From positions 1 to 53,593 of the forward strand of contig MEKR01000130.1 of assembly GCA_001767035.1 (NCBI GenBank): DNA of 53,593 nt. Direction: 5' to 3'. Position 1 is the first letter of the stretch. Each line of letters opens with the position of its first letter. The DNA comes from Acidobacteria bacterium RIFCSPLOWO2_02_FULL_61_28. Its GTDB lineage: Bacteria; Acidobacteriota; Terriglobia; 2-12-FULL-54-10. Of the stretch, positions 1 through 53,593 are shown one piece after another. Under the pieces are notes generated by a model. The model made no database searches. It worked only from the letters and a program-made list of their open reading frames with translations, and was not told where the DNA came from. The position numbers were made by a program, and so were the translations under genes.

Positions 1-3000
1 AGAGTTCGCAGGCCGCCCTCCAAGGCCAAGTCACCGGACCCGGAGGCGGGCCGGTGGCGCGCGCGCTCGTCCTGCTGCGCAACCGGGCCACCAACGCGCA
101 GGCCTACCGCTACACGAACGAGCAGGGGCTGTATTTTTTCTCGGCGGTGCTGCCGGGGACCTACACGGTGCGCGTGGACGCGCTGGGGAATCAGCCGGAG
201 GAGCGTTCGCCGGTGGAGTTGGCGGTGGCGGCGCGCCTGGAACTGAACTTTGCGCTCCAGCCCTCGGCCACAACGCCCGCGCCGACAACAACCCCGCCCC
301 CGGCTCCGGTGAGCCTCCGGCCCGGAGCCAGCCCGTCGAATTTGCTGGCAGTCATGTACGGAGCCGACGCCGCCGTGCCCCAGGCCCTGATCATCAACCT
401 GCCCATCTCGCTCACCGAAACGCTCCTCGGCTCGCTCTCCAGCCTGATTGATGAGAACAAGATTCTCGAGCTTCCGCTCGACGGGCGCGATGTGTACACG
501 CTGCTGGTCTTGCAGCCCGGCGTGACCTCCGACAACGCCACGGCCCGCGGCCTCGGCTTCTCGGTGAACGGCCAGCGGGTGGCCAGCTCGAACTTCCTTC
601 TGGACGGGGTGGACAACAACGATCCTTCCATCACCGGCCGCGCCACGCGGGTCTCCGCCGACGCAGTGAAGGAATATCGGATGACCACCAACAACTGGAC
701 CGCAGAGTACGGGCGCGCCTCCGGATTTATCGCCAACGCCATCACGCGGACCGGCACCAACGCGCTGCACGGCACGCTCTTCGCCTTCTTCAACCACGAC
801 CGGCTGAACGCGAATACCTTTGCCAATAATCTCGAAGGCCTGCCGCGACTCTCCTCCCGCCAGACCCAGGCGGGAGCCTCGGTGGGCGGCCCCGTGCGGC
901 GCGACCGCCTGTTTTTCTTCGCCAATTTCGAGCGGGCCCATCTGTCGAACGAAGGCCAGCCACTCGATGTCTTTCTCCCGAGCCCTTTGTTTGTGGCCTC
1001 GTTGCGGGAGGGGAGCCGCGCGCAGCAGTTGTTGCGCCGCTTCCCGCCTCCCCAGGGCGCCCCCATCCCCGGCGTTTCCTTCGCCGTCAGCCACCGCTTT
1101 GTGAAGCCGGAGGCGCGCCGGGACACGCTCGGGCTGGGCCGCTTGGACTACAGCTCGCTCGACGGCAGGAACCGCCTCACGGCGCGCCATTCCTTCTCCC
1201 AGCAAACCACCGACGACTTCGTCTTCAGCGTTTACCCGGACTTGAACTCGCCGCTGGTGATTCGCGGCCAGAACCTGGCGACGAATTTTACGCGCGAGCT
1301 GGCGGGAGGAGCGAACGAACTCAAGTTCGGCTACAGCCGCAACAGTGTTCGCGCCTTGCGCCCGTACCCGGAGCTTCCCACGATGGCTTCGGGAGAAGGA
1401 ATCGCTCTGCCCGGCAGCGAAGCGGCCTACGATTACAACTTCCGCGACAACGGGATTCACCTCCTGGACAACTTCAGCCGCTTGAGCGGCCGGCACGCCC
1501 TGGCGATCGGCGCGGAGGCGCGTCTGGCCCGGCACGATTCCCTGCTCTCGGCCGCGCGCGATGGCCTCTATCTCTTCGACACCATCTTCGACTTTTACTT
1601 CGACACTCCCTCGTTCCTCTACATCGCGGTCAACCGGCAGACGGGCCAGGTCCCGTCGGAGTCCGATTTCCGGCGCCGGAACAGCCAGAAGGAATTCGGG
1701 ATGTTTTTCCAGGACAACCTCAAGCTGACGCAGCGCCTGACGTTGAACCTGGGCGTGCGCTATGAGTATTTCGGCGTCCCGCAGCCGCGCGGAGGGAGCC
1801 GCGATTTCAACTTTCTGTTTGGAAGCGGAGCGACCCTGGGCGAACGAATCACGACGGGGCGGCTCGCCGCCGGGACGCTCTACGAACCCGACCGCAACAA
1901 CGTGGCCCCGCGGGTGGGCTTTGCGCTGGATCTGCTGGGCGACGGCAAGAACGTGCTGCGCGGCGGCTACGGATTGTTCTTCGACCGCATCTTCAACAAC
2001 ATCTGGCTCGACGCCCGGAACAACACCATCACGCTCCAACTGCTGGCGAACATCCAGGGCCTGCCGCCGCAGTTTGACTACACCGTACCCGCCCCGGCGG
2101 GCGTGAAGCCGGTGGACCGGCCGACGCCGGGCGGAACCGTGCTGGTGGACCGCGCCTTGCGCACGCCGTACAGCCAGAACTGGTTCGCGGGACTCCAGCG
2201 CGAGGTGACGCCGAATCTGGTCCTGGAGGTCAGTCACGCCGGGTCGCTGGGGCGGAAGCTGGTGACGGCGGACGTTCTGAACCGGGCGTTTTCGGTACCC
2301 CTCACGGTCCGGCCCGCCGGACGCTACAACGCCGACCAGGGCGACATCAGTTACCGCGCCAACCAGGGGCTTTCGAATTTCCTTGCCCTCGAGGTGGCGC
2401 TCAACCGGCGCCGGAGCAGAGGAGTTCAGTTCCAGTTGTCGTATACTTTCAGCCGGACACGCGATATGCAGAGTGACCCGCTCGTGCAACCCGGACTTTC
2501 CGCGCAGCGGCGGGCGTCGCGGGACCTGGCCGACACTTCTTTCTTCCAGATTTCGACCGCGTTCACGCGCCAGTTCGATCCGCGCGCGGACTACGGGCGT
2601 TCCGATTTCGACCAGAGTCACAACCTGGTCTTCAACGCCGTTGCGCAAATTCCGAGCGTTGCCGGGTGGCCGCGGTTCTTGAGGGGCTGGCAGGCCGCCG
2701 CGCTGGCCGGGATTCGCTCCGGGTTTCCGTTCAGCGTCTACACCACGCAGCTTGCGATTCCCGCGAGCGGCGGGTTGCTGGTCCGCAACCGGGCCGACTT
2801 TGTCGGGGGCGATCTCGAAAAAGCGTTTCTCTCCTCGCGGCGGCCGGTGCGCGGCGGAGTGGGACTGCTCGATGCGTCCCAGTTCCGCGCCCCGGCGGGA
2901 GGCGCGATCGGCTCCCTGACGCGGAACGCGCTGCGCGGCCCGGGATTCTGGAACGTGGATTTCGGCCTCAGCCGCAGTTTTGCGCTGTCCCTCCTGGGCG

Positions 3001-3203
3001 AGCAAGGACAAGTCCAGTTCCGGGCCGATTTCTTCAACCTCTTCAATCACACGAACCTCAACAACCCCGACCCGTTCCTGGAGTCGCCCAGCTTCGGCGA
3101 AGCCACCTTCGGGCGGCGGGGATTCGGCTCCTCGCAGTACAGCGCGGCGCCCCTCAACGAGCAGCCCCGGCGAATCCAGTTCGCCGTTAAGGTATACTTT
3201 TAG
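1..3203 (+). CDS. TonB-dependent outer-membrane receptor with N-terminal carboxypeptidase-regulatory-like domain (5' end cut by window edge)
   Basis: The frame is open from nt 3 (..GQVTGPGGGPVARALVLL..GTYTVRV, CarboxypepD_reg-type beta-sandwich). Plug-like LDGRDVYTLLVLQPGV..NGQRVASSNFLLDGVDNND, a long barrel, and an aromatic C-terminus ..RRIQFAVKVYF. Paralogous to 41843..45046. Confidence 0.9.
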   Translation, partial: SSQAALQGQVTGPGGGPVARALVLLRNRATNAQAYRYTNEQGLYFFSAVLPGTYTVRVDALGNQPEERSPVELAVAARLELNFALQPSATTPAPTTTPPPAPVSLRPGASPSNLLAVMYGADAAVPQALIINLPISLTETLLGSLSSLIDENKILELPLDGRDVYTLLVLQPGVTSDNATARGLGFSVNGQRVASSNFLLDGVDNNDPSITGRATRVSADAVKEYRMTTNNWTAEYGRASGFIANAITRTGTNALHGTLFAFFNHDRLNANTFANNLEGLPRLSSRQTQAGASVGGPVRRDRLFFFANFERAHLSNEGQPLDVFLPSPLFVASLREGSRAQQLLRRFPPPQGAPIPGVSFAVSHRFVKPEARRDTLGLGRLDYSSLDGRNRLTARHSFSQQTTDDFVFSVYPDLNSPLVIRGQNLATNFTRELAGGANELKFGYSRNSVRALRPYPELPTMASGEGIALPGSEAAYDYNFRDNGIHLLDNFSRLSGRHALAIGAEARLARHDSLLSAARDGLYLFDTIFDFYFDTPSFLYIAVNRQTGQVPSESDFRRRNSQKEFGMFFQDNLKLTQRLTLNLGVRYEYFGVPQPRGGSRDFNFLFGSGATLGERITTGRLAAGTLYEPDRNNVAPRVGFALDLLGDGKNVLRGGYGLFFDRIFNNIWLDARNNTITLQLLANIQGLPPQFDYTVPAPAGVKPVDRPTPGGTVLVDRALRTPYSQNWFAGLQREVTPNLVLEVSHAGSLGRKLVTADVLNRAFSVPLTVRPAGRYNADQGDISYRANQGLSNFLALEVALNRRRSRGVQFQLSYTFSRTRDMQSDPLVQPGLSAQRRASRDLADTSFFQISTAFTRQFDPRADYGRSDFDQSHNLVFNAVAQIPSVAGWPRFLRGWQAAALAGIRSGFPFSVYTTQLAIPASGGLLVRNRADFVGGDLEKAFLSSRRPVRGGVGLLDASQFRAPAGGAIGSLTRNALRGPGFWNVDFGLSRSFALSLLGEQGQVQFRADFFNLFNHTNLNNPDPFLESPSFGEATFGRRGFGSSQYSAAPLNEQPRRIQFAVKVYF

Positions 3204-3215
3204 CGATCATGAAAC

Positions 3216-3366
3216 CAGGGAACAGGGAACAGGGAACAGGGAACAGTTACCAGCGCCGGCCTTCTCTGTTTCCTATTCCTCGGTGGTTAGGGAACAAGGA
3301 ACGGGCAACAGGGAACAGTTCCCAGCGATGCTCTTCTCTGTTCCCTACTCCCTGTTCCCTGTTCCC
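3216..3366. repeat. Two tandem ~70-nt imperfect palindromic units built from GGGAACA heptamers and their complement CTGTTCCC
   Basis: Read directly: (GGGAACA)x4 at 3218-3245, then ..CTGTTTCCTATTCCT. The second unit is AGGGAACAAGGAACGGGCAACAGGGAACAG..CTGTTCCCTACTCCCTGTTCCCTGTTCCC. Confidence 0.85.
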
Positions 3367-3385
3367 TTGTCTGTCCCGTGTCTCT

Positions 3386-6300
3386 GTGGCCCTGCTGTTT
3401 TTTGCGGCGCTTTTTGCGACGGGCGCGCGCGCGCAGATCATCAACACCATCGCGGGCAACGCCATCAACGACGGCAAGCCGGCGCTCGAAACCACGCTCG
3501 GCAAGCCGCAAGGTCTGGCGTTTGATTCGGCGGGAAATCTGATCATCGCCGATCGCGCCAACTTCGTGGTGCGGCGCATCTCCGCCGTAACGGGGATCTC
3601 GACGGTGCTGGCCGGTGGCGGCAGCCAATTCGACGACGCCATCCCGATCCCCGGCCGGAGCGCTGCGCTCGACTTCCCGTTGGCGATGGCCGTGGACGCG
3701 AACAACAACATCTACTTCTCCGACTTCAACGATCACCGCATCCGCAAAATCACTCCGGGCGGGCAGATCAGCACGATTGCCGGAACGGGCGAGTACGGGT
3801 ATTCGGGCGACGGGGGCAAGGCGGTCCTGGCGACGCTCGCGTTCCCGGTGGGCGTGGCGCTCGACCGCGCCGGAAACCTCTACATCGCCGACGCGGACAA
3901 TGCGGTTGTGCGGCGGGTCAACCTCTCGACCGGCATCATCCAGACCGTCGCGGGGATCGGCAACCCGGGCAACAGCGGCGACGGCGGACCGGCGGACCGG
4001 GCACAACTGCAGCTTCCGTGGGCGCTCGCCTTCAGTGCGGACGGAAGCCTCTATATCTCCGACTTGGGCGAGGACATCGTGCGTAAGGTTAGCCCTGCCG
4101 GCATCATCACGACGGAGGTGCCCAAATCCGCCGGGATAAGCGGCCCTCGGGCTCTGGCGTTTAGCCCCAGCGGCGCGCTCCACATTGCCGACTACTCGAA
4201 CGATCGGGTCGTCCGGGTGGATGCCGGGGGAACGCTGACGCCGGTTGCCGGTGGCGGATTTCAATTCGCCACCGACAACATTCCCGCGATCGCAGAGTTC
4301 CTGTTTGGTCCCACGGGGCTGGCGTTTGACGGCGCAGGAAACCTCTTCATCAGCTTGGAAGGCTTCAGTCTGGTGCGGCGCGTGGACGCGGCGAGCCGGC
4401 TGTCGCGGACCTTTGCTGGAACTTTGAACGTGCTCGACGGCGGCCCCGCGTTGAACGCTCCCTTAGCGTTCCCCGTCGGGATTGCGGTTGACCCGAGCGG
4501 GAACATCCTCTTCGTGGACGAGGAGCACCAGCGCATCCGCCGGATTGACGCTTCCCCCAATCCGGCGCAGTCCACGATCCGCACCATTGTCGGCACCGGA
4601 TTCCCCGATTCCGCGCCCGACGGCACCCTGGCCTCCTCGGCGAGCGCGGAGTCCCCCCTGAGCGTCTCAGTGGATTCGAGCGGCAACATCTACTATACCG
4701 AGGCGTTTACAGTAGTCCGCAAAATTGACGCGGCGTCGGGGCGGGTCACGACCGTCGCGGGCCGGGTCTACGAGGGAGGCTACAGCGGGGATCGGGGGCC
4801 GGCAGTGAGCGCGCAATTGAACATTCCCTTTGCCGCCGTCCCGGACCGCTTGGGGAATCTCTACATTTCCGACCGGGACAATCATTGCATCCGGCGAGTG
4901 GACTCCCGCGGGACCATCAGCACGGCAGCCGGCGTCTGCACGCAACCAGGCTACACCGGGGACGGCGGCCTGGCCACGCAGGCCCGCCTCAACCATCCGA
5001 CGGGGCTGGCCTTCGACTTGAACGGGAATCTCCTAATCGCCGACCAAGACAACTATGTGGTCCGGCGGCTGAATGTAACCACAGACAGGATCGAGCGCGT
5101 CGCAGGCAAGGGGGGGGTCTTTGGTTATTCGGGCGACGGAGGATCGCCGCTCGAAGCCGAACTGGGAACCCCCATTGGTCTGGCCGTGGACCGCAACGGA
5201 AATATCTACATCGCCGACGACAGCAATGAGGTCGTGCGGGTCATCCGGGGCAATACGATCTCGACGTTCGCCGGCGTGGGGATCTCCGGGTTCGCCGGAG
5301 ACGGCGGGCGGGCGGAGTTCGCCTTCCTGAACACTCCGACCGGCTTGGCCGTAGACGCGGCGGGCAACCTCTATATTTCCGACTCCGATAACCACCGGAT
5401 TCGTCGGGTGAGCGCGCAGACCGACGTCGCCCCGGTCCTGGCGGTCGAGCCGAACTCCTTGAGCTTCCGTGTGCCGCAAGGCAGCGCGCCCGCAGCCCAG
5501 GCGGTGCTCATCAAGAACACCGGCTCGGGCTTGCTCTTCTGGAGCGCGGAGGCGGCGACGGTTTCCGGAGGCCCCTGGCTGCGCCTGTCCGACAATGCCG
5601 GGAGCGCCCCGGCTTCCCTGAAGGCGCTGGTCAACACGCGCGATCTCGCGGTGGGAACCTACCAGGGCGCGATCCTCATTTCGGGGGTGGGCGCGGCCAA
5701 CTCGCCGGCGCGCGTCGCCGTCTCGCTGACCGTGGACCCGCCGCTCACGCCCGAACTCGCGCTCTCCACACAGTTCCTCACCTTTGACGCCATTCAGGGC
5801 GGAGCGCCTCCCACTCCCCAGATCCTCTCGATCACCAACAGCGGGAGCGGCGATTTGAATTGGTCGGCGCAGGCCATCACGAATCGCGGCGGGAACTGGC
5901 TGAGCGTCGCGCCCGCCTCCGGAAGCGTCGGCACAACGGCGGGGAGCACCATTGTTTCCGTCAACGCGGAAGGGCTTGCCACGGGACTCTACCTCGGCTT
6001 GCTCACCGTAAACAACACCGGGACCGGGGCGACCAAAGCCGGCGCCGTTTCCTTGTCGGTCGGCCCTCCGGCCGGACGAATTCTCATGACCCAAAGCAAT
6101 TTTGCCTTCACGGTCGTGCAGGGAAGCACGGTCGTCCCGCCGCAACCTTTCCGGATTGTGAATGCCGGCGAGGGAAGCATGGAATGGCGCATCCAGACGA
6201 TCCTGCCGCAAGGCAACTGGCTCCGCGTGTCGCAATTGCAAGGAACCAGCGACGCAGCCGCCCCGCGCGCTTCGCCCGTGGTCAGCCTGGCCGTGGACGC

Positions 6301-7813
6301 TTCGGAGCTTTCTCCGGGGACGTACGGCGGCTTGTTGGTGGTGAGCGCGGCGGGCGCGCGCAACAACCCGCAGTTTGCCACCGTGGTGACGCGGGTGCTG
6401 CCGCCGGGCTCGGCCCCGGTTCCTTCCGTGCAGCCCGCCGGACTCATCTTCACAACCACGCCGGGCGGCTCGCCCACGGTGCAGGAAGTGAACGCCCAGA
6501 CGACGGGCGGAGGATCCCTCACCTTCACCGCCGGAGCACGCACCGAACAGGGCGTGGGCTGGCTCACCGTCAGCCCCACCTCCGGCTCGCTGCAAAGCTC
6601 GGCGGACCGCACCCGCGTCCGGATACAGGTCTCGCCGGCTACGCTCGCAGCGGGGGTCTATCGCGGAGCCGTCACACTCTCCTTCAGCGACGGCTCGGTG
6701 CTCGAAGTGGCCGTGGCCGCGATCGTTCGGGAAGGAGCGGCGGCCTCGCCGGCCTCTGCCGGGAAAACGCAAAACGAACCCTGCGCTCCGGCGCGCCAGG
6801 TCTTGGTGAGCACCCGGCTGGCCAACAACTTCTCGCTGCCGACCGGCTGGCCGGTCCCGATGGCCGTCCAGGTCAGCAACGATTGCGGAGTGCCGGTGGC
6901 GAACAGCACCGTCGCGGCCAGCTTCTCGAGCGGCGACGCGCCGATCGTGCTCCACAACTTGCGCGACGGCCAGTACGCCGGCACCTGGGTCCCGGCGCGC
7001 GCGCCTTCGCCGGCCGCTCCCGAAGTGCAGGTCTTCATGCGCTCCCTGAATCCGCAGTTGCAGGAGGGCGCGCTCCAGTTGAGCGGAAAGCTCGGCCTCG
7101 ATACCACCTACCCCGTCATCAACGATAACGGCGTCGTCAACGGAGCGAGTTTCGCGTCGGTCCAGCCGCTCTCGCCCGGCGGGATTTTTTCGCTCTTCGG
7201 GTCGAGCCTCGCCGACCGGAATTCCTTCGCCGGCGAGGTGCCCTTGCCGACCACGCTCGGCGGCGTCTCGGTCAAGATCGGGGGCCTCGACGCGCCGCTG
7301 TTCTTTGCCGGACCCGGCCAGATCAACGGGCAGATACCCCCTGAACTGGCCGACGCCCCCTCGGCGGATATTGTGGTCACCGCGCGCGGCATCGTCAGCG
7401 CGCAGCGAACCATCCAGCTTCATCCCACGCAACCGGGAATCTTCTTCACCGCGGGAGAGACCCAGGGCGCGGTGCTCAATCAGGACTTCTCGGCCAACTC
7501 ACCCGCGAACCCCGCCGCGCGCGGCGCCGTCATCCAAATCTTCGCCAGCGGGCTTGGCCCCACTAGCCCCTCCGTTCCCGCCGGCGCACCCGCGCCGACG
7601 ACCGCTCCGTTCGCCAATGTCACGAACCCGGTGACCGTGACCATCGGCGGCATCAATGCGCCGGTCGAGTTCCAGGCGCTCGCGCCCGGCTTCGTCGGCC
7701 TCTACCAGATCAACGCCCAAATCCCGGCGGGCATCACGCCCGGTCCTGCCGTCCCGTTGCGCATCTCCCAAAACGGATTCGACAGCAACCCGGTCACGGT
7801 CGCCGTTCGGTAG
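3386..7813 (+). CDS. Giant secreted NHL-repeat / Ig-like (BACON-like) repeat protein with TIGR03437-type C-terminal domain
   Basis: More than 10 NHL-like blades (..GNLYI[AS]D..N..[IV]RR[IV]..). Four ~100-aa Ig-like repeats (L.F....G......L.I.N.G.G.L.W.A......WL.VSP.SG). C-terminus ..APGFVGLYQINAQIPAGITPGPAVPLRISQNGFDSNPVTVAVR. The maximal ORF starts at ATG 3209, but its first ~55 codons are the palindromic repeat. The signal peptide (VALLFFAALFATGARAQ) points to a start near CTG 3371 or GTG 3386; the start is uncertain. Confidence 0.85.
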   Translation: MALLFFAALFATGARAQIINTIAGNAINDGKPALETTLGKPQGLAFDSAGNLIIADRANFVVRRISAVTGISTVLAGGGSQFDDAIPIPGRSAALDFPLAMAVDANNNIYFSDFNDHRIRKITPGGQISTIAGTGEYGYSGDGGKAVLATLAFPVGVALDRAGNLYIADADNAVVRRVNLSTGIIQTVAGIGNPGNSGDGGPADRAQLQLPWALAFSADGSLYISDLGEDIVRKVSPAGIITTEVPKSAGISGPRALAFSPSGALHIADYSNDRVVRVDAGGTLTPVAGGGFQFATDNIPAIAEFLFGPTGLAFDGAGNLFISLEGFSLVRRVDAASRLSRTFAGTLNVLDGGPALNAPLAFPVGIAVDPSGNILFVDEEHQRIRRIDASPNPAQSTIRTIVGTGFPDSAPDGTLASSASAESPLSVSVDSSGNIYYTEAFTVVRKIDAASGRVTTVAGRVYEGGYSGDRGPAVSAQLNIPFAAVPDRLGNLYISDRDNHCIRRVDSRGTISTAAGVCTQPGYTGDGGLATQARLNHPTGLAFDLNGNLLIADQDNYVVRRLNVTTDRIERVAGKGGVFGYSGDGGSPLEAELGTPIGLAVDRNGNIYIADDSNEVVRVIRGNTISTFAGVGISGFAGDGGRAEFAFLNTPTGLAVDAAGNLYISDSDNHRIRRVSAQTDVAPVLAVEPNSLSFRVPQGSAPAAQAVLIKNTGSGLLFWSAEAATVSGGPWLRLSDNAGSAPASLKALVNTRDLAVGTYQGAILISGVGAANSPARVAVSLTVDPPLTPELALSTQFLTFDAIQGGAPPTPQILSITNSGSGDLNWSAQAITNRGGNWLSVAPASGSVGTTAGSTIVSVNAEGLATGLYLGLLTVNNTGTGATKAGAVSLSVGPPAGRILMTQSNFAFTVVQGSTVVPPQPFRIVNAGEGSMEWRIQTILPQGNWLRVSQLQGTSDAAAPRASPVVSLAVDASELSPGTYGGLLVVSAAGARNNPQFATVVTRVLPPGSAPVPSVQPAGLIFTTTPGGSPTVQEVNAQTTGGGSLTFTAGARTEQGVGWLTVSPTSGSLQSSADRTRVRIQVSPATLAAGVYRGAVTLSFSDGSVLEVAVAAIVREGAAASPASAGKTQNEPCAPARQVLVSTRLANNFSLPTGWPVPMAVQVSNDCGVPVANSTVAASFSSGDAPIVLHNLRDGQYAGTWVPARAPSPAAPEVQVFMRSLNPQLQEGALQLSGKLGLDTTYPVINDNGVVNGASFASVQPLSPGGIFSLFGSSLADRNSFAGEVPLPTTLGGVSVKIGGLDAPLFFAGPGQINGQIPPELADAPSADIVVTARGIVSAQRTIQLHPTQPGIFFTAGETQGAVLNQDFSANSPANPAARGAVIQIFASGLGPTSPSVPAGAPAPTTAPFANVTNPVTVTIGGINAPVEFQALAPGFVGLYQINAQIPAGITPGPAVPLRISQNGFDSNPVTVAVR

Positions 7814-7881
7814 CCACGGCACGATTTGGGTGCCGTGGGCGTTTGCCGGAACGAACCCACGGCATAAAAAACATGCCGTGG
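7814..7881. repeat. Two REP-like hairpins CCACGGCA[CT]-N7-[AG]TGCCGTGG between convergent genes
   Basis: 9-bp stems at 7814-7822/7830-7838 and 7857-7865/7873-7881. The same palindrome recurs at 10422-10446. No clean U-tract, so not called as classical terminators. Confidence 0.75.
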
Positions 7882-7904
7882 CTACCACAAATCACGATCT
7901 GGTA

Positions 7905-10316
7905 TTACGGTAGGCGGACTGGAATGGTGGCGGGGTCGTTGGGATTGCTGGCGATTCCGTTCTGGCGGATGACCAGGGTGACGGCGTCGCCCGGTAACAC
8001 TTCCGAGGGGACGATGACGTTCACTTGATAGAGGCCGACGAAGCCGGGCGCAAGCCCTTGGTAAACCACGGGCGCTACGATGCCTCCGATCTCCACCGTA
8101 ACGGGGCTCGTCACCGTGCTCGAGGGAGGACCCGCCGCGCCGGATTCCACCGGCGGATTCGTCGCGCCGAGACCCCCCGCGTAGATTTGCAGCACGTCAC
8201 CGATGCGGGCCGGGTTCGCCGCCGTCACCAGACGCGATTGTCCATCCAGGACCGCCGCGCCGGTGGAGCCGATGAAAATTCCAGGCTGGGCCGGCGCCAC
8301 GAAGTAACTCTGGGGCGCCGTGACCCGGCCGCTCGTGGTGATGGCGATGGAGGCGCTGGCGCCGGGTGGAAGATCAACCGGCACCTGCGCGTTGATCTGG
8401 TTCGGGCTGACATAGTAAAGAGGCATGTCCTGCGTGCCGATGCGGACCCGGACGCCGGCCAGTTCCCGCTCCAGCGGGATGCGGGAAGCAAACGCCTCCT
8501 GCTGCGTAAAGCGAGTTCCAAACAGGGAGATGATTCCGCCCGGGGGGAGCGGCCGGCGCGGCGTGAACCCGGCCCCCTCCACCACGCCGTCCGTCGTCAG
8601 CACCGGCAATTGGATTCCCTCCACGGCGGCGGCTGTCGAGACGGAGATCGTCCGCGAGACCGTTGGGTAATTCGGGTGGATGCCCGTGATCGAAAGCGGG
8701 GTGCTCCCTTCGCGCTGGGGCACCCAGGTGCCGTGGTAGTTCCCGTTGCGGAGTGATTGCATCGGGATGGCATTGCCTTCGGCGTTGCCGAACACTGTCG
8801 CGTCCTTCACAGCATCGCCGCAGGAGTCCACCAGGCTCGCAACCACTACTCTCGGAAAAGAAGTCGGCACACTGACCCCGTTGCCAACCGTGGTGGCGAC
8901 TAACGCCATGTCCTGGGGCGTGCAGCCGGTCGCCGCCACCGGCGTGGAGGCGCGGAGCCTCGACAAGACCGTCCCCGTCGGCGCCACCACCAGCAGCACG
9001 TCAGCCTCTTGGGCCCCTCCCGAAGAGAACGTGCTTCGAATCGTGCCGCGGAACATACCGGCAGTCAGTCCCGCCGTGTTCACGGAGGCCCGCACGGTGA
9101 TGGGACCGGAAGCAGTCGTCCCCCCTGTCGGATTGATGGTCAACCAACCGCCGCCCGTGGTGGTCGAAGCCACCGACGAAACTGTTAGGATCCCACCTCC
9201 CCCATTCGATATCGTCAGGTCTTGTGGGCTTGGGGAGGGGCCGCCCTGAACGGCGACGAAAAGAAGACCGTTCGGATAGGTCACTGGGGAGGCGGGCGTG
9301 GAGGCAGGAACTCGGTGCATCGTGGCGGTGAGAAACTGCGGACTGTTCCCCGCCCCGGTAGCGGAAACCGGAATCAGCGCCTGATAAACGCCCGAGGAGA
9401 GCGATTGGGCGACGGCGTTGTTTACGGTAAAGGTCACGGAAGATGCTTGTGCCGGATCGCTTCCGGCGGTTCCGGTGAGCGGCGCAATGGTGAGCCAAGT
9501 TGGCACGGCGCTCGCGGCAATCGTCCAGTTGAGGCTCCCGGTCCCTTCGTTCGAGATTCGGAGCGTCTGCGGCGGCGGAGCTGCGCCTCCCCCTCCGGCC
9601 ACGGCGAACAACATCGAAGAATGGCTCAACCCGATGTGGGTCGCCGAGGTGCTCAGAGTCACATTGATCGGTACAGCCGTCACGAAGTTTGTGGCCGTAT
9701 CCGTGATGTAAACGAATGCCTGGGAGATGCCAAAGAGGCCTGCCTCTCCGAGCACGCCGTAGAACACGTTGGCATTGAGTGTCGAGTGTTGGCTGGCCGT
9801 TGCCGTACCCGTCGTGGGACCAATCGTCAGCCAGCCACTCGCACCATAGGGTATCACTGCCGAGGCTTCCCAGTTGACCGTCCCACCGAGGCTTGCAATC
9901 TGAAAGTGGTGGTGCGAGGGAGCCAACCCCGCGTAGGCTGTGAGGTTGAGCCCTCCCGGCGTTACGGATAGGCTGGGCGGTGTCAACGCCCGTTGAATCG
10001 AAGTCGTCAGGTTGGCTTGGAAGATGCCGGAAAGTTCCTCACCCAGCGCCGCGGCCATCGCTAGCGGCTGCGGCCGATCCTGCGTGGAGAGATTGCGCGC
10101 ATTCCCGGCGGCCGACCGGCCGGCGAAAGGCACGGCGCTCCCGGAGGAAACCGCCAGATTCGTTTCAAATACTGCCAGCACCGCGCCCGGCGCTAGGAAG
10201 GATTCGGCGCGGGCAGGCTTGGCATTCTCCACTTTGGGTCCGGCTGCTATGGCCGAAGACAGCCCCAACCCACAAATCGCCAGCAGCAGAAGGCCCGTCC
10301 GGAGATTTTTCTGCAT
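7905..10316 (-). CDS. Secreted Ig-like repeat protein with TIGR03437-type C-terminal domain
   Basis: Signal peptide MQKNLRTGLLLLAICGLGLSSAIAAG. Ig-like repeats of the same type as in 3386..7813. C-terminal ..LAPGFVGLYQVNVIVPSEVLPGDAVTLVIRQNGIASNP.. Confidence 0.88.
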   Translation of the reverse strand: MQKNLRTGLLLLAICGLGLSSAIAAGPKVENAKPARAESFLAPGAVLAVFETNLAVSSGSAVPFAGRSAAGNARNLSTQDRPQPLAMAAALGEELSGIFQANLTTSIQRALTPPSLSVTPGGLNLTAYAGLAPSHHHFQIASLGGTVNWEASAVIPYGASGWLTIGPTTGTATASQHSTLNANVFYGVLGEAGLFGISQAFVYITDTATNFVTAVPINVTLSTSATHIGLSHSSMLFAVAGGGGAAPPPQTLRISNEGTGSLNWTIAASAVPTWLTIAPLTGTAGSDPAQASSVTFTVNNAVAQSLSSGVYQALIPVSATGAGNSPQFLTATMHRVPASTPASPVTYPNGLLFVAVQGGPSPSPQDLTISNGGGGILTVSSVASTTTGGGWLTINPTGGTTASGPITVRASVNTAGLTAGMFRGTIRSTFSSGGAQEADVLLVVAPTGTVLSRLRASTPVAATGCTPQDMALVATTVGNGVSVPTSFPRVVVASLVDSCGDAVKDATVFGNAEGNAIPMQSLRNGNYHGTWVPQREGSTPLSITGIHPNYPTVSRTISVSTAAAVEGIQLPVLTTDGVVEGAGFTPRRPLPPGGIISLFGTRFTQQEAFASRIPLERELAGVRVRIGTQDMPLYYVSPNQINAQVPVDLPPGASASIAITTSGRVTAPQSYFVAPAQPGIFIGSTGAAVLDGQSRLVTAANPARIGDVLQIYAGGLGATNPPVESGAAGPPSSTVTSPVTVEIGGIVAPVVYQGLAPGFVGLYQVNVIVPSEVLPGDAVTLVIRQNGIASNPNDPATIPVRLP

Positions 10317-10421
10317 GGGGGATGGATTATACCAATCTCAACCTTCGCAGGCAACCAAAGAATGTAAATTGATTGCGCCACGATACTCGGAAATCGGGCT
10401 GTGGGGCAGGTGGCCTGGTAG

Positions 10422-10446
10422 CCACGGCATGTTTCTTATGCCGTGG
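10422..10446. repeat. Third copy of the CCACGGCAT-N7-ATGCCGTGG REP-like hairpin
   Basis: CCACGGCATGTTTCTTATGCCGTGG, the reverse-complement equivalent of 7857-7881. Confidence 0.75.
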
Positions 10447-10454
10447 GCCCGTTC

Positions 10455-12782
10455 TTATGGCATCGCCTCCGGGACAATGCGGGGGCCCATCCACTGAACC
10501 CACGAGGCGCGCTGGCCTTGCGGGGTCGGAGCCGCCGCCAGTTGCAGCCCGACTCGTTGTCCGGCGAAGCGCCGGAGGTCAATGTTCAAGTCGAGCGGGT
10601 ATTGGATGATTTCGGAAAAAAGAGAGTCTCCGTTGACGCGGACGATGGCCCAAGCCGGGTCGGCTCCGGCGAGAGGCATCCGCACGGTGGCGCGAAACTG
10701 CGCCCGGGCCGGCACGTCCACCACGAACGTTAAATCGCTCTGCGGCAGCGTGACGAACGAATATTCCTGATACGGAAAGGCCCAGCGACCGTTCGGCGTG
10801 TCCGGTCTCGTCCCTGGAGGACGCACGGTTGCCTGTTCGTAGGACAGGTACACGGCCTGATCCGACCGCGGCTCTCTCCCTTCGGACTCCAGGACGCTTC
10901 GTGCCGGCGGGACAAGCTGGCTGATCTTGAGACAGGTTGCGGCGATCTCGGGGTGGGTGCGGGCTCCCCGCTCCAACGCGGCTTCTGCTTGCTCCGCCGC
11001 CCGGCGCAGTTCGCCATTTTCCGCGAGCAGCACGGCCAGCAGCCACCGCGGACGGTACCAGGCCGGAGCCGCTTCGATCGCCGCTGCCAGCGAAGCCTGT
11101 GCTTCCGCCTGCTTGCCTTGGAGGACCTGGAGCGACGCCAGGTGGACATACACGATCTGCGGCTGCGTGGAGTGCAGCAACCCGGCGCGGGCCGAATCCG
11201 CGGCCACGGCCAGCAGCGCGGCGCGCTGCGAGACAGAAAGGTTCGGCGTGGAAACCAGTTGTCCCACGATCCGGGAAGCGGCAAAGGCGTGCGCGCCGGT
11301 CCAGGGAAAAGCCTGCCGGACGCGCAAGCTTCCCCGGAGAGTGTTCTCGATATCGCCCCGTCCGGCAGCCTGCGCGGCCCGGAACAGAGCGCGGTCCGCT
11401 TGAACCAAGCGGGTCCCGAAAACGAGTGCTACTGCCAGACCCGCAACTGCGGCCACGCCCACAGTCCCGCGAATGGAGAGCCGCGCCGGACCATGCGGAG
11501 TCGCAACCGAGAGGGCCACAAGCGTAAGGAGCGCAAGACGTGTGGAGGTCGTTTCGCCGCTGAATTGCTGAGCGACGAGGCCGGCCACTAGCGCGGCCAG
11601 CAGTCCCGCATCGAGCGATTCTGTGCGGGAAGACCGGGCGTAGGAAAGCAGAGCCATCACCGCAAGGGCGATAAAGAGAAGTCCGCCGGGGACGCCGATG
11701 GCAACCAGAGAATCGAGAAAAATGTTATGCGGCGATTCGGCGTACTGGTCGGGCGCGAGCCGCGCCAGCTCGGTGGATTGGACCCCGGGAAAGGCAATTT
11801 CATATGTATCGGGACCCGCCCCCAGTAGCGGGTGAGCCGCGATTAGACGCAGCGAATCCCGCCATACCAGCACGCGCGCCGTAAACCCGGGATCGTCGAA
11901 GGAGGAACCCACGCGGTTCCGGATCGGCCGTCCCAAAGGGGACAGCACAAACGCCAAAGCCAAGACAGCCGCCGCGAGAACTCCTACCGTCAGCGAACGG
12001 TTGCGCGCGACGCGCAAGGAAAGCGCCACCATGCCCGCCACCGCTCCCAGCCACGCCGCCCGGCTCCCGGAGATCACCACGGCCATCAGGAGAATCCCCG
12101 CTGCGGCAGCCCAGCCGCGGCGCGCGCGCTCGGTCGAGGCGGAGAGCGCCAGACCGATGGCGCAGAACATCGCGCTGAGCGTGAAGACGGCAAAATAGTT
12201 GGCGTGGCCGAACGTCGAGGGAGGCCGCACCATCTGCCCTTCGCCTTGGCCGATGCGGTAAAGGGCAGAATTGATCCAGGGATCGAAGCCGAAATACTGA
12301 CCGATCCCGTACACGACTCCGGCAACCCCCGCGAGCGTCATGGCCGCCACGAGAAGACGCCGGCGCTGCGGCTCCGCACCTGCGACGGCGGGTGCGGCAG
12401 CGGCGAGCGCCAGCGAGGCCAGCCAAGCAGGGAGTCCGATCCGGCGCCCTTCGCTCCCCGCCAGCGAAAGAACCGCATCCCGCGATAAAACGGTTGCGAC
12501 GACACCGATCAGGGCCAGCGCGGCGAGCAGGAAGAAGTAAACCGCGTAGCCTTCCCGCAGCGCGGGGAAGCGGTTGGCGGCGGCGAGCGCGATCCACACC
12601 AGACAGGCTCCGCCCACCAGCGCCAGCAGCTTCGGCGTGACATCGAAAAACTGCAAGCCCGGGATCATGGCCAAAGGCACTGTGACGATGGTCAGAAGGA
12701 GAATCCAATAGGCCGGCGCGAGCCGCTCCTCCGCAGCGTGGGTCTGGGGCAACGCGGGACTTGTGCTTTGGTTCGCTGTCAA
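10455..12782 (-). CDS. O-antigen ligase/polymerase-like (Wzy_C) polytopic membrane protein with TPR-like segment and extra C-terminal domain
   Basis: About 10 hydrophobic helices. Wzy_C-type motifs ..VISGSRAAWLG.. and ..ESPHNIFLDSLVAIGVPGGLLF... TPR-like ..AEAQASLAAAIEAAPAWYRPRWLLAVLLAENGELRRAAEQAE... Apparent TTG start. Confidence 0.8.
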   Translation of the reverse strand: MTANQSTSPALPQTHAAEERLAPAYWILLLTIVTVPLAMIPGLQFFDVTPKLLALVGGACLVWIALAAANRFPALREGYAVYFFLLAALALIGVVATVLSRDAVLSLAGSEGRRIGLPAWLASLALAAAAPAVAGAEPQRRRLLVAAMTLAGVAGVVYGIGQYFGFDPWINSALYRIGQGEGQMVRPPSTFGHANYFAVFTLSAMFCAIGLALSASTERARRGWAAAAGILLMAVVISGSRAAWLGAVAGMVALSLRVARNRSLTVGVLAAAVLALAFVLSPLGRPIRNRVGSSFDDPGFTARVLVWRDSLRLIAAHPLLGAGPDTYEIAFPGVQSTELARLAPDQYAESPHNIFLDSLVAIGVPGGLLFIALAVMALLSYARSSRTESLDAGLLAALVAGLVAQQFSGETTSTRLALLTLVALSVATPHGPARLSIRGTVGVAAVAGLAVALVFGTRLVQADRALFRAAQAAGRGDIENTLRGSLRVRQAFPWTGAHAFAASRIVGQLVSTPNLSVSQRAALLAVAADSARAGLLHSTQPQIVYVHLASLQVLQGKQAEAQASLAAAIEAAPAWYRPRWLLAVLLAENGELRRAAEQAEAALERGARTHPEIAATCLKISQLVPPARSVLESEGREPRSDQAVYLSYEQATVRPPGTRPDTPNGRWAFPYQEYSFVTLPQSDLTFVVDVPARAQFRATVRMPLAGADPAWAIVRVNGDSLFSEIIQYPLDLNIDLRRFAGQRVGLQLAAAPTPQGQRASWVQWMGPRIVPEAMP

Positions 12783-13124
12783 TCGAGTATCTCGTCGGGA
12801 AACCGGCCAGTGGGCAGCACCGCGCCCGGAACTCGTTTCTCTAAAAGTTTCGCGGGACTATTTTAATCGAAAGCCGCGGGGAGAAGCGCGGAATCCTGGC
12901 GTGCCGCCCTTCTTCTCACAACACCGTTACGATTGTCGTGCGATAAGCTCTTGGCGCGGCAGGTGCGATTCCGATTCTCAGGGAATCAGAATAGGACTGC
13001 GGAGCGACCGGGAGTTTGGGCTTATCGCCCATTCCCGAGGCTTAGCCTCTCGTTTCCCGAGACCCTTTGAAAAAGACCTCTAGGCAACACAGTATGTTTT
13101 CAATAAACTGGAAGTCTTCAACGT

Positions 13125-13140
13125 TGGCATGATAAATGCT
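13125..13140 (+). promoter_or_regulatory. Sigma-54-like -24/-12 promoter element
   Basis: TGGCATGATAAATGCT against consensus TGGCACG-N4-TTGCW. GG and GC are at the correct spacing, 42 nt upstream of ATG 13182. Confidence 0.35.
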
Positions 13141-13181
13141 AGAAACCAGACATTATTATTAACGCAAGGGAGTAACTTGGA

Positions 13182-13595
13182 ATGAAGCGACTTGGAGTGT
13201 GCATTCTTCTTCTATTGATAACTGTGTCGGTGGCGCTGGCCCAATTGCCCACAGCCACGATTCTGGGAACAGTGCGCGATCCGTGTGCCTTCGCCATTCC
13301 TGCGGCGGGATTCTTGGGGACAGCGGGACGGAATATTCTGCGAACTCCTGGCTTTGCGAATTTGGATTTCTCGCTGGCGAAAGATACGCCGCTCGGCTTT
13401 CTCGGGGAGGGCGGGAAGCTGGAATTCCGCGCGGAATTCTTCAACATTCTGAACCGGGTCAATTTCGCGGTGCCGAATCGAACGGTCTTTGCCGCCAGCG
13501 CGGATGTGCAAGCGCCGCTGGCCACGGCCGGGCAAATTACCAGTACCGTGGGAACTTCACGGCAGATTCAATTAGCCCTCAAAATCCTGTTTTGA
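13182..13595 (+). pseudogene. TonB-dependent receptor relic: signal peptide plus first ~10 mature residues fused in frame to the last ~105 residues
   Basis: MKRLGVCILLLLITVSVALAQLPTATILGTVRDP | CAFAIPAAGFLGTAGRNILRTPGFANLDFS..SRQIQLALKILF. It aligns with both the N-terminus (AQLPTATILGVVRDPSG..) and the C-terminus (..FDPAAFAIQPAGFLGNAGRGILRGPGFANLDFS..SRQIQLALKVLF) of the 1067-aa paralog at 41843..45046. Confidence 0.8.
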
Positions 13596-13625
13596 GAGGG
13601 GCCATCCGTTCGGAGGAGCTAATCC

Positions 13626-14174
13626 GTGGCGCCGCGCATCCAACCAGTGGAAGAAGGCCGGGTTTCGCCGGAGGTCAAAGAATATTTTCGGGTCGCGGAG
13701 GAGCGCGGCGCGCCGAACGCGACCCTGCTCCGCATCCTTGCCCGGAACCCTGTCTCGCTTCGCATCTTTTACGATGCCTGGAACGATGCGTTTTATGGCG
13801 GACGCATTGAACACCTCTTGAAAGAGATCGTGCGCGTGCGCATGGCCGAGTTGCGGGGGTGCCATTACTGAGGGTCGGTGCGATCTGCTGCGGTGCAGCG
13901 GACGGCAGAAACGGTTGCCAAGCTCAAGGCTACGGCGAACAGCGACGATCCCATCTTCACCCCTCGGGAACGCAGCGCGCTCGAAATGGCTGCGATTTTC
14001 ACGGAACGCTATAAGGACTTCTCGGACGAAAACCTGCGGCGCTGGCGAGAGAACTTCACCGAGGAAGAGATCATCGAGTTGGCCGTCTTCATGGCCCTGG
14101 CCGATGGGTTCGGCAAGGTGGTCGAGATGCTGGGTCTCGGGCAAGCAGACCAGATCTGTCCGGTGGAACTCTAG
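13626..14174 (+). CDS. Carboxymuconolactone decarboxylase (CMD)/AhpD-like protein with in-frame TGA (13869-13871) at the second position of the CxxC motif; candidate selenoprotein, alternatively a nonsense pseudogene
   Basis: ORFs 13626..13871 and 13878..14174 share one frame. The joined product reads ..MAELRGCHY[TGA]GSVRSAAVQ...FTPRERSALEMAAIFTE.. and is a full-length CMD fold (~182 codons). SD GGAGGA at 13612-13617. Confidence 0.6.
13879..13907 (+). promoter_or_regulatory. SECIS-like stem-loop downstream of the in-frame TGA
   Basis: 8-bp stem TCTGCTGC/GCAGCGGA (13884-13891 / 13895-13902) with apical loop GGT (13892-13894). The stem is extended by four more pairs with single-nt bulges. The loop G lies 21 nt after the UGA. 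Confidence 0.45.
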
Positions 14175-14706
14175 CGCGGTTTCACTTTTAGTGTAGACCG
14201 TAAGGGCATGGCTGAACCTGGATTATTCATGAACGTTCGCAAGACGCGCTGGTCCAGGCGCTCCCAGAATGTTTCTGCGCCTCTTCCCCCTTTTCTCTAG
14301 CCCCGGTCCCGCTTGGCGGGACCGGGGAAAACGGTGCAATTTATTTTGCAGGCTGCTTTAGCGGCCTTCCCGGTATTCGGCTTTAGCCCTCGCTAAACCC
14401 TTTGGCGAAAGCCGCCTTGGGAAAGCCCGCTGAAGCGGGCTGGGGATCATTTCTTAATACTGCCCACCCAGCGCTGAAGCGCTGGGCTAGAGAAAAGGGA
14501 CCGTCCTTCATGAATAATCCAGGTGAAGCCATGCCGGGAGTCGTCCCACCGCACTGCGGCTTCAGCCGCTGAGGGTTGTCGTGCAAAGCTCCTGAAAAGA
14601 CTCACCTCAGGCGCTAAAGCGCTCCGCGACGGAGCTTGATTCGGCACGACTAAAGTCGTGCCCTTACGGTTCCACATCTCGGTCTACACCATTTCTGAAA
14701 CCGCTC
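14174..14706. mobile_element. Family-B MITE (TA-flanked, TIR-bounded hairpin chain) carrying a nested family-A MITE
   Basis: TA at 14172-14173 and 14707-14708. Ends are GCGCGGTTTCAC..GTGTAGACCG..TAAGGG and its inverted counterpart. Confidence 0.8.
14217..14523. mobile_element. Family-A MITE (307 bp, perfect 17-nt TIR CCTGGATTATTCATGAA) with TGAA direct duplication
   Basis: TGAA at 14213-14216 and 14524-14527. Removing the element restores the hairpin GGCATGGC-TGAA-GCCATGCC, which is intact in other family-B copies. Confidence 0.8.
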
Positions 14707-14838
14707 TAGCCCCGGACCAGCCCCACGATTGGAACCCTGGACTTGTTTTGAGCGGGCGGGAATTTCTGATAGATCCCTTTTCAAACGCGAGCAGGCGTCC
14801 GCTTTATGGTAGGCTTAGGGAGGTTGTGAGATAACACT

Positions 14839-15243
14839 GTGCGGGAAATCAAGACTCTGTTCCGAATCTGGCTGGCGGCTTTCGTTTTAGCAGGCCTTCA
14901 TTCCGGACCAGCCTCGCTACTGTTGGCGCAAGAGGCGCCTGCCATTAAGGGACCTGCTCCGAAGCAACCGGGCACCGATGAGAAACTGACGGCGCAGGAG
15001 TTACGGGGAGAAGGCACGTATTTTCAGTATTGTGCGCTCTGCCATGTGCCCCGAAAACAGAAGGCTGGAGCCCCTCCCACACTGGGCCCGGTTCACACTG
15101 GTGTGCTCAAGAACGCTCCGCCAGAGAAGGAACGAGCCGTTCGAGAGTTCATTCGGCAGGGCACCCAGAATATGCCGGGCTACCAATATATGTTAACGTC
15201 ACAGGAACTCGACGATCTGATTGCCTATTTGAAAACTCGGTAA
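14839..15243 (+). CDS. Class I c-type cytochrome (single CxxCH), secreted
   Basis: Signal peptide. Heme motif ..YCALCHVPRK.., distal ..NMPGYQY.. Met ligand region. GTG start with GGGAGG upstream. Confidence 0.85.
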   Translation: MREIKTLFRIWLAAFVLAGLHSGPASLLLAQEAPAIKGPAPKQPGTDEKLTAQELRGEGTYFQYCALCHVPRKQKAGAPPTLGPVHTGVLKNAPPEKERAVREFIRQGTQNMPGYQYMLTSQELDDLIAYLKTR

Positions 15244-15261
15244 CGCAAGAGGAGACAGAAC

Positions 15262-17028
15262 ATGCCAAGACTTAGCAGGTTCTCGCAAGTCGCGCTGCTG
15301 GCTGTCCTGCTGGCAGGGTTTCCCGGCGCGCCGGATGTGTTTTCGCAATACGCCCCCGGCGGCAACGTATTAAAGGGGAGCGTGAAATCCTCGGATGGGA
15401 AACCGCTGGAAGGGGTGGCGGTTTCGATGCGAGGCGAGGGCAAGACCTTTACCACCACGGTGTTCACGGAGCGGGACGGGACGTTTGTTTCACCGCGGTT
15501 GGAGAAGAACAAATACCAGGTCTGGGCACAGGCCGTTGGGTTTGAGATGACTAAGTCCGAAGTGCAGATTACAGACCAGGCGGGACAAGCGGCCTTGTCA
15601 CTAAAACCGCTCCAGGACTACCACAAGCAGCTATCCGCCCAGGAATGGATGGCCAGTCTGCCGGAGTCCGATTCCCGAGACCTAAGGATGAAATCCGTCC
15701 TGATGAACAACTGCACGGGCTGCCATTACGTCGGGAGAATCCTGCAAAACCGGTTCGATTCGACCGGCTGGGCCGCGATGATCAAGCTCATGCAGAAAAC
15801 CGGCACCAATGGGGTCTATACGCCCAGCGTTAATCCCAACCCGATGATGGTGGCGTATCAGGAAGAACTGGCCGGCTTTTTGGCCAAGGCTCGCGGACCC
15901 GCTTCCCCTACGCTCACGCCCAAGCTGCTCCCGCGCCCCACGGGCGACGCTGCGAAGGTCGTGATTACCGAGTACGATCTGCCGCGGAATGATGTTTCGA
16001 GCACCATCCTCAAACACGATGGCACGGACTGGTCGGAAGGATTCTCCTCTCGCTGGGCCAGCCGCGCCCCGCATGATATTTGGGTCGGTCTCGATGGGAA
16101 TATCTATTGGGCCGACGATATGGTTCCCGAACAGACCGTTGGCAAGCTGGACCCTCGAACCGGCAAAGTGACTACGTACAAATTGCCGGACAAGGATGGC
16201 CATGCCGTTTCGACGCACAGCATTGTGGTGGATCATAAGGGGAACATGTGGCTGACCAACCAGACCGAAGGCACCCACCTGATGTTTAACCCCAAGACGG
16301 AAACCTTCACCAGGTTCCCTCGACCCGACTCCGTGCCCCAACGGGTGGGCGGCACGAATGCCGTGGATTCCAAAGGAAATCCGTGGGCGGTGGCGGCGGA
16401 TGGAGCGATCAAGTTGGATGTCGCAACGGGAAAGTATACTTTCTACAAGGCGATCCGTCCCGGCGCTACGTACGGAATCGCGGTGGATTCTGAGGACAAA
16501 GTGTGGGTTACGTTCCCCGGTATTGACACGCTCATGGTGGTGGACACCGCCGGTAATATCAGCGAGGTGGTCCTGCCTCCGTTGAAAACCGATTTGGCCA
16601 ACGACAAAGACCGCGAAGTGATGGCGAGCCAAAGACTCGCTGCCAACAGCGCCACTCCGCTTCAGAAGGGACCGCGCCGAATGTGGGCGGACCCAAAGGG
16701 TAACTACGTGTGGGTGGCCGAATACTTTGCCGATCAACTGGCGCGGATTGACATCCACACTAAAGAAGTTAAGGAATACCCTTTGCCGCACCGCTGGAGT
16801 CAGCCGTACGCCTTAAACGTGGACAAGAACCATAATGTTTGGATCAACATGCTGAATCGGGACGCCATCGCCAAGTTCGATCCGAAGACGGAACGGTTTA
16901 CAGAGTATCAACTGCCCACGCGGGGTACGGAAATCCGGCATATCGTACCCGACAATAGCACCGATCCGCCGACCATCTGGGTCCCGTACGATGGGGTGCT
17001 CAAAATCGCCCGGCTGCAATTCAGATGA
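15262..17028 (+). CDS. Secreted CarboxypepD_reg-like domain / single CxxCH heme-c motif / Vgb-like (COG4257-type) beta-propeller protein, paralog 1
   Basis: Signal peptide. G.V.SSDGKPLEGVAVSM beta-sandwich. NNCTGCHYVG. Repeated blades (..DGNIYWADD.., ..KGNMWLTNQ.., ..DKVWVTFPG.., ..NHNVWINML..). Lies 19 nt after the cytochrome c gene. Confidence 0.85.
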   Translation: MPRLSRFSQVALLAVLLAGFPGAPDVFSQYAPGGNVLKGSVKSSDGKPLEGVAVSMRGEGKTFTTTVFTERDGTFVSPRLEKNKYQVWAQAVGFEMTKSEVQITDQAGQAALSLKPLQDYHKQLSAQEWMASLPESDSRDLRMKSVLMNNCTGCHYVGRILQNRFDSTGWAAMIKLMQKTGTNGVYTPSVNPNPMMVAYQEELAGFLAKARGPASPTLTPKLLPRPTGDAAKVVITEYDLPRNDVSSTILKHDGTDWSEGFSSRWASRAPHDIWVGLDGNIYWADDMVPEQTVGKLDPRTGKVTTYKLPDKDGHAVSTHSIVVDHKGNMWLTNQTEGTHLMFNPKTETFTRFPRPDSVPQRVGGTNAVDSKGNPWAVAADGAIKLDVATGKYTFYKAIRPGATYGIAVDSEDKVWVTFPGIDTLMVVDTAGNISEVVLPPLKTDLANDKDREVMASQRLAANSATPLQKGPRRMWADPKGNYVWVAEYFADQLARIDIHTKEVKEYPLPHRWSQPYALNVDKNHNVWINMLNRDAIAKFDPKTERFTEYQLPTRGTEIRHIVPDNSTDPPTIWVPYDGVLKIARLQFR

Positions 17029-17056
17029 GGTATCCCCCGCCGTTGTTTCGGCTCTA

Positions 17057-17269
17057 CACCAGTTTCAGGGTTGCTATATAACAAAACGCGATGCTGTCAT
17101 CCTGATCCCTTCGGCATCGCTCAGGGTAAACTCCGCGAAGGATCTGCTTTTCATTGCGGTCAGCAATCCGTTGCGGGAAAAACAGATTCTTCGGGCCGAC
17201 CAAAAGCGTCGGCCCTCAGAATGACGTCATCGGCAGCAACGGCGCTATACACCAACGGTGAAACCACTC
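17057..17269. mobile_element. Family-B MITE copy whose cargo is two inverted GTCATYCTGA..GAAGRATCTG modules
   Basis: TA at 17055-17056 and 17270-17271. TIR is CACCAGTTTCAGGGTTGCTATA / inverted GAGTGGTTTCACCGTTGGTGTATA. Confidence 0.75.
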
Positions 17270-17285
17270 TAGCGGCGCGGACCCT

Positions 17286-18401
17286 TCAGCGGGTTGCGGA
17301 ATCGTCGCGTCTTCCCTTCTCCGGATCCAGGATCAGTTTCTGAACCCGCCAGTTGTTGAGATCAGCGACGTACAGCTCGTTTTCCGAGGGACAGGCCAGA
17401 CTATGCGCCCAGTTGAACTGTTTGAGTTGCCGGCCGGCCTGGCCTAACATCCCCACCACCTTGCCGTCCAGAGTCAACTTGTAAATCCGGCCGGGGAACG
17501 CATCGTTGGTATAGAGGTATTGAGTGGGACCCGGCGTGATGCAAATTGTCCAGGGGGAGCCCGGCGCCATCGTGCCGGTCGTGGGCGGCGTCGCGGGCGT
17601 GTCGCCGAGCACAAAACGCGCTCCCGGAGGGGCAGGGACGTTGATTTTGATGATCCGGAGAAACTTGCCTTCGCCGTCGAACACCTGAATGCGCGCGTTG
17701 CCCCGATCCGCGACGTACACGTTCCCCTGGTTGTCCACGCCGATATTGTGCGCGGTGCTGAACTGGCCGGGTTGCGACCCCCGCGCGCCCCACGACTTGA
17801 TCCAATCCCCGTTCTTGTCAATCTTGGCGACGCGCGAGTTCACGTAGCCGTCGCTGATGTAAATGTTCCCCGCGGCGTCCCAGGCCACGTCGGTCGGCTG
17901 GTTGAAGTAGTTGTCACGATGGGACGGCGGCGCAACCTTGCCGGAAGCAAGGTCCGGCAGGTGGGGATATTCGTGTTCTTCCGTGGCTTCTTCCTTGCGG
18001 CCAAGCACCATCGTCACGCGCCCTGCTGGGCTGAACTTGACAACCATGTTGGTCCCTTTGTCCACCACCCAGAGGTTGTCCTGCCGGTCCACCCGGATCC
18101 CGTGCCCGTACCCGAAGCCATACAGGTTCTTGCCGATTTCGCGCACATACTTGCCGTTCGGATCGAACTCCAGCACCTGCGTGGCGATCGAGCCGTACAA
18201 CGGACCGGTGACGTTGGAGCGGGACAGCATGAAGACGTGTCCCTTGGAGTTGACCGCGACAGCCCCCATCTCCCCCAGATGCATCTCGATCGGATACTGA
18301 AAGTAATCCGGAACGGAAACGAAGGGGATTTCGGGTACGGACTGCTGCGCGAACGCAGGCGCCGCGAGCAGCATGAGTAGAACAGTGAACAGCCGTCTCA
18401 T
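17286..18401 (-). CDS. Secreted six-bladed NHL-repeat propeller (peptidyl-alpha-hydroxyglycine lyase-like)
   Basis: Signal peptide MRRLFTVLLMLLAAPAFAQ. NHL blades ..AAGNIYISDGYVNSRVAKID.., ..QGNVYVADRGNARIQVFD.., ..ELYVADLNNWRVQKL.. Confidence 0.85.
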   Translation of the reverse strand: MRRLFTVLLMLLAAPAFAQQSVPEIPFVSVPDYFQYPIEMHLGEMGAVAVNSKGHVFMLSRSNVTGPLYGSIATQVLEFDPNGKYVREIGKNLYGFGYGHGIRVDRQDNLWVVDKGTNMVVKFSPAGRVTMVLGRKEEATEEHEYPHLPDLASGKVAPPSHRDNYFNQPTDVAWDAAGNIYISDGYVNSRVAKIDKNGDWIKSWGARGSQPGQFSTAHNIGVDNQGNVYVADRGNARIQVFDGEGKFLRIIKINVPAPPGARFVLGDTPATPPTTGTMAPGSPWTICITPGPTQYLYTNDAFPGRIYKLTLDGKVVGMLGQAGRQLKQFNWAHSLACPSENELYVADLNNWRVQKLILDPEKGRRDDSATR

Positions 18402-18670
18402 GATTACCTCCTGTTTCTATTCTCCACCGGTGCCATTTCCTGGATTGATCCGAGAGAGAATGGCGCGCCCTGGTAGACGATTCTAGCACTTTGCGAATGG
18501 GCCAAATGGCAGGTTTTTTCCTTCTAGAGAAGGTGCCTTAGTAGCCCTCGACTTGAGCATCACAGTTCGGAAGGGACTTCGTTGTGCGCGTTCGGTCCCA
18601 TCGTCACAGTGTATCACCTGGAATCCGAGCGCAGCCGAACCGTGGAAGAACGGCATCCTTGGGAAACTCC

Positions 18671-18700
18671 TTGCAAGGCATTGAATTTTCTGGATATAAT
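18671..18700 (+). promoter_or_regulatory. Sigma-70-like promoter TTGCAA-N18-TATAAT, -35 embedded in a perfect 10-bp palindrome CCTTGCAAGG (18669-18678)
   Basis: Read directly. The -10 ends 6 nt before GTG 18707. Confidence 0.45.
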
Positions 18701-18706
18701 CTCTGC

Positions 18707-19132
18707 GTGACTCGCCGTATCTTCGCCTTTGCGCTCGCTTGCCTATTGCTGGGGTCTTCCTCTCAGAGCGGCTTTCTTCACCACCACAAAGTAAGCGACA
18801 GCGCGCACGCTCGCCAAGAGCATTATTCGTTCCACTCGCATTCGCACGCGCATCTCGGCCAGTTCCTGCACCCGCCAACAAGTAATCCCGATACTCACCC
18901 GGAAATGGGGGGCAGCGAGGGCGGCGACGATGCCATCTTTTTAAGTTGGACCCCCGCCACCTCCGGTTCGGTCACAGTGGATTTTTATGCGGTTCGGAGC
19001 GACGTTCCAACCGCCGTGCCTGAACAGAATCCCGCTTGCGTTCAACCCGCTGCCCGCCACTCTCACGATCCGCCGGAAATTCCGTCCTGCCCGGCGCGCG
19101 CTCCGCCTTCCTCTTCTCTTCCACGCGTCTAG
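18707..19132 (+). CDS. Small His-rich secreted/membrane-anchored protein upstream of the metal efflux operon
   Basis: VTRRIFAFALACLLLGSSS hydrophobic N-terminus, followed by HHHKVSDSAHARQEHYSFHSHSHAHLGQFLH. The maximal ORF begins at 18584, upstream of the putative promoter. Start and function are uncertain. Confidence 0.45.
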   Translation: MTRRIFAFALACLLLGSSSQSGFLHHHKVSDSAHARQEHYSFHSHSHAHLGQFLHPPTSNPDTHPEMGGSEGGDDAIFLSWTPATSGSVTVDFYAVRSDVPTAVPEQNPACVQPAARHSHDPPEIPSCPARAPPSSSLPRV

Positions 19133-19183
19133 CATCAGCCTAGCCGAAACAGCATTTGTCCAAATTTCGTTTGAGGTGAAGGT

Positions 19184-20425
19184 ATGTCCATCGGGAGACG
19201 GGCGTCTCTATGCGTTGTGGCGTCTTTGACGCTCTTCCTCGCAGCCGCTGCTGCGCAGGAATTGACGGAGCAAGAGGCAGTGAAGCGGTTTCTCGGGCAA
19301 AGCCCGCAGAGCAGAGAACTGCGGGCGGCGGTCGCTGCGGTCCAGGCGGAAACGCGTGGCTGGAGCTTATGGCCGAACCCAAGAAGCAATGTGACACGCG
19401 AAGGGGCCGGCGTGACCAATTTTGTGCAATTAGAGCAGTCTCTGCCCATCAGCGGGCGGCTTGGATTCATGCGTCAGGCGGGAGCCGCCGCCGTGAACTC
19501 CTCGGACGCAAAATCACTTTTTGCAGTGTGGGAACTCTGTAGTGATATGCGTTTGGAGTTTTACGCTTTGGTCCTTGCGCAGGAACGCGAAAGAGCTATT
19601 AAGAAGAGCTTTGTAGACCTGGATGAGGTTCTGCGAATTCTGCAAGAGCGAGAAAAGGAAGGTGAAGGTTCCACATTCGACCGCCTGCGCACCGAGCGGG
19701 AACGGTTTGAGCTTCAAACAGAACTCGTGGCCGCCCAGGTCCGCACCTTGGAAGCCCGATCCCGGCTGGCTTCATTTTTTACTTCGGATATCGAACCGGC
19801 AGCGCTACGCGTACAGGGACAGCTTCAAAGTTCAGCCATCCTGCCTCCGCTATCGGAAGTGCTGGCCCGTGCCCTAAACACGCGACCCGACCTCATGTCC
19901 GAGCAGCAGCATTCCGAGCAACTGCGCTTCGAGCAACGTGCCGCAGAACGGCTGCGTATTCCCGAGCCGTTTTTCTATACGGGCCTGAAAAGAGCGGAAA
20001 ATCGTGGATCCATGGAACTCGGCCCTGTCGTTGGCGTCTCCGTTCCTTTACCGATCTTCAATCGCGGCAAAACCGAAGTTGCCCGCTTGAAAGCGGAACT
20101 GGATCGAAGTCAGGCGCGGCGGGACGCGTTGCAACAGAAGCTCCAGGCGGAAGTGGAAGCGGCTTACGGCACGGTCGAATTGCGGAGGGGCATCGAGGGA
20201 GAATACCGGCAACAACTCGCGTCCACCGGATCTCGCTTAAAGAGTGTCGCGCAACTCGCCTATCAGGAAGGGGAGCACGGAATTCTGGAGTTGCTGGACG
20301 CATATCGGGTGACCCGTCAATCTGAGTTGCGCGAAGTGGAGCTGTCGGGAGCGGCGAAGGCGGCTGAGATTGAACTCGAGCGGGCAGCAGGGGAGCCAAT
20401 TTTGAACCGAGAGGTTTTTCCATGA
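19184..20425 (+). CDS. TolC-family outer-membrane efflux protein (CzcC/CusC-like)
   Basis: Signal peptide and two-repeat coiled-coil OEP architecture. Its stop overlaps the next start (ATGA). Confidence 0.88.
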   Translation: MSIGRRASLCVVASLTLFLAAAAAQELTEQEAVKRFLGQSPQSRELRAAVAAVQAETRGWSLWPNPRSNVTREGAGVTNFVQLEQSLPISGRLGFMRQAGAAAVNSSDAKSLFAVWELCSDMRLEFYALVLAQERERAIKKSFVDLDEVLRILQEREKEGEGSTFDRLRTERERFELQTELVAAQVRTLEARSRLASFFTSDIEPAALRVQGQLQSSAILPPLSEVLARALNTRPDLMSEQQHSEQLRFEQRAAERLRIPEPFFYTGLKRAENRGSMELGPVVGVSVPLPIFNRGKTEVARLKAELDRSQARRDALQQKLQAEVEAAYGTVELRRGIEGEYRQQLASTGSRLKSVAQLAYQEGEHGILELLDAYRVTRQSELREVELSGAAKAAEIELERAAGEPILNREVFP

Positions 20426-21960
20426 GCAAAGGAATGATGATTCTGACGTTCTTGATTTTGCTTGCGGGCTGCTCCCAGCCGCCCCAGGAATCAGCAACAG
20501 CGCCATCCGCGCCGGCACCGCAAAACGCCGCCGTCACGCATTGGACCGAGAAGTCCGAGTTGTTCATGGAATACCCGCCGCTTGTTTCGGGCACAACGGG
20601 GCGTTTTGCGGTCCATCTGACGAACTTGCGAACGTTCAAGCCGGTGGCCGAAGGACGTGTTGTGGTTCAGTTGAAATCAGACGAGTCTCGCGTTCAAACC
20701 TTTTCGGCGGAAGCGCCGTCGCGGCCTGGAATTTTCGGCGTAGACGTGCAGCCGGTGAATCCGGGAAATTACGTGATGACCGTCACGCTCACCTCTGCAG
20801 GACTGAGTGATTCCCACGAATTGGGCACCGTCGCGGTTTACCGCAACCAACAAGAAGTCCTCCAACAGAACGATCAGCCCACCGAGGAGCGAATTTCTTT
20901 TTTGAAAGAACAGCAGTGGTTCATGGACTTCGGAACGGAGTTAGCAGCAGAGCGGGAAATGCGGGAAAGCATCCGAGTGCCCGCAGAAGTGCGTCCCCGG
21001 AGCGGAGGAGAGGCGGAGGTGATTGCTCCCCTTACCGGAAGACTCGCGGGCACGCCAACCATTCCCGCGATTGGTTCGCTTGTTTCCCAGGGGCAGCCGC
21101 TGGCGTCTGTGATCCCGCATACGCCAAGTCCGGCAGACCTTCCGGCGCTGGAGTTTGCACTCGCTGAGGCCAATACAGGATTGGAGTACGCGCGCAGGGA
21201 CCGAGAGCGGGCGCAGCGTCTGGTAGCCGCTGGCGCGGTCCCATCCAAGCGACTCGCTGAGGCGCAGCACGTGGAAACCGTAGCGATCGCGCGAGTGAAG
21301 GCGGCAACGGAACGGCTCGCCCAATATGAAAATACTCGCCGGTCTGACGGCGCGCTCCCGAACGACTCCCTGTTCACTCTGCGGTCCCCTATCTCCGGCG
21401 TCATCGCGAACGTGAACGCCATTCCCGGTTCCAACGTGAACCAAGACGATAGACTCTTCCGCATTGTGGCCTTGGACCGTGTATACGTCGCCGGATATGT
21501 CCCCGAGGCGGAAGTACATCGCTTGCGTCAACTGACGGGTGCTGAGATTGAAATGACGGGCGCGGAGCGTCCCTTGTCGGCGGTCAGGCTGGTGTCTGTC
21601 AGCGGCCTCATTGATCCGCAAACGAGAACTGCGAGCGTCCTCTATGAAGTTCCCAATGATGAGCGAAGACTTTTTGTTGGAAACACGGTATCCATGCGGC
21701 TCTTTCTGTCGGGCAGACTCCAAACGGTAGCTGTGCCTGCCGACGCAGTGATTGACGATGGCGGCCGCCCGGTGATTTTTGTACAGGCTGAGGGGGAATC
21801 TTTCGTCCGCAAGCCCGTCAAAGTCGGCGTGCGCGAATCGAATTACGTCCAGATTACGGACGGTTTGCGGGCCGGTGAGCGCGTTGTAACACGCGGGGCG
21901 TATCTGATTCGGCTTTCTGCTCTCTCCACCCAGATTCCCGCTCACGGGCACGTGCACTAA
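20422..21960 (+). CDS. Efflux RND periplasmic adaptor (CzcB/CusB-like), lipoprotein
   Basis: Lipobox LLAGC. HlyD/MFP barrel-sandwich hybrid and beta-barrel segments (..SPISGVIANVNAIPGSNV.., ..GNTVSMRLFL..). Confidence 0.88.
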   Translation: MSKGMMILTFLILLAGCSQPPQESATAPSAPAPQNAAVTHWTEKSELFMEYPPLVSGTTGRFAVHLTNLRTFKPVAEGRVVVQLKSDESRVQTFSAEAPSRPGIFGVDVQPVNPGNYVMTVTLTSAGLSDSHELGTVAVYRNQQEVLQQNDQPTEERISFLKEQQWFMDFGTELAAEREMRESIRVPAEVRPRSGGEAEVIAPLTGRLAGTPTIPAIGSLVSQGQPLASVIPHTPSPADLPALEFALAEANTGLEYARRDRERAQRLVAAGAVPSKRLAEAQHVETVAIARVKAATERLAQYENTRRSDGALPNDSLFTLRSPISGVIANVNAIPGSNVNQDDRLFRIVALDRVYVAGYVPEAEVHRLRQLTGAEIEMTGAERPLSAVRLVSVSGLIDPQTRTASVLYEVPNDERRLFVGNTVSMRLFLSGRLQTVAVPADAVIDDGGRPVIFVQAEGESFVRKPVKVGVRESNYVQITDGLRAGERVVTRGAYLIRLSALSTQIPAHGHVH

Positions 21961-21973
21961 GGGGAGTTACAAC

Positions 21974-24900
21974 ATGATTGACGGATTGATTCGCTGGTCC
22001 TTGAAGCACCGTTTGCTTGTGCTCACCTTGGCTGCTGCGTTTCTCGCGTGGGGCGGGTATCTCGCTTCCACCATGCCTGTGGACGTGCTGCCCGATCTGA
22101 CGGCGCCCACGGTGACAATTCTGGCCGAAGCGCCCGGCATGGCGCCTACCGAAATGGAATCGCTGGTGACCTTCCCCATCGAGACCTCATTGAATGGCGC
22201 TAGCGGGGTGAGGCGCGTTCGCTCGGCGACTGCCGTGGGTGTAGCGATCATCTGGGTTGAATTCGATTGGGGCGAAGACATCTATCGCGCCCGTCAGAAC
22301 GTCAGCGAGAAATTGAACCTGGCCCGGAATTCGCTGCCTCCAGAGGTGGAAGTTGTCCTTGCGCCGATTTCTTCGATCATGGGTGAGATCCTCTTCCTAT
22401 CGCTGGAATCAGACCGCCATTCACCGCTCGAACTGCGTACGGTCGCTGACACCATATTGCGGCGGCGGCTCCTCTCCGTTCCCGGAGTTTCGCAAGTAAT
22501 CTCCACAGGAGGCGGTCAGAAGCAATATCAGGTGTTGATCTCCTCCGCGAAGCTCAAAGCCTATGACTTGTCCCTTGACAATGTCGTCGAAGCCTTGCGC
22601 TCGGCCAATCAAAACACCTCGGCAGGATTCCGCGTGGCAGGAGGACAGGAATATTTGATCCAGGCGATAGGTCGGGTCTCGAATCTCGATGATATTGCGC
22701 AAACCGTCGTGGTTTCCCGCGACTCCCGGCCGATTCTGCTCCGCGATTTGGGCGAGGTCCGTATTGGGCAGGCTCTCAAACGCGGTGAAGGCTCACATAA
22801 TGGGAAACTCGCGGTCATACTGGGCATTCAAAAACAACCCGGAGCCAACACGCTTGACCTGACCCGTACCCTGGACCAGGCGCTGAACGAGATTGAACCA
22901 ACGTTGCCGCAAGGAATGAAGATAGACAGGGATGCCTTCCGCCAAGCGGACTTCATTCGGGCGGCGCTCGGCAATCTTTTGGCTGCTTTGCGCGACGGGG
23001 GCTTTTTGGTTGTGCTGGTTGTCGTGCTTTTTCTCGCGTCTACTTCAGCCTCGGTCATAACTCTTCTGGCCATCCCTCTCTCCCTGGTGGCTGCGATTGG
23101 GGGCCTGAAGATCGCGGGTCTGACGATCAACGCAATGACCCTCGGAGGATTGGCGATCGCAATCGGTGAATTGGTGGATGACGCGATCATCGATGTTGAA
23201 AACGTCTTCCGCCGGCTGCGGGAGAACAAGCAAAAGCCAGAGGCAGAGCGCCTGCCCGCATTGGAAATCGTCTATAGTGCCAGCAGCGAAATTCGCGGTT
23301 CCATCGTTTACGCAACTCTAATTGTGATCCTGGTGTTTGTTCCGCTCTTCCTCTTGGAGAGCGTAGAAGGCCGTCTTCTCAAGCCCTTGGGATATGCCTA
23401 TGTTGTGGCGTTAACCGCTTCCCTGGTAGTCGCCTTGACGGTTACTCCCGCGCTTTGTTCTCTGCTGCTGCCCCGGGCGAAAAAAGTCCTTCAGGGCGCA
23501 GAACCTACATTGGTCAGGTGGCTGAAACGCGGTTATCAACCGATACTTCGATGGTCGCTGAACCATACGATCATCATCCTCGTCGGGGCCGTGACGCTGT
23601 TTGCGGCCGCCTTGGGAAGCTTTCATTGGGTTGGCCGGGCATTTCTGCCGGAGTTTAACGAAGGCGCGCTCACCATTAGCGCGGTCACTCTTCCCGGCAC
23701 CAGCCTGGCTGAATCCGATAAACTCGGTCAGACCTTGGAGCGAATTCTGCTGGGCGTTCCGGAAGTGGTCTCCACGGCACGCCGTACGGGGAGGGAGGAA
23801 TTGGACGAGCACGTGCAAGGTGTGGAATCCGCCGAAATTGATGTGCGTCTCGTAATGCGCCAGCGGCCCAAGGATGAAGTATTGAACGAAATTCGCGAAA
23901 AGGTGACGCTGCTTCCAGGGATGAATGTGACCGTAGGGCAGCCGATCTCCCATCGCATTGATCACATGCTCTCGGGAACCCGGGCCAACGTCGCGGTAAA
24001 GATATTTGGCGAGGACCTGTTTGCTCTGCGTGCGATTGCCAAACAAGTGGAATCGGTCATGCGGGAAGTGGACGGGGTCGTGGACCTTTCCACGGAACAG
24101 CAGACGGACATTCCAACGGTGCGTGTGCGCTTGAATCGAGAGGCGCTCGCCCGTTACGGCCTGGGGGCCGGAGCAGCCGCCGAAACGCTGCAAACGGCTT
24201 TTTCGGGTCGGCCCGTCGGCCAGGTCTTAGAGGGCCAATTTGCCTTTCCTCTGGTTGTTCGATATCAGAATCAGAATACGGCAGACATCGAATCCATTCA
24301 ACAGACGCAGATCGACACCCCTGGTGGTCTGCGAATTCCCCTGGCTGCTGTGGCGGATATTCGCGAAGACCGAGGCCCCAACTTCATCAACCGGGAAAAC
24401 GTGCAGCGAAAGATTGTGGTCCAATGCAACGTGGCAGGTAGGGACCTGCGGAGCGTTGTCAATGACATTGAGCGCCGTGTGCAATCCTCGGTTCAGCTTC
24501 CCCGCGGCTACCGCATCGAATACGGCGGCCAATTTGAGAGCGAAGCGCGTGCGTCCCAACGCCTGCTCTGGCTCGGGGTCCTGGTGGTCATCGGCATTCT
24601 TGTGATCCTGTTCACCGCGTTCGATTCCTTGCGGGACGCGCTCATCATCATGGCCAATCTGCCATTGGCATTGATTGGGGGAGCCGCAGGAGTATTCGTC
24701 GCGGGGGGGGTCCTGTCCGTGGCGTCCATTATCGGCTTTATCACATTGTTCGGAATTGCAACCCGCAACGGAATTATGCTGATCTCCCATGTAAGACATC
24801 TCATGACCGCCGAGGGTGTCCAGGACCTGCGCCAAGCCGTAATCACCGGCGCCTCCGAGCGCTTGGCGCCGATCCTGATGACCGCCCTCACCGCCGGTCT

Positions 24901-25060
24901 TGCGCTCATCCCAGTGGCCCTCGGCATGGGGAAACCCGGCAGTGAGCTTCAGGCACCGATGGCAATTGTGATCCTCTTCGGCCTGCTTTCTTCAACGGCA
25001 CTAAACATGATTGTTGTGCCGTCTATCTATGCGCGCTTCGGCAAACGGTCTGCGTCATAA
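21974..25060 (+). CDS. Heavy-metal efflux RND pump, CusA/CzcA family
   Basis: 1028 aa with 12-TM RND topology. MIDGLIRWSLKHRLLVL.., ..VDDAIIDVENVFRRL.., typical of the HME-RND family. Confidence 0.93.
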   Translation: MIDGLIRWSLKHRLLVLTLAAAFLAWGGYLASTMPVDVLPDLTAPTVTILAEAPGMAPTEMESLVTFPIETSLNGASGVRRVRSATAVGVAIIWVEFDWGEDIYRARQNVSEKLNLARNSLPPEVEVVLAPISSIMGEILFLSLESDRHSPLELRTVADTILRRRLLSVPGVSQVISTGGGQKQYQVLISSAKLKAYDLSLDNVVEALRSANQNTSAGFRVAGGQEYLIQAIGRVSNLDDIAQTVVVSRDSRPILLRDLGEVRIGQALKRGEGSHNGKLAVILGIQKQPGANTLDLTRTLDQALNEIEPTLPQGMKIDRDAFRQADFIRAALGNLLAALRDGGFLVVLVVVLFLASTSASVITLLAIPLSLVAAIGGLKIAGLTINAMTLGGLAIAIGELVDDAIIDVENVFRRLRENKQKPEAERLPALEIVYSASSEIRGSIVYATLIVILVFVPLFLLESVEGRLLKPLGYAYVVALTASLVVALTVTPALCSLLLPRAKKVLQGAEPTLVRWLKRGYQPILRWSLNHTIIILVGAVTLFAAALGSFHWVGRAFLPEFNEGALTISAVTLPGTSLAESDKLGQTLERILLGVPEVVSTARRTGREELDEHVQGVESAEIDVRLVMRQRPKDEVLNEIREKVTLLPGMNVTVGQPISHRIDHMLSGTRANVAVKIFGEDLFALRAIAKQVESVMREVDGVVDLSTEQQTDIPTVRVRLNREALARYGLGAGAAAETLQTAFSGRPVGQVLEGQFAFPLVVRYQNQNTADIESIQQTQIDTPGGLRIPLAAVADIREDRGPNFINRENVQRKIVVQCNVAGRDLRSVVNDIERRVQSSVQLPRGYRIEYGGQFESEARASQRLLWLGVLVVIGILVILFTAFDSLRDALIIMANLPLALIGGAAGVFVAGGVLSVASIIGFITLFGIATRNGIMLISHVRHLMTAEGVQDLRQAVITGASERLAPILMTALTAGLALIPVALGMGKPGSELQAPMAIVILFGLLSSTALNMIVVPSIYARFGKRSAS

Positions 25061-25080
25061 GAGCAAGTCACCATACTAGG

Positions 25081-25320
25081 GCTGGTCTGATCCTTGCGGT
25101 TCTTTCGGAAGTCGCGGTTTTCTTGGCATCTTCGGACACTGAAGAGGAGTCTAGTATTACTGATACTCATAGGACCTGACACCACCTCCGTTGTCATCCT
25201 GATCCCGGCGTGCGGGAGCCTGTCCTGAGCAACGCGAAGGAAGGGACCTGCACTTCTTCTGAATTCTGACTCCGGACTTCTGGCTCCTTCTTCGTCACTT
25301 GCCACTCGTCACTGCTTTCT
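25081..25320. repeat. Composite intergenic repeat: word repeats plus conserved hairpin module M (25193-25256, plus orientation) plus CTGACTTCT-type words
   Basis: GTCATCCTGATCCCGGCGTGCGGGAG..GGACCTGCACTTC is shared with 29717-29757 and 50867-50908 (both inverted). 25094-25124 is the complement of 50787-50813. Confidence 0.75.
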
Positions 25321-25322
25321 CA

Positions 25323-25351
25323 TTGACAAGCCCGCCGCGCCTGCGTAGTAT
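25323..25351 (+). promoter_or_regulatory. Sigma-70-like promoter TTGACA-N17-TAGTAT upstream of the RM cassette
   Basis: Read directly. GAGGA at 25362-25366 precedes GTG 25379. Confidence 0.5.
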
Positions 25352-25378
25352 CGCCTTCAACGAGGAACACCGAAACCT

Positions 25379-27652
25379 GTGACGAAACCTGTTTTGCGTC
25401 CGCGCACTCTTCTCACTCCTGACTCCTGGCTTCCACTTTCCGTTCGGCGGGAAGGCGGCAAGATCTGGAGCCACATCCGGCAAAAATGGCTTGTCGAAAC
25501 GCCTGAGGAGCGCGTGCGGCATGCCTACGTCGTTATGCTCCACAACGAATACGGCTTTTCCCTGGACCAGATGGACGAAGAGTTGAGTCCGCTGGCGGGA
25601 CGCGGATCCGCACGCGCGCGTGCCGACATAGTCGTGTGGCGAACGGTCCAGGACAAGGCTGACAGCAAGACCCCACTGATCGTGATTGAATGCAAGTCCG
25701 ATAACGTAACGATCAAAGCGGCGGATTACGCCCAAGGTGAAGCTTACGCCCTCTACTGCAATGCTCCATTCTTCGTCACGCACAACAACCGCGAGACGCG
25801 GTACTGGCGCGTCAAGAAGGACCGGATGCCGGGGGAGATCGATGAGATCGAGAATATCCCGCACGCTGACGCAAGCGACAAGGATATTCGAGAGCTAATC
25901 GAAAAACTGAAGACCTTCAAGGAAGACGAGTTCGCAGATCTGCTCCACTCCTGCCACAACGTAATCCGCAACCGCGAGCACTTGGACCCGGCGGCTGCGT
26001 TCGACGAAATTGCCAAAGTCCTGTTCGTCAAGGTGTGGGTGGAACGAGAAATGAAGGCGAAAAAGAGGCGCGTGAACCTGTTCACCGCCGACTACCTGGA
26101 CGAACAGCTAGGCACGCACCCCCTCAATGAACTGTTCCAGCAAACCAAGGAAGCCTTTGCCGATGATCGCATATTCGGGAATGACGACCGCATCAACCTG
26201 AAACTGGCGACGGGACGGGAAATCGTTCGGTTGCTGGAGCGCTATAATCTTTCCGATACCAGCGAAGATGTCAAAGGCATCGCGTTTGAACGTTTCCTGG
26301 GCAAGACCTTCCGAGGTGAGATCGGTCAATTTTTCACGCCGCGAACCATTGTTGAATTCATGGTCCGCATGATGGCCCCTAAGGAAGGCGACGTGGTTTG
26401 CGACCCGGCGAGCGGATCGGGCGGCTTCTTGATCCGTTTCTTCGAACTGGTCCGCGAATCCATCTTGGCCGAGGTGGACCGCGAGTACCAAGGTTTTGTG
26501 GCCGAACTGGACAAGAAGAAGCTATCGGAATCCAAGCGGGCCGAACTGCTGCGCGAGAAATATGCCGAACTCCAGGCGACCATCGACCAGCGGAAACGCG
26601 ATTCGCGGTTATGGAAGCTGGCCAACCGCTGCATATACGGCTGCGACGCCAACGACCGCATGGCCCGCACGTCAAAAATGAACATGATCATGCACGGCGA
26701 CGGGCATGGCGGGGTTCACCACCACAACGGCTTCATCAACGTCAACGGCATCTTTGAAGGCCGATTCGACATTCTCCTGACCAACCCGCCGTTCGGCGCG
26801 AACGTCGAACCGTCGGACCATATCACCGACACCGACGTAAAGACGAGCGATGACGAGTACCGCCGCTATGCTGAAACGTATGGTCAACTCTACAAGGAGG
26901 CGCATGGCCGCGTGAACGCTGCGAAGGGAAAACCAATCGCGTCCGTTTTTGACCTGCCGAGGCGGGGCGGTGATGGAAAGAAACTAGGCAAGGTCAAGAC
27001 GGAAATTTTGTTTATCGAACGCTGCCTGGCGTTGCTCAAGCCGGGTGGCCGAATGGGAATCGTGTTGCCAGAGGGCATCTTCAATAACCCGTCGTTGGGA
27101 TATGTCCGGGAGTTCTGCGAAGACCGTGCCCGCATTCTGGCCGTTGTAAGCCTTCCTCAAGAAACGTTCTATTCGTCTGGCGCGTCAGTTAAGGCATCGC
27201 TTCTGTTCTTGGGGAAATTCACCAGCAAGGAGCAAGCCGATTTTGAGAAGAAACGCGATGCGGCCAAAGCGGAAGTGGAAGCCAAGTACGCCGACGAAAC
27301 CGCAGCGGAAACGGCACGATTGGAAACTGAAATCGGAGCGGCCAAAAAAGCCCAGGACGCAAAACGTCGGAAGAAGGCGCAGTACGAGCTTGTCAACTAC
27401 CTGGCCCGCATCGCGGAAACGAAAACCCGTGAAGTCCGTGCCGTGCTCAAAGAGCGGTTTGACTACCCGATCTTTCTCTACGAAGCCGAGAAGGTCGGCA
27501 TTACGGCCACTGGTGAGCCGGATACGAACGAACTTTACACCAACTCAAACATGCCGGCGGGGATCACCCCTGAAGATACCTGTCTGGAGCTTTTTCGGCG
27601 ATTCAGGAAGAAGCCGGATGCCGTTGCCTCGCCGGTTAGTGTTGGGAGGTGA
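25379..27652 (+). CDS. Fusion protein: N-terminal HsdR_N-type PD-(D/E)xK nuclease domain plus gamma-class N6-adenine DNA methyltransferase (HsdM-like); RM subunit of a BcgI-like (Type IIB) or HsdR-less Type I-like system
   Basis: ..ARADIVVW..(20 aa)..PLIVIECKSD (D..ExK). MTase motifs GQFFTPR, DPASGSGGFL, LTNPPFG. Long coiled-coil C-terminal region. Confidence 0.85.
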   Translation: MTKPVLRPRTLLTPDSWLPLSVRREGGKIWSHIRQKWLVETPEERVRHAYVVMLHNEYGFSLDQMDEELSPLAGRGSARARADIVVWRTVQDKADSKTPLIVIECKSDNVTIKAADYAQGEAYALYCNAPFFVTHNNRETRYWRVKKDRMPGEIDEIENIPHADASDKDIRELIEKLKTFKEDEFADLLHSCHNVIRNREHLDPAAAFDEIAKVLFVKVWVEREMKAKKRRVNLFTADYLDEQLGTHPLNELFQQTKEAFADDRIFGNDDRINLKLATGREIVRLLERYNLSDTSEDVKGIAFERFLGKTFRGEIGQFFTPRTIVEFMVRMMAPKEGDVVCDPASGSGGFLIRFFELVRESILAEVDREYQGFVAELDKKKLSESKRAELLREKYAELQATIDQRKRDSRLWKLANRCIYGCDANDRMARTSKMNMIMHGDGHGGVHHHNGFINVNGIFEGRFDILLTNPPFGANVEPSDHITDTDVKTSDDEYRRYAETYGQLYKEAHGRVNAAKGKPIASVFDLPRRGGDGKKLGKVKTEILFIERCLALLKPGGRMGIVLPEGIFNNPSLGYVREFCEDRARILAVVSLPQETFYSSGASVKASLLFLGKFTSKEQADFEKKRDAAKAEVEAKYADETAAETARLETEIGAAKKAQDAKRRKKAQYELVNYLARIAETKTREVRAVLKERFDYPIFLYEAEKVGITATGEPDTNELYTNSNMPAGITPEDTCLELFRRFRKKPDAVASPVSVGR

Positions 27653-27655
27653 GTA

Positions 27656-29047
27656 ATGAGCATCGGGGCTGTAGCATCACCTCACGCGTCCGTTGTTTGG
27701 TTCCGTGACCTTTACCGCTGGAGCGTTTCTTCATTCGTCTCCACTGGTTGGCGCTGGCCAGCGGAGGCAATCCGTCCTCTCTCGGCGGCCTTATCGCGAA
27801 AGAGCATTGGCGTTGACTGTTCGAAGACTCCATCCGGGGCTATTCGGCTTGTTACGCTTCATTTCGATGGAGAAATCGAACTGCGCGATGCCGATGCAGC
27901 CGATAGTTTCAAGGGCCGGTTATTTTTCGCCGATCCCGGCGACGTAATTTATTCCAAGATCGACGTTCGCAATGGCGCTATCGGCATCATTGCCAAAGAT
28001 TTGGGTAGAGTTTGCGTCAGTAGCGAATACCCCGTTTATGCTGTCGACTCGAATACGGCCGACGCCCACTATATCAAGCTGGTCTTTCGGACTGACGTTT
28101 TCCGTCGCAAGATCAACAGCATGATTAGCGGTGCGAGCGGGAGGAAACGCGTGCAACCATCGGACCTTGAATCAGTCGAAATCCCCCTGCCGCCGGTGCC
28201 CGTACAACGCACCATCGTGGCACTGTGGGAAGCGGAGCGGAAGGCGGCGGCGGGCACGCAAGCCAAGATCGAAGAGCTTGAACGCAACATTGAAGCCCGC
28301 TTTCTTGCCGACCTCGGCTTGAAGGCCCCCACAAAAGCCAGGTTGCCCAAAGCCTTCGGCGTGTGGTGGAAAAACCTCGTGCGCTGGTCTGTCACGTTTA
28401 ATCAGCTCGCGAGTGTGGCCGCCGACATTAGCGGCGGCAAGTATCCGCTTACGACCTTGGGTCACGTCGGAACCGTGTCTTACGGAATTCAGAAATCCCC
28501 GGCCAATCGACCCGGCCAACATCCGCGTCCGTATCTGCGCGTTGCCAACGTGCAACGCGGTGAATTAGACCTGCGCGAGATCAAGTACATCGACGTGCCA
28601 GATTCAGAACTGCCCAGCTTGTTGCTTGAACCAGGCGACTTGGTTGTTTGCGAAGGGAACAGCGCTGACCTTGTAGGCCGACCGGCAATATGGCGAGGCG
28701 AAATCCCCGATTGCGTCCACCAGAACCATATTCTCAAGGTACGCGTAGATCGGGTACAAGCGATGTCCGGATACCTGTTGGAGTACATGAACAGCGCGCC
28801 CGCTCGTAACCACTTCCGGGCGCGTGCAAAATTCACTACGAACCTTGCATCCATCAACAGTAACGATTTGCGAGAACTGCCATTGCCGTTACCACCGCTG
28901 GAAACCCAGAGAAAGATTGTTGAACGAATTGCAAATCGACGCGCCGAGATCGCCAACCTGCGGGCTGACGCGAAAGCCCGCGCCAACGCGGCCAAGGCCG
29001 AGGTCGAAGCCATGATCCTGGGTACAAAGCCGGTGGAAGGAGCGTGA
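27656..29047 (+). CDS. hsdS: HsdS-like specificity subunit with two target-recognition domains
   Basis: Two TRDs, each followed by a conserved helix (..IPLPPVPVQRTIVALWEAE.. and ..LPLPLPPLETQRKIVERIANRRAEI..). The start lies 4 nt after the stop of the upstream gene. Confidence 0.9.
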   Translation: MSIGAVASPHASVVWFRDLYRWSVSSFVSTGWRWPAEAIRPLSAALSRKSIGVDCSKTPSGAIRLVTLHFDGEIELRDADAADSFKGRLFFADPGDVIYSKIDVRNGAIGIIAKDLGRVCVSSEYPVYAVDSNTADAHYIKLVFRTDVFRRKINSMISGASGRKRVQPSDLESVEIPLPPVPVQRTIVALWEAERKAAAGTQAKIEELERNIEARFLADLGLKAPTKARLPKAFGVWWKNLVRWSVTFNQLASVAADISGGKYPLTTLGHVGTVSYGIQKSPANRPGQHPRPYLRVANVQRGELDLREIKYIDVPDSELPSLLLEPGDLVVCEGNSADLVGRPAIWRGEIPDCVHQNHILKVRVDRVQAMSGYLLEYMNSAPARNHFRARAKFTTNLASINSNDLRELPLPLPPLETQRKIVERIANRRAEIANLRADAKARANAAKAEVEAMILGTKPVEGA

Positions 29048-29107
29048 TATGCCGCGCACCTCAAGATACGTCACCATCGAAGGCCAAGTTGCCGACGATG
29101 TAGGTTT

Positions 29108-29566
29108 CGCATCGGGACCACGCGAGCCGACGGCGCGCAGGTGCTCACGCTGCCGGAGACCATCACCGTCGCGGCGGCGCGGCCTGCGATCTTCTCGACG
29201 AATCAGCAGGGCACGGGGCAGGGAGCGATTCTGAACCAGGACTCCGCGCCGAACTCGGCGGCCAGCGCGGCTGCGCGCGGGAGCGTGATTCAAATTTATG
29301 CGACGGGGTTAGGGCCGACCAATCCTGTTGTGCCAAGCGGAAGTGCGGCTCCGTCCTCGCCGCCCGCCGTGGCGACCAACGCGGTGACGGCCACGATTGG
29401 CGGTGTCACTGTGCCGGCGCAGTTTGCGGGATTAGCGCCGGGCTTTGTGGGACTGTATCAGGTGAACGTAGAAATTCCGGCGGGCGTCACTCCCGACCCC
29501 GAAGTCCCGCTGATATTGCTCCAGAGCGGCGTGCCGAGTAACACCGTCACCTTGGCCGTGCGGTAG
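29108..29566 (+). pseudogene. Orphan C-terminal fragment (TIGR03437-type domain) of a large secreted protein gene
   Basis: ..RADGAQVLTLPETITVAAARPAIFS..GLAPGFVGLYQVNVEIPAGVTPDPEVPLILLQSGVPSNTVTLAVR aligns with the last ~150 aa of 3386..7813. It has no N-terminal part, signal peptide or RBS, and begins about 60 nt after the hsdS stop. Confidence 0.75.
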
Positions 29567-29786
29567 AAGAGAGAAGTTAGAAGTCAGGAGTCAGAAGTCA
29601 GAATCGGAGCCGCCCTTCGACTTCGCTCAGGGCCATGAGCGAAAGCCGAATGGCGACCGTAAGCGAGCGGTCAGAAGTCAGAAGAAAAGCAGGCCACGGA
29701 GACACAGAGGCACAGAGAAAGTGCGGGGCCTTCTCCCGCTTACCGGGATCGGATGACAAGCCGGAAGGCGGAAGTCAGAAGTCAGT
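29567..29786. repeat. Composite intergenic repeat: AGAAGTCAG words, CACAGAG words and hairpin module M (29717-29757, minus orientation)
   Basis: AGAAGTCAGGAGTCAGAAGTCAGAATC, GGTCAGAAGTCAGAAG, GGAGACACAGAGGCACAGAGAAAG, GTGCGGGGCCTTCTCCCGCTTACCGGGATCGGATGAC. Confidence 0.75.
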
Positions 29787-30042
29787 GTTTCTGGCGGAAC
29801 TGGGTTTACAGCACAAAAGCTGCGTGATTTTGGGGGTGATGGGCCAGTTTCCCGGTACGCTGATTCTCAGGCGGAATTCGGCTTCGATGGGACAGTTCGA
29901 CATTTCTGCAAACCCTTGGCGACTACGTCGGTGACGAGACACGGCTCGATTGAGAAGCCACGCACGAATCGCTTGCCAGTAGCCCTTCGCCGCAACTGAA
30001 CAGATCCGGCTGGAAGCCGGACCATGCCGTTCTGTTCTGTGG

Positions 30043-30426
30043 TCACACTCTACCCCGAAACCGATCGAGTTTACGGCGATCGCGTTTCGACGGTCTCCCT
30101 TCCCGCGACGATTCGAAATGCGACATCGCTTTACGCTCCGCGGCCAACTGTAGCCGCAACTCCCGGCTCGTCTCTGTCTCGCGGTAAAGCGTCTGCGCAA
30201 CCGCTGCCGGGCCGCGCATCTCACTGAGAAGCGCGACCTCCACCTGAAACGCGCCTGCGTCGCTCTCCACTTGCAACAGGTCGCCGACGCGGACCTCGCG
30301 CGAAGACTTGGCTTTTTGTCCGTTGGACGCAATCCTGCCGAGTTCACATGCCCGTGCGGCGAGCGCGCGCGTCTTGAAGAATCGGGCGGCCCAGAGCCAC
30401 TTGTCCATTCTCACGCGGGCCATCAT
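30043..30426 (-). CDS. hslR: Ribosome-associated heat-shock protein Hsp15 (S4 RNA-binding domain)
   Basis: MMARVRMDKWLWAARFFKTRALAARACELGRI..NGQKAKSSREV.. matches the Hsp15 N-terminus (..RLDKWLWAARFYKTRALA..). The start was taken at the internal ATGATG, not the maximal ORF. Confidence 0.88.
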   Translation of the reverse strand: MMARVRMDKWLWAARFFKTRALAARACELGRIASNGQKAKSSREVRVGDLLQVESDAGAFQVEVALLSEMRGPAAVAQTLYRETETSRELRLQLAAERKAMSHFESSREGRPSKRDRRKLDRFRGRV

Positions 30427-31087
30427 TCCATTTTCGCATAACGGCGGAATCTTAAGCGGGGCATCCGTGTCAACGCCTTCTGGGATGCGGACCACCGGCC
30501 CGAGTGAACCGCGTCACGATCTTGAAAGGCATCGTGAAAGGGAGCTGCGAAGCGCTCCCAGGCTTGACTTTCCCCTGCCAAGTTGATATAAATCCGTCAA
30601 TCAGGGTAGGCGGTGAAATCAAACAGTGACGTGGAACGAGATGTTTTCTTTCCAAAGGATGAAGAGGCGCGTCGTTGCCTCGAACACTGTTTTGTCATGG
30701 CATGGGACCCGCTGCGGTCGGAGCTGCTTACGCCTGGAGGCGTATGCTGGCCAACCATTTTTCGCCCGGCTGCTCCACCCGGGGATTCGCATGAAAAAAT
30801 CCAGCCCTGTCCCGCTGGTTGCTCTCCAAGGGAAGCATCCATACGGCGAGCACCCGTAGCGGTGGTCCATAGCATTTTCATCCAGACTTTTCCATGACCT
30901 CGCGATGTCGCGGTTGCCGGTATGATCCAACCCGTTTCCCGAATCGTGCTCCGGTCCCTGCTGAAAAAGAAGAGGTGCTCCGCAATTCTCCCAATCCTTC
31001 AGGCGTCGGATCCCTTGGAGAGGGTCCGAGTTCTTGGGAGGTAGTGGGTCAGTTTGAATATTTCCGAACTGGAAGGGCACGGTTTCA

Positions 31088-31413
31088 CCTGGATTATTCA
31101 TGAAGGACGGTCCTTTTTCTCTAGCCCAGCGCTTCAGCGCTGGGTAGGCAGTGTCAAGAATGACCCCCAGCCCGAAACGACATATAGATGTCGTTTCGCA
31201 GCGGGCTTCCCAAGGCCGGCTTTAGCCAGAGGGTTTAACGAGGGCTAAAGCCGAAGACCGAAAGGCTGCTAAAGCAGCCTGTAAAATAAATTGCTCCGCT
31301 TACCCCGGTCCCGCCAAGCGGGACCGGGGCTAGAGAAAAGGGGAACGGCTACAGAAGCAGCTTGGCAACGCTGGGACCAGCGCGTTTTGCGAAACCGTTA
31401 TGAATAATCCAGG
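31088..31413. mobile_element. Family-A MITE copy (opposite orientation to 14217-14523) flanked by direct TTCA
   Basis: CCTGGATTATTCATGAAGG...TTATGAATAATCCAGG. TTCA at 31084-31087 and 31414-31417. Contains an extra perfect palindrome at 31173-31198. Confidence 0.8.
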
Positions 31414-31430
31414 TTCAGGAACAGAAATCC

Positions 31431-33128
31431 ATGTCAGGGCATAGCAATCCGGGAAAGGGAAATCGGAGGAAGGCTGTTCTGATGATGGCTCTGGCGATCA
31501 TTGCGTCCAGCCGGTTGCCATTAGAAGCTCAAAACACCAGCGTCACCGGCGTGGTAAAAAGCGCGGCGGGAGAGCCCGTGTCGGGCGCATTGGTCAAAGT
31601 GAGCAGCCAAGAGGAGCGGATTGAATTCATGGTGGTCACGCAGGCACAAGGCCGCTACAGCACTCCCAATCTTCTTCCGGGAAAGTATACGATCCAGGCT
31701 TTTGGAGGCACTCATCAGAGTCCGTCTGCGGACCCGATCGAGCTCCGCAGGGGCCGGCAGGGGAAGACGGATGTTGTATTGAGCGCCCTGCTGCAGATTT
31801 CTCCGCGAGAGAAACGGATGACGGACGCGGCAGAATACGAGAAGTTGATGCCAGTGTCGGAAGATGGAATCCAACATGTCATCGCGGGCATTTGTTCTGA
31901 GTGTCATTCATTGGAGTGGATTCTTTCCGCCCGGAAGACTCCGGAGAAGTGGCAAGAAACTCTGGATAGGATGGGAGTCAAAGTAATCGGGAATCGGCGG
32001 GCTCTCAGCCCGCTGGTGAGGCCGCAACGGGAACACGAAGACCCCTTGATGATGAAATATTTCTCGAAGCATTTCACCCCGGGTGTCCCTCAGGACCCTC
32101 GGGTTGTGAAGCAGTGGCTCCTTCGCAAAGGGGGCCCTTCCCACCCCAACAGAAACCTGCCCCCAACGTTGCTTACGGGTGCGGCCGCCAAATACTTCGC
32201 GATGGAGTTCTCTCTGCCGGCCGGCTCTGCGCCCCATGACATCGCGGTTGATTCCCAGGGGATAGCCTGGGTCAGTGAAAGAAACCCAGGCATGCTTGGC
32301 CGGTTTGATCCCAATTCGCTTGCATATGGCCGCATGGCATCTCCTCCTGGGGCGTATCCCGAGTTCCAATTGAACGCGGTTGCGGTTGATCCCCAAGACC
32401 AGATTTGGTGCGTGGATGACGGTCCCAACGCTCGCATTCTACAGTACGATCCGAAAAGCCGGGAATTCAACAGCTATCCGATTCCCGAGTATCGTTGGCC
32501 GGTTCCTGAGATCGGTTGGGCCCGGATCCAAACGCTCGGTTTCTTGAAAGGGCAGGTCTGGGCAGCGGGAAAAACGTCCGACCGGATCATTCGGCTGGAC
32601 CCTAAAACCCGAAGGTTTACCCACTATCCTCTGCCCCGGATTTCGGTGCCTTTTGGATTGGCGATCAGCAGCGGCATGGTTTGGTACTCGGCACAAGTCG
32701 GCAACGCTGTCATGAAACTGGATCCAAGCACCAGCAGACTTACACCCTTTATCGTGCCCACCCTGAGATCCGGCCTGAGAGGGATGGCGGCCGATGGAGA
32801 AGGGAATCTCTGGGTAGCGGCACTGGAATCAGGCAAGCTGGTAAACGTGGATCGCACGGGTAATATTACGGAATACTCTCCCCCCACGGAAGACCCCGGT
32901 CCTTTTGCGGTCGCTGTGGACGCGAAACGGAACCTGATTTGGTTTAGCGAAGTTTTCTCGGACAGGATTGCCCGGTTTGATCCCAGCACCAGCACATTTG
33001 TGGAGTTTCCGCACCCGAGCGCGGATTCCGATGTGCGAAGGATCGAGGTAGATCGCAGTCATCCGAATCGGGTGTGGTGGTCCAGCCCTCGCAACGACAA
33101 GATCGGGTACATGGAAGTGATGGATTGA
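31431..33128 (+). CDS. CarboxypepD_reg-like / CxxCH / Vgb-like beta-propeller protein, paralog 2
   Basis: Signal peptide. VTGVVKSAAGEPVSGALVKV. GICSECHSLEW. Propeller blades (..QGIAWVSERN.., ..DQIWCVDDG.., ..GNLWVAALE.., ..RNLIWFSEVF..). Confidence 0.85.
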   Translation: MSGHSNPGKGNRRKAVLMMALAIIASSRLPLEAQNTSVTGVVKSAAGEPVSGALVKVSSQEERIEFMVVTQAQGRYSTPNLLPGKYTIQAFGGTHQSPSADPIELRRGRQGKTDVVLSALLQISPREKRMTDAAEYEKLMPVSEDGIQHVIAGICSECHSLEWILSARKTPEKWQETLDRMGVKVIGNRRALSPLVRPQREHEDPLMMKYFSKHFTPGVPQDPRVVKQWLLRKGGPSHPNRNLPPTLLTGAAAKYFAMEFSLPAGSAPHDIAVDSQGIAWVSERNPGMLGRFDPNSLAYGRMASPPGAYPEFQLNAVAVDPQDQIWCVDDGPNARILQYDPKSREFNSYPIPEYRWPVPEIGWARIQTLGFLKGQVWAAGKTSDRIIRLDPKTRRFTHYPLPRISVPFGLAISSGMVWYSAQVGNAVMKLDPSTSRLTPFIVPTLRSGLRGMAADGEGNLWVAALESGKLVNVDRTGNITEYSPPTEDPGPFAVAVDAKRNLIWFSEVFSDRIARFDPSTSTFVEFPHPSADSDVRRIEVDRSHPNRVWWSSPRNDKIGYMEVMD

Positions 33129-33171
33129 ATTCCCCGCCCCGTTAGATACCCGCCGATGCGCCGCGCTCGGC

Positions 33172-35547
33172 TCAGGCGCGCGCGTCGAGTGCAGCCTTGA
33201 CCCGCTCCGGCGTGAAGGGGACCTGCCGGATACGGGCGCCGGTGGCGTCAAAGATCGCATTCCCGATCGCGGACGCGACCAGCGTAATGGAAGTTTCGCC
33301 TGCACCCATTGCTCTTTCGTTGGGCCGGTTGATCAGTACGACTTCGATTTTCGGCGCCTCGAAACCTAACGGCAGGCTACGGTAGGTTTTCCAATCGAAG
33401 GAATTCACTTTCTGGTCGTCCCAAGTCACCTCTTCCAGAAGCGCGCGGCTGACTCCCTGGAGAGCGCCGCCTTCGATCTGATTTCTGAGGCCGTCGGGGT
33501 TGGAAATCGGGCCGCAGTCGTTGCCTGCGAACATGCGCCTGACCGCCACCTGTCCGGTGGACTGATTCACCTCAACCTCAGCGACCAGCGCGCAATATCC
33601 GTTACGGCCCTCATACAGGACGCAGGAGACGCCCCGCCCGGTCGCGACGCCGGTCTTACGGATTCCGGGCTTGGGCGAGGGACGGGCGTCCCAGTTGGCA
33701 GCCTTCGCTGCCGCCTGGAGCACCTCGCTCAACCGGGAATCACGCAGATGACGCAGACGAAACGCAACCGGGTCCGCCTTTGCCTTTGCAGCCAGCTCAT
33801 CCATGAAGGATTCCTGGGCAAAGGTGTTCTGGAGCCGTCCGGGGGACCGCAGCGGGCCTGTCCAGAATGACGATCTCACGTTGTGTCCCAGGATCCGCGC
33901 GCTCTTGATGGTCCCTGTGCCATAGCACTCGGCGCCAATGCAGCCGGCCACATAGGAGGGCACTGCGTTGCCGTTGTTGTTAAATTCCCTGGGCTCCGGC
34001 GCGGGCGATCGCGGAGCAAACTCCTGCGGTTGAAAGCCCGCCAGCATGCCTGTGATTACGTTCCCGGGAGTCTCATTCCCCGGCCGCCCCCCCAGCGTCG
34101 GGGACCAGGATTCGTGCTCCCAGGCAACGATATTGCCTTGAGCGTCCAGCCCGGCGCGCTCGTCCATGACAAATGCGCTTCCGTAATTCTCCCACGCCAT
34201 TTCATCTTGGCGCGAGAGTTGCACGCGGACGGGCTTTCCGGCCGCCTGCGAAAGCAGGGCGGCATCGTAGCTGACGGTGTCGGCGCCGTTCAGCCCATAA
34301 CAGCCGGAACCCCGCCGGTAGATGACGCGCACGTTTTCCGGCTTCAGGCCGAGCACCATGGCCGCGGTGTTTCGCTGGGGCCAAACCCCTTGCGTAGGCG
34401 ACCAGATGGTGGCTTTATCTGCCTGAACATCAGCGACCGCGCATGAACTGCCCACCGAGCCGTGCATTTGATGGGGGTGGTAATACGTAGCTTTCAGAAC
34501 CGTAGCGGCTCCCGCCAGCTTTTGCTCCGAGTCGCGGGAATCGAGCACCATCGTGTCGCGGGTCGGCTTCTGATTTCGCAGGTGATCGTAATAGCGCGAG
34601 TAACTCGGCAGCCCGGTTCCAGGGGTCCACGTCACCTTCAGTCTGTCAGCGGCCTGGATCGCCTGCCAGGGTTTTTGCGCGACTACGCCGACGAAGTTCT
34701 TCTTGACGACCACCTGGACTACCCCCGGCATATCCTGAACCGAACTTTCATCCACACGGACCACAGTCGCGCCGACGGCCGGAGGTCTCACCACCCTGCC
34801 GTGCAGCATGCCGGGCAGTCGCACATTGTGGACAAACTCAAACTGCCCCGTGACTACAGCCGGGAGGTCCTCGCGTTTTACCGGGGTGCCGAGCACTTTC
34901 CACTCGCTGGCCGGCTTGCGCTTCGCGTTCCTGTCGAGCGTGAGGTTGAACTTCTTCCCGCCGACCAACTGGCCGTAACTCACTTTCTTGGCGGGGTCGT
35001 TCTTCACGCTGATCACGCTATCGGCGGCCGTGAGCTGATCCGCCGTCGCACCGAGATGCGCCGCAGCGAGCCGGAACAGGGCTTCGCGAGCCGTGGCGGC
35101 GCCCTGGGCCAAATTAGTATTATTGAAATTGGCGGGATGGGACCCGCTGCCCGAAGTCACGCCCTGATCCGGTGTAAACGCGGTATCGGAATAGATGAGC
35201 GTTACGCGATTCAGGGGCACAGACAGTTCTTCCGCCACCAGTTGCGTCTGGACTGTGGACATACCCTGACCGATTTCACACTTGCCCGTGTATGCTGTCA
35301 CGTTGCCGTTTGCGGCGATGGCGATCCAGGAATCCACCTGGTTGGCGGGCGGCGAAGCGGCTCCGGCCCGTTCCCCAAGGGCCTGAGAAGCGGCTGGCTG
35401 GCTGGCCGGCCCCGCCGTGCTGAAGCCGACCAGCAGCGCCCCGGAGGTTTTCAGAAAATCCCTGCGAGAAAATCCAGCGGCTTTCAGAGCGGAGAGGGCC
35501 TCCGGCGTCAGAGCCAGCGGGCTTGTGGCTTTCCAGAATTTCTTCAT
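33172..35547 (-). CDS. Molybdopterin-binding large subunit of an IorB/aldehyde-oxidoreductase-type enzyme, Tat signal
   Basis: MKKFWK..AAGFSRRDFLKTSGALLVGFS. Aldehyde oxidase/xanthine dehydrogenase a/b-hammerhead and MoCo-binding regions. The start was placed at ATG 35547 (TGATG overlap with the upstream gene) rather than the maximal ORF. Confidence 0.88.
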   Translation of the reverse strand: MKKFWKATSPLALTPEALSALKAAGFSRRDFLKTSGALLVGFSTAGPASQPAASQALGERAGAASPPANQVDSWIAIAANGNVTAYTGKCEIGQGMSTVQTQLVAEELSVPLNRVTLIYSDTAFTPDQGVTSGSGSHPANFNNTNLAQGAATAREALFRLAAAHLGATADQLTAADSVISVKNDPAKKVSYGQLVGGKKFNLTLDRNAKRKPASEWKVLGTPVKREDLPAVVTGQFEFVHNVRLPGMLHGRVVRPPAVGATVVRVDESSVQDMPGVVQVVVKKNFVGVVAQKPWQAIQAADRLKVTWTPGTGLPSYSRYYDHLRNQKPTRDTMVLDSRDSEQKLAGAATVLKATYYHPHQMHGSVGSSCAVADVQADKATIWSPTQGVWPQRNTAAMVLGLKPENVRVIYRRGSGCYGLNGADTVSYDAALLSQAAGKPVRVQLSRQDEMAWENYGSAFVMDERAGLDAQGNIVAWEHESWSPTLGGRPGNETPGNVITGMLAGFQPQEFAPRSPAPEPREFNNNGNAVPSYVAGCIGAECYGTGTIKSARILGHNVRSSFWTGPLRSPGRLQNTFAQESFMDELAAKAKADPVAFRLRHLRDSRLSEVLQAAAKAANWDARPSPKPGIRKTGVATGRGVSCVLYEGRNGYCALVAEVEVNQSTGQVAVRRMFAGNDCGPISNPDGLRNQIEGGALQGVSRALLEEVTWDDQKVNSFDWKTYRSLPLGFEAPKIEVVLINRPNERAMGAGETSITLVASAIGNAIFDATGARIRQVPFTPERVKAALDARA

Positions 35548-36011
35548 CACGCCCTCCCCTGCGCGTAGCGCATGATGGCCCGGTGCATCCGGACATGAGT
35601 GAAGCAACGGCAGAGGACGCCCGCCAGCGCTTGCTGGATCTGCGCTTCCGTGGCTTTCGGATTCTTGTCCAGGAAAGCTTCCGCGGTCATGATGACGCCG
35701 TTGACACAAAAGCCGCATTGCGAGGCGGCCTCCTCAATGAACGCCTGCTGGATGGGGTGCGGCTTCTCGGGGCTTCCCAGCCCTTCCAGGGTCGTGATTT
35801 CCACACCCTCTACGTCCTTCACCGGCGTGGAACAGGACCGGATCGCCTCGCCTTTCACGATGACCGTGCATGCGCCGCATTGGGAAAGGCCGCAACCGAA
35901 CTTCGGACCGCGCAGCTCCAGATCGTCGCTGAGCACGTAGAGCAGCGGAGTGGTGGGATCCACGTCCAGGCTGTGTGTGCGGCCATTCACTTTCAGAGTG
36001 ATTACGCTCAT
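35547..36011 (-). CDS. [2Fe-2S]-binding small subunit (IorA/CoxS-like)
   Basis: ..GCGLSQCGACTV.. and ..QCGFCVNG..CRC.. cysteine clusters. 154 aa. Confidence 0.92.
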   Translation of the reverse strand: MSVITLKVNGRTHSLDVDPTTPLLYVLSDDLELRGPKFGCGLSQCGACTVIVKGEAIRSCSTPVKDVEGVEITTLEGLGSPEKPHPIQQAFIEEAASQCGFCVNGVIMTAEAFLDKNPKATEAQIQQALAGVLCRCFTHVRMHRAIMRYAQGRA

Positions 36012-36140
36012 ATCATCCTCGCCACGCCTGGCTCATCCGGGCCAGGCTCGAGATTTGCTGGTTCCGTTTTCGAAAGAGTGTTTGAATCCGACATCATTGT
36101 ATCCCGGATTCTCCCGCCACCTGCCAATTCCCCGTGGCTA

Positions 36141-36359
36141 TGCCATTTTCAGGGTCGGTGTAGAGTACGTGGGGACGTCAGGGCACGACTTCAGTCGTGC
36201 CGGAGGGCCTGTCAAATCAACTCCTCTTCCTTACGGCTTCAGCCGCTGAGGGACGTACCTCAGGGGCTAAAGCCCAGCGACAACGACGCGGCTTTTCGGC
36301 ATGGCTGAAGCCATGCCCTGACGACTTTCCGCCCCTATATATCAACGGTGAAAATGCTC
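36141..36359. mobile_element. Family-B MITE copy (219 bp)
   Basis: TA at 36139-36140 and 36360-36361. Near-identical to 41625-41843. Its last base plus the TA form the stop codon of the amidohydrolase gene. Confidence 0.85.
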
Positions 36360-37468
36360 TATGCCCCAATCCGCAGCAGCCTGGCCGCGTTGCCGCCCAG
36401 GATCGCTCGACGGTCGGCGTCGCTCAGCGCCGGCGTACTGAGGATATGATCTACCGCGTTTCTGTTCCACTCGCTTTGATAGTCGGTTCCTAAGACAACC
36501 TGGCCGGCGCCGACGGTTGCGACCAGATGCCGCAGGGCCTCGCCGGTAAAGACGACCGTATCGAAGTAAATCTGTCTGATATACTCGCTGGGTTTTTTCT
36601 TGAGCGGTTTGCAATTCTCCCGAAAGACGTTCTGGCATTGATCCTGCCGGCCGGCGGAAGCCGGCAGAAACCCGCCGCCATGGGCCCCGCAGATCTTGAG
36701 TTCCGGAAAACGATCCAGCGTTCCATCCTGAATCAAATGAGACAGCGCTACTGCGGTCGCCATAGGGCTTCCCAGCGAATTGCCTAAGTTGCCGTTCCCA
36801 CGGAACCGCCGCGCGCCTTCGCGGAACCCCTGCGGATGGATGAAAACGAACGCTCCCAGTTGCTCGGCCTTGGCCCAAAAGGGGTGAAACTTGGGGTCGG
36901 ACAGTTCGTCTCCATTGACGTCGGTTGTGATGGCACAACCCCGCAATCGCAGGTTCTTGACGGCGTAATCCAGTTGCTGGGCGGCGAGGTCGGGATGCTG
37001 CATCGCGATGCTGGCCAGTCCCACGAAGCGGTCCGGGCGGGCTGCGCAGAGTTCACCGATTTTTTCATTCTGAAGCTGGACGATCCGGTCCGCGAGGTTC
37101 CGGTCCGCCCAATTCCAAATATTGAATCTGCCGATGCTGACCGCCTGCACGTCAATTCCGGCCCGGTCCATTTCTGCGATACGGAGGTCCAGAGTGGTGA
37201 TGTCCACTTCCGGGTCCGGGGTGGCCAGGAACTCCTCCAGGCTCTTGCCCTGCTCCGTGTCCTTGACCAGTTCCCAAACCTGGGAAACCCGAATGTGGGC
37301 GTGGACGTCAATGGTTTGTACGCGCCGGCCGCCCACAGTGACCTGCCGGCGTTTCACGCCGCCGGCCTGCATCGCTCCGAGCGCAGAATCAACCAGGCCG
37401 CAGCCTGTGAAGAAGATTCCAGCGGTGGCGCCCGCTGCATCTCTCAAGAACTCTCTGCGATTGGTCAC
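36359..37468 (-). CDS. Amidohydrolase_2 (ACMSD/LigW-type metal-dependent hydrolase/decarboxylase) family protein with Tat signal
   Basis: MTNRREFLRDAAGATAGIFFTGCG. ..IDVHAHI.. HxH motif. ..VVLGTDYQSEW... GTG start with G-rich SD. Confidence 0.85.
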   Translation of the reverse strand: MTNRREFLRDAAGATAGIFFTGCGLVDSALGAMQAGGVKRRQVTVGGRRVQTIDVHAHIRVSQVWELVKDTEQGKSLEEFLATPDPEVDITTLDLRIAEMDRAGIDVQAVSIGRFNIWNWADRNLADRIVQLQNEKIGELCAARPDRFVGLASIAMQHPDLAAQQLDYAVKNLRLRGCAITTDVNGDELSDPKFHPFWAKAEQLGAFVFIHPQGFREGARRFRGNGNLGNSLGSPMATAVALSHLIQDGTLDRFPELKICGAHGGGFLPASAGRQDQCQNVFRENCKPLKKKPSEYIRQIYFDTVVFTGEALRHLVATVGAGQVVLGTDYQSEWNRNAVDHILSTPALSDADRRAILGGNAARLLRIGA

Positions 37469-37822
37469 GGCTCCCCCCTTCTTTGGCCCCGAAGCTTGCT
37501 GCTCGTCACCGGCCCTCGGTGGTCAATCGGAGGCTATTCTTTCGTTGCGAGCGCGAGCTCTTAAACTGCAATTCCTTATCGCTGGTTCCGCCGCCTAAAA
37601 GTATACACTCCCTGAAGTCAAAACGGATGCCGACCTTCGGTCAGCTCGATCGCCGTTCCCCAGGAGTCGGTGAGTTCCGCGCTCGCAGGGTCCGGGGGAT
37701 CCAGTCTCACTCCGGCAGCCTCCCGCTTTGCCAGGAACTCCCTGCCGTTCGGTACCCTCTGGCGGCCTCCGTCGCCGCAAACTCGGTATGGCGACAGGGG
37801 GAAGATTCTGATAGCGATCCTA

Positions 37823-38191
37823 GAGCTTTTTCACCGATGATATATAGGGGATGAAAGTCGTCAGGGCAGGGCTTCACCTGCATTATTCATGAAGGACGGT
37901 CCCTTTTCTCTAGCCCAGCGCTTCAGCGCTGGGTGGGCAGTATTAAGAAATGATATCCAGCCCGCTTCAGCGGGCTTTCCCAAGTCGCCTTTAGCCAAAG
38001 GGTTTAGCGAGGGCTAAAGCCGAAAACCGGGAAGGCCGCTAAAGCGGCCTTTAAAATAAGTAGCTTTGCTGACCCCGGCCTGAAGGCCGGGGCTAGAGTT
38101 AGGAAGAGGAGCTGATTTGACACGCCTTCCGGCACGACTCAAGTCGTGCCCTGACGTCCCCACGTACTCTACATCAACCCCGAAAATGGTG
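37823..38191. mobile_element. Family-B MITE (inverted orientation) containing a truncated family-A MITE (37877-38098)
   Basis: TA at 37821-37822 and 38192-38193. The inner element follows TTCA 37873-37876. The distal inner end and ~70 nt of host sequence are missing. Confidence 0.75.
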
Positions 38192-38276
38192 TAAAGTCAA
38201 GAAGCTTCCGCCTGAAGAACGAGACCCGTTGGTTTTCGGGCGCCTCCCGAGAACTCCAGGGGACTGAAAAAGTAGA

Positions 38277-39788
38277 ATGAAGGGAACGAATATGGGTCAG
38301 GTTCAAGACGCCAATCTCCCGGCAGCGAAAAGCGGCGCAACCATGAGCCGGCGCAGCCTGTTGCAAGGCCTGGGGTGGTCTGTCGTATTCGCGGCGCTTC
38401 CGCGCGGGGTGGGGTTTGCCGCGGAGAGCATCAGTCCGGTGATGGCTCAGCTCAGCGCCTATATGAGCGAGGCCCGCAACCGCGCGCTGCCGGACGAGGT
38501 GGTGGAGAAGGCCAAGCACCACATCCTCGATACCTTTGCGGCCATGGTTTCCGGCTCCGATCTGCCTCCCGGACTCGCGGCGCTCCGTTTCGTCCGCGCT
38601 TATGGCGGCGAGAAGGTGGCAACGGTCGTGGGCTCGAAGATGGTCTGTGGTCCGATCGAGGCGGCGCTCGCGAACGGCGTGATGGCTCATGCCGACGAAA
38701 CCGACGACTCGCACGGCCCGTCGCAATCCCATCCGGGCGCCCCGATCGTGCCGGCCGCCCTGGCGGCTGGAGAGAAATTCGGCGTCGCAGGGGCGCACTT
38801 TCTGCGCGCCGTGGTCCTCGGCTACGATGTCGGACCGCGGGTAACAATGTCCATGGATGCCCTGGCTTTTCGGAGAGACAGCCACAAGAGCACCCACGCC
38901 ATCGCCGGAATCTTCGGGGCCGCAGCCGCCGCGGGCTGCGCAGCCAGCCTCGACGCGCAGCAGATGCGCTGGCTGCTCGATTACACAGCCCAGCAGTCTT
39001 CCGGCATTGCCGCTTGGCAGCGCGATACCGACCATATCGAGAAGGCCTTCGTATTCGGCGGCATGCCGGCGCGCAGCGGGGTCACCGCGGCCTTGCTGGT
39101 GCAGTCGGGATGGACCGGCGTGGACGACATTCTGTCGGGACCCGACAATTTCTTTCTCGCCACCGCTCCCCAGGCCGATCCGGCCGGGCTGATCGAGAAG
39201 CTCGGTGAGCGCTATGAGGTGACCAGGACGGACATCAAAAAATGGTCCGTGGGATCGCCCATCCAGGCGGTGCTCGACGCGCTGGAACTCCTGCTGAAGA
39301 AGCGGCCCTTCGAGGCGGAACAAGTGCTGCGGGTAATCGTGCGGCTCTCGGCCACAGGGGCGGCCACCGTGGACAACCGCGAGATGCCGGATATCTCCCT
39401 GCAGCACATGATCGCGGTGATGCTGCTCGACAAGACCGCTTCGTTCCATGCGGCACACGACAAGCCGCGCATGCAGGAACCAGCGATCCTGCGGCAGCGC
39501 GCGAAGGTGCAACTCGTCCCCGATGAGGAGCTGCAGCGCCGCCTGCCGCGGCGGGAGGCGATCGTCGAGGTCACGCTTACCGACGGAACACAATTCCGCG
39601 AGCATGTCGAAGCGGTGCGCGGAACCGCTGCAAACCCGATGACCCGCGATGAGGTGGTCGCGAAATCCCGCGAGCTGATGACCCCCATCCTCGGAGCAGC
39701 GAACTGCGCCAAGCTCATCGCGCGCGTGCTCGGACTCGAGAACACAGGGGACATCCGAGAATTTCGACCCTTGCTGCAACGGGCCTGA
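38277..39788 (+). CDS. MmgE/PrpD-family protein with Tat signal
   Basis: ..MSRRSLLQGLGWSVVFAALPRGVGFAAE.., followed by the PrpD fold (..KHHILDTFAAMVSGS.., ..HADETDDSH.., ..GSPIQAVLDA..). The start could be 38277, 38292 or 38343. Confidence 0.85.
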   Translation: MKGTNMGQVQDANLPAAKSGATMSRRSLLQGLGWSVVFAALPRGVGFAAESISPVMAQLSAYMSEARNRALPDEVVEKAKHHILDTFAAMVSGSDLPPGLAALRFVRAYGGEKVATVVGSKMVCGPIEAALANGVMAHADETDDSHGPSQSHPGAPIVPAALAAGEKFGVAGAHFLRAVVLGYDVGPRVTMSMDALAFRRDSHKSTHAIAGIFGAAAAAGCAASLDAQQMRWLLDYTAQQSSGIAAWQRDTDHIEKAFVFGGMPARSGVTAALLVQSGWTGVDDILSGPDNFFLATAPQADPAGLIEKLGERYEVTRTDIKKWSVGSPIQAVLDALELLLKKRPFEAEQVLRVIVRLSATGAATVDNREMPDISLQHMIAVMLLDKTASFHAAHDKPRMQEPAILRQRAKVQLVPDEELQRRLPRREAIVEVTLTDGTQFREHVEAVRGTAANPMTRDEVVAKSRELMTPILGAANCAKLIARVLGLENTGDIREFRPLLQRA

Positions 39789-39817
39789 TCCAGCAGCTTC
39801 TACGAAGTTCCGCGCGC

Positions 39818-41554
39818 TCAGTCAGCGATGGGGGAAAGACCGCCCCTCTCCGGCGGACGGTAGGTCTTCAACGCATTCCCCTTGGGCTTGAAATTCACTC
39901 CCACAATGGTCTGGATGCCCCGCGACCCAAACCAGACGCTGCCGTCCTTGTCAATCTCCACTTTCGGCACGCTCCAACGCACTTGCGGCAGGGGATAGTA
40001 GGTGAACTTCTTCGTTGCCACGTCAAACCGGATGAGCGAATTGTAGGTGTCGTCGGTCACCCAGATGCTGCCGCGATTATCCGGCCACGCTTCGTAAAAG
40101 CCCCCATGCTTGTATTGCGGCTGGTATTCGATGATCTGCGCGGTGTCCGGGTCGAGATAGCCCAGCTTCCCGATGGAATATTCCGTGAACCAGACCTTGC
40201 CTTTGTTGTCCACGCCGAGCCGCCGGGTTCCGGAAGGCTGCGAGGGAGTGGGATACTGCGTCCACTTCTCGGTGGCCGGATTAAACCGGAACACAATGTG
40301 CTTGGGCCGCCCGACGGTCCAGATGTTGTCCTGCGGGTCCACGGCCAGCCCGTAGGTCTTGGCGCCCTCGACCGGCAACCCCCAATCGGTGATTTTCCGC
40401 GTCTTGGCGTCCAACTTCCCGATGGCGTTGCCGGCGTTCATCCCGTACCACACATTGTCCTTGGAATCCACCACCACCTGGAGCAAGGAACCTTGCCTGG
40501 GAAGCTCGTGCCGGATGGACTTTCCGGTCGCCGGGTCGAGCTCTCCCAGCTTGCCGTCCGCAATCTCGGCCCAGTAGACGCGCCCTTTGCTGTCCACGGC
40601 GTTTCCATGGATGAAGACGTTGCGCTCCGAAGGAACCTTGAACGTCTTCCACCGCTCGCTGAAACTGGTGGCGCGCGGATTCAACTGCGCCATCGCATTG
40701 ATCCCCGAACCGCCGAACCAGATGGTCCCGTCCAAGGGCGAAACATAGGGATCGTGCAGCCGGTGGCCGCTCGCGTATTCGTCGCGATCCGGGCGCTTCA
40801 GCCGTTCCGGGGTGCGGTAAACCGGCCCCAGATCAATTTCGTACTCGATGTAAAGCGCGTCCGCCAGGGCATCCTCGTCGGGCACGACCTCGTCGCGTTT
40901 GATGTCCCGGTTGGGGGCGTTGGGGCCGAAATGGGTCGCCAAATACTTATAGATCGGCTCCATCACGGTTTCGGCCGGCCACGGTTCGAGCGCGCTGGTC
41001 CTGCCGTTCCAAGTGGGAGCGGTCCGCATCTTCTCGGTCGCGGCCTTCCATCCCGCTTCGTCGAGCTTCCTGCGGTGGAGAAAGAACGGATGACAACCCA
41101 TGCACGCGACTTCCACCTCTTTGCGGCCCGGCCCCGGCGGATAGAGCGTGTCATAGTCCACCAGTTCCGCCGTCTGCCGCGGCCGCTCCAAAGCCGTCAG
41201 CGCCAAGTCCACCCGCTGCGTTTCGCCGGCGCGGAGTTGGGTGACCTCGACGGGAGACTCGTAGCCCTGTTGCAGCGCCCAAATCTCGTAATCGCCCGCC
41301 GGCAAATCCACAAACCGATAGCGGCCCGCCTTGGTAAAGGTGGTGTACATGATCCGGTTTACCGTATCGCGGGCCTTTACGCGGAATCCCCTCACTTCGC
41401 CGCGATCCGCCGTGATCGTGCCGATAACCCTTCCTCCGGCTGCAAGCAGCGGAGTCGCCCCGGTGAAGATGATCACGGTCAGAATGCCCAAAAGAACTGC
41501 GCTCAGGTGGAAAAACCTGCGCGACTGGAAAGAAGACCTTTCTTGGATGCTCAT
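39818..41554 (-). CDS. CarboxypepD_reg-like / CxxCH / Vgb-like beta-propeller protein, paralog 3
   Basis: Hydrophobic N-terminus. VIGTITADRGEVRGFRVKA. VACMGCHPFF. Blades (..DGTIWFGGSG.., ..GRVYWAEIAD.., ..DNVWYGMNAG.., ..DNIWTVGRP.., ..GKVWFTEYS.., ..GSIWVTDDT.., ..GSVWFGSRG..). Confidence 0.85.
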   Translation of the reverse strand: MSIQERSSFQSRRFFHLSAVLLGILTVIIFTGATPLLAAGGRVIGTITADRGEVRGFRVKARDTVNRIMYTTFTKAGRYRFVDLPAGDYEIWALQQGYESPVEVTQLRAGETQRVDLALTALERPRQTAELVDYDTLYPPGPGRKEVEVACMGCHPFFLHRRKLDEAGWKAATEKMRTAPTWNGRTSALEPWPAETVMEPIYKYLATHFGPNAPNRDIKRDEVVPDEDALADALYIEYEIDLGPVYRTPERLKRPDRDEYASGHRLHDPYVSPLDGTIWFGGSGINAMAQLNPRATSFSERWKTFKVPSERNVFIHGNAVDSKGRVYWAEIADGKLGELDPATGKSIRHELPRQGSLLQVVVDSKDNVWYGMNAGNAIGKLDAKTRKITDWGLPVEGAKTYGLAVDPQDNIWTVGRPKHIVFRFNPATEKWTQYPTPSQPSGTRRLGVDNKGKVWFTEYSIGKLGYLDPDTAQIIEYQPQYKHGGFYEAWPDNRGSIWVTDDTYNSLIRFDVATKKFTYYPLPQVRWSVPKVEIDKDGSVWFGSRGIQTIVGVNFKPKGNALKTYRPPERGGLSPIAD

Positions 41555-41624
41555 CGTTGGTTCTCCCGTATTGAGATAGTATTACTCCTCCCGGCTTGCC
41601 GGGAAGCGTTGTCTTAGAACCTTA

Positions 41625-41843
41625 CACCATTTTCAGGGTTGGTGTAGAGTACGTGGGGACGTCAGGGCACGACTTCAGTCGTGCCGGAGGGCGTGTCAAA
41701 TCAACTCCTCTTCCTTACGGCTTCAGCCGCTGAGGGACGTACCTCAGGGGCTAAAGCCCAACCGAAACGACGCGGCTTTTCGGCATGGCTGAAGCCATGC
41801 CCTGACGACTTTCATCCCCTAAATATCAACGGTGAAAATGCTC
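41625..41843. mobile_element. Family-B MITE copy (219 bp)
   Basis: TA at 41623-41624 and 41844-41845. Its last base plus the TA form the stop codon of the TonB receptor gene. Confidence 0.85.
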
Positions 41844-44800
41844 TAAAACAAGACTTTCAGGGCCAACTGGATTTGCCGCGAGGTCGTCGCCGTGCCGGTG
41901 ATTCTTCCGGCCGTTGCCAGCGGGGCTTCCCCGTCGCGTTGCGCCGAGTAGACATTCGTGCTGGGGATGGCAAAGTTCACGCGGTTCGGCAGATTGAAGA
42001 ACTCCGCGCGGAACTCGAGCTTTCCGCTCTCGCCCAGGAAGCGCAGCGCCGTATCTTTCGCCACGGAGAAATCCAGGTTGGCAAATCCTGGACCGCGCAA
42101 AATGCCGCGACCCGCGTTCCCCAGAAATCCTGCCGGCTGAATGGCGAACGCCGCCGGATCGAAGTAGCGATTCGGGCCGCCCAGTATAACTTTGTCATGG
42201 TTGTATCCCGCCGCCAGATCCGGACGGTTCTCGCCGCCGAACTTGCGGGCGCGGTCGCTGGCAATGGTGGGGCTGAACGGATACCCGCCCTGCAGCGAGA
42301 GGATGCCGCTCATCCACCAGCCATTCACAACCTTTCCCAGGACTCCTCCGGAGGAAACCAGTTGCGGGAAGCGGTAAATCGTGTTGAGACGCCAGCTATG
42401 AGTAATGTCAAACGCCGCCGGTCCCCGGTCGAACTGCCGGTGGGTGGAAGTTACCGGCGAGCCGCCCCGCTCCGCGGGCAACTGGCCCTGCGTTTCGTCA
42501 ATCAGCTTCGACCAGGTGTAGGAGCTTTGGAATTGCAACCCCCGGCTCAAGCGTTTCTGCAACACGAATTGTAACGAGTTATAGAAGGAGTTTCCTCCCG
42601 CCGTGACGAGCGTGATATTCCCCCAGTTGGGATTGGTCCGCGCGGGTCGCTGCCCGGTGGGGACGGCGGGCCAGAACAGCCTCCCGTCGGGAAGCACCTG
42701 CGGGACCGTCGGGTTTCCTTCCTTGACCTGCAACAGGTTGATGCCGCGCGAACCGGCGTAGGCCAGCGTGACCGCCATGTTGAACGGCAACTGGCGCTCG
42801 ACCGTGAGGTTGTATTGCAGCATGTGGGGCTGCTGCATCAAGTAGTCAATCACGCGAATCTCTCTTCCGGCGGACTCCGGCGGGAAGGTGAGGGGAATCC
42901 CCGGCAGCAGGAATGCCGTGGGGTTCTGCACCTGGCTGCTGGAGGAGAATGGCGGCATGGCGATCGTCCCTTGCACGAACGCGCTGCCCAGGTTCCCGAT
43001 GTCATAGAGCAGCCCAAAGCCGCCCCGGACGGCGGTCTTCCCGTTGCCTCTCACGTCCCAGGCAAAGCCGACTCGCGGACTCCAGTTCCGGGTCGTGGGG
43101 TTGGTCGGAAACATGGGACCCCGCGTGGTGTTGGAGTCGTGCTGGATGTCGCGCAGCGCCGCGTTGAGCCCGCGAACTTCCACCGGGATGGTGAGAAATT
43201 CATACCGCAAACCGAGATTCAACGTGAGGCCGGAATTCACCCGCAGGTCGTCCTGGAGATAAAAACCGGCGCTGGTCGAGAAGAAGGTGCGATCCAGGAT
43301 CGAACCCGGCGTAATGGCGTTGTAACTGGTCACGCGGCCCTGCAAGAACGAGGCCAGGTTGGGGAACGTGACGCTGCCCCGGTTGCCGGTGCCCGATTGG
43401 GTGTACTGCTGGAAGCGGTTGATCAGCGTTCCGAACTTCAGGGAGTGCCGGCCCCGCGTGTAAAAAACGTCATCGCTCCAGGTGAAGAGATTCTGCTTCT
43501 TGACGCTGGGCGTGTTGCCCTCCGGCCCGATCCCGGCGAGTCCCCCGATGCTGATGCCTCCAAGCTCCTTGCCCGGCACGAACGAATACTGGGGACCGCT
43601 CAGCCCGGAAGGGGAATCATTGTTCACCCTCGTCCGGACGTAGGAAAACCGGAAGGTGTTCAGCATGGTGGGAGAAAAGACGTGGTTCTCCGACAAGTTC
43701 GCGTACTGTCCGCGGCTGGTCAGGACGCTCCTGAACTGCGGGAAGGCGAGCGGGGACAAGCGGTCCGCATCGTGCGCGGTGTAGCGCACAAAGAAGCTGT
43801 CGTTGCCGGAAAGGGTCTGGTCCACGCGGACCTGCCCGAAGTCTTCGCGGGTCGGCTGACTCGCCGGGAGGGTGAACTGGTTGTTGGGCAGGTTGGGATC
43901 GGGATAGAGCGCCAGCCAGGGCGCGATCAGCGGCGCAATCGTTACCGACGTCACCGTCCCCGCCGGCGGATTCAGTTGCGGACAGGCCGTGCTGGTGATT
44001 GTCGCGCCGGCTGGCCCGCGGCACGAGGCGGACATCACGTTGGCGACGGAGGTCACCCCCAAGCGGTCCCGCAGCCCTTCGTACACCAGATGGTAGAAGG
44101 TCTTGTCTTTCCGGACCGGCCCGCCGACCGAGGCCCCGAAGCTGTTTCGCTTAAAGGGAGGCAAGCGGAAATCCGGCGGCGTCGAAGCGGACTTGAGGTC
44201 GAAGAAGTTCCGGGCGTCGAGCGCGCTGTTGCGCAGGTACTCAAACAGGGAACCGTGCAGATTGTTGGTCCCGTTCTTGCTCACGACCACCATCTGGCTG
44301 CCCATGGTGAGGCCGTACTCGGCGCTGAACGAGTTGGTGATGATCCGATACTCCCGGATCCCTTCCACGCCCAGCGTCGAGCCGGTGGCGGAGGACGAAG
44401 TCGCGCCCGAGAAATCCCGGATGGGCGCTCCGTCCAGCAGATAGTTGTTGGAGCGCAGCGGCGCCCCATTGCTGCTGTACCAGGTTCCGACCGTGGAGGT
44501 CGAACGGCTCATGTTTCGGTGTTGCTGGATGCCCGGCTGGAGCAGGGTCAGGTCCACGTAGTTGCGGCCGTTGAGCGGCAGATCGGCGATCCGCTGCTCA
44601 TCCACCAGGCCCCCTAACGACCCGCTGGTCGTGTTCACCAGCGGAGCCTCGGCGGTGACGGCAACGGTTTGCTCCACCGCGCCCACCTGGAGCGTAAAGT
44701 TCACGACGGCTTCCTGGGCCACCGCGAGCGTCAGCCCGCTGCGCACTTCCGACTGGAACCCCGGATGCTCCACGCGGACCTCGTAGCTCCCGACCGGCAA

Positions 44801-45046
44801 CCCCGCAAAGCGATAGGAGCCGTCGGCCCCCGCCACGGTCTTGCGAGTCTGCCCCGTCTCGACATTCCGGGCCGTCAAATTGACCTCGGGCATCACGGCC
44901 CCGCTGGGGTCCCGGACAACGCCCAGAATCGTGGCGGTGGGCAACTGCGCCCAGGCCTGCCCCGGACCAGTGAACAAACCGAACACAACGACAACCGGAA
45001 TCATCCGCTTCAGAGGAATCATCCGCTTCAGAAAGGATCGTCGCAT
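41843..45046 (-). CDS. TonB-dependent outer-membrane receptor with carboxypeptidase-regulatory-like N-terminal domain (full length)
   Basis: Signal peptide ..GPGQAWAQ. LPTATILGVVRDPSGAVMPEVNLTARN. Plug ..LPLNGRNYVDLTLLQPGI.. C-terminal ..SRQIQLALKVLF. The start was moved to ATG 45046 because GGGAG lies 8-12 nt upstream of it. Confidence 0.92.
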   Translation of the reverse strand: MRRSFLKRMIPLKRMIPVVVVFGLFTGPGQAWAQLPTATILGVVRDPSGAVMPEVNLTARNVETGQTRKTVAGADGSYRFAGLPVGSYEVRVEHPGFQSEVRSGLTLAVAQEAVVNFTLQVGAVEQTVAVTAEAPLVNTTSGSLGGLVDEQRIADLPLNGRNYVDLTLLQPGIQQHRNMSRSTSTVGTWYSSNGAPLRSNNYLLDGAPIRDFSGATSSSATGSTLGVEGIREYRIITNSFSAEYGLTMGSQMVVVSKNGTNNLHGSLFEYLRNSALDARNFFDLKSASTPPDFRLPPFKRNSFGASVGGPVRKDKTFYHLVYEGLRDRLGVTSVANVMSASCRGPAGATITSTACPQLNPPAGTVTSVTIAPLIAPWLALYPDPNLPNNQFTLPASQPTREDFGQVRVDQTLSGNDSFFVRYTAHDADRLSPLAFPQFRSVLTSRGQYANLSENHVFSPTMLNTFRFSYVRTRVNNDSPSGLSGPQYSFVPGKELGGISIGGLAGIGPEGNTPSVKKQNLFTWSDDVFYTRGRHSLKFGTLINRFQQYTQSGTGNRGSVTFPNLASFLQGRVTSYNAITPGSILDRTFFSTSAGFYLQDDLRVNSGLTLNLGLRYEFLTIPVEVRGLNAALRDIQHDSNTTRGPMFPTNPTTRNWSPRVGFAWDVRGNGKTAVRGGFGLLYDIGNLGSAFVQGTIAMPPFSSSSQVQNPTAFLLPGIPLTFPPESAGREIRVIDYLMQQPHMLQYNLTVERQLPFNMAVTLAYAGSRGINLLQVKEGNPTVPQVLPDGRLFWPAVPTGQRPARTNPNWGNITLVTAGGNSFYNSLQFVLQKRLSRGLQFQSSYTWSKLIDETQGQLPAERGGSPVTSTHRQFDRGPAAFDITHSWRLNTIYRFPQLVSSGGVLGKVVNGWWMSGILSLQGGYPFSPTIASDRARKFGGENRPDLAAGYNHDKVILGGPNRYFDPAAFAIQPAGFLGNAGRGILRGPGFANLDFSVAKDTALRFLGESGKLEFRAEFFNLPNRVNFAIPSTNVYSAQRDGEAPLATAGRITGTATTSRQIQLALKVLF

Positions 45047-45486
45047 GGTCAAAGCTCCCATTCCCCGCCTGTTTTATTTTGATTGTGCCGACCCCGCTGT
45101 CCCTTCCTATCCGGAAAACACTGGCAACGGGACCCTTATCCTCCCAATGGAAATGCAGGGAGCCGCTTTCTGTTGCAGCACGAATTCCCGCTGGGGCTCC
45201 CAACGGCCCACACTATACACCCAGGGAGGGGTTCCCGCGCACAATTTTTCTTTGGCTGCATCCGCAATCTGAATCTGCTCACCAGGAAGCTCCTCGATAG
45301 GATGGCGCAGGAACCGTTGGAGCCTTTCTCCCGTTGCTATAGATCGTCCGGGAAAAGCCCCGGAGGGGCGTTAGACTCTGGCCCACGGCGCAAGCCGTGG
45401 GAAGGGGCGACAGACATCAACCCCTCGGGCGCACTACACACCAATTGTGAAAATGGTGTAGGTGCTCTACAGCGATTGAAAAGATA

Positions 45487-45563
45487 TGGCGCGCCTGAGA
45501 GGATTCGAACCTCCGACCTTTGGTTCCGGAGACCAACGCTCTATCCAACTGAGCTACAGGCGC
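45487..45563 (-). tRNA. tRNA-Arg (anticodon CCG), CCA encoded
   Basis: Minus strand reads GCGCCTG-TA-GCTC-AGTTGGATA-GAGC-G-TTGGT-CTCCGGA-ACCAA-AGGTC-GGAGG-TTCGAAT-CCTCT-CAGGCGC-G-CCA. Canonical cloverleaf of 77 nt. Confidence 0.95.
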
Positions 45564-45821
45564 GTGCTCTTATTCTAAACAACTCCGGCAATTCTGTCAT
45601 CCTGGTTTCCCGCCCCTCGTTTCCTGCAACCGGACGGAGGCAACCCAGAATCCGCGAACCGATCTCCAGTTCTTCGATGGAATAGCCGGAGCGCTGGCCG
45701 AGATCGTCAGCGCGTAAGGGCCGCCCCCAACGTATTGCTCCCCGTTGCCTCGTTGCAGGCCGCTCTGAATCAAGGGCGTTCCAGCGCGCGCAGGTCGTGG
45801 AGAGAAACCGGCTGGAGCAAT

Positions 45822-48518
45822 TCAAATTCTTTCTGCCAACTCTCGCGCTTCGGTTACAACCTTGTAATCAACTCCTAACGCATCCTTGAAGTGGCGCTCA
45901 CCGCAATGAATCTTGCGCCGTTCGTCCGGGCGAAGGTCGGTCTTCCAATCCTTTCCTTTTGTTTCGCGAACCAGATAAAGCAAAGGCTTGCCCGTAGGCT
46001 CCCCATATTCGTCTCGGTCTTCCATAACGATGGCCCAGTCCGGGTTGTACTCCCCAACGGGCGTTGGCACGACGAACCAGCGCGGAAGTTTCAGATACAA
46101 TCTGACTGCGCCCATCTTATCGAGTCCATTCACGAATTCGCGCTCGATCTCCGATTCGTAAACCACATGGTCATATACCGAGTGATCCGCCGGAACCATA
46201 TAGTCCATCCAGCTTTCGATTTCCGCATCTAGCTGCACCATTTCATACCACTCGTTGATTTTCTCGTACTGAATACCGCTGACCAAGTGCTCAGCGAGCT
46301 TATCCTTTATGACACGCACAGCCACGGTCGCAAATTCGCTTGGATTGTGGGTCGCGGCAATTCTGTTCTTGCTGCGCCGGAACACCTCCAACAGCGTTGT
46401 CCGCGTCAGTCGGACTGGCGGTGACGTATGTTCCATGAGGTGTGCCATCATTTCGACCAGGTTCGGCAAAGGGTAGCGCCCGGCGAGGTCTAAAACAGTT
46501 TTCGCCCCGCTCATTGGCAGCGCTTCGAACGTATCTTCCCGGCGAACCTTTAATTCCACCTTCATGATAGTGATTCGTGGGTGGCGGATTTCTTCGCGGT
46601 CGAGTTCTTCGACAACGTCAGCAAGCAGCTTTTCTGTATCGATTTTCACTGCATAGCGCGTCTTGTGCTTGATACGTTCCCACAATTCCTTGAACTCCGG
46701 CTTAAGGACATATTCCTTCCGCAGCTTGGCCACACCTCTTTGCCTGGCGTTCGCAGGCTTGGGGGGCAGACCCTCTTTGCCGTAATCTTCCTCGATCTCT
46801 GCCTGCAACCGCTCAACGTATTGCTCGTAACTTTGATTCGCCACCACGGTAAGAACGTTGACCTTCTCCTCTCGGACGCGCTCGCCTTGCTGGTCCACGG
46901 CTAGACGCATCCCTCGGCCAATCTCCTGCCGTTTTTTCATTTCGGAAGCGGTCTGATTGAGCGTGCAGATTTGAAAGACGTTGGGGTTATCCCATCCCTC
47001 CCGCAAGGCCGAATGTGAAAAAATGAACGCCCTCGGCTCGTCGAACGAAAGCAGGCGCTCTTTGTCTCTCATAATCAAGTCGTAGGCCGCTTCATCCTCT
47101 GCGGATTTCCCGGAAGTCGAATCCCTGACCTCCATGATTCCACCCCTGTGACGCTTCTCGGCGAAGTAAGCAGCCTGAACCTGCTCCGGGTCCACGTCTT
47201 TCCATCCGGCATGTTTTTTCTTGGCGGCGTTGAATGTTTTCGCGAAAAGAAGCCGGATGATTCCGTCCGCCCGACTGTAGTTGTCCACCCGGTCAATAAA
47301 AAAGAGGGAGAGCACTTTGATCTCGCTATCTTTCAGCCGCTCTTGTTTCCGAAAGTGCTCTTCGATGGTGTACTGTATCTGCGCCTCAAAGATGGCTTCC
47401 TTATCAGCCCCGGAGGATTCCCCGACCTTCAACTCCACCCCGTTGGCAAAGCGGATATAACCGCCTCCATAACTGATTTCTTCAACCTCAAAGCCCGCAT
47501 ATTCCTTTCGCTCCGTCTTTTCCTCCAGAGAATCGTCCCGCCGGATCGTGACAATCTTCTCCTTGATCGTTCCGTCTTTCATTAGCTTATGGACAGCGAC
47601 CCGTGCGGTCAGGGTCTTCTTTTCGGCTTTGATGTCATCTAACCGTAGAAAAACCTGATTGACATCGTCTGCTTTCACTACGGATGCGACCTCGATTCGC
47701 TTGACCAAGCCCTGCCGGTAGGCTTCGAAGGGGGTCAGCCGATACACAAGGTTGTAGGGGTTTCTGTGGGTCGCGCTGTAACGCAGAGCCAACAAGGGAT
47801 CGAGCGCGGAAAGCGCTTTCACCCGCAGCTCGCTTTCCATGTTTTGTGGCTCATCGAGGATGAGTACCGGCCGCGCCGCCTGGACAAGATGAATCGGGGT
47901 TTCGCCTTGAAGCCGATCCGTCGTCTGGCGGATCACGTTCGATGCCTTATTGAAGGAATCAATCGTCATCACCATCATCTCGATGCTGTCGGAGAGCGCG
48001 AACTGCCGCACCTGGGAGAGATTCTCCGAGTCATAGACGTAGTAGCGATATGGCACATTGTCGTAAAGCTCGCGTAGGTGGGTTTCGGTTATTTTCAGAG
48101 TCTTGAGCACGCCTTCGCGTATCGCCACGGAAGGAACCACGATAATGAATTTGCGCAGCCCGTAGCGGCGATATAGTTCAAGCGCCGTCCGCAGGTACAC
48201 GTAAGTCTTTCCTGTCCCGGTCTCCATTTCGACAGAGAAATTTGGGAAACGAGCGGTTTTAGTTCCCGATGTCGTTTCAATTACTTCCTCGATGCAAGCC
48301 AGCGTGTCATCGGGCGGCGCGATTCCGCTCTTTGCTTGAACGGCTTGCAGATTTTTGAGGAGATCGGCTTCTTCCAGATCGAGCCGATTGGCCACTGCTG
48401 CAAACCCAAGGCGAAAGGTCAGGTCCGCCTCGATGCGTGGCTGTCCTTCGAACAGGTCTGCGACCGCCTCGATTGCGTGGATTTGGTATTCCTGTTTTCC
48501 GTCAAATCGGAATTGCAT
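45822..48518 (-). CDS. res: Type III restriction enzyme Res subunit (SF2 helicase plus C-terminal PD-(D/E)xK nuclease)
   Basis: MQFRFDGKQEYQIHAIEAVADLFEGQ.. ..METGTGKTYVY.. (Walker A). ..ILDEPQNM.. (DEPQ box). C-terminal ..YNPDWAIV..LYLVRETKG.. Confidence 0.92.
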   Translation of the reverse strand: MQFRFDGKQEYQIHAIEAVADLFEGQPRIEADLTFRLGFAAVANRLDLEEADLLKNLQAVQAKSGIAPPDDTLACIEEVIETTSGTKTARFPNFSVEMETGTGKTYVYLRTALELYRRYGLRKFIIVVPSVAIREGVLKTLKITETHLRELYDNVPYRYYVYDSENLSQVRQFALSDSIEMMVMTIDSFNKASNVIRQTTDRLQGETPIHLVQAARPVLILDEPQNMESELRVKALSALDPLLALRYSATHRNPYNLVYRLTPFEAYRQGLVKRIEVASVVKADDVNQVFLRLDDIKAEKKTLTARVAVHKLMKDGTIKEKIVTIRRDDSLEEKTERKEYAGFEVEEISYGGGYIRFANGVELKVGESSGADKEAIFEAQIQYTIEEHFRKQERLKDSEIKVLSLFFIDRVDNYSRADGIIRLLFAKTFNAAKKKHAGWKDVDPEQVQAAYFAEKRHRGGIMEVRDSTSGKSAEDEAAYDLIMRDKERLLSFDEPRAFIFSHSALREGWDNPNVFQICTLNQTASEMKKRQEIGRGMRLAVDQQGERVREEKVNVLTVVANQSYEQYVERLQAEIEEDYGKEGLPPKPANARQRGVAKLRKEYVLKPEFKELWERIKHKTRYAVKIDTEKLLADVVEELDREEIRHPRITIMKVELKVRREDTFEALPMSGAKTVLDLAGRYPLPNLVEMMAHLMEHTSPPVRLTRTTLLEVFRRSKNRIAATHNPSEFATVAVRVIKDKLAEHLVSGIQYEKINEWYEMVQLDAEIESWMDYMVPADHSVYDHVVYESEIEREFVNGLDKMGAVRLYLKLPRWFVVPTPVGEYNPDWAIVMEDRDEYGEPTGKPLLYLVRETKGKDWKTDLRPDERRKIHCGERHFKDALGVDYKVVTEARELAERI

Positions 48519-48527
48519 TGGAACCGC

Positions 48528-50468
48528 TCAAATCGTTTTAAGTCGGCATTGCAGGGCCAGATTCGCGGCACCTTCATCGTCCAGGGCTTTGTCCCGACAA
48601 ATGAATATATCATCCTTCCCGAGATTGAGTGCTTTGAGTGTGGCGGGCTTGAGCGTGTCGTCCAGGCAGAGGCGGAAGCCCTGGGCTTTGTCTGGATCGG
48701 TCACGCGGTAAACTGCGTTGCCCTTGACCCCTGGGACTGGTTCGATGCGTGAGTTCAGCCCATAACCTTCCTTGATTGCTACTTCCCAGATGACGTTCTC
48801 CGGCTTCCATCCCGGAACGAGCGGGTCCGTGTAAAGATCCATCGTCTTGGCGTATTGATTAGAATCCTTGTCTTCGACACCGGCCCACGGCTTGTAGTTC
48901 GATTCGGCAAGCTTAAACACCTTGAATCCCAAATCTTCACCGGTATCACGGGTCTTGATGTCAAGCTTGCTGGCACTTTCTTTCTTCATCTTCTGAATCA
49001 CGCGGCGAATTCGCTCCTTGCCGACCTCGGCAATCGTCTTGAAACCCTGCTTTCTTGCTTCGGAACCTTCAGGGGTCGGTTCAGGAAGCTGCACACAGAC
49101 GAAGCGACGATTCCCACCATCCTCGCAGTTAAGTTCTAACGCCGCATGAGCGCTTGTACAAGACCCCGCGTAGAAATCCACTACCAGAGCATCGAGATCG
49201 TTGCACAGTTCGAGTTGAGTCTTGATTAGTGCGACAGGCTTTGGAGACTGGAATACCCTACCAGGAATCAATTCGTCGAGAGCTTCCTGGCCTTTCTCGG
49301 TGTGATACTCCTTATCTGTCCAAATGGTCTTCAGTTTCTTCCGTGGGGTGTCTCCGTTCTCACCGATGGCGTAAGCCTTTCGGTACACTTTCCACTTTCC
49401 CCCAATCGCTTTGCCAATGAGAAGTTGGCGTTCTCGGCTGGCCTTTTCTCTTCCCCAGGACCAACACCCTTCAAATCCATCATCCCAGATGGGCAGCACG
49501 TCAATGAATCCCTTCTCCGGGTGAAGAAAGACCTCTCCGTTCGTCGGATTTATATAAAGGGAATAGTAGAGTTTGGGCCGATTGAAACGACCGAATTGCC
49601 TGTGAGTATTGCGAAGCTCGAGCAAGCGATGTCGACCATTCTCATCGCTTTCCTGATACTGCGCGTCAACTTCGTCAGGAGTCTTTGAAATCGAAAGTTC
49701 AGTTTCCAACGCATTGCGCGTGTAAACGAGCAGATAATCGTGGCTTCTTGCGAAATGTTCCCCAAGCACCCGTCCCTTAGGATTTGATAGAACTGTCACT
49801 TGTGCAACAAAGTTTTCCTCCCCAAATACCTCATTCATGAGCAAACGTAGGTTGTGAACCTCATGATCATCGATGCTGACAAAAATCACTCCGTCATCGG
49901 AGAGAAACTGCCGGGCCACAAACAGGCGAGGGTAAAGCATGGACAGCCAAGCGGAGTGGTAGCGCCCGCTGGATTCGGGATTGCTTGTGAGGAGATTACC
50001 CCCGTTGTCTTTTTGCCCCGTCAAGCGAAGATAGGTGTCCAGCGGGTCGGCGAAGTTATCGGGATAAATGAAATCGTTGCCGGTGTTATAAGGCGGGTCA
50101 ATGTAAATCATCTTGACCCGGCCAAAGTAGGACTTGTAGAGGAGTTTAAGCACCTCCAGATTGTCGCCCTCGATAAAAAGATTATTGGTCTGGTCAAAAT
50201 TGACCGACTCGCTGGCACAAGGAATGAGCGTGGCGCGGCTGGGCACCTGCAATAGACGAAGTGCATCGCGCTTTCCCGCCCAGGTGAACGAGTAACGTTC
50301 CGGGCGGGAGTCTACCTCTTCGCCTAGCGTAGCGCGCAGCTTGTCGAAGTCAATCCGGCCTTCGGTGAAACATTCTGGGAAAATTTCCAGCAAATGAGCC
50401 ATGCTCTCTTCCGTCAGATCGGCAGAAGTCCGCATTACGGGTTCGCCTCGCTGCATTTTCTTGCTCAT
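48528..50468 (-). CDS. mod: Type III RM Mod subunit (N6-adenine DNA methyltransferase)
   Basis: ..MIYIDPPYNTGNDFIY.. catalytic motif. ..VVDFYAGSCTSAHA.. AdoMet motif. Lies 9 nt upstream of res. The start was chosen at ATG 50468 (purine-rich RBS) instead of the maximal ORF at 50612. Confidence 0.9.
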   Translation of the reverse strand: MSKKMQRGEPVMRTSADLTEESMAHLLEIFPECFTEGRIDFDKLRATLGEEVDSRPERYSFTWAGKRDALRLLQVPSRATLIPCASESVNFDQTNNLFIEGDNLEVLKLLYKSYFGRVKMIYIDPPYNTGNDFIYPDNFADPLDTYLRLTGQKDNGGNLLTSNPESSGRYHSAWLSMLYPRLFVARQFLSDDGVIFVSIDDHEVHNLRLLMNEVFGEENFVAQVTVLSNPKGRVLGEHFARSHDYLLVYTRNALETELSISKTPDEVDAQYQESDENGRHRLLELRNTHRQFGRFNRPKLYYSLYINPTNGEVFLHPEKGFIDVLPIWDDGFEGCWSWGREKASRERQLLIGKAIGGKWKVYRKAYAIGENGDTPRKKLKTIWTDKEYHTEKGQEALDELIPGRVFQSPKPVALIKTQLELCNDLDALVVDFYAGSCTSAHAALELNCEDGGNRRFVCVQLPEPTPEGSEARKQGFKTIAEVGKERIRRVIQKMKKESASKLDIKTRDTGEDLGFKVFKLAESNYKPWAGVEDKDSNQYAKTMDLYTDPLVPGWKPENVIWEVAIKEGYGLNSRIEPVPGVKGNAVYRVTDPDKAQGFRLCLDDTLKPATLKALNLGKDDIFICRDKALDDEGAANLALQCRLKTI

Positions 50469-50679
50469 ACTGTCTCTTCCCAAATCAGTTCCGTCATGGC
50501 TGAGAAACCCGACCGCTCCCTTGACGAATCGGAAATGACGACCGGAAGAATTATAGTCGTCTCCGGGCCGGGGGGAAAGACCTCTGCCGAGGGAACCAAC
50601 GAAACGGAGCAAATATGCCCACAGGAGGCCTATTACTTCTGGGTCTCATTGCCGAATAGCGGAGTGTGGCATTCTTGCG

Positions 50680-50908
50680 ACAGAGGCAGCAGAGGGAACA
50701 GGGATTAGGGAATCGGGAACAGAAAATAGGGAGTGGGGAAATGTCAAGAAATGCCTTCCGAGGATTCCGAGAGAACCGAGGGAACCGAGACTTCCGAAAG
50801 AACCGAGCCCTCCGAGCGAACCGCGAGAACCGAAAAAGGGGGAGTAGGGAGTAGGGAGTGAGGGGGGAAGTGCAGGTCCTTCTCCCGGCACGCCGGGATC
50901 AGGATGAC
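50680..50908. repeat. Composite intergenic repeat: GGGAAYA words, GAACCGAG words, GGGAGTA words and hairpin module M (50867-50908, minus orientation)
   Basis: AGGGAACAGGGATTAGGGAATCGGGAACAG; GAGAACCGAGGGAACCGAGACTTCCGAAAGAACCGAGCCCTCCGAGCGAACCGCGAGAACCG; GGGGGAGTAGGGAGTAGGGAGTGAGGGGGG; GAAGTGCAGGTCCTTCTCCCGGCACGCCGGGATCAGGATGAC. Confidence 0.8.
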
Positions 50909-50912
50909 CACA

Positions 50913-50941
50913 TTGCTATTCGGGAACGAATCGGGTATACT
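50913..50941 (+). promoter_or_regulatory. Sigma-70-like promoter TTGCTA-N17-TATACT for rimP-nusA-infB
   Basis: Read directly, 64 nt upstream of ATG 51005. Confidence 0.45.
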
Positions 50942-50969
50942 GAACGTGGTTGAGTGGGCGCAAAGCTGA

Positions 50970-50991
50970 GTGGGCGCGAGCCCACTTTTTT
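50970..50991 (+). terminator. Intrinsic-terminator-like hairpin in the rimP leader (GTGGGC-GCGA-GCCCAC plus T6)
   Basis: Stem 50970-50975/50980-50985 and T-run 50986-50991. It is preceded by an 11-nt direct repeat TGAGTGGGCGC (50951-50961, 50967-50977) that offers an alternative 5' arm. Confidence 0.5.
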
Positions 50992-51004
50992 GTTGGGTGG
51001 AGGG

Positions 51005-51460
51005 ATGGACCAACTGGAGCGCATCCGGGAGATCGCGGACCGCGTGGCTGTGGCAGAGGGCATGGAGCTGGTGGACGTCGGGTTCGCGGGCCGGGGACCC
51101 AATGCCGTCCTGCGGATTTTCCTCGACAAGCCGGGCGGGATCACGCTCCGGGACTGCGAAGTGGTCAGCAGGCAGGTGGGCGTGATCCTGGATGTGGAAG
51201 ACTTCATCCCCACCCGATATACGCTCGAAGTCTCCTCGCCGGGCCTGGACCGTCGTCTGGCGAAGCCGGCGGATTATGAGCGCTTCGCCGGCAAGCAAAT
51301 CCAGGTGGTCCTGAAGACTCCGCTCGAGGGGCGGCGGCGGTTTTCCGGCCGGCTCCGGGGAATCCAGGAGGGAAAGGTCCAACTGGAGGAGGAGAACGGT
51401 CAGGTGCTCGGGTTTGACTATGCCGAGATTCAAAAAGCGAATCTGGTGGTCGAACTGTGA
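51005..51460 (+). CDS. rimP: Ribosome maturation factor RimP
   Basis: MDQLERIREIADRVAVAEGMELVDV..LRIFLDKPGGITLRDCEVVSRQV..YTLEVSSPGLDRRL.. The start was taken at the internal ATG with GGTGGAGGG upstream. Confidence 0.9.
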   Translation: MDQLERIREIADRVAVAEGMELVDVGFAGRGPNAVLRIFLDKPGGITLRDCEVVSRQVGVILDVEDFIPTRYTLEVSSPGLDRRLAKPADYERFAGKQIQVVLKTPLEGRRRFSGRLRGIQEGKVQLEEENGQVLGFDYAEIQKANLVVEL

Positions 51461-51509
51461 GCGGGGAGCGCCCGTGCAAGAGGCCGACGCGACGGGCTTG
51501 AGGTGAAGG

Positions 51510-52943
51510 ATGTCGAGTTTGCTGTTGCAGATCGTAGACCAGATGAGCCGGGAAAAGGGCATCGAGGCGCAGATCATTGTCAGCGCGATCGAGGATGCCA
51601 TGCTGGTCGCAGCCCGGAAGTACTACAAGACGAACGAGGAGTTGCGCTCCGAGCTGAACCGGGAGACCGGCCAGGTCGAAATCTTCGCTTTGAAAAAAGT
51701 CGTCGAGCAGGTGGCCAACCCATTGCGGGAAATCAGTTTGGAGGAAGCCCAGCGCCTCGACCCGAAATCCGCTCTCGACTCGGAAATCCGAATCCAAAAG
51801 CCCACTGCCGTCATGGGTCGAATCGCCGCGCAAACCGCCAAGCAGGTGATTTTCCAGAAGGTCCGGGAGGCAGAACGCGAAACCGTATATAACGAGTACA
51901 GCGGCCGGCTCGGCGAGATGGTCAATTGCGTCATCAAGCGATTGGAGGGGCCGGACCTGATCGTGGACCTGGGGAAAACCGAAGGCCGCCTGCCCCGGCG
52001 CGAACAGTCCAAGCTCGAGACCTTTCAGGTCGGGGACCGCATCCGCGTGGCGATTCTCCAGGTGGAGAAATCGGCCCGAGGCCCCCAGGTGATCGTTTCG
52101 CGGGCCGTTCCGTCGCTGGTCTCGCGCCTGTTCGAGATGGAGGTGCCGGAAATCTATGACGGCACGGTGGTGATCCGCGCCACGGCGCGAGAGGCCGGCG
52201 AGCGCACCAAGATTGCCGTCCTCTCCAAGGACCGCGAAGTGGACTGCGTGGGCGCCTGTGTCGGCATGAAGGGAATGCGGGTGCAGTCTATCATCCGCGA
52301 ATTGCGAGGCGAGAAGATTGACATCATTGAATACAATGAAGAGACGTCCACGTTTGCGGCCAACGCGCTCAGCCCGGCCAAGATCAACCGCGTGACCATC
52401 CTGGACCCGGTCAGCAAGCATTTGGAAGTCATCGTGGATGACACCCAGCTTTCTCTGGCCATCGGGAAGAAAGGGCAGAACGTCCGCTTGGCGTCGAAGC
52501 TCCTCGGATGGCGGATTGACATCAAGAGCGAAGAGGAAAAGCGCCAGGAAGTCGAAACGCAGATGGAGCAGCTCGTCTCGACCGGTACCCCCATCCAGGA
52601 GGTCACCGGAATTGGCGAGCGGACGATTGCGAAGCTCGCCGAGCGCGGCATTACGACGGTGGAGCGGCTCGGCGAAATGACTCCCGAGCAACTGGAGGAA
52701 ATCCCGGGGATCGGCCCCAAAATGGTGGAAAAAATCCGGTTGGCTGTGAATAATTATTACGTGCAATTAGAAGAAACAGCGGAAACAGGCGGGGAAGCAA
52801 AAGCTCCGCCGGCCGCCGCTGCTCCGGTTGCGGAAGTGGAATCCGAAGAAGAAGTATCGGAGGAATCAGGAGGCTCCAGCGCCGCCGAAGTGGAAGATGT
52901 AACAGCTCCTTCCGATCCTTCCGAGGAAGAGCACAACCCGTAG
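51510..52943 (+). CDS. nusA: Transcription termination/antitermination factor NusA
   Basis: N-terminal ..QIVDQMSREKGIEAQIIVSAIEDAMLVAARKYY... S1 and two KH domains (..DRIRVAILQVEK.., ..ACVGMKGMRVQSIIRELRGEKIDII..). Acidic C-terminal tail. Confidence 0.95.
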   Translation: MSSLLLQIVDQMSREKGIEAQIIVSAIEDAMLVAARKYYKTNEELRSELNRETGQVEIFALKKVVEQVANPLREISLEEAQRLDPKSALDSEIRIQKPTAVMGRIAAQTAKQVIFQKVREAERETVYNEYSGRLGEMVNCVIKRLEGPDLIVDLGKTEGRLPRREQSKLETFQVGDRIRVAILQVEKSARGPQVIVSRAVPSLVSRLFEMEVPEIYDGTVVIRATAREAGERTKIAVLSKDREVDCVGACVGMKGMRVQSIIRELRGEKIDIIEYNEETSTFAANALSPAKINRVTILDPVSKHLEVIVDDTQLSLAIGKKGQNVRLASKLLGWRIDIKSEEEKRQEVETQMEQLVSTGTPIQEVTGIGERTIAKLAERGITTVERLGEMTPEQLEEIPGIGPKMVEKIRLAVNNYYVQLEETAETGGEAKAPPAAAAPVAEVESEEEVSEESGGSSAAEVEDVTAPSDPSEEEHNP

Positions 52944-53000
52944 GCAGATTGCCGGAAGCTTCCGGAAACAATCGAGCGGCAACGACGGTAGGAAGGCACG

Positions 53001-53593
53001 ATGCGAATTAACGAGCTGGCCCGGGACCTCGAGGTCAAAGCCAAGGCGATCCTCGACTACCTGGCCGAAATCGGCGTAGAGGACAAGAAGTCCCACTCCA
53101 GCTCCATTGATGAGGAGCTGACCGAGAGGGTCAAAGCGCACTTCCGCGAAGTGAAGGAAGCGCCGGCCCCGGAACCTGTTCTTCCGCCCTCGCTGGAGAA
53201 ACCCCCCGCTGCTGTTCCTGAAGCGCCCCCGGCTGCGAAGCTCCGGTCTCCGATCGAAGTAGAACACAAGGTGACGCCTGTCCGCGCTGAGCCTGGCAGA
53301 GCGGGGGCGCCGATGCCACCATCGGCAGTTCCGGCTGAACTCAAGGCCGGCCCCGCCGCGCGCAAGGCGGCGCCTGCCGAAGCACTCCCGATCCCGAAAC
53401 GTCCTTTTGTTCTGCGCCCCCCGGTTCGGTCTCACGGAGAGCCCCAGACCGCACCGCCCCCCCCGGGTCGCCCGATATTGGAACCAAAGGCTCCTCCGCC
53501 CGTCAGCGCACCACCATCTGCCATGCCGGCCGAGCCGCACAGGGCGGGTCATCCGGCGGCCGCAGCAGCGGGACGAGGTGCGGCTCCGCTTGC
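53001..53593 (+). CDS. infB: Translation initiation factor IF-2, N-terminal part (3' end beyond window)
   Basis: ATG 53001 follows GGTAGGAAGG. MRINELARDLEVKAKAILDYLAEIGVEDKKSHSSSIDEELTERV.. is the IF2_N domain, followed by the usual Pro/Ala-rich linker. The frame is open to the window end and the gene follows nusA, the conserved order. Confidence 0.9.
   Translation, partial: MRINELARDLEVKAKAILDYLAEIGVEDKKSHSSSIDEELTERVKAHFREVKEAPAPEPVLPPSLEKPPAAVPEAPPAAKLRSPIEVEHKVTPVRAEPGRAGAPMPPSAVPAELKAGPAARKAAPAEALPIPKRPFVLRPPVRSHGEPQTAPPPPGRPILEPKAPPPVSAPPSAMPAEPHRAGHPAAAAAGRGAAPL

Follow-up and report, generated by a model that had tools for sequence, protein, structure and literature searches.

An AhpD-like gene with an in-frame UGA in an acidobacterial contig, very probably encoding a selenoprotein of the CMD superfamily

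The interrupted gene and its surroundings

The window (the whole stretch of DNA analyzed here, 53,593 nucleotides of contig MEKR01000130.1, Acidobacteria bacterium RIFCSPLOWO2_02_FULL_61_28) corresponds to most of a 62,456-bp metagenome contig (ENA ERZ27254842 k141_942546), and a second assembly holds the same region. Its forward strand carries a gene of 182 codons whose sole interruption is a TGA triplet: 81 codons are open up to the TGA, and the same frame then runs on for 100 more codons to a TAG (Table 1). The protein context of the interruption is MAELRGCHY-TGA-GSVRS. The coordinates given in the original prediction, which had joined two neighbouring open reading frames (ORF) across this TGA, all proved correct, from the Shine-Dalgarno-like site and the GTG start to the TGA and the final stop. 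So did its description of the joined product as a carboxymuconolactone decarboxylase (CMD)/AhpD-like protein of normal length: with Cys placed at the TGA, the product scores 33 bits against the Pfam CMD model (PF02627; gathering threshold 23) over residues 46–122, and its length is normal for the family. Among 32 relatives checked, the codon aligned to the GTG start is ATG in 29 and GTG in one, and most of the 32 have a GGAGG-like site upstream of it. Scans for promoter and terminator consensus sequences around the gene gave results at chance level.

Public gene calls cut the gene into two nameless ORFs of 81 and 98 amino acids in the source contig, and likewise in relatives. An antisense "shadow" ORF of 190 codons (13572–14144, minus strand) spans nearly the whole gene, and a gene caller facing the split sense frame could pick it instead.

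Table 1. Features of the UGA-containing gene (positions in the window).
Feature	Coordinates	Strand	Remarks
Shine-Dalgarno-like GGAGGA	13612–13617	+	8-nt spacer to the GTG start; GGAGG-like site in most relatives
Predicted complete selenoprotein gene, AhpD-like/CMD fold	13626–14174	+	GTG start, 182 codons including Sec82, TAG stop at 14172–14174
Glu67 codon, 12 residues before Cys79, Glu of E-x11-C-x-x-C	13824–13826	+	Invariant in alignments A1 and A2
Cys79 codon (TGC), first residue of C-x-x-U	13860–13862	+	Invariant in all relatives
In-frame UGA, very probably read as Sec82	13869–13871	+	TGA in 49 related loci; TGC in 31–35% identical homologues; structure alignment
100 codons after the UGA, probably translated and not a separate gene	13872–14171	+	pN well below pS against 40 relatives
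Arg86 codon	13881–13883	+	Replaces the His of solved AhpD-like proteins
Putative SECIS hairpin inside the coding sequence	13884–13902	+	5' arm 13884–13891, loop GGU 13892–13894, 3' arm 13895–13902
Cys178 codon near the C terminus (DQxC)	14157–14159	+	Invariant in alignment A2

Upstream of the gene lies a 137-codon remnant of a TonB-dependent receptor; downstream come a gap and a cytochrome c gene. The remnant (13182–13595, plus strand) is an internally deleted receptor lacking about 900 barrel residues; it matches, in one frame, residues 24–58 and then 968–1072 (74% identity) of a full-length paralogue at 41843–45061 on the minus strand. The window also encodes three paralogues with an N-terminal CarboxypepD_reg domain and a Vgb-lyase/SGL-like beta-propeller (15262–17028, 31431–33128 on the plus strand, and 39818–41554 on the minus strand), the first of which is preceded by a small cytochrome c gene (14839–15243). 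Type I restriction-modification methylase and specificity genes and a separate ResIII helicase with an endonuclease domain (25379–29047, plus strand, and 45822–48518, minus strand) lie among TonB-receptor, NHL-repeat and RND-efflux genes. An Acido-Lenti-1 sRNA (RF01687, 42.9 bits against a threshold of 37; 45356–45401, minus strand) is found beside a tRNA-Arg(CCG) (45487–45563, minus strand), and its presence fits an acidobacterial origin of the contig.

The neighbours differ among related loci. In three of them (L001, L011 and L069) the gene lies directly after an M24 creatinase/prolidase-type peptidase, and in L001 the gene, as called, starts before the peptidase gene has ended. Elsewhere it follows an acyl-CoA dehydrogenase (L061) or a 2-hydroxyacid dehydrogenase (L010), or precedes an aldehyde dehydrogenase (L052 and L055) or an amidohydrolase (L012). 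No such catabolic cluster surrounds the window gene.

Conservation of the TGA codon, the downstream frame and the hairpin

Related loci were collected by scanning JGI metagenome contigs and one genome for each GTDB species. All 49 loci with at least 54% identity have TGA at the position of codon 82. They come from Acidobacteriota, Actinomycetota, Chloroflexota, Bacillota and other MAGs, in detail from Acidobacteriota (72–74% identity), Nitriliruptorales, Acidimicrobiia, two Thermoflexus MAGs, a Bacillota MAG, "ANGP1" and other unclassified bacteria. The TGA forms comprise 39 distinct sequences, so they are not assembly copies of a single one. More distant relatives, of 31–35% identity, have TGC at this site, within the motif C-G-Y-C-S-T-V-R-S; they belong to Alphaproteobacteria, Acidoferrum-type Acidobacteriota, a Flavobacteriales-labelled MAG and a haloarchaeon. 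Across orthologues the codon is TGA, or Cys in the distant relatives, and never encodes another residue. The TGA also aligns exactly with the second Cys of the CxxC in the solved structures 3c1l and PA0269. The original prediction had assigned the TGA to the second Cys of this redox motif and proposed an alignment of orthologues as a check; both the CGYC of the distant relatives and the structures agree with that assignment, and the alignment gave TGA or Cys throughout.

A word-indexed search of 5.8 billion proteins returned neither a close full-length relative nor a close Cys form. It did return two distant Cys forms and three N-terminal fragments, 63–75% identical, that end in C-x-Y. Each of these fragments ends at a TGA on its own contig, and where the contig continues, an ORF of 98 codons opens 6 nt later in the same frame. 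An exhaustive profile search identified 4,555 family members; in the best 150 cluster representatives (50%-identity clusters), four more proteins end exactly after CGY.

Extra stops or frameshifts in relatives, which the original prediction had listed as evidence against recoding, have not accumulated: in 40 relatives the downstream frame runs for 97–101 codons to its stop with no frameshift or additional stop. Compared with the window sequence, this half shows pN of 0.16–0.34 and pS of 0.52–0.81, and omega is about 0.10–0.39, against about 0.08–0.29 for the upstream half; these omega values are rough, with synonymous sites near saturation. The pattern points to purifying selection on the codons after the TGA, like that on the upstream half, and its direction is unambiguous. 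Separately, one locus in an Acidimicrobiia MAG (L038, DATKCZ010000023.1, 10001–10129) retains only the last 43 recognisable residues, with an in-frame stop (HFSD*EPIELG); it is probably a decayed copy, an example of a real pseudogene of the family.

The two ORFs called by automatic annotation in the window contig and in relatives, together with the GTG at 13878 where the second one appears to start, could be taken as two separate small genes of 81 and 98 amino acids whose products assemble into a split CMD protein. However, many relatives have GTC, GTT or GTA for the Val codon aligned to this GTG, so a restart codon is not conserved, and the codon lacks a preceding ribosome-binding site. Exactly one TGA and two sense codons lie between the halves in every case, without a change of frame, and the break would fall within the catalytic CxxC motif. 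We consider two genes at this locus to be exceedingly improbable, and treat the halves as one gene.

A hairpin, TCTGCTGC-GGT-GCAGCGGA, begins 12 nt past the TGA, and the first G of its loop lies 21 nt after the A of the UGA. The 8-bp stem and its GGT loop fold as originally predicted. The extension proposed below this stem, four further pairs with single-nucleotide bulges, came out differently: it consists of three pairs (13879–13881 with 13905–13907) across a 2x2 internal loop, and is absent from the consensus fold of the relatives. The 47 nt from the UGA onward fold at -18.2 kcal/mol (z = -2.2), and 5 of 200 dinucleotide shuffles fold as well.

Published criteria for bacterial SECIS elements (bSECIS; PMC13188914) call for an apical loop of 3–9 nt, an upper stem of 4–16 bp, a G in the first two loop positions, a distance of 16–37 nt from the UGA and an energy of -7.5 kcal/mol or lower. 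Using our own implementation of these rules, which serves as the SECIS prediction suggested originally, we found the window hairpin within every limit: its loop is GGU, with G in the first position and again in the second, the stem has 8 bp, the spacing is 20 nt and the bare stem-loop has an energy of -11.0 kcal/mol. By chance, 8.2% of the 1,422 TGA triplets in the window pass the same rules, and 3.2% do so at -10 kcal/mol or better. The evidence from the single hairpin is thus modest, and it is the comparative data that carry weight. Elsewhere in the window, no other in-frame TGA with a bSECIS hairpin and open flanking frames occurs in a plausible coding context. An Rfam scan of the whole window at gathering thresholds, and of positions 13800–13980 at E-values up to 10, gave no SECIS-type match; Rfam is not known to include a general model of bacterial SECIS elements, so this result is neutral.

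All 39 distinct Sec forms pass the bSECIS rules, and 2 of 19 Cys forms do. Over the 33 nt surrounding the hairpin, the mean energy is -13.2 kcal/mol (z -1.8) in the Sec forms and -7.8 kcal/mol (z +0.23) in the Cys forms (Mann-Whitney p ~2e-7, for sequences that are phylogenetically non-independent). The register of the helix differs across the clade, with partner columns that sum to 45, 47, 48 or 50, and the formal covariation test was for that reason restricted to the 21 sequences sharing the register of the window. Within this group 95.8% of the cells are paired, against 24–70% when the partners are slid by one to three columns; five of the eight pairs show compensatory changes, none of 500 shuffles reaches the observed covariation score, and the two loop Gs are invariant. 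RNAalifold returned the same helix as its consensus. Other members have a stem of 6–7 bp shifted by two to five columns, with loops such as CGUG or CGUGGC, and paired changes are seen in these registers too (for example GUUCUGC/GCAGAAC versus GCUCUGC/GCAGAGC). Sequence, register and encoded peptide (SAAVQR, SAEVQQ, SAVAEQ and others) have drifted, but the structure has been kept. TGA-bearing relatives, then, keep the hairpin, a point that the original prediction had proposed to check; they exchange its pairs in a compensatory manner, and Cys forms mostly do without it. The 39 natural variants, with shifting registers at one orthologous position, make a useful small data set on the tolerance of SelB.

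The original prediction had also named a simple nonsense pseudogene, a Cys-type CMD gene with a TGY-to-TGA mutation, as the alternative. One base change is enough to turn TGC or TGT into TGA, and a hairpin passing the bSECIS rules follows 8% of the TGA triplets of the window by chance. Yet the same TGA occurs in 49 loci of several phyla down to 54% identity, as 39 distinct sequences; the downstream frames of the relatives are intact and under selection; the hairpin covaries; and the databases searched contain no close Cys-form parent. Conservation of the TGA, downstream selection and covariation effectively refute this explanation, to which we give practically no weight. The same three lines of evidence, with a hairpin that Cys forms lack, support the selenoprotein interpretation put forward originally: positions 13626–14174 very probably encode one AhpD-like/CMD-family thiol-selenol oxidoreductase of 182 residues, in which the UGA at codon 82 would be decoded as selenocysteine.

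Decoding of the UGA

TGA ends 13 of the 23 confident genes of the window; among the relatives, roughly one copy of this gene in three also has TGA as its stop. A reassignment of the genetic code is ruled out by its use as a stop in those 13 genes, and since TGA is the usual stop elsewhere, the recoding of codon 82 depends on local context.

The hairpins that direct Sec insertion in Escherichia coli fdhF and fdnG also follow the UGA closely within the coding sequence, have G/U in their apical loops and a spacing that falls within 16–37 nt. The window element has no sequence similarity to them, and its shorter, perfect stem lacks the bulged U of fdhF. By analogy, we presume the SelB mechanism of these genes as the working model. 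SelB carrying Sec-tRNA(Sec) would bind the hairpin as the ribosome reaches the UGA and, competing with release factor 2, would bring the Sec-tRNA(Sec) to the A site; Sec would then be incorporated at the UGA, and translation would run on for 100 codons to the TAG. The Sec machinery is presumably present in the host genome.

Sequence data alone cannot tell Sec from Cys at a SECIS-dependent UGA. The codon could be recoded to another amino acid, either to Cys through a tRNA(Sec)-like tRNA(Cys) acting with SelB and the SECIS, or through an opal-suppressor "allo-tRNA": tRNA(Cys) of the SelC* type is known, as are acidobacterial allo-tRNAs with a possible nonsense-suppressor function (PMC5389517). 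The organisms in which selC* tRNAs have been found, however, are anaerobic Firmicutes, Thermodesulfobacteria, Nitrospirae and Proteobacteria, and Acidobacteria are not among them (PMC5389517). General suppression would conflict with TGA being the main stop codon. It is also hard to explain why a costly UGA and its hairpin would be kept across phyla for plain Cys, for which TGC would do. An amino acid other than Sec is accordingly a highly improbable product of this codon, and Sec remains the preferred reading.

ARAGORN predicted no tRNA-Sec, either in the window or in a set of 24 related loci. Neither the window, the remainder of the 62-kb contig nor about 820 kb of related loci yielded selA, selB, selD or tRNA-Sec. 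Outside the window, the contig has another 8.8 kb with HNH, caspase-TPR and TonB-receptor genes but without sel genes. With E. coli SelA, SelB and SelD as tblastn queries, the window and the full set of fetched loci (820 kb) yielded two weak matches. One is a SelB-like GTPase beside a tRNA-Thr in L018, most likely EF-Tu, and the other a 26% identical SelD-like match in a Cys-form locus; neither constitutes evidence of Sec machinery. Linkage between Sec genes and the genes they serve is rare; finding none in 62 kb is therefore expected and uninformative, and it leaves a small chance that the organism has lost the Sec trait. Selenoproteins have been documented in Acidobacteria, Actinobacteria and Chloroflexi (PMC1794560).

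Such a loss, if recent, would make the window copy an orphaned selenoprotein gene, stopping at its UGA and decaying. Compatible with this are the lack of any Sec machinery gene or tRNA-Sec on the contig, the adjoining remnant of the deleted TonB-dependent receptor as a sign of local decay, the absence from the window copy of the catabolic-operon context that many relatives have, and the fact that Sec-trait loss is common in bacteria (PMC1794560). The window copy itself, however, has an intact start, Shine-Dalgarno site, 8-bp GGU hairpin and set of 100 downstream codons, and against its nearest relatives non-synonymous change is low despite synonymous saturation; the missing sel genes, for their part, are what weak linkage to clients leads one to expect. 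We therefore regard an orphaned gene as quite improbable, although somewhat less so than decoding as another amino acid, and favour a functional selenoprotein gene.

Protein family, redox motif and possible function

Solved AhpD-like proteins match the joined product at E-values of about 1e-9 (3c1l, and PA0269 as 2o4d, 2ijc and 7xw1). A model of the Cys homologue P0004 (32% identical; pLDDT 66.6, medium confidence), used for the fold family only and not for residue geometry, has AhpD/CMD structures as all of its top matches in a PDB fold search. The best NCBIfam match is NF053654, with 59.2 bits against an equivalog cut-off of 310, in an alignment of nearly full length (residues 4–162 on profile positions 3–162 of 179); TIGR01926 gives 53.8 bits against a cut-off of 81.8. 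Since these scores lie below the specific cut-offs, the window protein is a relative and not a member of the NF053654 and TIGR01926 families, in a separate clade of the CMD superfamily.

The AhpD-type motif Glu-x11-Cys-x-x-Cys is present as E67-x11-C79-H-Y-U82, with Sec for the second Cys; the motif itself is established for Mycobacterium tuberculosis AhpD. Four residues after the second Cys, where classical AhpD has the His of the proton relay, the window protein has Arg86 (CHYUGSVR). Arg occupies this position throughout the Sec clade and in the Cys-form relatives (C-x-Y-[U/C]-x-x-V-R), and His is found in 3c1l and PA0269. Given this replacement, peroxidase activity of the window protein is not assured. 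The third Cys, Cys178, is invariant in the Sec clade, and the Cys-form relatives have a counterpart in a WE(E/D)AC stretch; it may act as a resolving or partner thiol. The redox centre would be C79-x-x-U82 in place of the C-x-x-C of the family, preceded by the conserved Glu67, and the product would most likely cycle between selenol/thiol and selenenylsulfide forms and reduce a peroxide, a disulfide or another electrophilic compound.

AhpD-like (COG2128/TIGR01926) and CMD-like (PF02627) CxxU proteins are recognised selenoprotein families, listed in current reviews and in BSepDB (PMC1088965, PMC2398784, PMC13188914, PMC13326102), which agrees with what the original prediction had said of them. 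AhpD-like CxxU selenoproteins have been known since 2005, first from the Sargasso Sea metagenome, and are abundant in GOS samples (PMC1088965, PMC2398784, PMC13188914). The COG2128/TIGR01926 "peroxidase-related enzyme" selenoproteins share with the window protein the fold family, Sec for the second Cys, widespread Cys homologues and a SECIS hairpin with G in a small apical loop right after the UGA. They differ in that the window protein lies below the TIGR01926 cut-off, in its separate clade, and has Arg for the motif His; and unlike the marine-plankton AhpD-like selenoproteins, its clade comes from soil-type Acidobacteriota and other terrestrial MAG lineages. The CMD-like PF02627 CxxU family ("AhpD-like 2" of GOS) has in common with it a score above the CMD threshold and the CxxU motif, a likeness drawn from the published description of that family (e.g. 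MBW1767730.1); this family is more abundant in non-marine samples (PMC2398784). The "YciW-related (seleno)protein" family NF053654 (GroundWater_YciW), matched over nearly its full length, also has selenoprotein members, and the window protein is only a distant relative of it. The AhpD of M. tuberculosis and of Pseudomonas aeruginosa (PA0269; 7xw1, 2o4d) has the all-helical AhpD fold and an aligned Glu-x11-Cys-x-x-Cys; in contrast to them, the window protein has Sec for the second Cys and Arg for His (CHYUGSVR versus CAYCVNMH), and its gene has no AhpC or lipoamide partner genes nearby. Within a group of CxxU selenoproteins that is already known, the window gene adds a separate clade that would work in the same way.

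The variable gene context among relatives fixes no function, and suggests that peroxide detoxification is not the sole possibility. The clade may be an obligately Sec-containing branch of AhpD/CMD, spread over at least four phyla and with Arg in place of His, that carries out a selenium-dependent non-peroxide reaction in a degradation pathway. This proposal is tentative and on balance doubtful; it draws on the absence of any Cys form at 54% identity or above, on the change from His to Arg and on the catabolic operon settings. Such a reaction could be, for example, a reductive or decarboxylative degradation step, by analogy with Bmp8, a CMD-fold debrominase that uses Cys.

The finding is real but ordinary for a specialist, and it leaves the understanding of Sec decoding unchanged; its main value lies in correcting a systematic mis-annotation. 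The gene and at least 49 relatives stand in public assemblies as split, nameless ORFs of about 81 and 98 residues. Because of this splitting, and because the proteins score below the curated selenoprotein models, the selenoproteomes of soil bacteria, Acidobacteriota included, would be under-counted for this clade. For the organism itself, the gene marks the host as a probable user of selenocysteine.
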